DNA of 64,000 nt from a virus, in the IMG/VR virus record IMGVR_UViG_3300030037_000006, positions 1 through 64,000 of that record, one strand, 5' to 3'. Of the stretch, positions 1 to 64,000 are shown one piece after another. Positions within the stretch are counted from its first letter, which is position 1. Every line of letters starts with the position of its first letter. The notes beneath the pieces were generated by a model. It was given only the letters and a program-made list of their open reading frames with translations. It did no database searches and was not told the origin of the DNA. The position numbers were made by a program, and so were the translations under genes.

Positions 1-62
1 TGTATGTCATTTTAGTATTCCTTTGTGAATAAATAGTTATAATAGAGGAGAAACAATTAAAA

Positions 63-236
63 ATGAAAAAACCTGTAAAACATGGACCTGATTTAATTCT
101 TGGTCATATTTTTACTGGCTATTCAGATGATATTATTCCAGTTTCTGAAACTGCTCTGGATATTCTGACAAGTATGATCCACTGCGGGTATACTTTAACA
201 GAATATCCAGAAGAATTCCAGATTCTTAAAACTTAA
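63..236 (+). CDS. small hypothetical protein (57 aa), not in ORF track
   Basis: ATG 63 to TAA 236, open (MKKPVKHGPDLILGHIF...); GAGGAG RBS at 45-50; AATAAATA late-like box at 28-35. Confidence 0.55.
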   Translation: MKKPVKHGPDLILGHIFTGYSDDIIPVSETALDILTSMIHCGYTLTEYPEEFQILKT

Positions 237-737
237 TTAGATAAACTTTACATAACTATTTGTCTTGATAAGTCTTTCATCTTTGAAATCCGCATGAGTA
301 AATTTATATTTTTTATTATGATCAGTAATATCTACTGCAATTATTTTTGATTTTCTGTTACGGTTGTTCCATTCAATTACCTGGAAGGTTTGTTTATCAT
401 TAGTTGTCTTAAAGATCTTTCCAAAGAGATTGGCTTCTACTCCCCAATAATCACAGTGATGTTCAAAATTTGCTTTAGCATCAGAACTTAATTTGTAGCT
501 TGATGATACTTTACCTTCATAAAGACTGTTAACTAAAGATTGAACCGAATCTTCTTCATCTTCAACTACTGGAACATAAAGTTTGCATTCTTTAATTATT
601 AGTCCACCTTCAGTACTAAGTTGAATCTTTTTAAGATTGTCAAATTCTAAGTTGTGCTTTGCTGCTACTGCTTTAATTGCTTCTTCCAATTCGCGGATAA
701 TCTTAGTTGCAGTAGCTTGTTTCATGTGGTTGCTCAT
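237..737 (-). CDS. hypothetical protein
   Basis: 166-aa ORF with AGGAG RBS; own GTTTAC-N17-TATACT promoter at 775-803. Confidence 0.7.
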   Translation of the reverse strand: MSNHMKQATATKIIRELEEAIKAVAAKHNLEFDNLKKIQLSTEGGLIIKECKLYVPVVEDEEDSVQSLVNSLYEGKVSSSYKLSSDAKANFEHHCDYWGVEANLFGKIFKTTNDKQTFQVIEWNNRNRKSKIIAVDITDHNKKYKFTHADFKDERLIKTNSYVKFI

Positions 738-808
738 CTTGGTAACTCCTTATGTATTAGTATATGCTTAGTATAGTATACACCTCCGAGTCCAAATGTA
801 AACCGCTA

Positions 809-1702
809 TTAGGAATAAATTTTATTAATTACTGCATTTTTATAATTCTTATCCATCGTTTCTATCAATCTCTCCTTTAAATAAGGAAAAGTATTAAATA
901 AATCATATACAGTTGGCTTTATCTTTTCTTTCTTTTTAGGTATTGGGATAGTTTTTCCGTGAGCTCCTATGCTATTATCATTCCACATTCCAGCATTGAA
1001 TGTTACTTTAATTGGCTCTGTTATTGCGGGATGTCCATATGAACCACTAAGACTAATAGTCTCAGTATCGAAAACATAAGATCTTCCATTCTTATTACCA
1101 AGAGTAGCATCGCCGTCATAGTCACTACCGAAGATAACATTTGAAACAATGTACAAATTCTTAATATCAAATACTAATCTATTCAAAGTATTAGAAAGCT
1201 TCGGATGTATTACAATATCAAACTTAAATTTAATTTGTCTACTTAGAGATATATTATACTCAAATGTTAGATCTTCTATAAGATACGATTGCTTCATAAC
1301 ATCATAAGTTATGTAAGTATTTAAAGTATTTGATACTGATGTATTAAATAAGCTTATGAAATACTCAACTCCTCTAAATGCATCTAACAGATTTTCATTA
1401 ATGTCTTTAGTTTTATGTTTGAACTTAAATTCCATTCGTTGATACTTCTTGCCATAAGTTGCACAAGGTGATTGAACTTCGGAACTTTCATCGAAGCCAT
1501 GTTCTCTAAATAGATCTACCGCTTCTATGGTATTGCCATCAATGACTTCATTCATACTATTAGCTAGGGCTGAGCCGCTCATACCATTCAGTATATTGCC
1601 ATAAGACCTAGATTTTCCTATAGATCTACCTGCGTTTATTAAATGTTGCGTATGCTGAGCATATCCAGATGTATTAATTACTGGCCATGGAGAATGTATC
1701 AT
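809..1702 (-). CDS. hypothetical protein, C-terminal -IYS motif
   Basis: 297-aa ORF abutting the upstream gene; ends NKIYS. Confidence 0.65.
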   Translation of the reverse strand: MIHSPWPVINTSGYAQHTQHLINAGRSIGKSRSYGNILNGMSGSALANSMNEVIDGNTIEAVDLFREHGFDESSEVQSPCATYGKKYQRMEFKFKHKTKDINENLLDAFRGVEYFISLFNTSVSNTLNTYITYDVMKQSYLIEDLTFEYNISLSRQIKFKFDIVIHPKLSNTLNRLVFDIKNLYIVSNVIFGSDYDGDATLGNKNGRSYVFDTETISLSGSYGHPAITEPIKVTFNAGMWNDNSIGAHGKTIPIPKKKEKIKPTVYDLFNTFPYLKERLIETMDKNYKNAVINKIYS

Positions 1703-1704
1703 GA

Positions 1705-2697
1705 CTAGTTAGTATAACGTAGACGATCTTTAATACTTACTGACATTCCAATATTCATAACGAAATGACTCTTAGTAGAAGGATCACCTTCTTGGTCTTT
1801 AGGATGATTGATAGGCCAGTGATCTCTTGTAGGAGAAGCCACTGGAATTTTGATAGTATCACTACTGAACCTACTAAGATATCTTGTTGAATCAGAGAAT
1901 CCGATAGCAGCATATACATCCGGATCAATGTCATTAATGTCATCAATTCGAATTACTTTAAATTTGTTGTTAGTAAGTGACATGATCTTCTTATCAATTA
2001 CATCTGATTTACTTCCATGAGTGTTTGATGCTAAGTAGAGAATTTTCTTTCTGTCATCAAAGTCATACTCAGTTTTGAGTTCTTCTGCAGTTTCTTTTGA
2101 TACACCAGTGAGTTGTCTTACAGAATATAGATCATTTGCTTTGAGTGCTTCTCTAACTAAAGTGCCACTTACATGAGTAACTGAATCAGAGCCTGCATAC
2201 GGATCATATTCTCTTGAAATTGATTTGATTTCTATAGTAAGATTAAGTTCTTCTACCATGTGAGGTTTAAGAAGTTGTTGGTAACCTTCAACTCTATCTG
2301 ATCCACATAGAACTTGAACTACTTCATAGCCTTCATCACGAAGATCAGATGTAATGCCAGGAATGTATCCAGTAGCTACTTCAATAATATCTTCATTTTC
2401 AGGATAGATCTCCTCAAAGACTTTCTTCTGTGTTTCAAATGTGAATGGATTAGTTTCTTTATCTTCAGATGTTTTCTTACCACGTACGATTGCTACGATA
2501 ACTGGATGATCTGCTTGTTTAGCAATATGAACATGTCCTTTAGTAGGAGGTTGAAATCTTCCAAGAACTAAAGAAATTTTAGTTTCAGCTGGTGTAGTAT
2601 TGAATACATGAGTTTTCTTTTCTTTGATAATATCGAGTGATTCTTTTACTGACATATGTATTTCCTTTTTTAATATTCTTGCTATAGTATATACCAC
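1705..2697 (-). CDS. cytidylyltransferase-like (HIGH/HxGH) nucleotidyltransferase with C-terminal extension
   Basis: GRFQPPTKGH, NPF, CGSDR and SGTLVRE motifs typical of the T4-like phage cytidyltransferase-like family; true start probably MSVKES (~2656). Confidence 0.8.
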   Translation of the reverse strand: MVYTIARILKKEIHMSVKESLDIIKEKKTHVFNTTPAETKISLVLGRFQPPTKGHVHIAKQADHPVIVAIVRGKKTSEDKETNPFTFETQKKVFEEIYPENEDIIEVATGYIPGITSDLRDEGYEVVQVLCGSDRVEGYQQLLKPHMVEELNLTIEIKSISREYDPYAGSDSVTHVSGTLVREALKANDLYSVRQLTGVSKETAEELKTEYDFDDRKKILYLASNTHGSKSDVIDKKIMSLTNNKFKVIRIDDINDIDPDVYAAIGFSDSTRYLSRFSSDTIKIPVASPTRDHWPINHPKDQEGDPSTKSHFVMNIGMSVSIKDRLRYTN

Positions 2698-2751
2698 AAA
2701 TAAACAAATAACATTGTTTCTTATAACTAAAATACAACTTAATTTAAAAAT

Positions 2752-3861
2752 ATGTGGTTATACGAAAATAGAAATGATTTCATGATTCCTGAAGATTCAG
2801 TAGGATTCATATACGAAATCAGAAGAACTAACTTAATCGAATCAATAGTAGAACCTTACTTATACATTGGTAAGAAACAACTCTTTGGTAAAGGGAAAGG
2901 CAATAAAGGTCAAGAATCAAATTGGCGTGAATATTGGGGCTCGTCTAATTACTTATGGGATGACATTAAAAAGTATGGAGAACAAGATTTTGAAAGACAT
3001 ATATTAATGTTCTGTTATTCTTATTCTGAACTTAACTGGGAAGAGCTTAGAATGCAAATAGAACTTGGTACTCTTGCTTATAATGAAAGAGCTCCAATGG
3101 AAAAGAAGTACTACAACTTTAATGTCATTCAGAAACTTTACAAAGATAGATACTTTGAGAATACTGATACCGAAAGAGTAGAAGCTTATTTAGATGAAGA
3201 CTTCCAAAGAGACTATCCTTTATATCTTACTAATGGCAAAGAGAATATCGTAATTGAGTATGGATTATATGATATCAAAGAATGCTTAAGATATTACCCG
3301 AGTTATAGAATTGGTACCACTCCTAATATTAGATTAGATGGAATTAAATTTGCTCACCTTCCTTGTTATGAGTATAAGTATAAAGCTAGTGCAGATGGAT
3401 CTCTTTTAGAATCTTTCGAAGGATATGACATTGTTAGTAATGCAGTAGCTCAGTTTTTTGGTACAACTGAAGAATGTAATGATCAACTTCAAGCTGATGG
3501 ATGGAAGCGTGGTCCATTGCAATTAGAACTAGAAGATGTCGAGAAAGTGATTATGGCAACTAACTATAATACTTTACAGACTGAGAATGTAGTTGAATCT
3601 GTGTTTAAAGAAGGGCCTTATGTGAAGTTTGGTACCAAGCCTATAGAAGTAAAGGAAGGTAAAGAAGTTATATTTAGAGGCTATGCTAAAAAGTTTATTA
3701 TTGAAAGTGGATATGATATCAAAGAATCTTGGATTACTCGAGTTCTTAAGAAATCTAGAATTGGATCATGGCAAGATCTTACTCCTACTTACACAAAGAA
3801 AGCCAGAGAAATTAACCCTGACCTTCTAGTAAAACGAACTAATAAAATTAAGAGTACATAG
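2752..3861 (+). CDS. GIY-YIG-like nuclease domain protein
   Basis: GFIY...YIGKK...ESNWREYWGS...FERHIL...YYN N-terminal domain. Confidence 0.65.
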   Translation: MWLYENRNDFMIPEDSVGFIYEIRRTNLIESIVEPYLYIGKKQLFGKGKGNKGQESNWREYWGSSNYLWDDIKKYGEQDFERHILMFCYSYSELNWEELRMQIELGTLAYNERAPMEKKYYNFNVIQKLYKDRYFENTDTERVEAYLDEDFQRDYPLYLTNGKENIVIEYGLYDIKECLRYYPSYRIGTTPNIRLDGIKFAHLPCYEYKYKASADGSLLESFEGYDIVSNAVAQFFGTTEECNDQLQADGWKRGPLQLELEDVEKVIMATNYNTLQTENVVESVFKEGPYVKFGTKPIEVKEGKEVIFRGYAKKFIIESGYDIKESWITRVLKKSRIGSWQDLTPTYTKKAREINPDLLVKRTNKIKST

Positions 3862-4345
3862 CTTCGTAACGTTTTCTCTCTAGGATTTCTTCTAGAGAGA
3901 TTCCTTTATCAAAGATTCTGATGTTAGTACTATCATGATAGTGTGGCATTCTGGTTTTAGTTGTTTTATCTATCTCATATTTATCAAACAATAATGTTTG
4001 GACACCAAGTGTAGATGCAAAGTATTTGCTAGATACTTTAACACGCTCAGCCACAGCTTGTATCTGACTATCGGATAAGCTTCCAAATTCTCTCATTACT
4101 ATCTTGCATCGTATACGATTATCTAATAGCTTAAAGAACAATGACTTCTTTGATTGAAGTTGTTCTGTTCTGAAGCCTGTATAGTTGTTGAACTCTATCC
4201 ACTTACCTATGTATCCAAGAGATCTAAGCTTACAGAATTGATTGTTTGATATAAATTTACTTCCATACTTATTAGGAAACTTTTTAGACTCGATTTTAAC
4301 TCTGCCTAAGTTGTCTAGATTAACGAACTTAAACATTAGCGCCAC
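3848..4345 (-). CDS. hypothetical protein, C-terminal -MYS motif
   Basis: 165-aa ORF coupled to the upstream gene; ends EAMYS. Confidence 0.65.
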   Translation of the reverse strand: MALMFKFVNLDNLGRVKIESKKFPNKYGSKFISNNQFCKLRSLGYIGKWIEFNNYTGFRTEQLQSKKSLFFKLLDNRIRCKIVMREFGSLSDSQIQAVAERVKVSSKYFASTLGVQTLLFDKYEIDKTTKTRMPHYHDSTNIRIFDKGISLEEILERKRYEAMYS

Positions 4346-4560
4346 AGAATTACATATTCACCAAAGTAAGAATCAAATACTTCTACGGCGTTTTCATAAT
4401 CAGAAGACATCATAAGTGCACAAATACCTTTTGCATCCAAACCAAGTTGTCTAGCTAGTTGAGTAGCATGGCCCATCAATACAAATACATTTCCTTCAGG
4501 ACCAGTGAGATCAATTTCAATTTTACGATCTTCAATATCTGATTTATGTTTGATAGCCAT
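4336..4560 (-). CDS. small conserved-looking phage protein
   Basis: IDLTGPEGNVFVLMG...SSDYE motif, recognised from many phage and bacterial small proteins. Confidence 0.65.
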   Translation of the reverse strand: MAIKHKSDIEDRKIEIDLTGPEGNVFVLMGHATQLARQLGLDAKGICALMMSSDYENAVEVFDSYFGEYVILWR

Positions 4561-4895
4561 TATGAAATCTCCGCTAATTTTAAATAAAATGTTTCTTTTT
4601 CAACTTCATCAGATCCATAACATGGAACTTCAAGTCCTATGTGATGTAAGAATACTTCACTAATCAAACGTTCTCTTACACAAGTATCAGTCCAAGTATT
4701 GTTGATAATTTCTTCAGTAAGATCAAGATCTAACTCACATTCTATAATATCCATGAAGTGAAACTTAGTTCCGTAATGATCATTGATGTATTGTGCTACT
4801 TCTTTGACGTTTTCCATTGGACCGGACTTGCCAACTCTTAAAATTATATCGGGCATAATGAGTTCCTTTATATTAATGTTGATATACAATACCAC
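4560..4895 (-). CDS. hypothetical protein
   Basis: ORF; true start likely MPDIIL (4856) after AAGGA RBS. Confidence 0.6.
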   Translation of the reverse strand: MVLYININIKELIMPDIILRVGKSGPMENVKEVAQYINDHYGTKFHFMDIIECELDLDLTEEIINNTWTDTCVRERLISEVFLHHIGLEVPCYGSDEVEKETFYLKLAEIS

Positions 4896-4914
4896 ACATT
4901 AACATAAAGTACAA
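4886..4914 (-). promoter_or_regulatory. sigma70-type early promoter (TTGTAC-N17-TATTGT), representative of a family
   Basis: Same -35/-10 with an exactly 17-nt spacer at 775-803, 5372-5400, 7918-7946, 11547-11575, 14565-14593, 17946-17974, 21952-21980 (all minus) and 24523-24551, 60888-60916, 61749-61777 (plus). Confidence 0.8.
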
Positions 4915-4924
4915 TCACTTTTGG

Positions 4925-5350
4925 TTAATCTTCTTGAAATTGAGTTTCCATTGCTGTTTCAATTACTTCAGACCATTCCATTACATCTAAATGAGTAGTA
5001 GATTTATTAACTTTACTGACAAGATCTTTCATAATATCAAAGCCAGGATTATCTTCAATGTCATCGCCAATATCATTAATGCTATTTGCTAAAGTACTAA
5101 ACACTGCTGGATCTTTAGTGTCGGCTCTTAGAGCAATCTTAATATCTCCTACTGATATACCATTATAAAGAGAATCGATCACCTCTTTATTCATATCATC
5201 AGATAGACCATAATGAGAGAATGTAGTTTCAAATCTTTCTTTAGATATCTGAGATTTTTCATCATGCATTAATTTCATGAATTTGTTATTTTCTTCAGGT
5301 GTATTGGCTTCATTAAAAGTCATACTGTTAATGTCATTAATTGTACTCAT
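4925..5350 (-). CDS. hypothetical acidic protein
   Basis: 141-aa ORF with AGGAG RBS and own promoter at 5372-5400. Confidence 0.7.
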   Translation of the reverse strand: MSTINDINSMTFNEANTPEENNKFMKLMHDEKSQISKERFETTFSHYGLSDDMNKEVIDSLYNGISVGDIKIALRADTKDPAVFSTLANSINDIGDDIEDNPGFDIMKDLVSKVNKSTTHLDVMEWSEVIETAMETQFQED

Positions 5351-5408
5351 TATAAACTCCTTGTTTTTATTAAGTTAACTTACATTTAAGTTCTGTACAA
5401 TCTATTTA

Positions 5409-7106
5409 TTAACTAACTGCTACTTTTTCTTGATTTGGAAGGTAAAGATCTTCTAACTCTCTATTTACTTTGATGTCTTGTTCAATTCTATCAACGTTTC
5501 GTTTAGTCTCACGACTTTGTTCGATTTCACTAATAGTTGTGATAAACTTCGTAAGCATTCCGCAGATATCTTCTACTTGAATTGTATTGACTTCTGATTC
5601 AATTAAAGTAATCCAGACTTTGAAATATCTTTCCATAGCTCTTGCTACTTCTCGAGTTTCAGTAACCTTTTCGATTTTTACTTTAGCATCTGATAGAGAT
5701 GTAGTTAGCATAGAATTCATATCACCGTAAATCGATTTTGCTACAGCTGAAGTAGAATTCATATGTGACATAGCTTCACCTGACTGGTTTATTTTAATAA
5801 GCTTTTCATGAGACTCTTTGAGAATATTCAACTTCGAATCTAACTGAGAACTAAGATCATATATAGTATCCTTAAGTCTTAATGCTGCATGCTCAAGTTT
5901 AGGTAGATCATTAGGAGTATTCATAAGATTATATAATTCTTTGATTGAATCTTCGATTTGACCAATTGTATACGTCTTAATCTTAGCCGCATTTGTTGCA
6001 TGATCATTAGTGGATTGCGATGCAGTTTTTAATACACATACATTAACATGTGGAGCAGATCCTTTAGATGCAATATCTTCGAGTGTCAATGTTTTTTGTA
6101 ATCGTCCTTTAAGAAATATAGATATTCCTATAGTCATAATGATTATCATGGCCATTACCATTGAACACATAAACAATCCACCACTTGATTCGAATTTAGA
6201 CATATCGCCTTTAGGAACAGATGCAATTTTATGTAATATTATAGCGATGCCAGCAATACCTCCTATTGCCGTTCCTACAAGAAGAGATCTATAAGTAACT
6301 TCATGACTTTGTTGTGCTGCAGCTAATTTAATATGTTGGTCTTCTTTGTCTGATTGCTTATCCATTTCTTCAAATATCCTTGCCGATTCCCGGCTTTCTG
6401 ATTCACGTTCTTTTAAGTATTCTTCATCGTCCTTTAGACGTATATCATCTCTTATTTTTTGTTTAACATCATCTATACAATGTCCTGCATCTAAATAAGA
6501 TTTTATATTAGATTGCCACTCAACTGGATATGAATCAAAATGTCCTTCCATAGCTAGTCGAGTGCGATCATTTTTAACATGTTCTTCTACCTTTTTCAAT
6601 ATGATTCTTTTACTCCAACCAGCCTTCATATATCTTCTGATTTTGCTTTTGTATTTAAATTTATATTTAGAATAATCAGGATCTTCTTTAATAATCAAGT
6701 TAAGTCTGTTAGTCTCAGATTCACGAAGTTCTTTTGCAGTAACATCAGAAGGACCATCATAGTCAGGAGATACTGCAGGATCATAAGCTGATAACGTTAC
6801 AAGTGTTGCATCGTTTTGAGTCACATCTCTAGATATAATGCGAATACCTTCAGGTCCTAAGCATCTTTTAAATGTCATCAAAATCATCCTCTTAGTATCA
6901 AGAAGCCCATGACCATTTTTTAGATGCTTAAGTATATATCCGCGAGTATCATCCCAATCTTTCACCCAAAACAAATGCTTAAAGTTGTTATCAACAAAAT
7001 CGTCATCAGTATGAGATAACTTATCTCCATGAATATCAGCTAAACTTTCATATTGATCACTTGTCATTCTGCTGCTCCATGGTGATCTGTTTATCGGTCT
7101 CGCCAT
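5409..7106 (-). CDS. membrane-anchored coiled-coil protein
   Basis: Two hydrophobic segments (LLVGTAIGGIAGIAIIL; GGLFMCSMVMAMIIIMTIGISIFL) flanked by heptad-rich helical regions. Confidence 0.6.
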   Translation of the reverse strand: MARPINRSPWSSRMTSDQYESLADIHGDKLSHTDDDFVDNNFKHLFWVKDWDDTRGYILKHLKNGHGLLDTKRMILMTFKRCLGPEGIRIISRDVTQNDATLVTLSAYDPAVSPDYDGPSDVTAKELRESETNRLNLIIKEDPDYSKYKFKYKSKIRRYMKAGWSKRIILKKVEEHVKNDRTRLAMEGHFDSYPVEWQSNIKSYLDAGHCIDDVKQKIRDDIRLKDDEEYLKERESESRESARIFEEMDKQSDKEDQHIKLAAAQQSHEVTYRSLLVGTAIGGIAGIAIILHKIASVPKGDMSKFESSGGLFMCSMVMAMIIIMTIGISIFLKGRLQKTLTLEDIASKGSAPHVNVCVLKTASQSTNDHATNAAKIKTYTIGQIEDSIKELYNLMNTPNDLPKLEHAALRLKDTIYDLSSQLDSKLNILKESHEKLIKINQSGEAMSHMNSTSAVAKSIYGDMNSMLTTSLSDAKVKIEKVTETREVARAMERYFKVWITLIESEVNTIQVEDICGMLTKFITTISEIEQSRETKRNVDRIEQDIKVNRELEDLYLPNQEKVAVS

Positions 7107-7329
7107 TTGGATACTCCTTTTCGGTCCATGGTTTAAATCTGAGACATTTTAAAGTTTTTGGACCACGACCAAAATCTCTCGCTGCGTGGTGTCCATTGAG
7201 TCCATTAGGACCAGTGAACCATGAACGAATGTCATCATCATTCATGTATTTAGGAAAGTAGTAATCTTGTTCTAATACAATTCTTACTCTTTTGTTTTGA
7301 CTATAAAAGTCATCTACATCATCTTTCAT
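7057..7329 (-). CDS. hypothetical protein
   Basis: 90-aa ORF coupled to its neighbours. Confidence 0.5.
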   Translation of the reverse strand: MKDDVDDFYSQNKRVRIVLEQDYYFPKYMNDDDIRSWFTGPNGLNGHHAARDFGRGPKTLKCLRFKPWTEKEYPNGETDKQITMEQQNDK

Positions 7330-7889
7330 AGAGAATTCCGAGGTTGTATGTTTGAAATATAAAATGTTGGAGGTTGATCAGGTGATTTGTACCACGCTGC
7401 TGCATCACACGTAGGATCCAGTTGATACATAACACCAAGTTCATGTGTTTTATCTAAGCTTACTAAAGGGTAAGGTAGATATGATGCTAAAGTATGTTCT
7501 TTGTTAAGATCAGATAATTCCTTTTCTGTAAGAGGTATCCCTATTCTGTTGTACTTTCTATTAAACAGATTGCCTGGAGATGTACGACAAATTTGTTTAA
7601 CACCTGTCTTAAGACGCTCAGAGATATACATCAATTGATTTGTCTTTCTATTAAGAGGTCTATTAGGAAGTCTATTCTTTTGACGCTCATCAAACTTTCT
7701 AAGGAAAGTATACTTACACGTATTAGAATAGAATACGTGACCCGGTCTTATTTTTGAAGGACTAGTAATGCCAGCATCTTTAAGGAAATGTTTAGTAACC
7801 TTCTTGTCGAGTTGAAGTCGACTTAATCCATCTATCTCATCACCTCCGTACATTTTAAGTGTAGCTTCTATAGTATCTCTGTTTGACAT
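7326..7889 (-). CDS. hypothetical basic protein
   Basis: 187-aa ORF, AGGAG RBS, promoter at 7918-7946. Confidence 0.65.
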   Translation of the reverse strand: MSNRDTIEATLKMYGGDEIDGLSRLQLDKKVTKHFLKDAGITSPSKIRPGHVFYSNTCKYTFLRKFDERQKNRLPNRPLNRKTNQLMYISERLKTGVKQICRTSPGNLFNRKYNRIGIPLTEKELSDLNKEHTLASYLPYPLVSLDKTHELGVMYQLDPTCDAAAWYKSPDQPPTFYISNIQPRNSL

Positions 7890-7931
7890 CGTATGTCTCC
7901 TTATTATTGCTTATCTAATAATATACCTTGA

Positions 7932-7977
7932 ATATGATAAGTACAACACAAAAGGCCTAAATAATAGACCTTTTATT
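7932..7977 (-). repeat. terminator + early promoter cassette, copy 1
   Basis: atatgataagtacaacacaaaaggcctaaataatagaccttttatt recurs at 14579-14625 with a 1-nt indel. Confidence 0.85.
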
Positions 7978-7987
7978 TTGTTTATTT

Positions 7988-8626
7988 TTAAATTTCTTTG
8001 ATACTTGTATAATCGTTACTTAATTCTCTTAGGTTAAAAGTTGCAACCTTTTTGAATATTGTATGAGGACCTGGTTCGTTGAGTCCTGCGTTAAAATATC
8101 CCAAAGTATAGTTGTTAGTATAACCAATGCTGCTATTATAAGATAATGTTATGTTAAGAATCTTGAACTTTACTTTAGTTCCGCAATATAAGTTTCTAAC
8201 TTTAGGGGATGATTCTGCAATATAGCATTTGTCTACTATAAGATCTATTAATCTATTTGAATTAAGATCTCTCTGTTTATCTTCAACATCACTTTGCATT
8301 CTATCATTAATAGTAATAACCCAACTACTACTTTTAATTTCATCAGTTAGCCGCTTTATCATTTCTTTATTTTGTTTGTTAGTCCAAATCTCGCGCTGAT
8401 GATTAGTAGCATAAGTTTCTTGACGCTTAATCAATCCATTTACTTTAATGTAACCAAGTAGCTGACGTCTAGCAAATCGAGATTTATTAATATCTCCAGC
8501 ATCAGTGAATCGTTTAGCACGGAGTTGATTATACATGTACTTAAGTTCAGAGTTTGAATATGACATCTTAGATTTAAAATCTTCAAAATGTAATCTCAAA
8601 AATTCAAAGTTAATATTCATTCTCAT
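7988..8626 (-). CDS. hypothetical protein
   Basis: 212-aa ORF. Confidence 0.6.
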   Translation of the reverse strand: MRMNINFEFLRLHFEDFKSKMSYSNSELKYMYNQLRAKRFTDAGDINKSRFARRQLLGYIKVNGLIKRQETYATNHQREIWTNKQNKEMIKRLTDEIKSSSWVITINDRMQSDVEDKQRDLNSNRLIDLIVDKCYIAESSPKVRNLYCGTKVKFKILNITLSYNSSIGYTNNYTLGYFNAGLNEPGPHTIFKKVATFNLRELSNDYTSIKEI

Positions 8627-8627
8627 C

Positions 8628-9692
8628 TTAAACCTCCGTGTTTAAAACTTCTAATGCTGCTCTTACAATTGTACTTGAAGTACCATCATCTTTATAAATG
8701 CTGGTTGGAACAAATTCTACATACTGAGCAATTTCAGTTGGTACTTCAGGCTTAGTAGAACCTTGTCTTTCAAATACCATGAACTTACATTTGTTCTTTA
8801 CACACATTTCATAGAAAGTATTTAGCATAATGTTCTCGCTATCGTGATAATACTTAGTATCAAGAATTCGAGTAAAGGTATCCATGCCTACTAGGAAAGT
8901 AGAGAAAGGATTCTCTTTAGCTTTGTCAATAAAGAAAGCATTCTTGGAGTAAATTACACCAAAATCGCCAGTAGTATCAATTTTTTCAGAAATTACTTTG
9001 CCACGTTTAGCAAGAATAAGTCTAGTCACAGGTTCTTTATCAGCGTTCACTGCTGAAAATTCAAAATCTAAAGATGATCCAGGATTCTCATTAAGCATTA
9101 CTGTAGCAATTTCAATATGCTTCGAGTGTACTGGATTGAATGAGCCAGGAAATACAAAGTGTTTAACTTCATCAACTACTACTACATTTGACAATTTAGA
9201 TTTGATACCTGTGAAATAGTAAATAGCATCTAATACAGTGTCAGCTACTAATGATTCTTGAGATTCTCTGTTACCTTCGTAAATATTGAAATCAGTAAGA
9301 TCATTAATCTTTAAGTGTAAGTCTAACTGAGTTTTTTTACTTTGAATTGTAATGAATGCTTCGTTAGTTCTACCTTTACGATCATCAGGTCCGCGAGTTA
9401 ATGATGCAGTTACACCTACAGCAATATCAGTACGATCATCTTCCGTAAGTGTTCTATCTAATTTCTGTAATACAGAATCTGACAATCGCTGTGAGATCTC
9501 AGTATTACAAAAGCTTTCAACTGAGCCAATCTCGTTAACTAAAGATTCCATGCTGTATGGAACATTAAATGAATCAACTAATGACGAAGAGCCACCGTGT
9601 CCAAGTAATTTATGGCAAAGGATTGTTCCTCCACCTGTAATCATAATACCTAAACGTGAATTGCTGCATTGCAATTTGCGTAGCTCTGTCAT
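8628..9692 (-). CDS. CinA/PncC-like domain fused to an NMN/NaMN adenylyltransferase-like domain
   Basis: N-terminal ITGGG...GGSS...VPYS...AVGVTASL; C-terminal FPGSFNPVH, NADK, FIDKA, VGMDTFTRILDTKYY, SSTIVR. Confidence 0.75.
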   Translation of the reverse strand: MTELRKLQCSNSRLGIMITGGGTILCHKLLGHGGSSSLVDSFNVPYSMESLVNEIGSVESFCNTEISQRLSDSVLQKLDRTLTEDDRTDIAVGVTASLTRGPDDRKGRTNEAFITIQSKKTQLDLHLKINDLTDFNIYEGNRESQESLVADTVLDAIYYFTGIKSKLSNVVVVDEVKHFVFPGSFNPVHSKHIEIATVMLNENPGSSLDFEFSAVNADKEPVTRLILAKRGKVISEKIDTTGDFGVIYSKNAFFIDKAKENPFSTFLVGMDTFTRILDTKYYHDSENIMLNTFYEMCVKNKCKFMVFERQGSTKPEVPTEIAQYVEFVPTSIYKDDGTSSTIVRAALEVLNTEV

Positions 9693-9707
9693 TAGTTTCT
9701 CCTTAGT

Positions 9708-10052
9708 TTAACTGTACATTTGACTAGTTATTAATTGTAGTTTCTGATCTTCAGTAAGCAAGTGTGAAATGTTAATAGCTTTTGCTACAACGAATCTTCC
9801 TTGCATTTCTTGTTCGTGTGTTGATATAAACTTAACACCGTTTTCGGTAATTGACAACTCCTTTACTAACAAAGATGGAATTTTCTTTCTAGAGTTATCT
9901 GCGTTGCGAGTCTTTACCGTTGTTACAGCGTACGATGCTAAGTTGCTAGATGATTTATATCCGCCTTTGATCATGCATATTACATCGTTTTCTTTGATAA
10001 CATTACCGATGTAGTCAAAGCTTTCTAATTCTGGTTTTATTTTCTTAGTCAT
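9708..10052 (-). CDS. hypothetical protein, C-terminal -MYS motif
   Basis: 114-aa ORF, AGGA RBS; ends SQMYS. Confidence 0.65.
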   Translation of the reverse strand: MTKKIKPELESFDYIGNVIKENDVICMIKGGYKSSSNLASYAVTTVKTRNADNSRKKIPSLLVKELSITENGVKFISTHEQEMQGRFVVAKAINISHLLTEDQKLQLITSQMYS

Positions 10053-10091
10053 TGTTTCTTATCCTGTTTATTAAATAAGAAACATAAAATT

Positions 10092-10113
10092 TGCTAGTCT
10101 TTCCTAGCAGTCA
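10092..10113 (-). repeat. TGAC-hairpin(GAAAGA) motif, copy outside the tRNA cluster
   Basis: TGACTGCTAGGAAAGACTAGCA, identical to the copy at 16131-16152. Confidence 0.85.
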
Positions 10114-10176
10114 TCTTGCTATTGTATGTTCTCAAAATACTAACTTATAAGTAAGTTATATAGCAAGAAAGATCTT

Positions 10177-10455
10177 TTATTTGTAAACGTAATCTTTACA
10201 GAGGCTGCATTGGTTATACATTTTAGGTGTACCATCAGCATTGAAATGAAGAATTCTTTCATGATCTTCTGAATGATAAGCTTGCATAGTTCTAACTCTA
10301 TATCTTCCATCAAAAGTATGATCGTTTTCTCTACATATTTTATCACGTTTATTTGAATGTATAGTTAATAGAGACATACTGATTATCCAAATAACTATAA
10401 AAATTAGTATACCTCTATTAAATCCTTTGTTACTGTCTGGATCACTAATGCCCAT
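10177..10455 (-). CDS. small membrane protein with Cys/His motif
   Basis: N-terminal TM helix GILIFIVIWIISMSLL; C...H and CSLC; ends YVYK. Confidence 0.6.
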   Translation of the reverse strand: MGISDPDSNKGFNRGILIFIVIWIISMSLLTIHSNKRDKICRENDHTFDGRYRVRTMQAYHSEDHERILHFNADGTPKMYNQCSLCKDYVYK

Positions 10456-10948
10456 AATTAAATCCTAATTCAAAGTTTCTGTTATCGATAGTTTCTTTCC
10501 AATCATGTGATCCGCAACATGAATTTGCTTTTCTAAATCCTTCTTCTTCCTCTTCTACATTTAACTCTTTAACACGAAAGCTATCTTCGTATTCGGTGTC
10601 CATGGAGTCTATCTTATCATAAATAGCTTTCCATAATTTAATTCCAGTATCGTATCCATATCTGGCACAAGCATATTTCTTACTAAAGTTTCCATTACTA
10701 TTAGGAGAACAAACACCATCCAGATCTATTTCACATTTGATAATAAGATCTTCTATTGCTTCATGGAAAGTAATATCATGAGGATCACTTGGATCATATT
10801 GATAGTCTCTAAACATTTCTGCCAGTTCATCAAATTCAGGAGTACTTAATTCAATGTTATCATAATATTGAAACACTAACCATCGCTGTGAATTACCGTA
10901 AAGCATTGATATAACATACTTTAAAAATTCTTTAGCTTCATCTGACAT
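10445..10948 (-). CDS. hypothetical phage protein
   Basis: C-terminal DSFR...CCGS...GFNYGH motif, recognised from other phage proteins. Confidence 0.65.
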   Translation of the reverse strand: MSDEAKEFLKYVISMLYGNSQRWLVFQYYDNIELSTPEFDELAEMFRDYQYDPSDPHDITFHEAIEDLIIKCEIDLDGVCSPNSNGNFSKKYACARYGYDTGIKLWKAIYDKIDSMDTEYEDSFRVKELNVEEEEEGFRKANSCCGSHDWKETIDNRNFELGFNYGH

Positions 10949-11511
10949 TAGTAATCTCCTGAATCAAAGTTAATTAGTTGAGGTTTAAATTTAATATCAG
11001 ACTCTATGAGCTTAGTGCCTTCTTCATTAAATTCTAAACCAAATTGCATGTTACTTTTCATAATACTTGATGCTTCTTCAAGAGATCGGGCGAGTATAAT
11101 ACCAGTTGATCCAAGTGCTAGACCATCACCAGTATACTCATACTTGTTAAGAGATGTACTACTTTTGATTGTTAGTAAAAGATCATCTGCTAATGATTCT
11201 CTACCAGCAAGAGCGTCATAATATGATTCATCGTTATAACTTGCAAGTTGAGCTTCTTTGGCTTCATTATGATACTTTTTAATATTAGCTGCTAAATTTT
11301 TATACTTTTCTTCATAGTCTATTTCAATGTTTTCTTCTTCGATTGGCTTAGACATATGAATAGATTTTTTAGTTAGATTAGATTCAATTGTAATGAATCG
11401 ATTAACATACATTTCAAATTCAGTAATTGAATTACTCATCTTCTTTGCTTTAGATAAAATACGATCTTTAAGAGTGTTGTTAAAGTTTTCTGGAAATGTA
11501 AATGCTTTCAT
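10948..11511 (-). CDS. hypothetical protein
   Basis: 187-aa ORF, first gene after promoter 11547-11575. Confidence 0.65.
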   Translation of the reverse strand: MKAFTFPENFNNTLKDRILSKAKKMSNSITEFEMYVNRFITIESNLTKKSIHMSKPIEEENIEIDYEEKYKNLAANIKKYHNEAKEAQLASYNDESYYDALAGRESLADDLLLTIKSSTSLNKYEYTGDGLALGSTGIILARSLEEASSIMKSNMQFGLEFNEEGTKLIESDIKFKPQLINFDSGDY

Positions 11512-11638
11512 ATTAAATTGCTTCCGTTAATTAAATTGATAAGTCTAGTATATACCAACTAAAAGTAATGTACAATCCTTTTACAATAAAAATGCCCAAT
11601 CTTTCGAAAGGGCATTCATAAAACTATTTAGCTAGAAA

Positions 11639-12691
11639 CTAGTATTCGTCTTCACCATAAATTTCAGGTGTCCACTCAATATTATCTTCCAAGAAATCTC
11701 TAAGATCAGAAGCAAACTCGCTATCTAGATAAATCTCCATTTGATCTCCGCGTCCAATTGGAGTGTCAATTTCAACTTCAATTGCGTTAGGTTCATCTTC
11801 ATCAAACTCTTTAATGAATCCTACTGTAATTGTTAGCTGTTCACCTGATTCTAATTGGTCTGCTGGAATAGTGTAGATATTATCTACTTGATAACTTAGA
11901 TCATCACCAGGAGTATGGCTTGTCATGTTCTCAAATCTAAATCTAGTTTGAGTTTCACCACCTACATAGTCACTTATTGCATCGGACACTTCTGCAAACT
12001 TATCCCAGGTTTCTTTAAGACCTTCTTTAGTTTGAGCTGCATGTTTAACAGCTTCATCACTGATTTCTTCAACAGCATTAGGATCTTCTTTAATCTGAAG
12101 AGCATTACCGTAAATATCTTTCATTCCACCGACAACACTTTCATCACTAAGATTAAATTCTTGAACTTTAGGTCCACGACTTTGAGCGACTTCAATAGCT
12201 GAATTGTATTTAGTTAAGAATAACTCGATAGCATCTTCATCAGCAAGTTCAATGCGGTATTTGTATTCAGTTACATCTTCTTTTACAAAAACTGTCTTAA
12301 CTTTATCTAAATCTTTTTTAATAGATTCTACCTTTTTATCAAAGGCTTTATTTGTCTTAACTGATTTTAAACTTTCTACTTTAGTTGTTATAGCAGATAA
12401 ATTCAATGATAATTTCTCATCAGGTTTCCTTGATTCTTTAAGAAGATTATCACCTTTAAGAAGTTCAGTAAACTTAGCTAAGTTTTCTTCTGTTCTAAAG
12501 CAGAAGTTAAAAAGTATTTTTACTATGTAATCTTCTTCATCAAAGTTAGCTCGAGCAATTTCAAGAGCTTTATCTCCATTAGTACCAGACACTTGAACTG
12601 AATGTTTAAAGTCTTTCATCGGGTGCTTAGTGTATTCTTCTTTCATAATTTGAGTCTTAGTTGACTCATATAGTTTCATAAATTTTGACAT
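11639..12691 (-). CDS. putative internal head protein (MSKFxKLYES leader family)
   Basis: Starts MSKFMKLYESTKTQIMKE; several internal (L/F/I)xE sites (LKES, VKED, IKED, LKET). Confidence 0.7.
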   Translation of the reverse strand: MSKFMKLYESTKTQIMKEEYTKHPMKDFKHSVQVSGTNGDKALEIARANFDEEDYIVKILFNFCFRTEENLAKFTELLKGDNLLKESRKPDEKLSLNLSAITTKVESLKSVKTNKAFDKKVESIKKDLDKVKTVFVKEDVTEYKYRIELADEDAIELFLTKYNSAIEVAQSRGPKVQEFNLSDESVVGGMKDIYGNALQIKEDPNAVEEISDEAVKHAAQTKEGLKETWDKFAEVSDAISDYVGGETQTRFRFENMTSHTPGDDLSYQVDNIYTIPADQLESGEQLTITVGFIKEFDEDEPNAIEVEIDTPIGRGDQMEIYLDSEFASDLRDFLEDNIEWTPEIYGEDEY

Positions 12692-12692
12692 G

Positions 12693-13244
12693 TTATTTAG
12701 CTGCTACTGAAGATTTATCATCTACTGCATAAACGACTCTGCCTCCACCACTGTTAGACCATTGCAAATCCATATTACTAAGTAATACGTATCTCTTAGC
12801 AAATTCCTCATCGTCAGTATTATACAAATGCCAACCATGCTCAGCGTGCTTATTTTCATCTGTCATATTACCAGAGAAGCCGCCCATCTTATATATTGCG
12901 AATTGGCCATCTTTAGACAATTTTGATTTATCGATATCATATATGTTACCGTCAAACCAATCTGAATCTAAGAATTCGTTTGCGTCTGCTTCGCTGGTAA
13001 ATTCTAAAGGGCGTCCAAACTTGAAAGCTACTTCAGCAGGTTGAAACACGTGTGTCAATTTAGGACCATTATGCAGATGAGCAAAACGTCCAGGTTTTAC
13101 TGGCGCAATAAAGTAACCGCGCTCTCGCCAGGTCTTACCGTTTTCGTTATAATCAGGTGCTAGTGCTGAAACTTCATCAGAGTATGTTACGTTCTCGTTT
13201 AGAGCTTGTTTAGTTGACTCGTATAATTTCATAAATTTTGACAT
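12693..13244 (-). CDS. putative internal head protein (MSKFxKLYES leader family)
   Basis: Starts MSKFMKLYESTKQALNE; late box GATAAATA at 13276-13283. Confidence 0.7.
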   Translation of the reverse strand: MSKFMKLYESTKQALNENVTYSDEVSALAPDYNENGKTWRERGYFIAPVKPGRFAHLHNGPKLTHVFQPAEVAFKFGRPLEFTSEADANEFLDSDWFDGNIYDIDKSKLSKDGQFAIYKMGGFSGNMTDENKHAEHGWHLYNTDDEEFAKRYVLLSNMDLQWSNSGGGRVVYAVDDKSSVAAK

Positions 13245-13274
13245 TATTTCTCTTTTGTTTAAATCGTATTTTAT

Positions 13275-13715
13275 CTATTTATCTAGAATAGTGAGATTTA
13301 CTTGATCGAATAGCTTCTCTATATCTTCTAAAGTTTGTACGCTATCTGGTACATCGATTTCAACAATTTTGAAACCTTTATCTATTAAGTCACCTACGTT
13401 TAAACCAAGTTGGCCATGTTGAGCAAATTGATACTTACCGTTGACATAATTATAGCGCTCTCTAAGTTCAACTCTTTCTAAATCAGTGTAGTTGTTATAG
13501 CCGTAAGAACCAATCTTACCTATGAATTGAATATCATCATCTAGATGAGACTCATCATTTCCTAAAATCCATTGACCAGTTTGTGGTAAACGACTTTCTT
13601 CCGTAGGAGAATATTTATTAAGATAGTCATCCTTTTCTAGGTATTGTAAATGTTCAGAACTCTCGGATACTAGCCGAGCTTTAGTTGATTCGTATAGTTT
13701 TTTAAATTTTGACAT
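13275..13715 (-). CDS. putative internal head protein (MSKFxKLYES leader family)
   Basis: Starts MSKFKKLYESTKARLVSE; AAGGA RBS. Confidence 0.7.
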   Translation of the reverse strand: MSKFKKLYESTKARLVSESSEHLQYLEKDDYLNKYSPTEESRLPQTGQWILGNDESHLDDDIQFIGKIGSYGYNNYTDLERVELRERYNYVNGKYQFAQHGQLGLNVGDLIDKGFKIVEIDVPDSVQTLEDIEKLFDQVNLTILDK

Positions 13716-13726
13716 GTTATTCCTTA

Positions 13727-14185
13727 TTAGTGCATAGCCATGGGAACATGACCAGTAGGGTTGTAGTTATCATAATGAGCAAGAACAGCTTGAGTTGCAC
13801 CTTCTAAATCATTAGGCATTGCCATCTTATTCTCTTTACCTTTATTGAATGCTTTGCTATTAGATCTTAATTCTTTAGTAGCCCATAGTTCACGGGATCC
13901 CATTGACAAATTTCCTTTATTCTCAGAATAAGTATACACTAATCTTTTACCTTCATCAAATTTGAATTCAACTGAATCAGGATTTTCAACAAAGTCATAG
14001 AAGTTTCCAGCAGACTTTACTGTTAGATACATATCAAATAATCCATCAATGTTTTTTACAAACTCACCAAGCTTGGCGGGTTTATTAGATTTCATAGATT
14101 TATATACTTCATAATCGCGGGGTGCTTCTTCTTCTTTGAAGAATTGAGCTTTAGTTGATTCATACAACTTATTAAATTTTGACAT
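13727..14185 (-). CDS. putative internal head protein (MSKFxKLYES leader family)
   Basis: Starts MSKFNKLYESTKAQFFKE; late box at 14214-14221. Confidence 0.7.
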   Translation of the reverse strand: MSKFNKLYESTKAQFFKEEEAPRDYEVYKSMKSNKPAKLGEFVKNIDGLFDMYLTVKSAGNFYDFVENPDSVEFKFDEGKRLVYTYSENKGNLSMGSRELWATKELRSNSKAFNKGKENKMAMPNDLEGATQAVLAHYDNYNPTGHVPMAMH

Positions 14186-14212
14186 AATGTTATGTGTCTC
14201 TTTGTATTTTAT

Positions 14213-14530
14213 CTATTTATCTAAGGAGACGTTTCTCAATTGTAAAATTTCGTCCAATTGGTACTGATCAGGTTCTGCTGAAATAGGAAGAATTAAGTCG
14301 TCTCCTTCCATGTATGATCCAGCATCCCAATACATATCAGTAAATATCTGGTCTCGTTCTAGTATGTTAAATATTTTAGCATAGGCGCCTCTAAATTTAT
14401 TCTGAGTGCCACTTTTAGATACAGTATCAGGGTTCTTAATATTTTTAATGCGAAAAGTTATACCTGTATTAGCGTCAGATTCAGTGAATTGAGCTTTAGT
14501 TGATTCATACAACTTTATAAATTTTGACAT
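14213..14530 (-). CDS. putative internal head protein (MSKFxKLYES leader family)
   Basis: Starts MSKFIKLYESTKAQFTE; late box at 14554-14561. Confidence 0.7.
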   Translation of the reverse strand: MSKFIKLYESTKAQFTESDANTGITFRIKNIKNPDTVSKSGTQNKFRGAYAKIFNILERDQIFTDMYWDAGSYMEGDDLILPISAEPDQYQLDEILQLRNVSLDK

Positions 14531-14578
14531 GCAATTCTCTTTTATATTTTATCTATTTATCTAGAATATAAACATGTT

Positions 14579-14625
14579 ATATGATAAGTACAACACAAAA
14601 GGCCTAAATAAATAGACCTTTTATT
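14579..14625 (-). repeat. terminator + early promoter cassette, copy 2
   Basis: Near-identical to 7932-7977. Confidence 0.85.
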
Positions 14626-14633
14626 AAGTGAGC

Positions 14634-14879
14634 CTACATATCTTTAAATAAAGTATAGGACTTATCTTCATGTAGATCATATAGTCTATTGAATTTATCT
14701 ACATTTCTAGAAACAAGTGATTTAACACGGAGAGTATCTGTATCTCTTATAGCAACATGGAGTAACTTGTCACCTGCCTTATATTCTTCGCCAAATAAAT
14801 CCGTTGTATTTAGCAATCGTGATATCACTTCAGCAGTTAAACTCTTTGATGTTTCTAGTTGTTCTTCTATAGTATGCAT
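14634..14879 (-). CDS. hypothetical protein
   Basis: 81-aa ORF at the distal end of the tRNA cluster. Confidence 0.55.
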   Translation of the reverse strand: MHTIEEQLETSKSLTAEVISRLLNTTDLFGEEYKAGDKLLHVAIRDTDTLRVKSLVSRNVDKFNRLYDLHEDKSYTLFKDM

Positions 14880-14913
14880 AATTAAACTCGTTTCTTATGT
14901 TGAATGTAAAAAA

Positions 14914-14988
14914 TGGAGCCTGCTGAGAATTCCGAGATCTCAACCCCCGACTTACAAAATCGGCGCTCTGCCTTTGAGCTAAGCAGGC
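14914..14988 (-). tRNA. tRNA-Thr(TGT), atypical T-arm
   Basis: Acceptor GCCTGCT/AGCAGGC + TCCA; anticodon arm CCGAT-TTTGTAA-GTCGG; T-loop CTCGGAA. Confidence 0.85.
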
Positions 14989-15001
14989 TCTTATAATAAA
15001 T

Positions 15002-15079
15002 TGGTCGGAGTGGGAGGATTTTAACCTCCGGTTTCCGCATCCCAAATGCGGCGGATTAAACAGACTATCCTACACTCCG
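15002..15079 (-). tRNA. tRNA-Pro(TGG)
   Basis: CGGAGTG/CACTCCG + ACCA; CCGCA-TTTGGGA-TGCGG; T-loop TTAAAAT. Confidence 0.9.
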
Positions 15080-15086
15080 ATAAAAC

Positions 15087-15163
15087 TGGAGAGTGATGTC
15101 AGATTCGAACTGACGCATGGAGGATTTGCAATCGACCGCCTTAACCAACTTGGCTAATCACTC
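15087..15163 (-). tRNA. tRNA-Cys(GCA)
   Basis: GAGTGAT/ATCACTC + TCCA; loop TTGCAAA; anticodon stem has two mismatches. Confidence 0.85.
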
Positions 15164-15172
15164 TTTTAAAAC

Positions 15173-15250
15173 TGGTAGCGGGAGAAGGATTCGAACCTCC
15201 GACCTCTTGGTTATGAGCCAAGTGAGCTGACCTAACTGCTCCATCCCGCA
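15173..15250 (-). tRNA. tRNA-Met(CAT), initiator-like
   Basis: TGCGGGA/TCCCGCT with 1:72 mismatch + ACCA; CTTGG-CTCATAA-CCAAG. Confidence 0.9.
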
Positions 15251-15259
15251 ATAAAAACT

Positions 15260-15336
15260 TGGTTGTGATACGAGGACTTGAACCTCGGACAATTCGGATA
15301 TGAACCGAGCGCTCTAACCAACTGAGCTATATCACA
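15260..15336 (-). tRNA. tRNA-CAT (elongator Met or Ile2)
   Basis: TGTGATA/TATCACA + ACCA; loop TTCATAT. Confidence 0.85.
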
Positions 15337-15344
15337 AACTAAAA

Positions 15345-15416
15345 CTACTCCACCTGGGTACGATCCAAGAATGGGTGGATCAAAACCACCTGTGTTACCA
15401 ATTACACCATAGAGTA
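15345..15416 (-). tRNA. tRNA-Gln(TTG), no encoded CCA
   Basis: TACTCTA/TGGAGTA; GGTGG-TTTTGAT-CCACC; T-loop ATCGTAC. Confidence 0.85.
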
Positions 15417-15420
15417 AAAG

Positions 15421-15500
15421 TGTGCCGAGTAGGACTCGAACCTACACGTCTAAGACCAGGGATTTACAGTCCCCTAAGCGACCAATTGCTCAATCAGCAC
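15421..15500 (-). tRNA. tRNA-Tyr(GTA)
   Basis: GTGCTGA/TCGGCAC; GGGGA-CTGTAAA-TCCCT; variable arm GTC-TTA-GAC. Confidence 0.88.
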
Positions 15501-15539
15501 AGTGTTTGGTTAATTGTTGCCATGGGAAACCAATCCATG

Positions 15540-15606
15540 TTGTAACCACGACTTGAACGTGGACTCACTGTTCGAACAGCAGCTCTTGCCAGTTGAGCTA
15601 TTACAA
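15540..15606 (-). ncRNA. tRNA-like RNA with shortened anticodon arm
   Basis: TTGTAA/TTACAA acceptor, intact D-arm (GCTC/GAGC) and T-arm (CCACG-TTCAAGT-CGTGG), but the anticodon arm is only 14 nt (GCTGTTCGAACAGT). Confidence 0.7.
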
Positions 15607-15617
15607 AATCTTAAAAA

Positions 15618-15770
15618 TGGTGCTGGCCACAGGATTCGAACCTGCACATTAGCCCGGTTTTCAAAAAGTACCTTTCTGCAGTTAATACTAATCTACTCAG
15701 CAATGACCGTATATGTTACGTTCCCTCGTTAGCTATCCTACATGTAGGGACTACATCAGTAACAACCAGC
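15618..15770 (-). ncRNA. 153-nt RNA with tRNA-like acceptor stem, T-arm and CCA
   Basis: 5' GCTGGTT pairs with GGCCAGC + ACCA; T-arm GCAGG-TTCGAAT-CCTGT; ~120 nt non-tRNA interior. Confidence 0.75.
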
Positions 15771-15844
15771 TTATTAAATGTTAGTCTTTCCTATCAGTCA
15801 ACTAATTTCACATCATTTAGAAGTCAGATCTATTAGATTTAAAG

Positions 15845-15916
15845 TACGAATGCTCGGATTTGAACCGAGAAGTCCTGGGTGGAAGCCAGGCATTTTACCG
15901 TTGAAATTACATTCGC
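15845..15916 (-). tRNA. tRNA-Gly(TCC)
   Basis: GCGAATG/CATTCGT; CCTGG-CTTCCAC-CCAGG. Confidence 0.88.
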
Positions 15917-15955
15917 ATGTGTTTGCTAGTCTTTCCTAACAGTCATTATACTAAG

Positions 15956-16028
15956 CATCTCCAACGAGACTCGAACTCGTGTTGCCGGGATGAAAACCCG
16001 GTGTTCTAACCAACTGAACTATAGAGAC
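15956..16028 (-). tRNA. tRNA-Glu(TTC)
   Basis: GTCTCTA/TGGAGAT; CCGGG-TTTTCAT-CCCGG. Confidence 0.9.
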
Positions 16029-16031
16029 ATG

Positions 16032-16125
16032 TGGCAGAAGAGGTCGGGATCGAACCGACATGCCCATTTAAACTGACAAACGAGTTAGCAACCCGTGACG
16101 ATACCAAATTTCGCTTTACTCTTCT
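16032..16125 (-). tRNA. tRNA-Ser(GCT)
   Basis: AGAAGAG/CTCTTCT + GCCA; ACGGG-TTGCTAA-CTCGT; long variable arm. Confidence 0.88.
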
Positions 16126-16244
16126 ACATTTGCTAGTCTTTCCTAGCAGTCATTGAATACTATCTGCGTTGAAAGGCGCCGCCTTCCATTGATAAGCTCA
16201 GTAGATAGTAACCACTTCGCGAATCAATTTGGGATAATACTAAG

Positions 16245-16317
16245 CGAGCCATATCGGATTTGAACCGATGTTGCAGGATAGACAATCCCGAGTCCTAACC
16301 AACTAGACGAATGGCCC
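16245..16317 (-). tRNA. tRNA-Asp(GTC)
   Basis: GGGCCAT/ATGGCTC; CGGGA-TTGTCTA-TCCTG. Confidence 0.88.
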
Positions 16318-16446
16318 TTATCCTACTTTTTCTAACTGATGGTAGGAGCATCATTGTCACCATGGTCGACTTTAGGTTCTAATCAGGACCAACGGAGTCT
16401 AACAGTTTTTAAACTGGAGGGAATCGAAGGCGACCCTTTGTTAAAG

Positions 16447-16535
16447 TGGAGAGACAGGGATTCGAACCCTGGGATGCATTGCTACACCGCTAGTTTTCAA
16501 GACTAGATCTTTAAGCCGGACTCAGACACCTCTCC
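16447..16535 (-). tRNA. tRNA-Ser(TGA)
   Basis: GGAGAGG/TCTCTCC; CTAGT-CTTGAAA-ACTAG; long variable arm. Confidence 0.9.
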
Positions 16536-16932
16536 AAAAATATGCTAGTCTTTCCTAACAGTCATTCGATCAAATATTATGCACACTTTAAGAGCGTATA
16601 AACTTTAGCAGGCCTACTATGCATGTTCATCCTACCGCTTCTAAGCATTACCGAAGTAATTTCATCTCTAACCTTCTAAGTCACATTTGATCAAAACTAG
16701 TCTTTCCTAGCTGTCATTAAATTATCTACTACGTGATTGAAATAAATCTACTAGCCGTACGGAAATCTTCATGGATAACTACTTGCCGGGATAATTTAAA
16801 TTTTATTACTATCACAATATACAGAACATTTGGCGGGTATGCGTAACATACTGTAAACTACTTTCGATCAAGTTATAACCACAAAGCAGGTGGCTTAGTC
16901 TACGATAGCTGGGATAGTAATAAAAGTCAATA

Positions 16933-17042
16933 GTTATAATAGAGTACTCACAGAAGGATTCGAACCTCCGAGGTAATTACTTCCTACCCGCAAGCGGCGG
17001 GCTACTTTAAACCACTCAGCCATGCTAGCAGTCTATTATAAC
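16933..17042 (-). ncRNA. degenerate type-II tRNA-like RNA inside an 11-bp outer stem
   Basis: D-loop GAGTGGTTTAA, T-arm GGAGG-TTCGAAT-CCTTC, variable arm, non-canonical anticodon loop CCGCTTG; flanks GTTATAATAGA/TCTATTATAAC. Confidence 0.65.
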
Positions 17043-17046
17043 AAAG

Positions 17047-17119
17047 CTCCGCGGGCAGGGTACGATCCTACAACCTACTCATTAACAGTGAGTCGAACTA
17101 CCAATTGTTCTACCGCGGA
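17047..17119 (-). tRNA. tRNA-Asn(GTT)
   Basis: TCCGCGG/CCGCGGA; ACTCA-CTGTTAA-TGAGT; T-loop ATCGTAC. Confidence 0.9.
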
Positions 17120-17122
17120 ATT

Positions 17123-17791
17123 TTAAAATTTCATTTTTCTTCCTTTAATCCAACCTTTACTTAAATAATCTTCTAGATCAGTTTTATGTATAGATTTACT
17201 AACCTTTTCTTCAAGGCTATGAATCCAACATTTACCGAATTGAGAATTACCAGATCCTTTTTGAGCCTTCGATGTTACTAAGCCAATCTTTCTCTTAGTT
17301 TCATCTGTATGCTGTTTACCTAACCAGAAAGTATTTCCCTTAAGACCTTCAGATATATTTAAGCACCATTGCTCGTATTTACCTGATTCTTTAAGAACGT
17401 TTACTAATTCTGCTCCACATAAAAGATTCTGTTTTCCTCTGCCATCTTGACCATTTAATACATTACCATTATCGTCATAATATAAATTACCACCTGCTTC
17501 CATAGACTCATGCCAATTGGCACCTTGTCCACCTACACAGCGATTATAAGTATCAGATCGACATACAAAATCAAAGTCTACTAACTTAGCTTCTAATAAA
17601 TCCATTTCATCTGAATCGTTACATTCGAATAAAATTTCTCTCTCAAAGAACTTAGTTCCGAATAATTTAATATCTTCACGAAGTTTAGTACCAGAACCTA
17701 GATAACCATCATCTAGCTTTTCTGTTTTATGCTGACCTATATAGATCTTGTTGTTAATTGTATTGGTTGTTTTATAAATGATGTAGTGCAT
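17123..17791 (-). CDS. free-standing GIY-YIG (Seg-like) homing endonuclease
   Basis: YIIYKTTNTINNKIYIGQH...YLGSG...FEREIL; NUMOD3-like GKQHTDETKRKI; lies beside tRNAs, as T4 segB does. Confidence 0.88.
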   Translation of the reverse strand: MHYIIYKTTNTINNKIYIGQHKTEKLDDGYLGSGTKLREDIKLFGTKFFEREILFECNDSDEMDLLEAKLVDFDFVCRSDTYNRCVGGQGANWHESMEAGGNLYYDDNGNVLNGQDGRGKQNLLCGAELVNVLKESGKYEQWCLNISEGLKGNTFWLGKQHTDETKRKIGLVTSKAQKGSGNSQFGKCWIHSLEEKVSKSIHKTDLEDYLSKGWIKGRKMKF

Positions 17792-17977
17792 GATAAATTC
17801 CTATAGATTGTTCTATAGTTATTTATCTCTTAGTTCAAGAAGTTCGAACTAATCTTGAACTACATCAAGTTTTTCTTACATTTCTTACATTCTGTCAATG
17901 ATCTTTTTTAATAACTACGCTTTCGAGTTATTTGTTATATGATTTAATATACAACACTTTAGGTTTTTGTACAACAG

Positions 17978-18009
17978 AAAAGGGATAAAAACTAATGTTT
18001 TATCCCTTT
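17978..18009. terminator. bidirectional intrinsic terminator
   Basis: aaaagggataaaac-taat-gttttatcccttt. Confidence 0.75.
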
Positions 18010-18185
18010 ATTAATAAATTCTGTTACAAATATTATTCAGGGATTATGAACTCCACTATACGACGGATAGTCAGAGCCGCAAGGTTCTGATGTATTATTC
18101 ATTGTATTTTGTTGCTTAGTCATAATCATTTCGTTCTTTTAATTTGTATATGTATTTATCTGTTTTTCCGGTAGTAACTGACGGA

Positions 18186-19025
18186 CTATTGGTTCTTCAC
18201 TATATTCTTTAGTTTAGAAGTATGTACGCCTGCTAATTCTACACCATCTTTGAAATCGATAGTATAATGATCTTCTATAGATTCACCATCTCTATAAGTT
18301 CCACCACGGATTGTAGCTTCCTTTTCATCATAATGAGATAATGAGTTCGAACCAGATCTTAGGTCAGCATGATCAAAATTATACTTTCTATAATTATCTA
18401 AATCATTTTTGTCATATATGAAGATTGCGGTATCACCCTTAGATATATCAAATTCAGAATCAGTACTTTCATTTAATGATAGGTTTAGTTCAAAGAATTC
18501 ATCTACATCAGCAGCATTAATATAATCACCGTGACCTACGAATAGAACTCCATTAGAACTGAAATCTTTGATTCGTTTCTTTCTTCCTTCCTTGACCCAT
18601 AGTTTTTCATCACCGAAGAATGCTTTCTTGATAGTGATAGGATTGTATTGAAGCTTCTCTTTAGTAAGATCATGCTTAGCAACTAATGAATCTCCAATGG
18701 AATAAGATGCTTTAATCTTATCAATAAGTTCATCTGACTTTGCATGTTTAGCATCTGCTTCATCCTGCTTTTCTTGCTTCTGAGTTTCAACACTATCAAA
18801 TTTGTCAAGTAATGTTTTACTAATAGTGAAACTTCCATCACCTAAAACAGTTACAACATAATGATCATCATTTATTTCTGTAATTCTAAATTCAGAAGTT
18901 AAATAAGTCATATTAGGATGGTAACCTTTATAAGGACTAATCTCTCTTCGGTCTTTACTATATCCGTATCCTTGTGAACGGTGGATATCGAAATGATCTC
19001 CTACTTTATGTCCTTCAGTATACAC
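18186..19025 (-). CDS. hypothetical late protein
   Basis: GTG start overlaps the TAG of the upstream gene, GGAGA RBS; internal LNES site. Confidence 0.7.
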   Translation of the reverse strand: MYTEGHKVGDHFDIHRSQGYGYSKDRREISPYKGYHPNMTYLTSEFRITEINDDHYVVTVLGDGSFTISKTLLDKFDSVETQKQEKQDEADAKHAKSDELIDKIKASYSIGDSLVAKHDLTKEKLQYNPITIKKAFFGDEKLWVKEGRKKRIKDFSSNGVLFVGHGDYINAADVDEFFELNLSLNESTDSEFDISKGDTAIFIYDKNDLDNYRKYNFDHADLRSGSNSLSHYDEKEATIRGGTYRDGESIEDHYTIDFKDGVELAGVHTSKLKNIVKNQ

Positions 19026-19714
19026 TAGTATCTCCGTGTTTTATCTTGTGCAGCTTTTTCTTCAAAAGTTTCTTCGTCTTCTTCTAATACTTCAGACTCA
19101 CCAATTACAAGAGGCTCTATTCTAAAGTTAACTACTTCTTGACCTTCTACTTTTACACAAGTAACACTCATGTTTTCAAGCAAAGTTTCTAGGTAGTGTT
19201 TAATGTTATTGGCAATTGCTTCTACATCATCGTCTTCGGCAGTGAGAGTAAACGCAAGAATTCTTTTAGCATCTCTTCCAGTATCTCCTGGATGTTTATC
19301 TGTACCAACAGTTTCAGATTTAATATCACCAACTTCTACATCGCCATAAAACTCTACACCATCTTCAATGTATTTTTCTAGGTCTGCTTTAAGAGTGTCT
19401 TCAAATTGATAAGTTTCGTTTTCAATATCTTCAAATACTGTCTGTACTTCTGGAAGAATTTCTTTAATTGCATTTTTAAAATGTGTATAAAATTTGTCTC
19501 TGAATGAATGAGGTACATTGTTTTTATCAAGTTTTGCAGTATACTTAGGTAAGAGATCATTAATTTTATTCTCTAAATGCTCACCTAAGTTCAGAACATA
19601 CTTCAGATATTGCTCATCAGTTGCTTCAGTTAAAATAGCTTCCATTATTGGAGTTGGAGTTTTAGTATCTTTCTTGACACTTTCATAAATTGAGTTAAAT
19701 TTACTAGGCTTCAT
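19025..19714 (-). CDS. putative internal head protein (leader variant)
   Basis: Starts MKPSKFNSIYESVK...IMEAILTE; late box at 19746-19753. Confidence 0.65.
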   Translation of the reverse strand: MKPSKFNSIYESVKKDTKTPTPIMEAILTEATDEQYLKYVLNLGEHLENKINDLLPKYTAKLDKNNVPHSFRDKFYTHFKNAIKEILPEVQTVFEDIENETYQFEDTLKADLEKYIEDGVEFYGDVEVGDIKSETVGTDKHPGDTGRDAKRILAFTLTAEDDDVEAIANNIKHYLETLLENMSVTCVKVEGQEVVNFRIEPLVIGESEVLEEDEETFEEKAAQDKTRRY

Positions 19715-19755
19715 AGTGTTTCCATGATTAAATTAATATTTAGTATATTTATCAT

Positions 19756-20406
19756 TTATGAGTAAAGCTTGGATGCCATGATACTTAACAAAATTTTATC
19801 CGCATCTCCATCGCTTACTGAATCTTCTCCATATATGTTTTTTACATCTACACAGATATATCTAGGTGCATTGAATTCATCTAAGCCGTCATAGCGTTCC
19901 ATCTTAAAGTACTTTTTATTAGGTTGTCTTAAGTGTTCCAGTGACTCAGAATCCTTACCACTAATCAATATAGCATCTTTAATATCCATGGGTTCCACAG
20001 CTTTGTATAACAAGATCTTTTGTTTAGTTGCAGCAATGCTACCGAAATGGTTTACCCACCATTCTACATTTTCCTGAGTTCTAGCCGCAGCATTCTTTGC
20101 AAATATAGGAGTAGGATTATCCGCAGATCTCATTCTGATATGAATAGGATAGTCATTGAGAATATATGTATTACCTTTAAGAGCTCTCATCTTTACATAC
20201 ACTTTAAACTTAAGCTCATAAAGTGTTAGTCCTACAAACAATGTCATAGTATTGCCTGCTAAGAAGTGGAAGAATAAATCATAACGAGTCTCATTATAAA
20301 AGAAGTATGAGAATAATAAAGTAGATGTCAGTAATAATATTAATGTGCTAATATATTCTTTAGCGTTGAGCTCATCTTCTAATCTATTTCTGTGGTGTTT
20401 TGTCAT
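19756..20406 (-). CDS. membrane protein, C-terminal -LYS motif
   Basis: Two N-terminal TM segments; ends SKLYS. Confidence 0.65.
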   Translation of the reverse strand: MTKHHRNRLEDELNAKEYISTLILLLTSTLLFSYFFYNETRYDLFFHFLAGNTMTLFVGLTLYELKFKVYVKMRALKGNTYILNDYPIHIRMRSADNPTPIFAKNAAARTQENVEWWVNHFGSIAATKQKILLYKAVEPMDIKDAILISGKDSESLEHLRQPNKKYFKMERYDGLDEFNAPRYICVDVKNIYGEDSVSDGDADKILLSIMASKLYS

Positions 20407-20684
20407 GGACCAATCTCCATTGAATCATAATATAATGTTACTTCTTCGTTCTGAGCTATAGCATGTATATGTTCAAGTGTTAGATCTATAACAGTATCAT
20501 TCATTCTTACATAGTATTCATCATATTGTTTTCTTTGTGCATAGATAAACTGAGACGAGATCTCTTCAGGTAATGAATCTAGTACTGCTCTTAAATTTTC
20601 ACCTTCTACTATATTGTACCAATTTACTTTAAGCTTCATTGTCAATTTCCCATTCGTTAATAAAAGTTGATGATAGCATATCAC
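20403..20684 (-). CDS. hypothetical protein
   Basis: ORF; likely start MKLKVN (20639). Confidence 0.55.
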   Translation of the reverse strand: MICYHQLLLTNGKLTMKLKVNWYNIVEGENLRAVLDSLPEEISSQFIYAQRKQYDEYYVRMNDTVIDLTLEHIHAIAQNEEVTLYYDSMEIGP

Positions 20685-21000
20685 GAGCTGCCGCTACTGA
20701 ATCTTCTATAGGACCAAATGTCTTGTCCCATTTTTCTTCAAATAACTTATTGGCTTCTTTGCTAATAGATTTAGCATAAGATCTGTCATACAAAGCTTTA
20801 AGAAATTTTGAAGCATCTAAAGTTGTAATCTGAATGCCGTTAATTTTTATATCTACTGCCCAATCATTTGCTTCTTTCAAAGTTTCGTAATCGTCTGGGT
20901 CTATGTTACCAATTCTTTCCATAATAATATGACTCATCATGCTAGAGTTATTGTGAACTATCGTATTTTTTTCTTCATTCCATTTTTCGTTTTTATGCAT
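20629..21000 (-). CDS. hypothetical protein
   Basis: 123-aa ORF in a coupled operon. Confidence 0.6.
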   Translation of the reverse strand: MHKNEKWNEEKNTIVHNNSSMMSHIIMERIGNIDPDDYETLKEANDWAVDIKINGIQITTLDASKFLKALYDRSYAKSISKEANKLFEEKWDKTFGPIEDSVAAARDMLSSTFINEWEIDNEA

Positions 21001-21337
21001 ACAGCCTCTTTGTTTGAACTAATTGTTCTGCGTCTTTCATATTGTCGACATCTAATATTTCAATATCATATTTAGCATTATTAATAATACTCAACAGGAA
21101 GGAGTCAGTTGCAGGACTAGATACTATCTCTAGAATTGGAGAAGCATTTAGAAGGTTTACACTAACTTCGTCTCTAAAATAGTTAATTACTTCTGATCCT
21201 GGTTGTAATGATAGTTCGGTAATTACTCTTCTGAATCTATTAATACTTATACGACCAGGATAAGTTATAGTAAAGAACTTATCGACATAGTCCGGCAAAT
21301 TGTTAAATGAATCCATTTTGAGATAAGCGGGTGCCAT
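20993..21337 (-). CDS. hypothetical protein, C-terminal -LYA motif
   Basis: 114-aa ORF; ends KRLYA. Confidence 0.6.
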   Translation of the reverse strand: MAPAYLKMDSFNNLPDYVDKFFTITYPGRISINRFRRVITELSLQPGSEVINYFRDEVSVNLLNASPILEIVSSPATDSFLLSIINNAKYDIEILDVDNMKDAEQLVQTKRLYA

Positions 21338-21924
21338 TAGCTAACCTTACTCATTTTTACTGACAGTAGTCTCAGCTCAGCAGCTTTTTCTGCACCAATT
21401 TCATTCTCAATCAATAGGAGATATAGTTCCAATGCTTTATCCATTTGTTTAGGTAGATCACCTGACCTTGAGGTTACCATCTGTTCAGTGGTGAGACTAG
21501 GCTTTTCTACTACTATTTTGATTTTAAGTTTAACTTCGTGCTGTTTGATGAAATTGTCTCTGTCACCAAATTTAGTAGCGATGTAAGTCTGAAGAGCAAA
21601 CTTAGATTTTTCAGGAAATCCAAATGAAGTAGAAGTTGTTACGATTGATTCACCTCGTTTTAAGTGAGTATAAATTTTATCATGTTTGTCTTTCCAATTA
21701 TATGAAAGTTTCTTCTTTGTACAGTGCTGTTTGATATAAGATTTAAGTGAAGAGTCAGTAACTTCATTAACACGATCATCATCACAGTCAATCAAAATTT
21801 CTTCAATAGCTTTAACGATTGGAGCGATACAATTTTTTGTGCCATGTTCCATTTTAAGATTTACGATTAAAGCATTGAATTCATGATAAAGATCTGTTTG
21901 TGTATCGTTAATAACTTTTGACAT
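21337..21924 (-). CDS. hypothetical protein
   Basis: 195-aa ORF after promoter 21952-21980. Confidence 0.65.
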   Translation of the reverse strand: MSKVINDTQTDLYHEFNALIVNLKMEHGTKNCIAPIVKAIEEILIDCDDDRVNEVTDSSLKSYIKQHCTKKKLSYNWKDKHDKIYTHLKRGESIVTTSTSFGFPEKSKFALQTYIATKFGDRDNFIKQHEVKLKIKIVVEKPSLTTEQMVTSRSGDLPKQMDKALELYLLLIENEIGAEKAAELRLLSVKMSKVS

Positions 21925-21982
21925 ATTGCGATTCCCTTAGTTGTTTTACTTAAGATATACCAAGATTTATAGTTGTACAATC

Positions 21983-22402
21983 CTATTTCATTAAAAAGTA
22001 GTCATAAATTTCTACCCAATCATTATGTGGATCGAATCCAGCCTTATCATCAAGTATAACATTCATATAAAACTTTGAATCAAAGTCAGCAGTTTCAGTA
22101 GTAGGACATTCAGGATTGCTATTAAAATAGTCAAACTTAATTCCTTTATCTTCAAGCAGTGCTTTATGTGGTGACAGATAATCAGGATTAGATGAAGTCC
22201 ATAGAATTAATTTAATATCTACTCTATTAGATAATAGTATAAGAGCATCTTCACAAAAGGGATACATATCAAGTGTATCATTAGTCTTATAAGTAGCAGG
22301 TGATATCGTGTCATGTAGATCTATTGCTATATAAAGGGTATCCCAACCACGCTTATCTTTCTTTGCGTATTCTCTATCTAAAAGTTGTGTAAACGTTAGC
22401 AT
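21983..22402 (-). CDS. HAD-superfamily phosphatase-like protein
   Basis: IAIDLHDTI (motif I), LILWTS (II), K and LDDKAGF (III/IV). Confidence 0.8.
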   Translation of the reverse strand: MLTFTQLLDREYAKKDKRGWDTLYIAIDLHDTISPATYKTNDTLDMYPFCEDALILLSNRVDIKLILWTSSNPDYLSPHKALLEDKGIKFDYFNSNPECPTTETADFDSKFYMNVILDDKAGFDPHNDWVEIYDYFLMK

Positions 22403-22435
22403 GGTGCATCTCCAGTTTCATTGTATAGAAACAAC

Positions 22436-22467
22436 AAAAGAGCCAGTACATCATACTGGCTCCTTTT
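22436..22467 (-). terminator. intrinsic terminator
   Basis: gagccagta-catca-tactggctc with A/T tails. Confidence 0.75.
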
Positions 22468-22487
22468 AATTATACTATTTAACTAAT

Positions 22488-23843
22488 TTACATTTCGTTA
22501 GTATATACTTCGTTAACACACTCAGTTACAATACCGCTTAAAATAGTAATGATATCATCTGGATCAAATCCATCAGAAATTAAATCAGGTGTCATAGATT
22601 TAACTATTTCTTTGAAATCTTTTAACGAATTAATATTAACTAAACCTTCGAATCTATCTAATGGAGATAAGCTTGACTCAGTAACAGTATTTCTATTAGC
22701 TTCAATTGTATCATTAAGTCTTCCAACCAAGTCATTGATTTGAACCAATGCACTAATATCTGAGCTATATTCTAGATCCCATTTAGAAACATCATCTTTG
22801 CTAATCAGATCTTTGAGTTTAGATTGAGCTTGGCGAGCGTTATTAATATATCGACCCATGTTTTCGATTGCGGCACTATAGGTAGGTACGGCGTCTTCTT
22901 TAATTGCAGTATTAACTATTTCAAGTAAAGATGCAATATTAAGATCAATTTCTTTAATGTACTGAGCATACTGATCTTTATCATTGTTATTCTTCATTGA
23001 TGCAATAGTATCACGATATCTTGCACGGTTTGAATTAGCTACATTGTAATCTTCAAGATGATATGCAAGTGATCTGAAACCAGCACGTTCTTGTCTTAAG
23101 TCACGTTGTTCTGTACCAAGTTCATCACGTAATTCATTACCGATGCATAGAATATAATCAGCTTCTTGAAGCATTGCTTTAATAGAAATATTTTTTAATC
23201 CACCTCTGCTATTTTTATGAATATAACTTGATACTTCAGTTACTTTACCTGTATCAGGAGTGAATCTAGCAATACCTACCATTTCTTTATCATTATAAGA
23301 TGCGCCATAAGTAAGCTCTGCTCTGTTATGCTGTTTTTTCCATCCTTCTTTTTCATATTTATCAGCAGAAGCTTGTTCTCTTTCTTGTTCATCTGCATAT
23401 CTTTCAGTGTTATCTTTAACGAAAATCATAGTACTATAATTTTTCTTAAGCTCTCTGAATTCTTTAGGATTAGCTAATAGGCTATCAACTTCAACACGTT
23501 TAATTTGATCATCTGTAAGTTCAGATGGCATAGGCAAAGCACCAGTAGAATAGTTGCGGCCTTCATTATCAAAGTATGATTTGAAATCTTTAATAGATCT
23601 TTCAACTGTTCGTAATCTATCTCTGAATCTACTTAAGTCACCCGTATATTCTAAATCTTTAATAGATCTATCAGGATGTTTTACTTGCATTCTTTCGAGT
23701 TCAGCAGCTTGACCTTTCTTAAGAGCATCACGTTTAGTATACAGAGATTTAATTAATCCTGTGAGTTCAGATGATGCGAACTTTTCGTTTAATTCGAGCT
23801 TCTTGGTAGACTCATACAGAGCCATGAATTTTGTTCTTTTCAT
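22488..23843 (-). CDS. putative internal head protein (leader variant)
   Basis: Starts MKRTKFMALYESTKKLELNE. Confidence 0.7.
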   Translation of the reverse strand: MKRTKFMALYESTKKLELNEKFASSELTGLIKSLYTKRDALKKGQAAELERMQVKHPDRSIKDLEYTGDLSRFRDRLRTVERSIKDFKSYFDNEGRNYSTGALPMPSELTDDQIKRVEVDSLLANPKEFRELKKNYSTMIFVKDNTERYADEQEREQASADKYEKEGWKKQHNRAELTYGASYNDKEMVGIARFTPDTGKVTEVSSYIHKNSRGGLKNISIKAMLQEADYILCIGNELRDELGTEQRDLRQERAGFRSLAYHLEDYNVANSNRARYRDTIASMKNNNDKDQYAQYIKEIDLNIASLLEIVNTAIKEDAVPTYSAAIENMGRYINNARQAQSKLKDLISKDDVSKWDLEYSSDISALVQINDLVGRLNDTIEANRNTVTESSLSPLDRFEGLVNINSLKDFKEIVKSMTPDLISDGFDPDDIITILSGIVTECVNEVYTNEM

Positions 23844-23856
23844 TGTTTATATATTC

Positions 23857-24423
23857 CTATAAGTTTAATTTAAATTGTTTGTATGGAGTGTCTACTACTG
23901 AGCCTTTAAGTGATACTGCGAATTCATCAGATGATCCTTCAGTATTATCAAGTTCTGTCTCTTCTATATAATTCTTACCTGTGCCAGGTTTAAGATAAGC
24001 TAATGTTATGTGGCCATTGTATTCATCATAAATATTAGAGTTATCTAATTCAGAAAGTTTATCACATAATGCTTGCATATCATCTGATTCAATGCCTAGT
24101 TTTAAAACATCATAATCATCATTCTCAAACAAAGATAAACCTACAATAGTAAATTCAAATTCATTCTTTTCTAGTTCAGCCATCTTATCTTTGATAACAT
24201 CTAAGTCATCTGTGTGTATTCCATACAATGCCGTGATATGAGATTCAGTTTCTAATCCAGGAGCCCATCCATCTTTCGAAAGATCTTCTTCTTTGATTTT
24301 AGATTGAATATCTTCAATTGATTTAAGAGTATCTTCGTCATTAATAACAAGCATTATGCAACTTGAATCTCTCAATTCTACTTTATTTTTAATAGACTCA
24401 TATAGCTTCATAAACTTAGACAT
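23857..24423 (-). CDS. 2H phosphoesterase (Acb1/T4 57B-like) with MSKFxKLYES leader
   Basis: Two HxT motifs (SHITALYG; EYNGHITLAY); late box at 24509-24516. Confidence 0.8.
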   Translation of the reverse strand: MSKFMKLYESIKNKVELRDSSCIMLVINDEDTLKSIEDIQSKIKEEDLSKDGWAPGLETESHITALYGIHTDDLDVIKDKMAELEKNEFEFTIVGLSLFENDDYDVLKLGIESDDMQALCDKLSELDNSNIYDEYNGHITLAYLKPGTGKNYIEETELDNTEGSSDEFAVSLKGSVVDTPYKQFKLNL

Positions 24424-24539
24424 TTAAAGCCTCTACTTCTTTTACACATGTTACAGTTACAGCGGAATATATTATCACGCATTCTCATTTTCCATAAATT
24501 GTTTATTTTATTTATCTTTTAATTGTACATTAACCAAAC

Positions 24540-25016
24540 TTGATATATCTTAAAGAGTATAAACTAAATAGGAATGAAATTATTATGAATGCGAATCTAT
24601 ACATAAATAAAGTTTATGTTTTCTTTTGTTCGAACTATGGCGATGTAGAAGTAGAGATGTATATGCTTAAACTATGTGAGCTTGGAACTGAGATAGTAAT
24701 CCGAATGAGTAAGTTCACTCCGGGTATTGATGACTCATCGCACGGCTACAGTTTTACTAAAGGTAAACATACTGGATTTACTACTTTAGATGTGAAGCAA
24801 GGAACTAATAACGGTTCATACACCAACGCTCTTACTAAAATTATGAACAGCACAGTGAATAATAAAGTTATTGGAAAGCTAGCTTTAGATGTAAAGAACC
24901 ATGTTAGTCAAGCTTCTACAATATATGATAAAAATGATGATGATTTTTATGTAGTCAATACAAATAATTTCAATGATGCTTACGATTCAGTACTGAAATA
25001 CCGGATGTATAGCTAA
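24540..25016 (+). CDS. hypothetical protein, C-terminal -MYS motif
   Basis: True start likely MNANLY (24585) after AGGA; ends YRMYS. Confidence 0.6.
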   Translation: MIYLKEYKLNRNEIIMNANLYINKVYVFFCSNYGDVEVEMYMLKLCELGTEIVIRMSKFTPGIDDSSHGYSFTKGKHTGFTTLDVKQGTNNGSYTNALTKIMNSTVNNKVIGKLALDVKNHVSQASTIYDKNDDDFYVVNTNNFNDAYDSVLKYRMYS

Positions 25017-25471
25017 TGAGCTGGCATCTTAGAAACTTCGCTCAATCTATTGAACATAGATTTACTATCTTAGTAGTCAAAGCAGAATATGGAATGGGTG
25101 GCTATGATACTACTTCAACTGTTGCTATAAGATTTGCTAGAGAAAGAGGTGATCTTATATGTAAATTTTACAGTCTTAACTTTAGGGGTAAAGACAATAT
25201 AGGAGTCAGTGAGCCAGGATTCATGAGAATTAGTTTGCTTGATTTAGCTCCTAAACCAGGCTTGAGTACTGTTACCGGAATTCTCGAGAATCTCTTTGGA
25301 AGAGTATCTGAATGTACATTAGATGATAATGAGAAGTTTAAACTAATACATCAAACACAGAGACCCATCATGCATAGAGGTGCACAATATGATGACAAGT
25401 ACTACTTATCAAGTGCAGATACTATTTTAGAAGCTTATGATGATCTTAATATGTATAATATTTATGCATAA
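25016..25471 (+). CDS. hypothetical protein, C-terminal -IYA motif; weak paralog of the preceding gene
   Basis: C-termini align: DDFYVVNTNNFNDAYDSVLKYRMYS vs DKYYLSSADTILEAYDDLNMYNIYA. Confidence 0.6.
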   Translation: MSWHLRNFAQSIEHRFTILVVKAEYGMGGYDTTSTVAIRFARERGDLICKFYSLNFRGKDNIGVSEPGFMRISLLDLAPKPGLSTVTGILENLFGRVSECTLDDNEKFKLIHQTQRPIMHRGAQYDDKYYLSSADTILEAYDDLNMYNIYA

Positions 25472-25521
25472 AAAATGCTCACCAATTAAGATGAGCATTT
25501 TAAATACTTAGTTAGACTAAA

Positions 25522-28146
25522 TTATAGAGCAGTACCAGAAGGTTCTGCAATAAAGAAAAGCCTGATGAAGTCAATTGCTTTCGCTGGAACTACGAAGAAT
25601 TGAGCTACCAATTCGTTTGCGTCTCTAATTTCAGGACCATTGTTATCTTCATCTGCAACAATCTTAAATGCTTCAATACCACCAGCTGATTTAACTGATT
25701 CAAACAAAGGAGATACGAGGTTAATAAATCTACGACGTGTTGCTTCGTTATTAAGTTCGCCTACAAACCAAAGAGCAGTTTTATAAGTTTCACGTTCAAG
25801 ACGGAGGAACAATCTACGTACGTTAACTCTATCAAAAGCAGAAGGTTTAATCTGAGTTGTTTTCTGACCTTCAATAACATGTCCACCGAATGAATAGGTT
25901 TTAGCATAGTTAATTGAGCGAGTATAAAGAGCATCACCATCAGCTGTTTTAGGCTGGAAAGCAAGATCATTGATACCACGAATAACACCACGATTGAGTT
26001 GTGATGGAGCGCTCCAGAAATTAAACTGAATATCAGTACGAGTATAAATACCAGCTACTGAACAACTTGGTGGCATCCAGAATTCTAATCCTGAATATTG
26101 GTCATACTTCTTTTCCCAGTTAGCATACTGAGCCGCATAAGAACTGTTTAGATTTGAAATGAATCTTAGCTGAGGTGTAATTGAATTAGAGAATGTATTG
26201 CTTGGAGCTGTATCTCTAAGGACTTTCTCCATACCTCTAATAGCAAGGTTACGAGGACTATCAACAATTGCCATACAATCTTTACGGACTGTTGAACAGA
26301 AGTTAATATTCTTATCAGAAACTGCTTTCCATACTGATACTTTATCAGGAGAGTTAATAGCAATATTATCATCTACATCAAACGCAGGGTCAAACAATAG
26401 TGGAGTAGTTGGATCAACGTCAGGAGCATCATTAATAAACTGAGCAATTGTAGAAAGTCCAGCATCACAAACAATATCAACTTGTTTATCAAGGATAGAA
26501 TCAAGCTTACTTTGTATAATGTCCATATCAGTTAACATTTCAACTGATGAAATTAACTTAGCAGCTTCAGCTTCAGAGAATCCAACAAGTTGTGCACCTC
26601 TAGATTGTGAATCCGGATCTTCCATGTATTCAACGTTAGCAACTGTTTCTACGATATCTTCAGTAGAAGTGATAGTAAAAGCAACACCAGGAGTTGCAGA
26701 AGTAATTGTAATTACATCTGATACAATGCCAACAGTTACAGCAGGATCAATAATGAGAGCACCTAAACTTGCAGCAGTAGCATCATTATCAACACCAACA
26801 GAAGTATAAGAAAATTCTGTACCATTAATAGTAACAGTTACAACATCCGATGCGATCGCATCTACTGTAACAGTATTAACTTGAGCCACAGCATCAACTT
26901 CATTTGCTTGAGATCCAGCAGGAAGGTTGGTAGTTTCATCTGAACCAGTACCAGTAAACACACCGTCTTTAACAACGAATGATTCGTTTTCACCGATAGT
27001 ATCAATTTGGTAAGGAGCTAAATCACCAGCATTAGTAATTACGTGATACATTGCAATTGTATTTGAGTTAGAGTTAACAATCAAAGGAAGATATTCTAAT
27101 TGACCAGTAGCAGAGTTTCTTTCATCAGAACATAAAGAACCGAAGTAAGCTTCTTGAATACTGATGTTAATTTTACCGTTGTTATTAGGATCTACTGTAG
27201 CTTCACAAAGAATCAATGCTGTGTAGTTTTTATACTCAGTATTAATTGAATCACCTGTAGAGTTGAACTCGATAGTTTCGAATTGCTGAGCAATATCGCG
27301 TGATACAGAGTCATTACCAACTGTAGCAGAAAGAGCTTTAGTAAAGTTATGAGATGCATCGGCAATAGTTTGAATGTTGCCATCAACAGATACCCACTTT
27401 GCGGTAGGCGGAAGAACTAATCCATCAACAACGTTAAGGAATTCTCCATCAGTAGATGATACTGAACGCTGAGCTACGAGAGCATCTAGCATATCAACCA
27501 TTACGATGAATTTGCCGCCACGTTCTTTGGGACCAGTAAGTGAACCTTTAGATTTATCTACGAGAATGAAATTTGTTCCGGAAGGAATGTCTTCATCTTC
27601 AGTTGTAGAAGGGAGACCATTGAGATCAGAGAGAATTGCTTCTCCTCTAATAGCGAGGTTATCAACTTTAGCCAATGACATATTAGATACTTCACCGAAA
27701 GTTCCTACATAATAATCAGTAATTGGTTTTTCTGGTTGAGCAGCGATAGAGTTAAGTGTTTCTGATTTGCCACCGAATCCTTCAGGATCATTAGCAATCA
27801 ATTCAACATTAGTTTCAGTGTTTGCTGGTGACGTGAATGAAAGAGGGATGTAAGAAAAGTGTTGATCTTTAACATTCTGATATGGAAGTTTGGCTGCCCA
27901 TACTTTACCTTTGTTGTCAATTACTTCTTTACAAGCATAATGGAAATAACGTTCAGCTTCGTTTGAAGGAATGCCGTAATTATTTAAAAGATCTTGGTTA
28001 TCAGCTATTAGCAAAGGTTTGTATGGAACACCATTCGTGGTATATCCCTGAACAAGTGTGTTAGTACCAGTAATAGAAGGTGCGCGCTGAGTGTTATCGA
28101 TCTCAGTAAATTCTACTCCGGGACTCTGGATAGTGCGTATAGGCAT
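25522..28146 (-). CDS. tail sheath protein (T4 gp18-like)
   Basis: SPGVEFTEID start; RKDCMAIVD, WSAP..LNRG, GQKT, SAFDRVNVRRLFL; late box at 28184-28191. Confidence 0.95.
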   Translation of the reverse strand: MPIRTIQSPGVEFTEIDNTQRAPSITGTNTLVQGYTTNGVPYKPLLIADNQDLLNNYGIPSNEAERYFHYACKEVIDNKGKVWAAKLPYQNVKDQHFSYIPLSFTSPANTETNVELIANDPEGFGGKSETLNSIAAQPEKPITDYYVGTFGEVSNMSLAKVDNLAIRGEAILSDLNGLPSTTEDEDIPSGTNFILVDKSKGSLTGPKERGGKFIVMVDMLDALVAQRSVSSTDGEFLNVVDGLVLPPTAKWVSVDGNIQTIADASHNFTKALSATVGNDSVSRDIAQQFETIEFNSTGDSINTEYKNYTALILCEATVDPNNNGKINISIQEAYFGSLCSDERNSATGQLEYLPLIVNSNSNTIAMYHVITNAGDLAPYQIDTIGENESFVVKDGVFTGTGSDETTNLPAGSQANEVDAVAQVNTVTVDAIASDVVTVTINGTEFSYTSVGVDNDATAASLGALIIDPAVTVGIVSDVITITSATPGVAFTITSTEDIVETVANVEYMEDPDSQSRGAQLVGFSEAEAAKLISSVEMLTDMDIIQSKLDSILDKQVDIVCDAGLSTIAQFINDAPDVDPTTPLLFDPAFDVDDNIAINSPDKVSVWKAVSDKNINFCSTVRKDCMAIVDSPRNLAIRGMEKVLRDTAPSNTFSNSITPQLRFISNLNSSYAAQYANWEKKYDQYSGLEFWMPPSCSVAGIYTRTDIQFNFWSAPSQLNRGVIRGINDLAFQPKTADGDALYTRSINYAKTYSFGGHVIEGQKTTQIKPSAFDRVNVRRLFLRLERETYKTALWFVGELNNEATRRRFINLVSPLFESVKSAGGIEAFKIVADEDNNGPEIRDANELVAQFFVVPAKAIDFIRLFFIAEPSGTAL

Positions 28147-28255
28147 TATATATTTTCCTTGGTTTGATTAATTTTATTTTATATATTTATCAAAAAAACA
28201 GAAGAACTGCTCAAGTTTAATAAATAGTACATATAACAAACTACAGGAAAATAAA

Positions 28256-29029
28256 ATGCCTATTAGCACAATTAATGATTTAGTTATTAAAGACAGAGAG
28301 TCTCTTTGTAATTGGATTGAAAGACAGTTTGGTGCCCCTTTGATTCGTGTTGAGCTTACACAAGAAATGCTCGAAGATGCGATCGATGAAGCCACCCAAG
28401 AATATACGAAGTATGTAACACCAGAAGAAAACTTCATGGTACTTGACAGCACTATGAAAGTAGAAGATATTCCTAATAACTTTGACGGATATAAACTTCC
28501 TGATAATATTGTTGGTGTGAATGGGGTTACTTCACAGAGAGCACTCAGAAACTTCGCAATGCAATTAGATCCAGGAATGAGTAGATCCACAGCGTTCGGT
28601 TTAAGTGGTGGTATAAGTTCTACTGGCACTCCCGGTTTTTTAACTAGCTTTCATATGACAATGTCTCATATTGATTTACTTGAAAGAATGGCCGGTGGAG
28701 ATTTTCAATTCAGATACAACAATGCTAACCAAGAATTACAGATTTACCCTGAACTCAAACCTCATGAAAAAGTTATAGTTCTAGGACAGGAATATCGTGA
28801 AGAACAATTCGTTTACGGTGAAAAATGGGTTAAAGAATATTCTAAAGCTTGTGCCGGTATTATGTTAGGTATGGTACGTGGTAAGCATGAATCAGTAACA
28901 CTATTAGGTGGATCATCTATTTCGGCTACTGCATCTAATTTCATTGATAAATTTGAAGCACGTAAAAGAGAATTAGAAGAAGAAATTCTTAAAAGAGAAT
29001 ATCAAGTTCTTCAGTTCTACACTATGTAA
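28256..29029 (+). CDS. neck protein (T4 gp13-like)
   Basis: FGAPLIRVELTQE.LEDAIDEA; WVKEYSKA...RGK...LLGG. Confidence 0.88.
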   Translation: MPISTINDLVIKDRESLCNWIERQFGAPLIRVELTQEMLEDAIDEATQEYTKYVTPEENFMVLDSTMKVEDIPNNFDGYKLPDNIVGVNGVTSQRALRNFAMQLDPGMSRSTAFGLSGGISSTGTPGFLTSFHMTMSHIDLLERMAGGDFQFRYNNANQELQIYPELKPHEKVIVLGQEYREEQFVYGEKWVKEYSKACAGIMLGMVRGKHESVTLLGGSSISATASNFIDKFEARKRELEEEILKREYQVLQFYTM

Positions 29030-29076
29030 GATATAAACAACAGAATAGACTGGAAATTAATCCAGTCTATTTTTGT

Positions 29077-29685
29077 CTAAAGAGCTATTAACGCGCTTTT
29101 TACTAGGCCAGAACCGATAGTAACAACAAGGTCTTTTCCGTATTCAATTACTTTATCTCTGAGTTCTTCAGCAGCATTATCTATATGCTTTACTAATATG
29201 TTAATAATAGAAGCTATTGAATGTTTAATACTGAATTTAACTCGAGTAATAAAAGCTTCGAAGTCTCCAATAGTATCACCAATCTTAAGCATGTTTGTAG
29301 TATTAATAGAAAGTTTATCAACATCAATGATACCAGAAAAAACTGTGTATGCACTACTAGAAAGCATAGTAACGGACTTAGTAATTAAATACATAGAGTC
29401 TTTAATCATATCCATTTCGGATTTAGATAAAGGATTTCCTGCGCCCTCTGTGTACTTCATAATATCATCAAGTAACTGATCTCTTTTCTGAGTAGTGAAT
29501 GAAGTTATCATGTCTGCAGAATCAGTTAAAAATTTAGATCTAACATTACCGTCAGTCAAATCAATTATAACTTCACCTAGCTTAAGTTTCTTTTTGAAAG
29601 CTTTAATTGCATTATCTTTAAGTTCATCAATTTGAGATTCAACCTTTTCACTGATTAAATCATTTAGTGAGTCTAGGATACTCAT
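29077..29685 (-). CDS. hypothetical helical protein co-transcribed with a lipoprotein
   Basis: 202-aa ORF with hydrophobic C-terminus. Confidence 0.6.
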   Translation of the reverse strand: MSILDSLNDLISEKVESQIDELKDNAIKAFKKKLKLGEVIIDLTDGNVRSKFLTDSADMITSFTTQKRDQLLDDIMKYTEGAGNPLSKSEMDMIKDSMYLITKSVTMLSSSAYTVFSGIIDVDKLSINTTNMLKIGDTIGDFEAFITRVKFSIKHSIASIINILVKHIDNAAEELRDKVIEYGKDLVVTIGSGLVKSALIAL

Positions 29686-29933
29686 TATTCAAACGCTGCT
29701 TTAAAAGAATCCAAGTTATTCTGTCTAGCTTTAATTTCTAGCTTACGATAAATAGGATCGATTTTTCCATCAGGACCTTTGCCCATGTTTGGATCATTCT
29801 TTACATAGTTCATATACTCTTCACCTACAGTATCAGCAAAAGAAGTAGCTGCAATTTTGTGATGGGTACAACATCCAGATGCTAACGCAAGTATTGCAAT
29901 TAGTACTATCAATGTGGGTTTAATTTTCTTCAT
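29685..29933 (-). CDS. small lipoprotein
   Basis: MKKIK + hydrophobic stretch + lipobox LASG-C. Confidence 0.7.
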   Translation of the reverse strand: MKKIKPTLIVLIAILALASGCCTHHKIAATSFADTVGEEYMNYVKNDPNMGKGPDGKIDPIYRKLEIKARQNNLDSFKAAFE

Positions 29934-29973
29934 AATATGTTCCTTGTTTATCTTTTATAAAACAACTTTATTG

Positions 29974-30603
29974 CTATTTAATTGTTTTCTTTGTAACGGT
30001 TGCTTTCTTTACTTTGACTTTATTATGATCTTTTGGAGTTTTAACTTTATCAGCTTTCTTATATCCAGTTTTTCCTTGTTTATCAGCCATACGAAGTTTA
30101 TAAAACTCAGTGAAACTTTGCATCTTAACCTTAACACCTTCACCATGATCTTCGGCAACTTCTTGATCTATCTCTAAAGTACCAAGCTTTTTGGCTTGAG
30201 CATTAACTAATTTCATAATGGCTTTCATTTCCATTACTTCATCTTTAATAGCTGCTTTAACAATAGTAAGAGTTTCGCTTTCATAAAGATCTACAACGAT
30301 TCCAAGATCAGCAAGATCTCTAACCTTAACTAATATAGTAGGCTTATCAGTACGAGCATAAGTAAAGTCTTCGCCGATAGCTTCCCAGTTATGGATTGAG
30401 TTATGAGTGTATACTGAGCAAGTTGGATATTTTTGGTTAAGATAACCTGAAACCCAGTTAACAGAGTCAGTTGAATCAACTTCACATAAAAGTACGATTG
30501 GTAGAATGTGGTCATCTAAAGAATCTGTTCCAGCTTGTATTGCACTGTCGATTGAATCTACTGTAGGACGCTTAATTAGTTGTCCGTATTTAGAAATTGG
30601 CAT
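29974..30603 (-). CDS. hypothetical late protein with Lys-rich C-terminus
   Basis: Late box at 30637-30644; AAGGA RBS. Confidence 0.65.
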   Translation of the reverse strand: MPISKYGQLIKRPTVDSIDSAIQAGTDSLDDHILPIVLLCEVDSTDSVNWVSGYLNQKYPTCSVYTHNSIHNWEAIGEDFTYARTDKPTILVKVRDLADLGIVVDLYESETLTIVKAAIKDEVMEMKAIMKLVNAQAKKLGTLEIDQEVAEDHGEGVKVKMQSFTEFYKLRMADKQGKTGYKKADKVKTPKDHNKVKVKKATVTKKTIK

Positions 30604-30644
30604 ATATTTCCTTGTTATAATAATTGTATTTTGTATTATTTATC

Positions 30645-30960
30645 TAAAAAGAGTATAAGATAGTAATATTATCTAGAATATTATCTAGATAGTACTAGAA
30701 TAGTACTGTCGGTTCTCTCTATTCTATTACTGGGAGTGGGAGGGTGAGGGTAGTCATTAGATAAGAAACACATTATTTTTAAATATGCATAAGTTTTTTA
30801 CGTTGTTCATAAACCATTGGAATACAACAACATAAAAGTTAAACCTTTTTTCATCTTGGGTGTATGAATTCACAGTATTTTTTAAATGTCTCATACATAT
30901 ATACTTATCAGCTAAGCTAAATGCTTTTAATAGAAAGAAACAAACTAAACGTAATATGTG
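30645..30960. other. non-coding AT-rich region with tandem repeats and a G-tract; candidate replication origin
   Basis: aatattatctag x2 (30665-30688), atagtact x2, GGGAGTGGGAGGGTGAGGG (30732-30750). Confidence 0.4.
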
Positions 30961-31046
30961 AACTAAAAAATGGCACCATAAGATGCCATTATAAATGTTA
31001 GCTATATTGAATTATAGCTTGTTTGTAAGATGACGTCTAGCGCTAT

Positions 31047-31553
31047 CTACATAGATTCTGGTGAAACTACTATACAATCTGGACACCAGTTATCTTCATT
31101 CATTTCCATGCAGGTTTTACGGTTACCTCCTGTCACAGATGATGTTGCAAAGGCTATTAATTGATCCTTAACGTCTCCATCTGGAAATGCTGCAAAAATT
31201 ACGCTATGGAATGGAATGGCCCATTCTTCACGATCAGGATGTTTAATAGCATTTACTGTTAAGAAGTCATAAGAATTTAATAAATCTTCCACCTCAGTTG
31301 CACCTTCTCTATCATATCCAACTGACCAACTGGTTGGATATGCAATGTTAGGCTCTCCTTCCATTGGGAATTCGTTATATACTTCATATATCAAATCTAT
31401 AACATCCTGCTCTACTGTACCTTGTACTGATACAGGCTGACCACTAGCCATATGTACATTTACTTCAACTGCTCCTATATGATATACTTCTAATATAGGA
31501 TTACAATTTACGTAATAGACTTTATTTTCTGAATCTTGTATTTCTATTTTCAT
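31047..31553 (-). CDS. hypothetical late protein
   Basis: 168-aa ORF, AAGGA RBS, last gene of the LRR operon. Confidence 0.65.
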   Translation of the reverse strand: MKIEIQDSENKVYYVNCNPILEVYHIGAVEVNVHMASGQPVSVQGTVEQDVIDLIYEVYNEFPMEGEPNIAYPTSWSVGYDREGATEVEDLLNSYDFLTVNAIKHPDREEWAIPFHSVIFAAFPDGDVKDQLIAFATSSVTGGNRKTCMEMNEDNWCPDCIVVSPESM

Positions 31554-31578
31554 ATTTATTTCCTTTTAAATTTTAATT

Positions 31579-33540
31579 TTATACTGGTACTGTACCGGTT
31601 ATAGACCAACCTTTTGATATCAAATTATTATAAGCTGTTAAACTAGTTGCACTAGGACTTCCTGCGTTATTAGCATAATCTAACGTACCGTTAGATAAAC
31701 CGTTACTATCCAACTGTATTATAATATTATCAATTTCTGTTGGTGTTAGTAAATTAAGATTGACTTTTAATATCAATAGATTAGCATTCTGTGTAATATC
31801 TAGAGCTGTTAAGTCATTATTACTTGTATCCAAATATGCTAATGCTGTGTTTTGGGTCATATTCAGAGTTGAAATGCTATTATCATAGCATCTTAAATCT
31901 TCTAACAGTATGTTAGTAGTCATATCAAGAGCTGTGATAGCATTTTGGTTACAATATAATATTCTTAATGTAACATTATTAGTAGTTACTGCGGCAGTTA
32001 AATTATTATTTTGACACCAAACTTGGTCCATTATAACATTAGTGGACAAGTCAAGAGACGTAAGCAAATTATCTTGACATCTTAGATGCCTCAGTAGTAC
32101 GTTTGCACTAGTATCTATTGTGGTCAATAAGTTAGATGAAACAAAAATTGTTGATAGCTTTATATTGTTGGTAATATCAATAACTGTTAACATGTTATTG
32201 TAAATTAGAAAACTTACCATGTTAACATTATTGGAAACATCGATAGTTGTTAGGTTATTTTCATGGATGTTAAGGCCAAGTATTAAAGGATTCTGCGTTA
32301 AATCAATAGTTGTTAGATCATTGTCATTTAAAAAGAAATAATTTATAAGCGGACATTGTGTTGGATCAATTGTGGCAATTGCACAGTTGCTGGCATTGAC
32401 CAATGCCAGCAACGGGTTCTGTGTTATATCAAGACTTGTAAAAGCGTTTGCCACGCATGTTAATCCTTCTAACAATACATTCTGAGTAATATCTAGACTA
32501 GGGAGGTTTGTAGATGAACAGTTTAATATTTCTAGTACTACATTCTGAGTAAGATCTATAACTGAAATGCTGGTAGATGAAAAGTTTAACACTTCTAGTA
32601 CTACGTTCTGAGTAACATCAAGAACTGTTATATTATTATTGTTGCATCTAAGTTCTTGTAAAACAGTGTGTGGAGTTACATCAATCGCAGTAAGACCTGT
32701 ATTATTACTACAGTCAAACGCTTCTAGTAACAAGTTCTGACTAATATTAATAGCAGCAATGCTATTATTCTGACATCTAAATTCAGTTAACAATGTATTT
32801 AGAGTTACGTTAATAGCTGATAAACTGTTATCATGACATAGGAAGTGTTCCAGTAATGTAAGGTCAGTAACGTCAATAACTGATAATAAGTTATTCTGAC
32901 AGTTAAAAGTATCCAATAACACGTTATTGGTAACATCAAGAACTGAAATAAGATTATCATTACATCGAAAATCTGTTAATAGTGTATTGGTAGAAACATC
33001 AAGGGTTAATAATTCATTAGAGCCTACCCAGAATTCATCTAGCTGAGTATATGGAGTAACATCAATTGCTGCTAGATCATTAAAATCGATTTTTAGTATT
33101 AGCATAGCTAATGGATTGCTAGGTAAAACAATGGATGTTATATCATTACTTGAAACATATACTTCTTGAAGAACAAATTGATTAGATAAATCAAGTGCTG
33201 TTATAAGGTTAAAGTCTAAATGTAATTCGATAAGGTTAATCATCGCGGATACATCAATCTGAGTAATAAAATCATTTTCAATATTCATGATAGAAATTTT
33301 ACCAGGATTGATATCATATATATCTATGTCATGGAAGGACTCAGCATCAGTGTATGAATGTGTCGGATTATTAATTCCAACTGAGTCAGCTTCACCATCA
33401 TTCCAATTCCATGAAGCTAGAGAACTGTCTGAAAACGTAAGGGTTGGTGAAATAGATGTTTGACTAGATGTTCTGAAAATAGCTAGCAATAATTTATTTA
33501 CTGCGCTATTTAGTACACCTCGTCTTAATAAAAAGCTCAT
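31579..33540 (-). CDS. leucine-rich repeat protein (internalin-like ~21-aa repeats)
   Basis: About 25 tandem repeats of type LxxLDxTxNxxLxxLxCxxNx; likely start MSFLLRRG at 33540. Confidence 0.9.
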   Translation of the reverse strand: MSFLLRRGVLNSAVNKLLLAIFRTSSQTSISPTLTFSDSSLASWNWNDGEADSVGINNPTHSYTDAESFHDIDIYDINPGKISIMNIENDFITQIDVSAMINLIELHLDFNLITALDLSNQFVLQEVYVSSNDITSIVLPSNPLAMLILKIDFNDLAAIDVTPYTQLDEFWVGSNELLTLDVSTNTLLTDFRCNDNLISVLDVTNNVLLDTFNCQNNLLSVIDVTDLTLLEHFLCHDNSLSAINVTLNTLLTEFRCQNNSIAAINISQNLLLEAFDCSNNTGLTAIDVTPHTVLQELRCNNNNITVLDVTQNVVLEVLNFSSTSISVIDLTQNVVLEILNCSSTNLPSLDITQNVLLEGLTCVANAFTSLDITQNPLLALVNASNCAIATIDPTQCPLINYFFLNDNDLTTIDLTQNPLILGLNIHENNLTTIDVSNNVNMVSFLIYNNMLTVIDITNNIKLSTIFVSSNLLTTIDTSANVLLRHLRCQDNLLTSLDLSTNVIMDQVWCQNNNLTAAVTTNNVTLRILYCNQNAITALDMTTNILLEDLRCYDNSISTLNMTQNTALAYLDTSNNDLTALDITQNANLLILKVNLNLLTPTEIDNIIIQLDSNGLSNGTLDYANNAGSPSATSLTAYNNLISKGWSITGTVPV

Positions 33541-33565
33541 TAAGTATCTCTTTTTTAAATTGTTA

Positions 33566-34129
33566 TTATGTAATATCGCCAGAAGCAATCCAAGTATTAA
33601 TGGATCTTTGTGTAAGCGTACAACCCTGAAACTGAGAATTTATTACAACACTACCATCCAAAACTCCGTTTATTGTAACACCGGTTGCTGCTTGGATAAT
33701 TGTAACTCCTCCGCCTTCACGCATAATATTAATTTTTGCAGCGACTTCGAAATCTACACTGGAATTAAGAGGAATTGTTACTGTATTAATAGCTATGTTG
33801 TCCATCCATATTGTAGTATTTTCTTGATCAGTTAATACTAATTCGTATGCTGTACCTGTTTGATCATTGTCGAATCCTGCAACAATGACATCAAAGTGAT
33901 CAGTTATGTCAATAGCACCGCCACCACTCCCGGTTACATCTGTCCAATCCATATTACCGGCACCATTTTTCTGGTAGAGTTTTGGTACATCGTTACGTAT
34001 AGCAAGAGACCCTTCTGGAAGATCTAATCCTGAAACAATAGGATCTGACGAGATTACAGTTATACCGACTGTGCCGGCTAGCTTAAATCCAAAGCTATTG
34101 AAGAAATGCGCATAATCTGTATTAGCCAT
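33566..34129 (-). CDS. probable virion/tail-fibre-associated protein
   Basis: QTGTAYELVLTD...TVTIPLNSSVDF...GVTING...WIASGD module typical of phage fibre proteins; late box at 34164-34171. Confidence 0.7.
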   Translation of the reverse strand: MANTDYAHFFNSFGFKLAGTVGITVISSDPIVSGLDLPEGSLAIRNDVPKLYQKNGAGNMDWTDVTGSGGGAIDITDHFDVIVAGFDNDQTGTAYELVLTDQENTTIWMDNIAINTVTIPLNSSVDFEVAAKINIMREGGGVTIIQAATGVTINGVLDGSVVINSQFQGCTLTQRSINTWIASGDIT

Positions 34130-34242
34130 TTTTAATTATCCTTTCAATTTGAAATATTTATTATATTTATCATTATTTTAGATATAGAGGTTTAAATTTA
34201 GTAAAGCTGTGGTATATTAGTAAAAACTATTAAGGAGATTAC

Positions 34243-34668
34243 ATGAACATTGGAATTATCGGTACTCGTAAAAGAGACAGCCAAGAAGATTATGATCATA
34301 CATTATCAGCATTCAACTCTATTATTAAGCAATACATTCATGTAGGACAAATAAAAGGAGTAGAAGATATTAAAATTGTTTCAGGTGGATGTCCTAAAGG
34401 AGGAGATCGATTTGCTGAATTAATTCACACTGAACTTGATCTTAAACCTGAACAATTAATAATTCATCTCCCTGAAAAGCCCCCAATTGGATCACCTAAA
34501 TACATGTATGTTAGATCTATGCATGATCGTAATGATCTCATTGCTAGAGATTCTGATGTTTTGCTAGCAGTTACTGATCATGGATCGAAAAAAGGTGGAA
34601 CTCTTTATACTATTAAGAAGTTTAAAGATGTTACACCAATGGGTACACTTAAATGCTATCAGATTTAA
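34243..34668 (+). CDS. SLOG-superfamily (DprA/YspA-like) protein
   Basis: GIIGTR, VSGGCPKGGD, RNDLIA..SD.LLA, GGTLYT. Confidence 0.8.
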   Translation: MNIGIIGTRKRDSQEDYDHTLSAFNSIIKQYIHVGQIKGVEDIKIVSGGCPKGGDRFAELIHTELDLKPEQLIIHLPEKPPIGSPKYMYVRSMHDRNDLIARDSDVLLAVTDHGSKKGGTLYTIKKFKDVTPMGTLKCYQI

Positions 34669-35363
34669 TTAGCAGATATTTTAAATAGTGTTAAAGCATG
34701 AGTAGAGTTTGGATTTAGAGAAGCTATAAGTCTCTCTGTCTCATAAATACTAGCACCTGTACTTATCACATCATCAAGAATAAGAACGTTTTTATCTTCG
34801 ATTATTGCTAAGAGTTTATCTGAATCTTCTTCTGAAAATTCTAAGAATCCTCTGAATAACAAAGCGAATTGTTTAAAGACGTTCTTCATTTTGATCTCAT
34901 TAAAGCCTTTCTTACGTAATGACTTTATAGATTCGTCACCACCTTTTTGTACACTAGCTTTATGCTCATCTTTTATAACATCTAAGTTCATGTGTATGCT
35001 ATCTAAGTTAGATTTTTTAATATCATTGAAAATAATAACATCGTCTGGTACGATAGACATCAAATCTTTTAAAACTCTAGAATCACTTCCAGGTACTGCT
35101 AGTACATCGATATCATTTTCTTTAATGTAATCAAGCAAATACTCTTTACTTGTCTCTAACATATCTAAATATTCATCCTCAGTTATATTAGGGTCTGATT
35201 TCTTTATTTCTTTGATGTAAGCGATGCCTTCCTTTCCCATAGAGAAAACTGACTTAATTGCTAGACCTGAACCTGAATTCTTATCAGATTTCTTGTACAT
35301 TCCGTTCTTTTTCTTTTTAAATCTAGTACTTTCTGCTAAATATAAAGCTAAAAATTTACTCAT
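34665..35363 (-). CDS. type I phosphoribosyltransferase-domain protein with leader variant
   Basis: PRPP loop VLILDDVISTGAS; starts MSKFLALYLAES; late box at 35395-35402. Confidence 0.8.
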   Translation of the reverse strand: MSKFLALYLAESTRFKKKKNGMYKKSDKNSGSGLAIKSVFSMGKEGIAYIKEIKKSDPNITEDEYLDMLETSKEYLLDYIKENDIDVLAVPGSDSRVLKDLMSIVPDDVIIFNDIKKSNLDSIHMNLDVIKDEHKASVQKGGDESIKSLRKKGFNEIKMKNVFKQFALLFRGFLEFSEEDSDKLLAIIEDKNVLILDDVISTGASIYETERLIASLNPNSTHALTLFKISAN

Positions 35364-35394
35364 ATTGTTCTACTGTTGAAATTGCTGTATGATG

Positions 35395-35419
35395 TATTTA
35401 TCTTTACTATTGATAAATA
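35395..35419. promoter_or_regulatory. divergent pair of late promoter boxes (GATAAATA), representative of a family
   Basis: GATAAATA also precedes gp3 (37170), portal (42645), protease (44701), core/scaffold (45410), MCP (46821), 55654 and 59801 on plus, and 13276, 14214, 14554, 17820, 18153, 19746, 24509, 28184, 30637, 34164 and 42610 on minus; analogous to T4 TATAAATA. Confidence 0.85.
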
Positions 35420-35448
35420 TGATTATAACAAAAACAGAGAGATTAAAT

Positions 35449-37239
35449 ATGCCAGTAAAATCAACAGGTATAGTTAGAGCATCTGATAATATTGACTATT
35501 TCGAAGACACGAGCTATAATGGGAACGAAGATCACAAACGCGGAGTAGTAAAAGTTAATGTCAACGTTAACGATTTCACATACTTTGCTCAAGAGATTAT
35601 GCGATGTAGAAATGACATTCAATATTTTGCTGATAACTATTTTACAATTTTGGATGGTACCACTGGACACAAAGGTATCATTAATATGTACGACAAGCAG
35701 AAGGAAATGCTTGAATTAGTAGATACTCACGACAGAGTAATTTGCGCAGTAGGAAGACAGTCAGGTAAATCGACAGTATATACGATTGATATTGTACATA
35801 AGCTATGCTTCTTTGAAGATAAGATGCTTGGAATTATGGCGCAGAACGCAGCTGTAGCATGTGATATTTTAGATCGTGTTAAGATGGCTATTGCATATCT
35901 ACCTAAATGGATGAAGCCTGGTATCAAAAAGATGTCAGGAAATAAACTCGTAGTTTCAACTGGCGGTGAATGTATCGCTCGCCCTGCTACTTTAGCTGGT
36001 GTTCGTGGATTAAGATGCCAATACTTATATGTGGATGAATTAGCGTTTATTGCAAGAAAACATGAGAATGAAATTTGGAAAACTGTTTATCCGGTTGTCA
36101 CTTCATTTACTGAAAATAAAATCATAGGTGTAAGTACACCAAACGGAATTGGTAATCTTTTCCATAAGTTCTATTCAAGTGGAATGACAAATCAAGCAAG
36201 AGTCCCACATCGTTGGACTTCATATACTTATAACTGGACCGATGTACCAGGAAGAGATGAAGAATGGCGCCAAAATACTATTGCTACTATGTGTGAAGGC
36301 GATGAAGAAGCTTTCGAACAAGAATTTGAATGTTCATTCTTAGGTGGAGGAACATCTTTACTAGGACTTAAGTTCATTGATAGAAAGATTGCTGAGCTTG
36401 ATGCCCGTATAGCCAATGGCAAAATTGATTACGATAGATATATAGAAATTGCTGGAAATAGAATTCATCAATATTTCGATCCTCTACCTAATAGATGCTA
36501 TGTTTTGTCATCAGATATAGGTGAAGGATCCGGTAATGACAGTACAGTAATTGACGTGATTGATATTACAAATCCAATGATGCCTATGCAAGTGGCTCAT
36601 ATAGCAGATCCAAACTTTCCATTACATACATTGGCATTTACTATTGTGAAGCTAGCAGTTCTATATAACTGTGCAGTAATAATGCCAGAGAATAATGGAG
36701 TAGGTAAAGGAGTTTGTAATGATATCAAACAGATTTATGAGTATCCTTATATTGCTAAGATAGGATCTAAAATGCCGGGCATCTGTAGTTCTAATTCAAT
36801 CAAGAATGAAGCATGCTCTTTCTTTAGAATGATAATGGAAACTATTAAGATAGAACTGATATTGCACACCAAGACCTTCTATGATGAAATGTGTTCATTC
36901 CAGAGACAAGATTTAAACACAGGTCATACATACAAATGTACAGGATCTCATGATGATAATGTAATGTCAATTATATGGGCAATGTATATTCTGAAAGAAT
37001 CAAACTTAAATAGATTCTTTGATTATTCTGCTAAGTTCGTAAGCCTAATTGAATTCCCTACTCAATTAAAACAGTTTTATTCAGATGCTGAGATTAAACA
37101 AGAGCAAGATTACTATAACTCTATACTTGAACGGAACGCTACTTCTATTGGCTTTACTGCCACAGATGAGATAAATACACTAAATAATAAAGAACATGAT
37201 GACATTGACTATGTATTCGGATTTTTCAGCAGCAACTAG
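35449..37239 (+). CDS. terL: terminase large subunit (T4 gp17-like)
   Basis: Walker A GRQSGKST, Walker B YVDE, STPNG, EQEFEC, nuclease DIGEG...D, HDDNVM; start placed downstream of the late box. Confidence 0.95.
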   Translation: MPVKSTGIVRASDNIDYFEDTSYNGNEDHKRGVVKVNVNVNDFTYFAQEIMRCRNDIQYFADNYFTILDGTTGHKGIINMYDKQKEMLELVDTHDRVICAVGRQSGKSTVYTIDIVHKLCFFEDKMLGIMAQNAAVACDILDRVKMAIAYLPKWMKPGIKKMSGNKLVVSTGGECIARPATLAGVRGLRCQYLYVDELAFIARKHENEIWKTVYPVVTSFTENKIIGVSTPNGIGNLFHKFYSSGMTNQARVPHRWTSYTYNWTDVPGRDEEWRQNTIATMCEGDEEAFEQEFECSFLGGGTSLLGLKFIDRKIAELDARIANGKIDYDRYIEIAGNRIHQYFDPLPNRCYVLSSDIGEGSGNDSTVIDVIDITNPMMPMQVAHIADPNFPLHTLAFTIVKLAVLYNCAVIMPENNGVGKGVCNDIKQIYEYPYIAKIGSKMPGICSSNSIKNEACSFFRMIMETIKIELILHTKTFYDEMCSFQRQDLNTGHTYKCTGSHDDNVMSIIWAMYILKESNLNRFFDYSAKFVSLIEFPTQLKQFYSDAEIKQEQDYYNSILERNATSIGFTATDEINTLNNKEHDDIDYVFGFFSSN

Positions 37240-37245
37240 GAAAGT

Positions 37246-37782
37246 ATGAGTTTACCTTACAGTCCAGCCACATACAATCTAGCAAGTACTACCAAATGGA
37301 TGCTCATAATGCCATGGCAGAAGATTGTACCTGACGCCTCAGATGAATATGTTTCACTAAACTTAACTAATTTTGAGATGCCTCAGATTGGAACAGTAAG
37401 AGCCGACTTTAATGTACGCGGCACACCTATTCCAATTCAGTTAGATGTAAGTAATGATACATCTAAACAGTTGACATTCAACTACTTGTTGAGTTCTGAC
37501 TGGCACCAGTATCAGATTATCTATAAATGGTATCGTATGATTTCTCGTGAATGGGGTGGTGGTACTGATTATAATCAAGCTGAGCTATCTATGGATTTAA
37601 GTGTAGTGTTATTGAGCGAATATAAAAACACCATGTTTCAAATAGATTATAAAAATTGTAAATTAGAAACTATTGCAGGTATTTCAATGAATCTACAGGA
37701 TGATGAAAATGTTATCAATCATGCGTTTACAATTAATTATTCTCATTATGAAATTAAAGGTCTAGTAGAAGGTATATGTTAA
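37246..37782 (+). CDS. tail tube terminator / tail completion protein (T4 gp3-like)
   Basis: NFEMPQI...LTFNYLL..DW..Y..IYKW...F.IDYKNC...FTINYSHYEI tube-fold pattern. Confidence 0.75.
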   Translation: MSLPYSPATYNLASTTKWMLIMPWQKIVPDASDEYVSLNLTNFEMPQIGTVRADFNVRGTPIPIQLDVSNDTSKQLTFNYLLSSDWHQYQIIYKWYRMISREWGGGTDYNQAELSMDLSVVLLSEYKNTMFQIDYKNCKLETIAGISMNLQDDENVINHAFTINYSHYEIKGLVEGIC

Positions 37783-37791
37783 GGAACCCAT

Positions 37792-37998
37792 ATGAAAAAC
37801 AATAAGTTAGAAATTCGCGAAGAATCTTGCGATAATATCATTAAAGCACTCGAGAATATCAGTAGCGAGAGTAGTAAGAGAAAACGTTCTACGTCTAGTA
37901 ACAATATAGACAACTCAATCAAATCATTAAAATACATTTTCGAACTCTATAAAGAAGAGAACTATGAAAACGAAAATGACAATAAGGAAAATAAATAA
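37792..37998 (+). CDS. hypothetical protein
   Basis: 68-aa ORF with AAGGA RBS. Confidence 0.5.
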   Translation: MKNNKLEIREESCDNIIKALENISSESSKRKRSTSSNNIDNSIKSLKYIFELYKEENYENENDNKENK

Positions 37999-38557
37999 TA
38001 TGTATGACACATTATATGGCGATGCTGAATCTATTGAGCTAGGTAAGATTGCAACGCAAGTTATGGAAGGCTCATCTGAAGAAGTTTCAGATGAAGAAGT
38101 AGAAAGAATATTTGGCCATGATAAGAATAGTAAATTCGTATCTGATATTGTAGCAGCTTATTATTCAGATGAAGAATTAACTGAAGATACTCGTGAAGAC
38201 ATTATCAAGATGATTGGTTTTGATGACGAGTCTGAATTGGATTCTACTCAGTATGAAGATTTCCTTGAAGCGGTAAGAGAGTTCTATCTCGAGAATGCTA
38301 TCAAAAAAGAAGACTTTGAAGATGACCAAGAATTTATGCATGCATTTATTCAAGAACAAATGGCATTCAACTCAGTTATTGAATCTGTATTGGAACTTAT
38401 CAATTCTATTGATCAAGGTAATGTAGAAGAAGTAATGGAAAGTGCTCAGAAAGTTCTTGCTGATTTATTCAAAGAAGCTGATATTAAAATTGATGCTGAA
38501 TCAGTTAATACTATTGTAAGATTGTTTTATGATAAAGTATATGAAGAATTTGTGTAA
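37964..38557 (+). CDS. acidic hypothetical protein
   Basis: Likely start MYDTLY (38000) after AAGGA. Confidence 0.6.
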   Translation: MKTKMTIRKINNMYDTLYGDAESIELGKIATQVMEGSSEEVSDEEVERIFGHDKNSKFVSDIVAAYYSDEELTEDTREDIIKMIGFDDESELDSTQYEDFLEAVREFYLENAIKKEDFEDDQEFMHAFIQEQMAFNSVIESVLELINSIDQGNVEEVMESAQKVLADLFKEADIKIDAESVNTIVRLFYDKVYEEFV

Positions 38558-38751
38558 TGAGTGGTAATTGGGGAAAATGTGAAACATGCTCTTACTATGA
38601 GAAGAGTACTAAGTTCTGCAGGTATAATCCTCCGGTGCCAGTAGTTAAGCAGTCAATACAAAACGATTCAGGTAAGTTGATTTCAGTTGTAAAGTCTGCA
38701 TATCCTATGATTGAAATGCCAAGTAAAGATTGGTGTTCCAAATACGAATAA
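38557..38751 (+). CDS. small Cys-rich (Zn-binding) protein
   Basis: CETC...CRYNPP...WC. Confidence 0.65.
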   Translation: MSGNWGKCETCSYYEKSTKFCRYNPPVPVVKQSIQNDSGKLISVVKSAYPMIEMPSKDWCSKYE

Positions 38752-38842
38752 ATTTTATTCTATACAATTTTAAAAGAGCTCTGTTAATTCAGAGCTTTTT
38801 TTGTTTTATAGACTTTAATACGACACATAAAAGGATAAATTA

Positions 38843-39790
38843 ATGGCATTACTTAATATACAAAAAATGAAAAATGAGAGGGTACGACTTGTAGTTGATA
38901 CTTCTTATCTTATGCATTATAAAATATCATCGTCAATGACCAAATATGGATATGATTTTAGTGTTTCTCCTTGTGAGAAAAGTGAAATTGGAACTTACGA
39001 CTGGACTACTAATGAAGAGTACATAGAAATTCTAAGAGTTACTACTATTAATCATATCAAACGATACTGTAAAAATGTTGGAGTACTTCCTAAAGACATT
39101 ATATTTGCAATCGATTGTAACAAGAAAAATATTTGGCGTAGAGATATATTCCCTGATTATAAACAAAGTCGAATCGACGGTCAGAAGAAAAAGGAAGATG
39201 ACAAAGAATCATATAATATGGGTCCAGTTTTTGGATACTTCAAGCGTTTTATTCTGCCAGAGTTAGTTGAAACATTTAAAGGCAGTGCTATAATAGATCA
39301 TCCTGTATGTGAAGGTGATGATATTATTTCTGTTAGTGTTGCAACTCTTAAAGAAGAATACCCAGAAAACCCAATTGTAATATGTGCAAATGATTCAGAC
39401 TTAGTACAGTTATGCACAGGAAAGGTTTCTATACATGATCTTAAATTCAACTGTGTCGATGAAAAAGTTCTGAAGAAATTTCTTTTACCTGAAAATATCG
39501 TTAGATGTAAATCAATTATGGGCGACGGTAAGGATAATGTTGATCAACCTATTCCACGTTGCGGATTAGCTACAGCATTTAAACTTCTTGGAGATAAACA
39601 ATTACTCAAAGAAAAGATTCAATCTATTCCTAATCAAACTGTTGCTGGTACAATCAAACATATTCAATTGAATAAAGCTCTATTGGATTTATTTCGAATA
39701 CCTCTTAACATTCAAGATGAAGTGAAAGATCTTCTGTACGCTAGATACTTTAAACGTGAAAGAGTTAAGTCGGACTTAGACGGTCTATGA
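38843..39790 (+). CDS. rnh: 5'-3' exonuclease / T4-type RNase H
   Basis: VVD, AID, WRRDIFPDYK, EGDDII, DSDLVQL, GDGKDNV. Confidence 0.9.
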   Translation: MALLNIQKMKNERVRLVVDTSYLMHYKISSSMTKYGYDFSVSPCEKSEIGTYDWTTNEEYIEILRVTTINHIKRYCKNVGVLPKDIIFAIDCNKKNIWRRDIFPDYKQSRIDGQKKKEDDKESYNMGPVFGYFKRFILPELVETFKGSAIIDHPVCEGDDIISVSVATLKEEYPENPIVICANDSDLVQLCTGKVSIHDLKFNCVDEKVLKKFLLPENIVRCKSIMGDGKDNVDQPIPRCGLATAFKLLGDKQLLKEKIQSIPNQTVAGTIKHIQLNKALLDLFRIPLNIQDEVKDLLYARYFKRERVKSDLDGL

Positions 39791-40299
39791 TTGTTTATGA
39801 CGTCAATGATATTATTAATGTAGAAGTTAATAAGTCATTGGTGTTATTCAATACAAATTCTTTATCGAATGATTTGATAAAACATGCATGTTTCAACATT
39901 ATAAAGCATCTTAATAATCTTCCTAAGTCGGATGATAAGATCTTTATATTGTCGTGCATTCCTAGCCTCTCATGGAAGACGAAGTATCTTAAAGAATTTG
40001 AAACAATGCATTACACATATAGCTCATCCTTGAGCATATCAGACATTGCACTGAATCGCATCATTGACTCTATCTGTAAATACATTCATAAGAATAAGTT
40101 TAATGTCCTGAGTCACTCTAATGTATCGTCGGAAGAGTTAAAGTTTGTACTGAAAGACTATGACTATTTTATTGATTTTGTAAAGTATGATATTCCAAGA
40201 AGAATTATTACTGACAATAATGACAACATCCATTACGTACAGAAGATGCCATTGTATCTTATACAAGAAATAATAAAGGACTATACACAATATGAATAA
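39787..40299 (+). CDS. degenerate paralog of the 5' nuclease
   Basis: Colinear similarity to the upstream RNase H without its acidic catalytic residues. Confidence 0.5.
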   Translation: MIVYDVNDIINVEVNKSLVLFNTNSLSNDLIKHACFNIIKHLNNLPKSDDKIFILSCIPSLSWKTKYLKEFETMHYTYSSSLSISDIALNRIIDSICKYIHKNKFNVLSHSNVSSEELKFVLKDYDYFIDFVKYDIPRRIITDNNDNIHYVQKMPLYLIQEIIKDYTQYE

Positions 40300-40600
40300 G
40301 AAAAAGAATCCTAAGTTAGAAGAAACTAACTTGACAATGTATGATATTCTCGGTGATATCATTAAGTTCAAACGTGGCGACTTAGATCAACACCCTGAAT
40401 TTGAAAAGTCTTATTCAAAGTTTATGATATCACGATACTTAAGTATGGATGAGAACTCAGCTGAGATTAATGCTATGACACTACAAGCGTGTAGCTCTTT
40501 ACCTGATGCATTACATTATAAGACTTTGGTAAAAATGATACCTCATTCAAATAATGCTTACATCAAGTATATTAAAAGTAAGAAAAAGAAAAAATCTTAA
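40292..40600 (+). CDS. clamp loader small subunit (T4 gp62-like)
   Basis: YSKFMISRYLSM...HYKTL...YIKY. Confidence 0.75.
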   Translation: MNKKKNPKLEETNLTMYDILGDIIKFKRGDLDQHPEFEKSYSKFMISRYLSMDENSAEINAMTLQACSSLPDALHYKTLVKMIPHSNNAYIKYIKSKKKKKS

Positions 40601-41652
40601 TCGTATTCCACTACATCAGCATTACTGAGTAAGTTATCTTCCCAATATGCTTTTATTATTGCTACACTTTCATAACTTCTGAGGGTGATAGCATTTCCTT
40701 CTGGATCAGTTAAGAATGCTCCTGCATCTTCGATGTGGTCTACCATATATTGAAGATCTATTTTATCATCTGGATTATATTGATCTCCTCCTATATTAGC
40801 ATGGAATTTATCAAAGTATCCTTGAAATTCATTGGCAGTAGATAACTTAAATGAATCATGGTATTTAGGATCTACTAATCCTTCAGCTACATTTTCTACG
40901 AACTCGTCACATTCAACTTCTGAAGGTACAGCATAAAATCCAGCAGATGGGGTATACTTACCTTCGATAACAGAATTATTTTGATCATCTGCATTGACGA
41001 ACATATTGATATGATAAATTGATGGTTGATCAAATGGATCTAATTCATCCTCTTCAGTATCACAATTATATTTAGACCACATACCAGGAAACATCCAAGT
41101 TCTTAGAGTGAATGAAAGAGATGTTACAATTCTTGGAGTTTTAGTTTCATCATCTTTAAGATAAGTTGTATCTGCATTACCATCCCATATTAAAGCACAT
41201 TTTACTTTGCCATTTCCTGATGGTAGTTTCCATGATATGTAAATAGCAGGGTTGAAGAATGGCATGAAGTTTGAGAGTATTTGATCCATGTCTTCTTGAT
41301 ATTTAGTAACGATCTGCATATTGTAGCCAATATTTAATGGCATACCTACAATCGATTTAATATTGAACAAACCCTCAGCATTCTTTGATATTGATTCGTT
41401 AATAGAATGTACTCGAGAACTATCCTTAGATATTCCACCACGTACAATAGAAATAAGCGGAAGCTTGATTACACCTTGACGAGATTCCAGTTGTTTAAGT
41501 GTATTGCTTCTGTCACCGAAAACACAAGCAACTAGAAATTCCTTTTCAACACAACCATTACCATCTCGTCGATCGATAACAATATTATTGAAGACATCAC
41601 TAACCATCGCCTGCGAGATTTGTAATTCGCGATTATAGCTTCTTGATTTCAT
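40597..41652 (-). CDS. tail terminator / sheath stabiliser (T4 gp15-like)
   Basis: VFNNIVIDR, LPLIS, PLNIGYNM, DMDQILSNFMPFFNP, LSFTLRTWMF. Confidence 0.88.
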   Translation of the reverse strand: MKSRSYNRELQISQAMVSDVFNNIVIDRRDGNGCVEKEFLVACVFGDRSNTLKQLESRQGVIKLPLISIVRGGISKDSSRVHSINESISKNAEGLFNIKSIVGMPLNIGYNMQIVTKYQEDMDQILSNFMPFFNPAIYISWKLPSGNGKVKCALIWDGNADTTYLKDDETKTPRIVTSLSFTLRTWMFPGMWSKYNCDTEEDELDPFDQPSIYHINMFVNADDQNNSVIEGKYTPSAGFYAVPSEVECDEFVENVAEGLVDPKYHDSFKLSTANEFQGYFDKFHANIGGDQYNPDDKIDLQYMVDHIEDAGAFLTDPEGNAITLRSYESVAIIKAYWEDNLLSNADVVEYD

Positions 41653-42578
41653 TATTTAATTTCCTCTTTGAATAGCTGCCATCCTAATGATTCGCCATAA
41701 TGGCACGGCTTATTTAATTTTATTGATTTTTTCATCCAAGCAACCTTATCGGAAATTCCTAGATCTAAACATTTATTTTGTACATGTTGAAACGTTCCTA
41801 TAATCTCGAATAATATTCCTTCTGGACTTTCAAGTAAGAAAAGCTTAGTGAATCTCTTTGTATTAGCATTTGATATATTTTCAAGTCTAACCTTCTTCTT
41901 TTCGGGATCAGACCATGCATTATTAGAAACCTTTCTGAGTTTATCTCGAGTTTCTTCTGAAACAGGATTCTCTCTATTTAATGCAGATTCAGATTGTTTA
42001 GCTCGAGTTTCTTCGGATACAGGTCCACGTGTGTCATTGTAATGTGCTAATGCTTTCAAAGTATTTTCATGCATTGGGTGACCCATTAAAGCTTTGCTGA
42101 TATTTTGTTTAGCTTCGTCTGTAGCAACTCTACCAACATTATAAGTATTACCTAAAGCTCCTTCACTAATTCTTCTCTTTGCATCATCCGTATGACGGTA
42201 ACCACTGCTACCATCACCACCATCAGTTTTATTAGTAAGTGTCCCTAGTTTCGTGTCTTGTCTTCCAATCTCTGATATGAATCCTATCTCGTATATAAAG
42301 CATTCATCTTCATCTAAAGTTTTCATTACAATTAAAGTATGTTCTTTCATTGTATTTTTATCATAGCCTTCAGATATAATCTTATTGATCTTGTTATTTT
42401 TGAATGACATCTTATTTAAAGAGCAATCAGAAAAGTGTGAAGTAACTCTGTCTCCATTTCCCTTTCCTATGTAGTATGGCTCGTGGTCAAACTCTACATC
42501 TACACCGCCAAATGAATAAGTATAGTTACCTGGCTTTCTAGGATCTAGCAAAGCATATACGAAGAATTCTTTAATCAT
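41652..42578 (-). CDS. GIY-YIG-type homing endonuclease with NUMOD3-like repeats
   Basis: FVYALLDPR...PYYIGKG...R...H; LTNKTDGGDG; repeated S/T-E/D-E-T/A-R-x-K-x-S motifs. Confidence 0.82.
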   Translation of the reverse strand: MIKEFFVYALLDPRKPGNYTYSFGGVDVEFDHEPYYIGKGNGDRVTSHFSDCSLNKMSFKNNKINKIISEGYDKNTMKEHTLIVMKTLDEDECFIYEIGFISEIGRQDTKLGTLTNKTDGGDGSSGYRHTDDAKRRISEGALGNTYNVGRVATDEAKQNISKALMGHPMHENTLKALAHYNDTRGPVSEETRAKQSESALNRENPVSEETRDKLRKVSNNAWSDPEKKKVRLENISNANTKRFTKLFLLESPEGILFEIIGTFQHVQNKCLDLGISDKVAWMKKSIKLNKPCHYGESLGWQLFKEEIK

Positions 42579-42698
42579 TATTAGTAAATTGTTTTAGATT
42601 TATTAGATCTATTTATCCATTATTTGGTTACTACTTCAGAAAGAGATAAATAAAACAAATATATAACTTAATAAGAGAACAAAGGTAGATAACATCTT

Positions 42699-44702
42699 AT
42701 GGCAACTACATCAGATAAAAGGATTATCAACTCTCGCATTATTGTAGACAATTCAACTAATAACGAGTTAGAGTCTTCGTCCGACATATCAAGTGCAAAC
42801 AAAAACATTACAGTTTTTGATGACGTTAATAAATTTGTAGCCCATAACATTACGGCTTCAACAAACGAACATAGTGTAATTTTCTCATCTAACGATACTA
42901 AAAACGAAAGATGGAATGGACAAGGTGGAAATAGTGGAATGCACGGAGCTATTGAAAGTTCTTATTTCCATGATGTTTATAGTTCAGTATCAAATAATAA
43001 ACTTCAAAAGCTTTCATATTATAGACAGATGGTTTCACAGGCGGAATTGGCTGATGCTGTTGATGAGATTGCTGAGTCATGTATCAATGAAAATGATAAA
43101 GGACAAGTAGTAGAAATTGAATTCAATCGTGATAGTTTCACTAATCTTTCTCCTAATGCCGAAACTGAAATAAACAAACATTTTAATTCGTTCATAAACC
43201 TTTATAACTTTAAACAGAATGGATTCTATACTTTCAGAGAATTTATTACTGATGGTGAAGCTACATGGGAAAACATTGTTGATAAAGACAAACTACATCT
43301 TGGTATTATTGATATTAAGAAAATTAAACCAGAAAGTTATGAATATCTTATTGATAATTATTTCAATCACTTAGGTATATTAATTAATGCTCAGCTTACT
43401 AAATTCCAAAAGCCAGAAGACATGGATAAAAGCGGTACTAAGTATGCAGCTATAGACGGTAACAATACATTTGGTATCCAGAAAGGACAAGTAAATGCTA
43501 TCACTACAGCAATGAAAACGTCTGGTAGCATGTACAAAGCAACTAACGATGAAGCATCGATTATACCAATGCCTATGGAACAAGTTACCCATGCTGTATC
43601 AGGAACGTACTCAGATGATCGCTTGACAATCATTCCTATTCTTGATAGAGCAAGACGAGCTTATAATCAACTTGTAATTCTAGAAGATGCTTCTATTATA
43701 TATCGTTTAGTACGTGCTCCTGAGAGATTAGTATTTAATATCGATGTTGGTGATGCAGCTCCTGCTCGTGCCAATCAACAAGTTAAACAGTTAGCTCAAC
43801 AATATCAAAGCAAGAAAGTATATGATACTTCAACAGGTGGAATAGCTAATCAATATGATGCTCACCAAATGCTCGAATCTATGTTCTTTCCTAAAACATC
43901 TAATGGTACCGGTGGTACTACTGTTGATTCAATTGGTGGATCTTCTACTAACTTTGGTTCAATGGATGATATTAAATACTTCCAACAGAAGTTATTTGCA
44001 TCTTTGAAAATTCCTTACAATAGATTCTCAGCAGAGAATGATTCTGAAGCTCGTACAAATGTAGATTCAATTACTTATGCAGAATATCGTTTTGCTAAAT
44101 CTGTAATAAGACTTCAGCAATCAATGGCATCTGCTATTAAGAAAACTTTTGTAACTCATCTTAAATTCGTAGGTCTTTGGGATAGTGCATTACTTAGAGA
44201 AGATGCATTTGATATATCATTTGTAGTTCCATCTATGTATGAATACTATACAACACAGAAGATGTTAACTGAGAAGTTTAAGATTTACAATGATCTTTCT
44301 TCCAATGCTGATATTTCTAAAAGCTATATTATGAAGAACGTTCTTAAATGGAGTGAAGCTGATATCGATCAGAATTATGCTGACCTCGAGAAAGAAAAGA
44401 TTCGTGAGAAAACAATGGAACTGAAAATAAATTCTATCAGTAAAGTAGTTAAAGAGTATGATAAAGCTAGATCACCTTCTGATGAAGAATCTGATGAAGA
44501 AGGATCAGAGAATACTAACTCAGATAACTTTGAATTTGATGATTCGTTTGATGATGATCCTAGTGAGTTCGATGATAATGATTTCGATGATCTTGATGAT
44601 AACTCTGGCGCTGATACTGCAGATACAGGTGATCTTGATACTGCAGGTGACATAGATGATATAGAATTTGACATACCTGATAGTACACCAGACGAATTAT
44701 GA
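42699..44702 (+). CDS. portal protein (T4 gp20-like) with acidic C-terminal tail
   Basis: YRQM...AVDEI; NQLVILEDASIIYRLVRAPERLVFNIDVG; DDIKYFQQKLFASLKIP. Confidence 0.95.
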   Translation: MATTSDKRIINSRIIVDNSTNNELESSSDISSANKNITVFDDVNKFVAHNITASTNEHSVIFSSNDTKNERWNGQGGNSGMHGAIESSYFHDVYSSVSNNKLQKLSYYRQMVSQAELADAVDEIAESCINENDKGQVVEIEFNRDSFTNLSPNAETEINKHFNSFINLYNFKQNGFYTFREFITDGEATWENIVDKDKLHLGIIDIKKIKPESYEYLIDNYFNHLGILINAQLTKFQKPEDMDKSGTKYAAIDGNNTFGIQKGQVNAITTAMKTSGSMYKATNDEASIIPMPMEQVTHAVSGTYSDDRLTIIPILDRARRAYNQLVILEDASIIYRLVRAPERLVFNIDVGDAAPARANQQVKQLAQQYQSKKVYDTSTGGIANQYDAHQMLESMFFPKTSNGTGGTTVDSIGGSSTNFGSMDDIKYFQQKLFASLKIPYNRFSAENDSEARTNVDSITYAEYRFAKSVIRLQQSMASAIKKTFVTHLKFVGLWDSALLREDAFDISFVVPSMYEYYTTQKMLTEKFKIYNDLSSNADISKSYIMKNVLKWSEADIDQNYADLEKEKIREKTMELKINSISKVVKEYDKARSPSDEESDEEGSENTNSDNFEFDDSFDDDPSEFDDNDFDDLDDNSGADTADTGDLDTAGDIDDIEFDIPDSTPDEL

Positions 44703-44743
44703 TAAATATAAATATAATCAAACAAACCAGGAATTAAATTTCT

Positions 44744-45409
44744 ATGAAATTAATTTGTGAATACAAAGTTAATTCAGATGATATTACAGTCATAGAAGAG
44801 CAACAGAATGCCTCTTCTGAAAAGGTCCTCAAAATAAGAGGACCCTACGTAGTAACTGAAGAAGAGAACGAGAATGGCAGAGTATATGACAGACAAGATA
44901 TGGTCTCTGCTATCAACGAATATACTGAACAATTTATCAATACATCCAGATCAGTTGGAGAACTTGAACACCCTGACAGTATTGAAATTTCTTATGACCG
45001 TGCATGTCACCTGATTACTAGCCTTAAGCAAGAAGATAACATTTGGATTGGCGAAAGTAAAGTATTAGTTGGAACACCATGTGGAGACATTCTTAAAGGT
45101 CTCTTGATGAACGGTGTTAATGTTGGTATCTCTACACGTGGAGTAGGTGATTTGGATAATGCTGGTAACGTAACAAACTTCAAGTTTATTACTGCTGACA
45201 TTGTTTCTAATCCTTCTGCAGGTAATCATGGTGCTTGGTGCCAAGGAATATTTGAATCAAAGAACTTTATGTTAGACTCTCATGGATCTATTATCGAATC
45301 TGTTTATAACAAATTGGAATCAGATTTAGCTACATTGCCTAAAAATAGTGCTGCTAAGAACGCTCATATAGCAGATTCATTGGCAACATTCATTCGAAGC
45401 CTAAAGTAA
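44744..45409 (+). CDS. prohead protease (T4 gp21-like)
   Basis: NENGRVY, GELEHP, GISTRGVG, DIVSNPS. Confidence 0.95.
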   Translation: MKLICEYKVNSDDITVIEEQQNASSEKVLKIRGPYVVTEEENENGRVYDRQDMVSAINEYTEQFINTSRSVGELEHPDSIEISYDRACHLITSLKQEDNIWIGESKVLVGTPCGDILKGLLMNGVNVGISTRGVGDLDNAGNVTNFKFITADIVSNPSAGNHGAWCQGIFESKNFMLDSHGSIIESVYNKLESDLATLPKNSAAKNAHIADSLATFIRSLK

Positions 45410-45448
45410 GATAAATAAATAAAATAAATATTAAAAGGTACTAACTAA

Positions 45449-45607
45449 ATGACGCCAGAGCATAAATCTAATATTCAAATGTTCATTAAAGAATGTGCGA
45501 ATAAGAACACACCTCGTGCTAAAGAGCTTTTAGATGTTATACTCGAGTCTAAGGTTAAAGACCGAGTAGATAAAACTATCAAATTGAATCCTTCGGAGAA
45601 ACATTAA
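45449..45607 (+). CDS. small prohead core protein (52 aa), not in ORF track
   Basis: MTPEHKSNIQMFIKEC...ILESKVKDRV; between late box 45410 and the scaffold, stop overlaps the scaffold ATG. Confidence 0.6.
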   Translation: MTPEHKSNIQMFIKECANKNTPRAKELLDVILESKVKDRVDKTIKLNPSEKH

Positions 45608-46803
45608 TGAACATTAAACAACAATTGATTGCGTTACTAGAAAGCATTGACAAAGATGCCTCTATTTTCTCACTCGATAAACGTGAAGAGATTGGCACAT
45701 TGTTTGAATCTACTTTCAACGAAAAAGTTGAAGCTGCTGTTGCAGAAGTAGATGAACAAAACACTAAAGAACTTAGTGACCTAATCGAATTATTTAAAAC
45801 AAAAGAAACTGAGGCATTAGCTGCTCAAGATTCTGACTATGCAGATAAAACTGAAGAACTACTTGATCTTCAAGATGCTGACTATGCAGACAAAGCAGAA
45901 GAGCTCTTAGACCTACAAGATGCAGACTACGCTGATAAAACTGAAGAACTTCTTACTCTTCAAGACGCGGACTATGCTACAAAAACTGAAGAAATTATAT
46001 CTATCGTCAAAGGTTTAAAACCTGAAGAAGCAGATGTATCTGAATTGGAAGCTACCATCGAAGCATTAGAAGCTAAAGTTACTGAACTTGAAACTCCTGC
46101 TGAAGAAGATGAAGATGAAGAAGAAGATGAAGAAACTCCTGACGTTGAAGAAGATGAAGAAGATGAAGAAGTTGTAGAAGAATCAAAAGAATCAAAAGAA
46201 TCAAAAATCATGTCTGAAGAAGATATGGAAGATTTAGTTGAATCAATTGATGAACAATTAGAAAACTTCCTTGATACAGAGCAAGGTGGCGTTTTAGTTC
46301 AACAAGAAAAGTATGACAAAGCAATGAAAGCCATTGATACTATCAAGGATATGCTAGTTCTTACTGATGAAGATACTGAAGAAGCAATCAACGCAAAAGA
46401 AGAAGAGTTACAAGAAGCTCTTAAAGAAAATACTCGCCTAAAGACTGACAAGGAATCTATGATTTCTGAATCAGTAAATAAACGCAAACTGTTTGAAGCT
46501 AAAAAACTACTTGAAAGTAAAGTAAAAGGTTACGATCGTACTAAACAATTGTATTTGAAACAAATGTTCAAAGGTCGCCAATCAGCATACATTACCGAAA
46601 AAATGGATGAAGTAGCAGAAGCTTATGATAAAGAACTTCACGAATCTCGCTATACAGCGAAATTAGCCAAAAGAGAAGAAACACCTCTATATGTAGATAC
46701 TGTTTTATCTGAAAGTACTCTATCCGATGAAAATGAAACTGTTGATGGACCTGATATGAGTCAATATATCAATGCTGTTTCTGCAATGGACCAATATATT
46801 TAA
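45607..46803 (+). CDS. prohead scaffolding protein (T4 gp22-like)
   Basis: Acidic coiled coil between protease and MCP; LFESTFNEKV; many (L/I/V)xE-S sites; MSQYINA end. Confidence 0.85.
   Translation: MNIKQQLIALLESIDKDASIFSLDKREEIGTLFESTFNEKVEAAVAEVDEQNTKELSDLIELFKTKETEALAAQDSDYADKTEELLDLQDADYADKAEELLDLQDADYADKTEELLTLQDADYATKTEEIISIVKGLKPEEADVSELEATIEALEAKVTELETPAEEDEDEEEDEETPDVEEDEEDEEVVEESKESKESKIMSEEDMEDLVESIDEQLENFLDTEQGGVLVQQEKYDKAMKAIDTIKDMLVLTDEDTEEAINAKEEELQEALKENTRLKTDKESMISESVNKRKLFEAKKLLESKVKGYDRTKQLYLKQMFKGRQSAYITEKMDEVAEAYDKELHESRYTAKLAKREETPLYVDTVLSESTLSDENETVDGPDMSQYINAVSAMDQYI
45826..45993 (+). repeat. 45-nt in-frame tandem repeat (QDADYADKTEELLDL, ~3.7 copies)
   Basis: Units start at 45826, 45871, 45916, 45961. 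Confidence 0.9.
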
Positions 46804-46895
46804 ACAATAGTTCAAGCAGAGATAAATAAGTAAAATTAAACATTTACATCAAAGCTTAAACAAACAAACTTAATCTAATTATAAGGAAATAAAAT

Positions 46896-48437
46896 ATGCA
46901 AACTGCACATTTAACTGAACAATACCAAGGTGATGTTCTTAAGAAATGGGCTCCCGTTATTAACGGCGGAGCCTCAAAAATCAAAGACCGTAGAACATTG
47001 CTTAACACTGCGCTCGTAATGGAATCAACTGAAGCAGCTTCTGCTTCACAAACGCGCCAACAGCGTCTTAACGAAGCATGGACAACTGGTTCTATGTCAG
47101 CTGGACCTGGTGCAGTATCTGGTTCTACTCCAATTGGTGGTGGTGCTCTTGGTGCTACTGACGATCTCGGTATCGGTGACTCACGTATCCCTTCTGTAAT
47201 CGTTCCAATGCTCCGCAGAGTTTTCCCAGCGCTTATCGCTCACGAAACTATGTCAGTACAACCTATGGCAACGTCTATTAGTCGTGCATACGCTCTCCGT
47301 CTCCTTTATGGTGACAATGCTGGTGGAGTAACTGCACCTGGTACTGGTATCGAAGCTGGTTACAATACTCTTGTTCCTGGTCACTCTGGTAATGCCGGTG
47401 CAGAAGATCGTTCTGGTAATTACAACATTGAAGACCTCGATGCTGATGGTGATAAAATCTCTGGTATTGATACTACTGGTGATGGTGCTGAAGATCTTTT
47501 AACAACTGATGAAGTTGCATTCGGTCGTCCTTTGGATGCTACTGCTGCTGCCGGTCTTAACGATCAGACTTTCCTCTCTTCTTATCAAGGTACTAATGAC
47601 TTCACTGGTCAAGGTGCTGCTCTCGGTGCTTCAGAGTACTGGACAGTTGGTACTGATATGCCAATGCTTGCAATGAAAATTGTTAGTGGTGTAGTTGAAG
47701 CTAAGACACGTAAACTTGCTGCTACTTGGTCTAACGAAGTTGCTGAAGACATGCTCAACATGCAAGGTATTGATATTAACGCTGAAATGGTTAATGGCCT
47801 TTCAAATCAAGTTGGTCAAGACATTGACAGACAGTGTCTCACTGAAATGAACTCTGCTGCAATTGCTGGTAAACTCGGTCGTACTAAGTCAGTATGGAAT
47901 GCTGCTCTTTCAGACGGACGTAACCAGAACGAACGTATCGGAACTCTCTTTACACAAGTTCTTCTCGCTGCTCGTAAGATTGCAATTAACACACGAGTTG
48001 GTGCTGGTAACTTCGCTATCGCTGATAACACAGTAACATCATTGCTTGAAAGAGTTGGTGAGTTTGGACTTGATGGTTCTGCTGCTGGTATCGATGGTAA
48101 AGCTGGTATCTCACGTGCAGGAACACTCCGTCAAGGTAAGATTAAACTCTTTACTGATACATTCGGTGGTGATTTCATTAACGGCCGTGGATATGTTATG
48201 CTCGGTTATAAAGGTACTGATAAGTATGATTCAGGTATTGCTTACTGTCCATACGTACCGATTGAACTTACTTCAATCGCTGCTGCTCATGATGACTTCA
48301 ATCCAAGAGTTGGTGTCCGTACACGTTACGGAATGCTTGACTCATTACAAGGTGCTTCGAATTACTATCATTACGTAATGGTTGAAGGTCTTAACGATTC
48401 TACAGCTGGTGATGACGGAAGAACATTCTTGTTCTAG
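46896..48437 (+). CDS. major capsid protein (T4 gp23-like)
   Basis: KWAPVI, RRVFPALIA, VQPM, AKTRKLAATWS, YCPYVP, FNPRVGVRTRYG; predicted maturation site RLNE/A. Confidence 0.97.
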   Translation: MQTAHLTEQYQGDVLKKWAPVINGGASKIKDRRTLLNTALVMESTEAASASQTRQQRLNEAWTTGSMSAGPGAVSGSTPIGGGALGATDDLGIGDSRIPSVIVPMLRRVFPALIAHETMSVQPMATSISRAYALRLLYGDNAGGVTAPGTGIEAGYNTLVPGHSGNAGAEDRSGNYNIEDLDADGDKISGIDTTGDGAEDLLTTDEVAFGRPLDATAAAGLNDQTFLSSYQGTNDFTGQGAALGASEYWTVGTDMPMLAMKIVSGVVEAKTRKLAATWSNEVAEDMLNMQGIDINAEMVNGLSNQVGQDIDRQCLTEMNSAAIAGKLGRTKSVWNAALSDGRNQNERIGTLFTQVLLAARKIAINTRVGAGNFAIADNTVTSLLERVGEFGLDGSAAGIDGKAGISRAGTLRQGKIKLFTDTFGGDFINGRGYVMLGYKGTDKYDSGIAYCPYVPIELTSIAAAHDDFNPRVGVRTRYGMLDSLQGASNYYHYVMVEGLNDSTAGDDGRTFLF

Positions 48438-48473
48438 GATTTTAATTAATCTTTAGAATTTAGAATTCTGATT

Positions 48474-48506
48474 GGGATCCGATTAATTAATCGGATCCCT
48501 TTTTTT
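48474..48506 (+). terminator. intrinsic terminator after MCP
   Basis: gggatccgattaattaatcggatccc + T7. Confidence 0.9.
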
Positions 48507-48562
48507 ATGTTTAAAGCTTATAGTTGTTTCTTACTAGAAAAACAACTAAACAGAAGTTTAAC

Positions 48563-49114
48563 ATGAGCGAAGAAAAAAAGTCTGAAAAGAAAGCAGACGA
48601 TACTATATTTTATACAACATATCTAACAGCAGATCAGACAGCTAAAGATAATAAAGAAACCTCTGATAATAAATTCCTTCCTAATGGAGAGCTTAGACAG
48701 AGACGCAAAAGAACATCAAAGAATTCTAGAATTTACGTTGATCCGCATGAGCTAATGGATGAACTACTTGAATTTAAACGTACAGACATTATATCTGAAA
48801 ACCTTGGTAGCATGTTTATCAAGATGGCTATTAGATTCACTTCATCATCTAAGTTTAATGGTTACTCATGGCGAGATGAATTCATTTCTTGTGCACTTAT
48901 AAGAATTGTGAAGTACATTGATAAATTTGATCCTGAAAGAGAAAATTGTAATCCGTTTGCATACATATCTAAGATCATTGAGCACGAAGTAATTAAAATT
49001 ATCAATAAAGAAAAGAAAATAATTGATACAAACAATAGATTGCGCACAGCTGTATGGACAGAAATTGAAACAGAAAATGGTTTAGAACATGTAGATCTAA
49101 ATGAAGAAGGATAA
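48563..49114 (+). CDS. late transcription sigma factor (T4 gp55-like)
   Basis: YVD..EL, LGSMFIKMA..F...KFNGYSWRDEFIS, FDPE...NPFAYISKI. Confidence 0.88.
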   Translation: MSEEKKSEKKADDTIFYTTYLTADQTAKDNKETSDNKFLPNGELRQRRKRTSKNSRIYVDPHELMDELLEFKRTDIISENLGSMFIKMAIRFTSSSKFNGYSWRDEFISCALIRIVKYIDKFDPERENCNPFAYISKIIEHEVIKIINKEKKIIDTNNRLRTAVWTEIETENGLEHVDLNEEG

Positions 49115-49148
49115 ATTGTTGTTTTATAAATCTTAACTTTAAACTTTA

Positions 49149-50330
49149 TTGGAATCTTACATGACAGAATATAACCCAACTATATATGAAGTAGACGCAG
49201 AGAGATTTATTTCATTTAGTGATTTTCATTGGGGTAAGAATAAAGATGCAGAAGTGAAACTTAAACATAATGATAGTTACATTGACTGGTTAATCGGTGA
49301 ATGTAACTCTCAATCAATTGATACCTTAGTATTTCTAGGTGATTGGTTTGAGTCTCGCAATAATGTATCTGTCAAAACTTACAACCATTCATACAAAGCT
49401 CTCAAAAGAATATCAGCAGCAGGTATAAAGATATACATGTTCGTAGGTAATCATGATGCCTATTTCAAAAATACTATTGAAGTGAATTCACTTTCCCCAT
49501 TGAATCACATACCTGGCGTCCATATTATTGATCGCTATAGCATATTAAAATTTACTAATGGAAGCTCTATTGGACTTTTCCCATGGGAAGAATTTAACGA
49601 AGAACACTTGGATCAATATAAGAAAGAATCTTTTGGCTGTATTATGGGTCATTTTGAATTTGTAGGAGCATCATTCTCTAACTTTACTGGTCACGTTTGT
49701 AAGTCAGGTCAAAAATCAGGAGATCTTATTGAAGCTTCTCCGCTAGTATTCTCTGGTCACTTCCATATCAGAAAAGAATATGTATACAAAAATGGTAAAA
49801 TTGTATGTATCGGATGTCCACTAGAATTAGATTGGGGAGACTATCAAGATGTTAAAGGATACTACATTGTTAACTCAGCCGATATGTCATATGAATTCTA
49901 TGAAAACACTCACTCACCAAAGCATTTAAAACTATATTGGAGCAGAATAAAAAGGAAAGTTGAAGAGAATATCAAAAACATCGAAGGTAATTACATTAAG
50001 TTAGTAGTTGATGAAGAATATGATTTCAACCAGATCAGCAATCTAATCCAGAAAATTAATGCAAAGAACCCTCTTAGACCATGTCAGCCTAACTTCATTG
50101 TTAATACCGATGTGCATCTTATTACCAACAGCGACTTTGATAAATCAGGTCTACTCAATGTTAATAGCAAATTTGATTATATTCAACAGTATATAAATTC
50201 TTTAGAAGAAGCTCAGTTTGATACAAATAAAGTAGAAAAAGATGTTTTATTGGATAAACTAAAGTATGTATATACTTACACTATAGAAAAGCTAAAACAT
50301 GACCAAGAATTAAAAGAGGATTCTGAATGA
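49149..50330 (+). CDS. recombination nuclease (T4 gp47 / Mre11 / SbcD-like)
   Basis: SDFHWG, LGDWF, GNHD, GHFE, SGHFH. Confidence 0.92.
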   Translation: MESYMTEYNPTIYEVDAERFISFSDFHWGKNKDAEVKLKHNDSYIDWLIGECNSQSIDTLVFLGDWFESRNNVSVKTYNHSYKALKRISAAGIKIYMFVGNHDAYFKNTIEVNSLSPLNHIPGVHIIDRYSILKFTNGSSIGLFPWEEFNEEHLDQYKKESFGCIMGHFEFVGASFSNFTGHVCKSGQKSGDLIEASPLVFSGHFHIRKEYVYKNGKIVCIGCPLELDWGDYQDVKGYYIVNSADMSYEFYENTHSPKHLKLYWSRIKRKVEENIKNIEGNYIKLVVDEEYDFNQISNLIQKINAKNPLRPCQPNFIVNTDVHLITNSDFDKSGLLNVNSKFDYIQQYINSLEEAQFDTNKVEKDVLLDKLKYVYTYTIEKLKHDQELKEDSE

Positions 50331-52141
50331 AATGTGAAAATCATATCCAATTCAACTGGATAAGCATAAGTAATTTTATGTCAATTAAGGACGAGGTAGA
50401 ATTTAGCTTCTCTGACTTTTATGGATTGAACTTTATTGTAGGTAACAATAGAGATATTGAAAATTCAAAGAATGGATGTGGCAAATCAACTATATTTTGT
50501 GCTGCTACATTATTCGGACTTTACGGTAAAACTCCAGTAAATGTAAAGAAAGGATTCCTAGTTAATAGGAGTGCTGGTAAAGCTGCAGTAATTAAAATAG
50601 AGTTGGAACGAGGAGCAGATACTTATACAATTGAATCAGGCCTCCATCCAACTTATGTACATATTACAAAAAATAATAACGAGGATGTTACTAAACATTC
50701 AATAGGTGAAACACGTAAGTTCATCGAAGAAGAAATTATTGGCGCTTCATTTGATATGTTTAAACACTCAGTGGTACTCTCAGTATCATCACAAAAGTCA
50801 ATATTCGAATTATCAATGGGACAGAAACGAGAGTTTATTGAAGATATCTTTGATCTGAACTTCTTAGGTGGAATGTTCCATAAGAATAGATATGATTTAA
50901 ACTTACTCAAGAAATCAATAAGCCATCTTAAAATTGAATTTGATACTATTAGCGATAGCATGAAATCATTTGATACTAAGCATAAATCTTTCCATGATGA
51001 TAAGACAGAAGAACTTAATAAAATAGGTAAAACTGTTAATGCCATTAAAGAAAGAATTACTACTTACAACGATATCATTCAAGGTATCAATCATGAGAAA
51101 TTATCCAATGCAGTAAACGATATCAACAAGAAAACTCCTGAACTGGAAATTAAAGTTGATAACATTGAATCTGATAAGAGAAAGCTTGTTAATGAAAACA
51201 AATTACATGTTAAAGATATCAAGCATTTAAACGTGTTGTTTAAGAAGTATAAAGGAATACTTGAAAAAGTAGGGGATTGCTGCAAACATATAGTAGATAA
51301 AGAATTTGATATAAGTGCAAATGCTCACGATATACAAGAGTTAAAAACTGTTATTGACGGTAATTCAGAATTGATATTAGAATATGACACAAATTTGACT
51401 AAGCTTAACACCGCAATTGAAAAACTTACTAATGCTCAGGCTAGCTTCGAGAAGAAATTAAATTCGTATGAAACTGCCAGGACTCAAGTAGAATATAATG
51501 AAGAAAAACTAGCATCAATTCAAAATGATTATGAAAATCTTGAAGCTAAAGAATCCCCGTTTAAAGAATTACTTAATGAGTCCACTGCTAAGACAAATGA
51601 CATTGAAACTCAAATAGGTAGCTTAGCAAAAGAAGCTGCTTATTCTAAATACATTGATTACATTCTTAGTCCTGCTGGTATTAAATCATGGATCATTTCT
51701 AAAATGATTGACAATATGAATTCAATTGTTTCAAGTTATCTCAATGAACTTGGCGCAGATTATTCAGTATTATTTAATTCCAACCTTGAATCTACATTCC
51801 TTACAACATCAGGTGAATGTGATTACAATAACTTTTCATCAGGTGAAAAGATGAGAATTAATCTAGCAATGACATTCGCTATACGAGATATTCTCCACTC
51901 TCAAGGAATATTATCTACTTCAATTATAGTTTGTGATGAAATGATTGATGCTAGCTTAGACGATGTTGCAATAGAAAATGTAATGAAAATACTAAAAAGA
52001 ATCTCTGTTACTCAATCAGTGTTTCTTATATCACATAAAGAAGTTATCGAATCTTCTGAAACTATCGATAACGTAATTGAAATTGTAAAAGAAAATGGCC
52101 AAACTTTCATTAACGAAAGCTCAATGCCAAACGGATCATAG
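50327..52141 (+). CDS. recombination ATPase (T4 gp46 / Rad50 / SbcC-like)
   Basis: NGCGKST, coiled coil, FSSGE signature, VCDE..D, ISH. Confidence 0.92.
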   Translation: MKCENHIQFNWISISNFMSIKDEVEFSFSDFYGLNFIVGNNRDIENSKNGCGKSTIFCAATLFGLYGKTPVNVKKGFLVNRSAGKAAVIKIELERGADTYTIESGLHPTYVHITKNNNEDVTKHSIGETRKFIEEEIIGASFDMFKHSVVLSVSSQKSIFELSMGQKREFIEDIFDLNFLGGMFHKNRYDLNLLKKSISHLKIEFDTISDSMKSFDTKHKSFHDDKTEELNKIGKTVNAIKERITTYNDIIQGINHEKLSNAVNDINKKTPELEIKVDNIESDKRKLVNENKLHVKDIKHLNVLFKKYKGILEKVGDCCKHIVDKEFDISANAHDIQELKTVIDGNSELILEYDTNLTKLNTAIEKLTNAQASFEKKLNSYETARTQVEYNEEKLASIQNDYENLEAKESPFKELLNESTAKTNDIETQIGSLAKEAAYSKYIDYILSPAGIKSWIISKMIDNMNSIVSSYLNELGADYSVLFNSNLESTFLTTSGECDYNNFSSGEKMRINLAMTFAIRDILHSQGILSTSIIVCDEMIDASLDDVAIENVMKILKRISVTQSVFLISHKEVIESSETIDNVIEIVKENGQTFINESSMPNGS

Positions 52142-52150
52142 GAACTAAAC

Positions 52151-52810
52151 ATGTCAGAACAAATGTCAAAGGAAGATTTTAACAAAGCATACGAGGCTCA
52201 AGAAAAAGCATTAGAAGCTCAGTACAAAACATATGTTATTAAATATTGTCGCAAAGATCAAGACCATAAGGAAGATCCCGGATGTATAATAACTGTAAAA
52301 GAGGAAGGTTTAAACGCAAGAGAAGTTACAGAATTTTATGCTTCTCTGTATACTATTATTAGTGTTAACGTAGATAAACCTGCGCAAGCAGAACCACAAC
52401 AACGAAGAGTTCAACCTGGTCAAAGTCAAACTAATCCATTGGGAATTCATCCTCAAGTTCCTTTAATTGCTAGTGCACCTAAATATGAGTACATGGAAAC
52501 ACCAGATGGGTCTAAATTTAGAATAGATTCTGTAACCAAAAACGTAGAATTTGAAGTTATAGAAGTTATTGATTTTGATACGCGTTCTTCTGCTACAATT
52601 TCAAAAGCTATATCTAAGGCAATAGAGAGTGCAAATTCTCTAAGTGATATTAAGATTAAATATCGTGATACACCTACAACTTCTAAGAATGTTAAGCTAT
52701 CATCTTTCTTAGTATTATTTAATCATAATATCGAGTTTTCTGAGAAATTCAATATCGAGATAGTATCGATATCAATTGGCGGTGTCTGGAAATCAGCCAA
52801 GCCGGCATAA
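52151..52810 (+). CDS. hypothetical protein
   Basis: 219-aa ORF with AGGA RBS. Confidence 0.65.
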   Translation: MSEQMSKEDFNKAYEAQEKALEAQYKTYVIKYCRKDQDHKEDPGCIITVKEEGLNAREVTEFYASLYTIISVNVDKPAQAEPQQRRVQPGQSQTNPLGIHPQVPLIASAPKYEYMETPDGSKFRIDSVTKNVEFEVIEVIDFDTRSSATISKAISKAIESANSLSDIKIKYRDTPTTSKNVKLSSFLVLFNHNIEFSEKFNIEIVSISIGGVWKSAKPA

Positions 52811-52934
52811 ATTCAATCTAGCGCTCTTATAAGTATTTTACAATATAACAAATGTCAAAAAAACTAAAGAGCGCTAGAATGCACTTGGACCTAAGTCCAA
52901 CTAAAACAAAATCCGTAAATGGAGAACTATTAAA

Positions 52935-53585
52935 ATGGATGTAACTTATTGGGATAAGCAATATTCACAAAAAGGACGAATATATAGAGATGAATTTCCT
53001 ACTAACTTTGCTCAGTACTGTCTGACAAATTGGGTAAATTATTTTATCTCTGATAGAGAAAACGAAAATTCTAATGTAATCCTGTTAGATATTGGTGCTG
53101 GTAATGGAAGAGACAGTAAACTGTTTTATGATTCCGGTGTAAAAGTATTAGCAATTGATCAATCAGGTAATGCTGTAAATTGTATTAGGGATATTAAAGG
53201 TATTGAATCTGTATGTGCAGATATTACTGAATATGTTCCAACTAAAAGATATGACATAATTTATAGTCGCCAATCGTTAGATTACATTACAGATAATCAA
53301 GTATATGATATGCTATCTAAATTTAGTAATAACTTTCTTAGTGATGATGGTATAGTTTGTTTAGAATTAAAGAGTGATAAAGACATGAATAACTTAGGTA
53401 GAAATGTATCTAAGATATCTGATCATGAATTTATTAAATCAAAACATTACATACGATTCAGTAATTATGAAAAGATAGTTAAAGACGTTAGAGATCTTGG
53501 CTTTGAAATTCTACATAAACATGAATCAGCTGTTGGTGAGTTCTATGAGAACCAAGCAGTTATCAGATTAATAATTGGACGATAA
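52935..53585 (+). CDS. class I SAM-dependent methyltransferase
   Basis: LLDIGAGNGRDS, AIDQS, YDIIYSR. Confidence 0.85.
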   Translation: MDVTYWDKQYSQKGRIYRDEFPTNFAQYCLTNWVNYFISDRENENSNVILLDIGAGNGRDSKLFYDSGVKVLAIDQSGNAVNCIRDIKGIESVCADITEYVPTKRYDIIYSRQSLDYITDNQVYDMLSKFSNNFLSDDGIVCLELKSDKDMNNLGRNVSKISDHEFIKSKHYIRFSNYEKIVKDVRDLGFEILHKHESAVGEFYENQAVIRLIIGR

Positions 53586-53588
53586 TTT

Positions 53589-53924
53589 ATGAACAGCGCC
53601 ACAGCAAGTCATTATTATAAAAGATATCCGCTAAAAAGTGAAAAACTTCTAGATCTTCATGGATCTTATGTAATGATTAAGATACTGGAACAAACTCAAG
53701 AAATTGAAAGAAAGAAGAAAAATATAATTTTAAATCTTGACTCTAGATTTATTAATCAAGGATTAGTACGAGGAGAGATTATTAAGCTAGGAAATTTAGT
53801 AGTAAATGATCTAAGTATAGGAGATGTTGTTTTCTATGATAGATATGCGGCATACGGTATGCCACCAACAGAAGAACATTTGAATGTGATTCTCGCGGAA
53901 GAAAATATTATTTTTAAAGAATAA
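53589..53924 (+). CDS. groES: GroES-like co-chaperonin
   Basis: GEIIKLG...LSIGDVVFYDRYA...ILAEENI; directly upstream of groEL. Confidence 0.75.
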   Translation: MNSATASHYYKRYPLKSEKLLDLHGSYVMIKILEQTQEIERKKKNIILNLDSRFINQGLVRGEIIKLGNLVVNDLSIGDVVFYDRYAAYGMPPTEEHLNVILAEENIIFKE

Positions 53925-55592
<1,668 letters not shown>

Positions 55593-55611
55593 TTACTAAT
55601 TAGTTAATAAA

Positions 55612-55641
55612 GGGAGAGTACTTTAAGTACTCTCCTTTTTT
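55612..55641 (+). terminator. intrinsic terminator
   Basis: ggagagtact-taa-gtactctcc type hairpin + T-run. Confidence 0.85.
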
Positions 55642-55689
55642 CGCAGGCAAAATGATAAATAGATTATAAAATAATATTACTTTGGAACT

Positions 55690-56724
55690 TTGTGCATGAG
55701 CATTCTAGCATTGGATGATTCACTAGAATCATTAACAAACTTATACACTACACTCGATTACATGTCAGAAGGCAATCCTATTTCGGATACTGCTAGAAGA
55801 CTAATAGGTGAAGTTGAACCTATCATCATTGCTTATGATGATGACTTTAAATCTTGGAAATCTTATACAGGAACTGAATTTAAAACTTTAGATAACGTAA
55901 AAGATAAAGACGTACTTGCAATAGACATCATGTATGTTGAAATGGTGGATGACAAAGCAGCTCTCGTACATCACAATAAAGCTAACAGTAGTACATCACT
56001 TAGTGTAATGGCACCTGTACTTCGATATAGTTCTAAAGATAATACAATTACTAACTTAATTAATGGATCAAGTGTCCCATCTAGTAATCCTCATGATATG
56101 TTATCAGGTTTCGATATCTCTCTCAACAACTCAAAGTTTATTGTCATGGATCCTGTATCACTTGAAGATGATGAAGATATTGACGTAGAAGATCTTGAAG
56201 ATCCTGAAAATACTGATATACCTGAAATGGAAGAAATCACAGAGTCAGTGACGCATGACAATTACGTTAACATTATAACTATACCTCTCACTAAAGCTAT
56301 CGATCATATCCGTCACTTCTATGCATTGTATGGCACTAATGGAACCACAGCTAAAAGGGCAATCGAATCTTCTGAATATATGCTTGATAGATTCGATAAG
56401 ATTTATAACATTCGTGCTTTAGATTCTGAAGTAACTGATAATCCAATTAGCTCAGATACTTTGTATAGTAAGTATGATCACATTATCGTAACTAGCAGAT
56501 GGAAGTTCAACCCTGAAATAGGATACTCGATGTCTGCTGATTCATCTTCACTTGGAGAAGATGATGTTATATTCGATGTGCCGATGGTTATTCTATCATA
56601 TTCAGATGACATCAATGGTCAAGTTGGAGTTATTGCTACTGACTTATATGATCATACATTTGATGCAGAAGAGACTGATGATTACTTGGACACTACAGAT
56701 ATAAAACTTCTCCTATTAAAATAA
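55690..56724 (+). CDS. acidic hypothetical late protein
   Basis: Late box at 55654-55661; likely start MSILAL (55696). Confidence 0.65.
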   Translation: MCMSILALDDSLESLTNLYTTLDYMSEGNPISDTARRLIGEVEPIIIAYDDDFKSWKSYTGTEFKTLDNVKDKDVLAIDIMYVEMVDDKAALVHHNKANSSTSLSVMAPVLRYSSKDNTITNLINGSSVPSSNPHDMLSGFDISLNNSKFIVMDPVSLEDDEDIDVEDLEDPENTDIPEMEEITESVTHDNYVNIITIPLTKAIDHIRHFYALYGTNGTTAKRAIESSEYMLDRFDKIYNIRALDSEVTDNPISSDTLYSKYDHIIVTSRWKFNPEIGYSMSADSSSLGEDDVIFDVPMVILSYSDDINGQVGVIATDLYDHTFDAEETDDYLDTTDIKLLLLK

Positions 56725-57702
56725 ATGGCCGACAAAATTCCGGTACTGTTCGTAGGAAAGACAGTAACTGACGAAATGTTTGCTATAATATCTAGCGATC
56801 TTGCACCAGAATGCGAGGTTCATTACACATATCCAGATGAATATAATTATATGATGCTTGTTAAAAGCTTCGATAATATCATAACATGGGGATGTGGTAG
56901 TAGATTACAGAATACCGGAAAGAATATCCTGTACTTAGAAAATGGATCACCTTCACAAGTATATAGTATGTATATTGATAGTAAAGGGTGGGGCAACCAT
57001 AGTAGCATATATAAAGAGAATACCGACAACGCTTATGATAAATCTCCTAGCAAATTCAAGTATCTTAGAAAAGTTATCGGGTATGTATGCAGAAACTACT
57101 TAGGTATTAACGATTTAAATTTCCAGAAATATGATAAAAATGGTCCTATACTATTCGCATTCCAGAATACAGATGACTTTCCTTTTATAGATGCATTTGA
57201 CATTAAACTTACAGACAGCAATGACAAAATGGTTCAACTTTTAATTAACTTAACTAGATCTATTCCTTCTGATCAAGAATTAATATTAAGACCTCATCCA
57301 ATGTACAAAGATAACTTTTATGAGAAGCTTAAGAAGTTTCTAAAAATTATGGACTTTCCAGATAACTGGACTTTGGATGATTGCAATTCTAAACTTAATG
57401 TTAGGCTATCAAAATGTTCCAAACTTATAAGTGTAAACTCAACTTCAATACTGGAAGCAATGACTACTGGAATTCCTATCATTACTTTAGGAAAAGGATT
57501 GTATTCAGGTAAGAATTTAACTCATGAACAGAAGCCAGATAACATAAAAGTTAGGCGTATAGGCATGAAAGACAATACAAAACGATTGAATTTTTTATGT
57601 AAGTTGTTAGAACATAACAACATAGCTTATATTTCTCAGAAATCAGTACTAACTAACATACATTATTTAAATTTTAAGTCTTTATTGTTTACTAGCAAGT
57701 AA
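56725..57702 (+). CDS. KpsS/KpsC-like (GT-B) glycosyltransferase
   Basis: YLENG, FQNTDD, ILRPHP, SVNSTSILEA...IPIITLG. Confidence 0.7.
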   Translation: MADKIPVLFVGKTVTDEMFAIISSDLAPECEVHYTYPDEYNYMMLVKSFDNIITWGCGSRLQNTGKNILYLENGSPSQVYSMYIDSKGWGNHSSIYKENTDNAYDKSPSKFKYLRKVIGYVCRNYLGINDLNFQKYDKNGPILFAFQNTDDFPFIDAFDIKLTDSNDKMVQLLINLTRSIPSDQELILRPHPMYKDNFYEKLKKFLKIMDFPDNWTLDDCNSKLNVRLSKCSKLISVNSTSILEAMTTGIPIITLGKGLYSGKNLTHEQKPDNIKVRRIGMKDNTKRLNFLCKLLEHNNIAYISQKSVLTNIHYLNFKSLLFTSK

Positions 57703-57722
57703 CAAGCAAAGGACATAAATAT

Positions 57723-59774
57723 ATGTACAGAAATATTACGTATTCGTTAGACAAATTCAGAGAAGGTAAAATTAGACTCGATACATGGGATGAAGAAGGA
57801 AATCCTATTACTGAAATCCATGACCATGATTCAGAACTATATTACGAATCTAACACAGGTGAACATACGAGCATGTATGGCACTAAACTTAGACAACTTA
57901 CATTCAATTCAATAATAGAGAAATCTGTTTGGCGTAAATCCAACAGAGAAAGTAAACGAATCTTTAATGATCTTACACCTGTACGAGAATTCTTAGTAAA
58001 TAAATATGAAGGTCAGCAAGAGACAACTGATTTTACTAAGTTCCAATTCCGCAAATGGTTTCTGGATATTGAGATTGCTACAACCGGTGAAGGCTTTCCA
58101 GAATCTGATGTAGCAGAACAACCGGTTAATATCATATCGATATTTGATACATACCTTCAAGAGTATCATGTCTTCTATACTTTAGATCCTAAGCATCATA
58201 AAGATCAAGTAGATTTAGTACCAAAAGGTGAGAAATATCATGAAACATTTACTAAATTTAAAGAGAATAGAAAAACTGGTGAATGGGAAATTTCAGGTGG
58301 TGTAAAGTATAAGACAGTATATCATGACTGTAGAGATGAAAAGACTCTCTTTAAGGAGTATATACAGTTTACTGAAAACAATTACCCTGACATTATATCT
58401 GGATGGAATGTAGATGGCTTCGATGTACCATACATTTGCAACAGAGTCATTAATCTCTTTGATCAAAGAACTTTAGAAAGATTATCTCCAATTGGCAAGA
58501 TAAATGGCCGTGAAGTATTTGATATTATTAATCAAAAGACAGTTACTGAATTTACATTTGAAGGTATCACTGTGATGGATTATTGCTTCCTCTACAAGAA
58601 GAAGTTTAATATCATGGAAAAACGTACCAACTATAAGCTTGACACAATTGCATTCACTCACTTAGGTGCTGGTAAATTAGAATATGATTGTACTATTCAT
58701 GAATTCTGGCGTAGAGACATGGCAAACTATATCGAATACAATAGAATCGATGTGGAGAGAGTATATCAATTAGACTTAGTTCTGAACTATATCAACCTTG
58801 CTCGAACTCTTTGTAATATTGGTTTAGTAGAATACTCATGTATTTATAAATCAGCTCCATATATTTACGGTGCTCTTACTGTTCAAGCTCGATCTGAAGG
58901 ACGATTACTCTTATCATCTACACCAGAATCTCTTAATAGTAATGCAGATGATTATGCTGGTGGCTATGTTAAAAATGCTCAGGCTGGATTGTATCTAGAT
59001 GGCATTGCTTCGTACGACTTGAACTCACTATACCCATCCATTATTCGAACTCTTAACATATCACCTGAAACTAAGGTTGGTAGAGTTATTGATGACGATG
59101 ATCCTAATGAAATAGTATTCAGATACGAAACTGGTAACATGGAATACTTTACTGCTAAAGAATTTGAAGCATTTGAACGTAGATATATTAAAGCTGCTAA
59201 CGGAGTTTATTATGTCCAACATGAAGAGCTTCATGGAATTCTTCCTAAATGGTGTGCAAGATTATATGCTTTGCGTACATCTACACGTGCCACACAGAAA
59301 GAACATAAAGATTCTGTGATGAGATTACAGAATGAACTTGATGAAGATGGTACTACTAATCAACGTAAGAAAGAGATTAAATCTGAAATGACTACTCTAT
59401 CAGCATTGATTGATATCCTAGAATCTACTCAGCATGCAATTAAGATTGTTATTAATACTGCATACGGTGTTATTGGTAGTGCATTCTTCCAGTTATACGA
59501 TATTGAAAATGCAGAAGCTATTACAACATCAGGTCAATACATTATTCAGTGCGCGGATGGATTCATTAATAAGTATATCAGACATAAGTATAAAAATGCT
59601 CCGAGTGTAGTAGCAGATCCGTTAGAACAGACGGATCGAATAGTGTACGGAGATACGGATTCCGTGTCACAAGATACTCGTATCCAAACACTTAGACATA
59701 CGATCGATTCTAGTAGTGCAGTAAAGGAAACTATGCGTATCGATGATCTATTCGAAGCATATCTAATAGACTGA
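57723..59774 (+). CDS. polB: family B DNA polymerase, N-terminal part, fused to a split-intein N-fragment
   Basis: Exo FLDIE, GWNVDGFD, YNRID; pol SYDLNSLYPS, KIVINTAYG, YGDTD; then a 37-aa intein-like tail and a stop, thumb domain absent. Confidence 0.92.
   Translation: MYRNITYSLDKFREGKIRLDTWDEEGNPITEIHDHDSELYYESNTGEHTSMYGTKLRQLTFNSIIEKSVWRKSNRESKRIFNDLTPVREFLVNKYEGQQETTDFTKFQFRKWFLDIEIATTGEGFPESDVAEQPVNIISIFDTYLQEYHVFYTLDPKHHKDQVDLVPKGEKYHETFTKFKENRKTGEWEISGGVKYKTVYHDCRDEKTLFKEYIQFTENNYPDIISGWNVDGFDVPYICNRVINLFDQRTLERLSPIGKINGREVFDIINQKTVTEFTFEGITVMDYCFLYKKKFNIMEKRTNYKLDTIAFTHLGAGKLEYDCTIHEFWRRDMANYIEYNRIDVERVYQLDLVLNYINLARTLCNIGLVEYSCIYKSAPYIYGALTVQARSEGRLLLSSTPESLNSNADDYAGGYVKNAQAGLYLDGIASYDLNSLYPSIIRTLNISPETKVGRVIDDDDPNEIVFRYETGNMEYFTAKEFEAFERRYIKAANGVYYVQHEELHGILPKWCARLYALRTSTRATQKEHKDSVMRLQNELDEDGTTNQRKKEIKSEMTTLSALIDILESTQHAIKIVINTAYGVIGSAFFQLYDIENAEAITTSGQYIIQCADGFINKYIRHKYKNAPSVVADPLEQTDRIVYGDTDSVSQDTRIQTLRHTIDSSSAVKETMRIDDLFEAYLID
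59661..59771 (+). mobile_element. split intein N-fragment (37 aa, Ser1)
   Basis: SVSQDTRI...MRIDDLF right after YGDTD matches intein block A at the classical PolB YGDTD/S insertion site. Confidence 0.8.
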
Positions 59775-59781
59775 ATATAGC

Positions 59782-59835
59782 GATACTACCTCTGTATATG
59801 GATAAATACTAATACTAAATAACAGAGGTAGTATC
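59782..59835 (+). promoter_or_regulatory. RBS-sequestering hairpin with a late promoter in its loop
   Basis: 14-bp perfect IR gatactacctctgt / acagaggtagtatc covers GAGG; GATAAATA at 59801-59808. Confidence 0.85.
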
Positions 59836-59840
59836 CATAA

Positions 59841-60887
59841 ATGAATAATTTATTTAACAGCTTTATCCCGAACGAAGAATTTCAGATATATATTAATGCA
59901 TGCAATATTAATATATCCAGATATAAATGTAGATCATGTGAAAATAGTATATTAGACTTAGATTCCACACATAAAATTAGATGTAATCGAAGTAAGATAG
60001 TTCCTGGTGGTACGAGGAAAAATCCCAAACGGGACATTATACCTAATGAAATTGTATTTAACGGCTGGACCCACTGGGAAAAGAAATGGAACAACGGAGT
60101 CTTAGAACCAAAGAAATTCACGGAAGGATTAGAACTATATAGGCATACTTGTTGGAATTGTTTCTTTAAAAAATCTAAATGTAAATACGCCAAGAAGAAG
60201 CAAGTACCTCCACCTAATATACTAGTAGACAATCTACATTTGGTTTATGATATATCCGAGTCAGATTATAATGACATTCGGAATGCTAAATTTGACACAG
60301 CGTCTTTATCATCATTCATAAAACGCCATGGCAAAACTAAAGGAACACGGAAGTACAAAGAATACCAGAAACTCCAAGCATACGCTGGTAATTCACTCGA
60401 GTATTTCCAAGCAAAGTACGGTGATACAAAGGGCATTGAAAAATATTCAGAACTAAATGAAAACAAAACAAAAAACTGGATTGAATCTACTAGTAAGCAT
60501 AGTAAATATGGTAGTAGCTATAGTAAAGTATCGATGGGTTTATTTGAAAAAATTAAATCAGATGAATCTATGTATAAAGATAACGAATTCAAAATAGTTA
60601 ATTCAACTACTGGTAGAAACTATTTTGTTGATTTTTACAACCCATCTACAAAGAAAGTAATCGAATTCAACGGAGACTTTTGGCATGCAAACCCTTCCGT
60701 TGCTAGATATACACCAGATTCTATAGGTGCTCATGGTATGACGTCATCTGAAATTTGGGTTAAGGATAAAATAAGATTAGATGAAATTAAATCGCAAGGA
60801 TATGAAGTTTTAGTAGTATGGGAAAACGAGTATGCAAATGATCCTGTTGGAATTATTAATAAATGTATTAAATATTTAGAAGAATAG
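59841..60887 (+). CDS. free-standing Vsr-like (DUF559-type) homing endonuclease
   Basis: FVDFY...VIEFNGDFWHANP...W.KD..R.....GYEVLVVWE; N-terminal CxxC...CxxC and KxG...G..KY repeats. Confidence 0.85.
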   Translation: MNNLFNSFIPNEEFQIYINACNINISRYKCRSCENSILDLDSTHKIRCNRSKIVPGGTRKNPKRDIIPNEIVFNGWTHWEKKWNNGVLEPKKFTEGLELYRHTCWNCFFKKSKCKYAKKKQVPPPNILVDNLHLVYDISESDYNDIRNAKFDTASLSSFIKRHGKTKGTRKYKEYQKLQAYAGNSLEYFQAKYGDTKGIEKYSELNENKTKNWIESTSKHSKYGSSYSKVSMGLFEKIKSDESMYKDNEFKIVNSTTGRNYFVDFYNPSTKKVIEFNGDFWHANPSVARYTPDSIGAHGMTSSEIWVKDKIRLDEIKSQGYEVLVVWENEYANDPVGIINKCIKYLEE

Positions 60888-60957
60888 GTGTACAAAAATT
60901 GAATATGGATTAGAATCTACTAATCTATATTTTAATATTTTAACTTAGGAGTATTTA

Positions 60958-61320
60958 ATGTCTACATCATCAGGTCAAATGACAGACCCTCAGTTCGGTC
61001 TATTTTTGTTTGAACGTTATATTGCTCGAATGAAAATGAAATATTGGAATAGTAGCAGTTGCAGTTCTCTTATACCCAGTACCTCGCCTCCTAGTATGAA
61101 AGAACTCGATAGTCTATATGAAGCAGCTGGCATTACTTTAAAAGATTGGTTCGTATCATCAGATGATACTACTACTAAGTATTTTGAATTATTAAACAAG
61201 CATTATAACAGTTGCATTGATACGTGGTATGAATCATATGAAATTCATCAACGTAATGTAAATGAATATGTTAAATCTAAATATGAATTTGGAGTAGAAG
61301 CTATGTACGGAGATCTTTAA
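60958..61320 (+). CDS. hypothetical protein, paralog of the next gene
   Basis: TLKDWF...ELLNK...IDTWYESY.IH...EAMYGD vs TFEDWW...ELNK...IDIWYPDY.IH...HSLYGD. Confidence 0.7.
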   Translation: MSTSSGQMTDPQFGLFLFERYIARMKMKYWNSSSCSSLIPSTSPPSMKELDSLYEAAGITLKDWFVSSDDTTTKYFELLNKHYNSCIDTWYESYEIHQRNVNEYVKSKYEFGVEAMYGDL

Positions 61321-61736
61321 TGAGTGTAGAATGGTCATATACATATAACAAAAACTCTGCTAAAGCTTATGCATGTGATTTGATAATGTCTACACCAGGT
61401 CAGACTATTATTAACAATCATCAAGACGTACAAAAATATAAAGATTCTATGACATTTGAAGATTGGTGGAATCCTGGTCATTTCGAGTGGAGTCACCTAT
61501 GGGAGTTAAACAAACAAGAAGCAGCTCATATAGATATTTGGTATCCTGACTATCTAATTCATTGCAGAGAAGATTCAATAACTCCACTTAATAAAATGGT
61601 ATTTGAAGTTCATTCTCTTTATGGAGATTCATCTAGGGATGAGTTAAACTTAACGTATTACGCAGGTAAGACTCCTTATGACAAATCGATAGTTTACTGT
61701 CCATACATTCCAATAACATTATCAGATAAAAAATAA
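61320..61736 (+). CDS. hypothetical protein with a major-capsid-like C-terminal peptide
   Basis: Ends YYAGKTPYDKSIVYCPYIPITLSDKK. Confidence 0.7.
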   Translation: MSVEWSYTYNKNSAKAYACDLIMSTPGQTIINNHQDVQKYKDSMTFEDWWNPGHFEWSHLWELNKQEAAHIDIWYPDYLIHCREDSITPLNKMVFEVHSLYGDSSRDELNLTYYAGKTPYDKSIVYCPYIPITLSDKK

Positions 61737-61806
61737 TTCCATTTAGAGGTGTACGATTGTTTTTAGTGTAGTATCTTATACTATCAATTAAAAAAAGGAC
61801 TGTATC

Positions 61807-62013
61807 ATGGAAGACTATATCAAACAAATAATATTGAAATATACTGATCGTTACAAAGCATCGAATGGTAAGATTGATAATGCGTTTGCTAACGGTAAAA
61901 GAGTTGCTTGGTCACAAGCTATTAACATTCTTATTAACACTGCACCTGATAATCTCAGAGAATCTCTTAATAAATTTGCAGATGAACATTTCGACAAAGA
62001 AGACAATGTCTAA
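61807..62013 (+). CDS. hypothetical protein
   Basis: AAGGA RBS, promoter 61749-61777. Confidence 0.6.
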   Translation: MEDYIKQIILKYTDRYKASNGKIDNAFANGKRVAWSQAINILINTAPDNLRESLNKFADEHFDKEDNV

Positions 62014-62260
62014 GTTATTAATTGGACAAATCAGAGAAACTCCTGAAACTTCAGATCCACCTCCGTTAAATAAAGGGTTTACTTACAAAATAACTAAGCT
62101 CTTACCTAAGTCAGCAGCTGGACATAAAATAAGAGTAGAAATTCTCATAGGCAATCATAACTGGCCCACTGGAAAAACATGGGACTTTGAAAGAATAATT
62201 ATGTACGAAGACAAAGTCATCTCAGAAACTGAATACTTAACCAAAGCTTTATATAAATAA
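62006..62260 (+). CDS. hypothetical protein (84 aa), C-terminal -LYK
   Basis: Likely start MSKLLIG at 62006, overlapping the upstream stop. Confidence 0.55.
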   Translation: MSKLLIGQIRETPETSDPPPLNKGFTYKITKLLPKSAAGHKIRVEILIGNHNWPTGKTWDFERIIMYEDKVISETEYLTKALYK

Positions 62261-62270
62261 AGGGAATATC

Positions 62271-62492
62271 ATGGACACATACGTAACATTTGGATTTGAT
62301 CATAAACATGAAGTTAACGGAGTCGAGCTGGATAATGACACAGTAGCAGTAATTACGTCCAACTCAGCTCAAGAAGGTAGATCCATTGCTTTCAAACTCT
62401 TCGGTACTAAGTTTTGCATGGAATATCCTGAACAACATTGGGATGAATCTAAGATGCACTTCTTTCCTAAAGGTAAAGTGAGGGTCAACTAA
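62271..62492 (+). CDS. small conserved-looking phage protein
   Basis: YVTFG..H.H...R..AF..FG.KFC..Y pattern. Confidence 0.6.
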   Translation: MDTYVTFGFDHKHEVNGVELDNDTVAVITSNSAQEGRSIAFKLFGTKFCMEYPEQHWDESKMHFFPKGKVRVN

Positions 62493-63094
62493 TGGATACA
62501 TACTCATATAAAGGATTTTCTTTTCATAAGATTGATATTCCTGAAGATTTCAAAGTTACTGAGAATTGGGTGTTAGATCATTTCGATATAGAATACAATC
62601 GTACTGTTAGATCCGGTGAATCTAATACTATATGCGCTGATATCAAACATACTATTTGCAATAATATGACATCTACTTTGAATGTTGAAGAGCGTAGAGT
62701 AACACGGAAATATGTCGACGAAGAACTAGGTGACCGTGAACTTCCATTTGATGTATTTAAAGAAAGACTAATAGCTGCAGCTGACGATATCAAAAGTCAA
62801 TGCGAAACACTAGTAAAATCTGATATGGAAACTAGATATCCAGAGTCTTATGGAAGTAAGTTAGTAGTTACATGTAGCGAGTATAATAATGGCGAATACG
62901 AACCTGAAATAGAGTTCACTGCTTACTATAGATTTAAAACCAAAGATAGTAGAGAAAAAACTATTAAGAGAATGGTAAGTTCTTTGAGTAATAAATACGA
63001 TAAGTTTGTTTTATCTAAAGATAAGAAAGCTAACGCTGATAAAGAAGAAATGGAACTCTACTTAAAACTACATAAGAAACATGGACCTAAATGA
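62492..63094 (+). CDS. hypothetical protein
   Basis: 200-aa ORF; ends LYLKLHKKHG. Confidence 0.6.
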   Translation: MDTYSYKGFSFHKIDIPEDFKVTENWVLDHFDIEYNRTVRSGESNTICADIKHTICNNMTSTLNVEERRVTRKYVDEELGDRELPFDVFKERLIAAADDIKSQCETLVKSDMETRYPESYGSKLVVTCSEYNNGEYEPEIEFTAYYRFKTKDSREKTIKRMVSSLSNKYDKFVLSKDKKANADKEEMELYLKLHKKHGPK

Positions 63095-64000
63095 AATCAA
63101 TAGAAGACCTGTCACTTTTTATAGATGATCTGATACGTGACTCAATTTACATGGATGTACCTGGACGTAAGAAAAACGTGGGTACTAGAATCAATTGTAA
63201 ATGTTTCATCTGTGGCGATTCTGCTAAAGATCTTAATAAAACTCGAGGCTGGTTTTATCTAAACAATAATCCCATTAGCTATAGTTGTTTCAACGAAGGT
63301 TGCACAGCAAAAGGTATAAGCCTATTAGCTAAAATGAAAAACATCGAAGTAAAAGAAGCTTATAAGCTAGTAATGTTATATGCTAATAGTGATAGCGATG
63401 TCAATCATATAGTAGAACGAGAAGAGAAACCAAAGCTCGAAGAAATTAAGATCGATAAAATTGACTTCCCTCCGACTTGGAATGACTACACTAAAAATAT
63501 TAATGCAGTTAACTGTCTAAGCTCTAGATTTATACTTGATGCGCCCTTCGGTATTGACAACCAAAAGTATTACTACTGCACAAAAGAAAGACGACTCATA
63601 ATACCTTGGATGTATGCTAGTGAAGTTAAGACTTATCAATCAAGATCTATACTATTAGGAGACAAAGGTCCTAAATACAAATTCAAAAGTAATGCTGAGA
63701 AAATTGTATACGGAATAGAAAAGGAATTCGATCCTGATATTCCTTATGTATTTATTCATGAAGGTGTATTTGATTCTATATTTGTTCCTAACTCTATTGC
63801 TGTTGGAAGTATCATTCCTAATAATGCTCAATGGGATACTATCAGAAATACTTTCTTTAATTATAAGAGTGTACTATTCTTTGACAATCCTTGGAAAGAT
63901 GAGGCTTCAACTAAGTTAGTATTTAAACTTTTACGTAAAGATCCTAAGCAACTTATGTTTCTTTGGCCTAAGAAGCTTGAAAATTTTAAGGATGTGAATG
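63091..64000 (+). CDS. DNA primase (T4 gp61-like), runs off the window end
   Basis: Zn finger NCKCFICGDSAKDLNKTRGW...CFNEGC; RLIIPW, YQSR, TOPRIM HEGVFDS and FFDN. Confidence 0.9.
   Translation, partial: MKSIEDLSLFIDDLIRDSIYMDVPGRKKNVGTRINCKCFICGDSAKDLNKTRGWFYLNNNPISYSCFNEGCTAKGISLLAKMKNIEVKEAYKLVMLYANSDSDVNHIVEREEKPKLEEIKIDKIDFPPTWNDYTKNINAVNCLSSRFILDAPFGIDNQKYYYCTKERRLIIPWMYASEVKTYQSRSILLGDKGPKYKFKSNAEKIVYGIEKEFDPDIPYVFIHEGVFDSIFVPNSIAVGSIIPNNAQWDTIRNTFFNYKSVLFFDNPWKDEASTKLVFKLLRKDPKQLMFLWPKKLENFKDVN

Follow-up and report, generated by a model that had tools for sequence, protein, structure and literature searches.

A large phage whose replicative DNA polymerase appears to be encoded by two genes separated by at least 48 kb, each carrying its own fragment of a cysteine-independent split intein

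Split inteins of family B DNA polymerases are known as a kind, with PolB16 OarG, Aes123 PolB1, phage MIJ3 and the Nanoarchaeum Pol intein as described examples. Inteins of the AceL-TerL type, which are located in terminase, begin with Cys1. Their N-pieces are short (15–25 aa, cited in PMC11923092) and their C-pieces proportionally long. According to PMC10189870, a short N-piece and a long C-piece also characterize PolB16 OarG, a sheep gut metagenome intein (PDB 8cpn, 8cpo) that follows an N-extein ending in GDTD, has Ser1 and Ser+1, carries motif NX (a His preceded by Arg or Lys, upstream of block B) and two non-catalytic Cys in its C-piece, and is split after the first strand into 15 + 168 aa. 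Aes123 PolB1, from T4-like Aeromonas phages (PMC11923092; PDB 9hth), is a cysteine-independent phage PolB intein with a typical split at the endonuclease position, giving 120 + 39 aa. In fractured genes (Dassa et al., 2009; PMC2677866), a split intein is paired with a free-standing endonuclease that has an upstream hairpin and lies between adjacent halves, an endonuclease position also found in the PolB gene of jumbo phage MIJ3 (PMC6892783). Halves at separate loci are trans-spliced in Nanoarchaeum equitans PolB and cyanobacterial DnaE (PMC2677866), both of which belong to cellular genomes, are typically split and have no endonuclease at either locus, DnaE moreover using Cys.

The window analysed here comprises positions 1–64,000 (64,000 nt) of the IMG/VR record IMGVR_UViG_3300030037_000006, which is 90,761 bp long as a whole. 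We read it, together with a gene on a second record, as belonging to a large phage in which the replicative DNA polymerase is predicted to be divided between two loci separated by at least 48 kb, with a cysteine-independent intein likewise split between them. With PolB16 OarG this intein shares the host protein, the insertion site, Ser1 and Ser+1, a short N-piece with a long C-piece, motif NX and two non-catalytic Cys in the C-piece; its break, however, follows the first helix, leaving 37 aa in the N-piece and 136 aa in the C-piece. Cysteine independence is shared with Aes123 PolB1, the short N-piece and proportionally long C-piece with the AceL-TerL type, similar intein blocks with MIJ3, a free-standing endonuclease with an upstream hairpin with fractured genes, and separate loci with N. 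equitans PolB and DnaE. In contrast to fractured genes and MIJ3, the C half lies at least 48 kb off and the N half alone keeps the endonuclease, which is Vsr-like, whereas that of MIJ3 is HNH-type. What is new here is the split after the first helix, combined with the uncoupling of the halves while an endonuclease is retained.

The ORF at 57723..59774 (+) encodes 683 aa of a family B polymerase, from the exonuclease domain through YGDTD (DNA_pol_B_exo1, E 2.4e-17; DNA_pol_B, E 2.6e-32), with an AAGGA ribosome-binding site (RBS) 10 nt upstream of its start. Its N-extein (Table 1) contains the N-terminal domain, the 3′–5′ exonuclease, palm motif A, the fingers and motif C, with YGDTD ending at residue 646, and coverage of the DNA_pol_B profile stops at position 255 of 453. 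The 37 residues that follow lack Cys and run to a TGA stop (59772–59774), as the preliminary description of this DNA had read them. A 255,591-bp contig is also recorded as a source of the identical 683-aa protein, so the stop codon is not confined to the window's record.

That description took the tail to be an intein N-piece inserted at DTD|S with Ser1, and both points are borne out. In an alignment with 13 contiguous inteins from the same insertion site, the tail matches their N-termini, with Ser1 (the class 1 nucleophile) directly after DTD and the S-V-x-x-D-T-x-I pattern of block A in place, and it scores 29.0 bits on an intein-N-terminus profile, a score below that of every training intein, versus 9.5 bits on a native-sequence profile. 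In native relatives DTD is followed by S-[VLI]-[YF]; intein-bearing relatives have the same pattern as this tail. The hairpin loop of the N-piece is 8–10 residues longer than in relatives. When the tail alone was queried against PDB sequences, it proved too short to give a match.

Table 1. Features at the N-half locus, in window coordinates.
Feature	Coordinates	Strand	Evidence
PolB N-extein, residues 1–646	57723..59660	+	Pfam PF03104 and PF00136; 43% identity to the full-length relative P0002
Intein N-piece, 37 aa: Ser1, block A (N1) and first helix, no Cys	59661..59771	+	Alignment; profile score
RNA hairpin in 66-nt spacer	59782..59835	+	Minimum free energy −22.4 kcal/mol, z −5.18
Putative Vsr-like free-standing homing endonuclease, 348 aa, intact	59841..60887	+	Pfam DUF559; phrog_22677; IMG/VR relatives

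No C half accompanies this gene, as had been noted from the window. Profile searches (PF00136, PF14890) found neither a polymerase C-terminus nor an intein C-piece anywhere in the 90,761-bp record, the window included, and tblastn of that record with the C-parts of 14 relatives, and with the eventual partner itself, found no C half; a match at 28352–28447 (E 0.064) was set aside as chance, lying within a structural-gene ORF that adjoins a sheath-like gene. A protein of 317 aa (P0124) was rejected as partner, as its C-intein piece of ~43 aa falls short of what a 37-aa N-piece needs as its complement, and its contig (259,233) is a different one. The preliminary description had proposed looking further afield for an ORF in which an intein C-piece ending in HN is followed by Ser and a PolB C-terminus, and just such a protein, P0248, was found, solely by an exhaustive profile search of 1.84 billion representatives; it was not among the results of word-indexed protein searches with the C-regions of P0011 and P0002. 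A metagenome scan with P0248 and viral scans with the N protein and with P0266 gave no match.

P0248 is a 433-aa protein made up of a 136-aa C-intein ending in HN, Ser+1 and a 297-aa polymerase C-terminus, the last counted as its C-extein, which completes the palm and includes the KKRY motif and the thumb. It starts ~9 residues before a GHE motif, and its gene has a strong AAGGAG RBS and an intact frame. PF14890 matches above cut-off at profile positions 37–155 (E 5e-10), and the missing positions ~1–36 are those contributed by the N-piece. Its best relative in the structural database is Aes123 PolB1 (9hth, E 5.4e-16), while PolB16 (8cpn/8cpo) is matched at E ~1e-6. The C-extein and the N-half protein have the same nearest relatives (40–44% identity; Spearman 0.90, n = 85).

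The partner had been predicted to be unlinked, and P0248, absent from the 90,761-bp record, is encoded at 100% identity on a 119.6-kb IMG/VR record, G006, which we read as the same phage; each record holds only one half. Both proteins, P0248 and the N precursor, are singletons, and both are recorded on the one 255,591-bp contig, from the same four sources. The two records are also alike in composition (GC content 33.2% in G006 and 33.5% in the window's record; tetranucleotide use correlates at r 0.993, against 0.994 within the window's record) and have 45–75-nt repeats in common. They share no long overlap, and none of 15–300 nt was found between their ends; nor did the genes flanking either half show synteny with the PolB loci of relatives. 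Because of the shared contig and sources, the similar composition and the common repeats, we take the two genes to lie, very probably, at least 48 kb apart in one phage.

Joined in silico, the two pieces form a 173-aa intein (37 + 136) that aligns end to end with the 13 contiguous mini-inteins and has all of blocks A, NX (R-H), B (T-x-x-H), F and G (H-N|S), of which B, F and G, together with Ser+1, lie in P0248. Ser1, Ser+1 and the R-H in a K-R-L-I-R-H-K-V stretch mark a cysteine-independent intein with motif NX. The earlier suggestion of a cysteine-free intein holds for the N-piece, which has no Cys, and fails for the C-piece, which has two (positions 21 and 64), both non-catalytic. An atypical split had likewise been proposed and is confirmed, the N-piece falling far below ~100 aa and the C-piece exceeding 100 aa, although it is less unprecedented than implied, since PolB16 OarG, an atypically split Ser1/Ser+1 intein from the same PolB site, has been described before (PMC10189870). 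Removal of the intein in silico gives DTD|S-V-Y-V-N, the native pattern of intein-free relatives.

We consider it highly probable, from the sequences of both genes, that the N precursor from the window and the C precursor from the distant locus yield the replicative family B polymerase by protein trans-splicing. The 646 polymerase residues with their 37-aa intein N-piece would meet the 136-aa intein C-piece with its 297 polymerase residues, and the two pieces would associate into a single HINT fold. Ser1 would then attack the preceding peptide bond, the N-extein would pass to Ser+1 and cyclization of the terminal Asn would follow, releasing a 943-aa polymerase with a native DTD-S-V-Y junction.

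It is also conceivable, if unlikely, that the two chains join non-covalently and that the intein pieces, having lost splicing, act as affinity modules. PolB pieces split without an intein are encoded far apart in two relatives (G005, G001), and intein-less N pieces occur in relatives (e.g. P0030); Aeh1 NrdA and T4-like gp43A/B function as complexes (PMC2677866), and this phage's own NrdA is encoded in two adjacent ORFs. Yet Ser1, T-x-x-H, the R-H of NX, H-N and Ser+1 are all conserved across the two pieces, and unless the intein were removed, 173 foreign residues would sit at the very active-site junction that its removal restores exactly. We regard as very improbable the proposal that an endonuclease-linked deletion removed the intein and the polymerase C-terminus, leaving the N gene as a decayed relic in a phage replicated by another enzyme. 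Relatives with the same endonuclease family mostly have an N-intein piece of 116–138 aa and an adjacent C half, whereas here the piece has 37 aa and nothing polymerase-like follows; against decay stands an exactly complementary partner in the same phage, with its intact frame, strong RBS and matching extein ancestry. The 90.7-kb record yielded no PolA, and neither it nor G006 carries a second PolB N piece. That the tail is ordinary palm sequence in a gene simply cut, without any intein, was our initial reading, suggested by BLASTP comparison with unsplit T4-like polymerases, in which a colinear alignment runs through the tail (tblastn matches likewise extend to query residues 678–683), and it was dropped as barely credible on family-specific comparison, as the native profile aligns with YGDTDSV only, the tail lacks the aromatic residue that native relatives have at position 3, and the native continuation S-V-Y-V-N sits in P0248 immediately after H-N.

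The preliminary description had called the gene that follows the N half Vsr-like and of the fractured-gene type, and we agree. The ORF matches DUF559, which has a Vsr-like fold, above cut-off (22.3 versus 20.6 bits) and phrog_22677 at E 4.9e-29, and shares 30–35% identity with ORFs that lie between PolB halves in IMG/VR relatives (E 1e-20 to 1e-32). A Cys-rich N-terminal region and helical repeats precede its C-terminal catalytic domain; the invariant columns D, E, G-D, F-W-H, N-P and W-E are retained, among them the conserved Asp, the F-W-H and the C-terminal acidic residue of a Vsr-type catalytic core. Foldseek with a predicted model (mean pLDDT 63.8; 80–92 in the catalytic domain) placed E. 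coli Vsr and I-Bth0305I first (1vsr, 3r3p, 1cw0), at weak E-values of 0.03–0.15. We read the product as a putative Vsr-like site-specific homing nuclease. The hairpin upstream of it, of a kind reported for fractured-gene endonucleases (PMC2677866), was not equalled in folding by any of 200 shuffles; its 3′ arm contains the endonuclease gene's GAGG (59825–59828), and the hairpin therefore probably attenuates translation of the endonuclease, which would be held down by sequestration of its RBS.

Because endonucleases of the same family lie between the halves in relatives, this one is the likely breaker of an ancestral contiguous mini-intein, and a later rearrangement would have carried the C half away from the N half, on to the locus represented by G006, where no homologue of the endonuclease was found. 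The gene-breaking model has uncoupling follow endonuclease loss (PMC2677866), and a phage with split-intein halves far apart though an endonuclease is present bears on that model. More speculatively, the uncoupling may itself be functional, an idea that we hold to be rather doubtful: with each precursor in its own operon and at least 48 kb between the two, replication would depend on post-translational ligation, and the endonuclease, unable to home with both flanks, would serve as a weapon against co-infecting relatives with a contiguous polymerase gene. If true, this would be a stage that the model does not foresee.

Few naturally split cysteine-independent inteins have been characterized, according to PMC11923092 and PMC10189870, and they are wanted as ligation tools under oxidizing conditions. 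With the pair described here, the same intein family gains a natural split at 37 + 136 and a Cys-less N-piece that is short enough for chemical synthesis. Across the relatives examined, PolB is a breaking hot spot in this large-phage group. Among them the gene occurs with a contiguous intein, with an intein split at any of three points, or broken without an intein and with its pieces far apart.

The PolB gene of the window encodes an N-terminal half: in Pfam its ORF matches the exonuclease (PF03104, E 2.4e-17) and polymerase (PF00136, E 2.6e-32) domains of family B, the latter match ending at profile position 255 of 453. Residue 646 is the last of the catalytic YGDTD; 37 residues without cysteine and a TGA at 59772-59774 follow, as correctly described in the preliminary description. 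Two unsplit T4-like polymerases align colinearly through this tail in BLASTP, as might be expected of native palm sequence, a reading overturned by closer relatives (the best 120 homologues and at least 20 loci from IMG/VR). After DTD, the intein-free relatives among the best 120 homologues continue with S, an aliphatic residue and then Y or F. Relatives with a Pfam intein domain, together with the IMG/VR loci, continue with S-[VC]-x-x-[DE]-[TS]-x-[IV]-x-T and, a few residues further, an I-E-D-L-[FY] helix, and both of these occur in the window's tail. The tail scores 29.0 bits against a profile of 32 intein N-termini vs 9.5 bits against a profile of 111 native continuations, where YGDTDSV alone aligned. 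Together these patterns and scores identify the tail as an intein N-piece with Ser1 as its first residue, as first proposed, the first hairpin loop being 8-10 residues longer than in relatives.

The record that holds the window (G000) is 90,761 bp with an estimated completeness of 33%, and in it we found no polymerase C-terminus (PF00136; tblastn with the C-parts of 14 relatives), no other intein piece (PF14890) and no PolA, so the reported lack of a nearby C-half stands. An identical 683-aa protein occurs in the protein database on a record from a contig of 255,591 bp. Many IntC-PolB(C) proteins, falling into two sizes, came up in word-indexed protein searches, this phage's own not among them. 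When 16 such proteins were aligned (alignment A1) and the profile was run exhaustively over 1.84 billion representatives, the matches included P0248 (433 aa), an IntC-PolB(C) partner of the kind sought. P0248 starts approximately nine residues ahead of the conserved GHE motif, at precisely the point where the piece in the window ends, and its intein part ends in H-N followed by S-V-Y-V-N. By exact look-up, both P0248 and the N protein are singletons; each is recorded from a single contig, 255,591 bp long, and the four sources are identical for both.

The gene for P0248 lies on a second IMG/VR record (G006, 119,584 bp), where it has an AAGGAG ribosome binding site, shares 8 nt with the end of a DUF7275 gene and neighbours NrdB-like (translation-based reading only), helicase, MazG-like and sigma-like genes. 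The two records probably derive from one genome, because their GC contents (33.2% for G006 vs 33.5%) and tetranucleotide use agree (r 0.993, vs 0.994 between the two halves of the window's record and 0.20-0.90 for relatives), both carry dispersed repeats of 45-75 nt at 82-98% identity, no long overlap between them was found, each holds a single polymerase half, and together they account for 210 kb of the 255.6 kb. The repeats may be regulatory elements. No end overlap joining the records was found; arithmetic on the distances to the record ends gives a minimum separation of the halves of 48,074 bp for opposite strands and of about 74.8 kb for the same strand, in agreement with the proposal of an unlinked partner.

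Positions of the polymerase halves, associated elements and other genes in the window, its record (G000) and G006
Feature	Record	Position	Strand	Details
GroEL-like chaperonin gene	window	53940-55592		550 aa, full-length
PolB N-half ORF	window	57723..59774	+	683 residues
Spacer hairpin	window	59782-59835		-22.4 kcal/mol, z -5.18; GAGG in 3' arm
Endonuclease ORF	window	59841..60887	+	348 aa; DUF559 (Vsr-type fold) above cut-off
P0248 gene	G006	17,088-18,389 (L060:10001-11302)	-	100% identity
Repeat copies	window	7931-7979, 14579-14625		
Repeat copies	G000	77800-77869, 80159-80207		
Repeat copies	G006	34714-34763, 55737-55806		
Recombinase-like open frame	G006	93066-95093 (in L065)	-	676 aa
Reductase large subunit, first ORF	G000	70044-71528 (L058:6044-7528)		PF02867 positions 1-221
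Reductase large subunit, second ORF	G000	71528-72544 (L058:7528-8544)		PF02867 positions 219-522

Joined in silico purely for alignment, the two pieces (37 and 136 aa) give 173 residues that can be aligned over their full length with 13 contiguous mini-inteins of comparable size at the same site, and the break lies in a variable loop that separates the first helix from the GHE strand. The pair has all catalytic elements: the N-piece contributes Ser1 and block A, the C-piece contributes motif NX R-H, block B T-x-x-H, block F and block G H-N, and Ser+1 comes next. In P0248, PF14890 is matched from profile position 37 to 155 (of 155), and the missing part is just what the window supplies; P0248 also matches PDB 9hth (E 5.4e-16) and the PolB16 intein (8cpn, 8cpo; E ~1e-6). 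The intein-free relatives closest to the 297-aa C-extein are also those closest to the N piece (P0003, P0026 and P0002; 40-44% identity for the C-extein vs 41-43% for the N piece), and across 85 relatives the bit scores of the halves are correlated (Spearman 0.90). The predicted spliced product would be 943 aa with a native DTD-S-V-Y junction. The suggestion of a cysteine-free intein holds for the catalytic residues and the N-piece and is limited to these, because the C-piece contains two cysteines, its residues 21 and 64, one of which immediately follows the histidine of block B.

The endonuclease ORF follows the PolB stop after a 66-nt spacer with a predicted hairpin; such hairpins were seen by Dassa et al. 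(PMC2677866) in the leaders of 15 out of 16 endonuclease genes of this fractured-gene kind. The ORF matches DUF559, in keeping with a Vsr-like nature, and phrog_22677 (E 4.9e-29), and in a 13-sequence alignment it retains all invariant columns, including the Asp, E-x-x-G-D-x-W-H-x-N-P and the W-E pair. For an AlphaFold model (mean pLDDT 63.8; catalytic domain 80-92), Foldseek places E. coli Vsr (1vsr), I-Bth0305I (3r3p) and Vsr-DNA (1cw0) at the top with weak E values (0.03-0.15). The ORF shares 30-35% identity (E 1e-20 to 1e-32) with ORFs lying between PolB N and C halves in at least nine IMG/VR relatives, which places it among fractured-gene endonucleases, as had been suggested; no homologue was found on G006. 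The small ORFs and primase noted downstream are present, the former unassigned, and a full-length GroEL-like gene (translation-based reading only) lies approximately 2 kb upstream of PolB.

Breaks in PolB take many forms among these large phages. Some members have contiguous mini-inteins (P0011, P0014, L015-L017). Others have typical splits, with N-pieces of 116-138 aa, C-pieces of about 45 aa and this endonuclease family in between (L022-L034), PolB16-like splits after the first strand (P0121-P0128, L009), or, like the intein described here, splits after the first helix (P0237, P0240, P0333). Unlinked polymerase pieces are tolerated in the group, since in the complete genome of one relative (G005, 243 kb) some 50 kb and a change of strand separate the exonuclease/motif A piece, which ends without an intein, from the remainder, and similar pieces in another relative (G001) are separated by 20 kb. 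Three-piece polymerases (exonuclease/motif A; fingers-to-DTD with intein N-piece; intein C-piece with thumb) occur in G005 (L067/L068) and in a 387-kb relative (L009), where the exonuclease/motif A piece is downstream of the C piece. Two further IMG/VR relatives (L006, L007) have Y-G-D followed by S-V-x-G-D-S, and their intein seems to sit two residues earlier, at a YGD|intein|TD-type rather than a DTD|S site.

This intein belongs to a known family and has a different natural split point of its own. PolB16 OarG is inserted after an N-extein GDTD with Ser1/Ser+1 and an atypical 15 + 168 aa split (PMC10189870), thus sharing host protein, site, both serines and atypical splitting with our intein, which is divided as 37 + 136 aa; PolB16 also has a non-catalytic Cys within the block B motif, as in the P0248 C-piece. 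Aes123 PolB1 of T4-like Aeromonas phages, the source of PDB 9hth, is split 120 + 39 (PMC11923092). Jumbo phage MIJ3 has a split PolB intein with blocks similar to ours and an HNH endonuclease between adjacent PolB halves (PMC6892783). Unlinked halves are known from cyanobacterial DnaE and Nanoarchaeum PolB, and the gene-breaking model places uncoupling after endonuclease loss (PMC2677866); in a limited literature search we found no description of uncoupled phage halves with the endonuclease still beside the N half. The feature is real and its initial interpretation is supported, with splicing and endonuclease activity predicted from sequence.

The recombinase-like frame on G006 resembles RecA/UvsX-type proteins, and a contiguous intein of approximately 270 aa (Cys first, H-N last, S-G-K-S next), whose C-terminal blocks match PF14890 (E 3.9e-4), splits the Walker A motif of this frame. 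Further along G000, beyond the window, two adjacent ORFs encode the large subunit of ribonucleotide reductase, with no intein match and no endonuclease found between them, an arrangement that recalls the NrdA genes-in-pieces of Aeh1.
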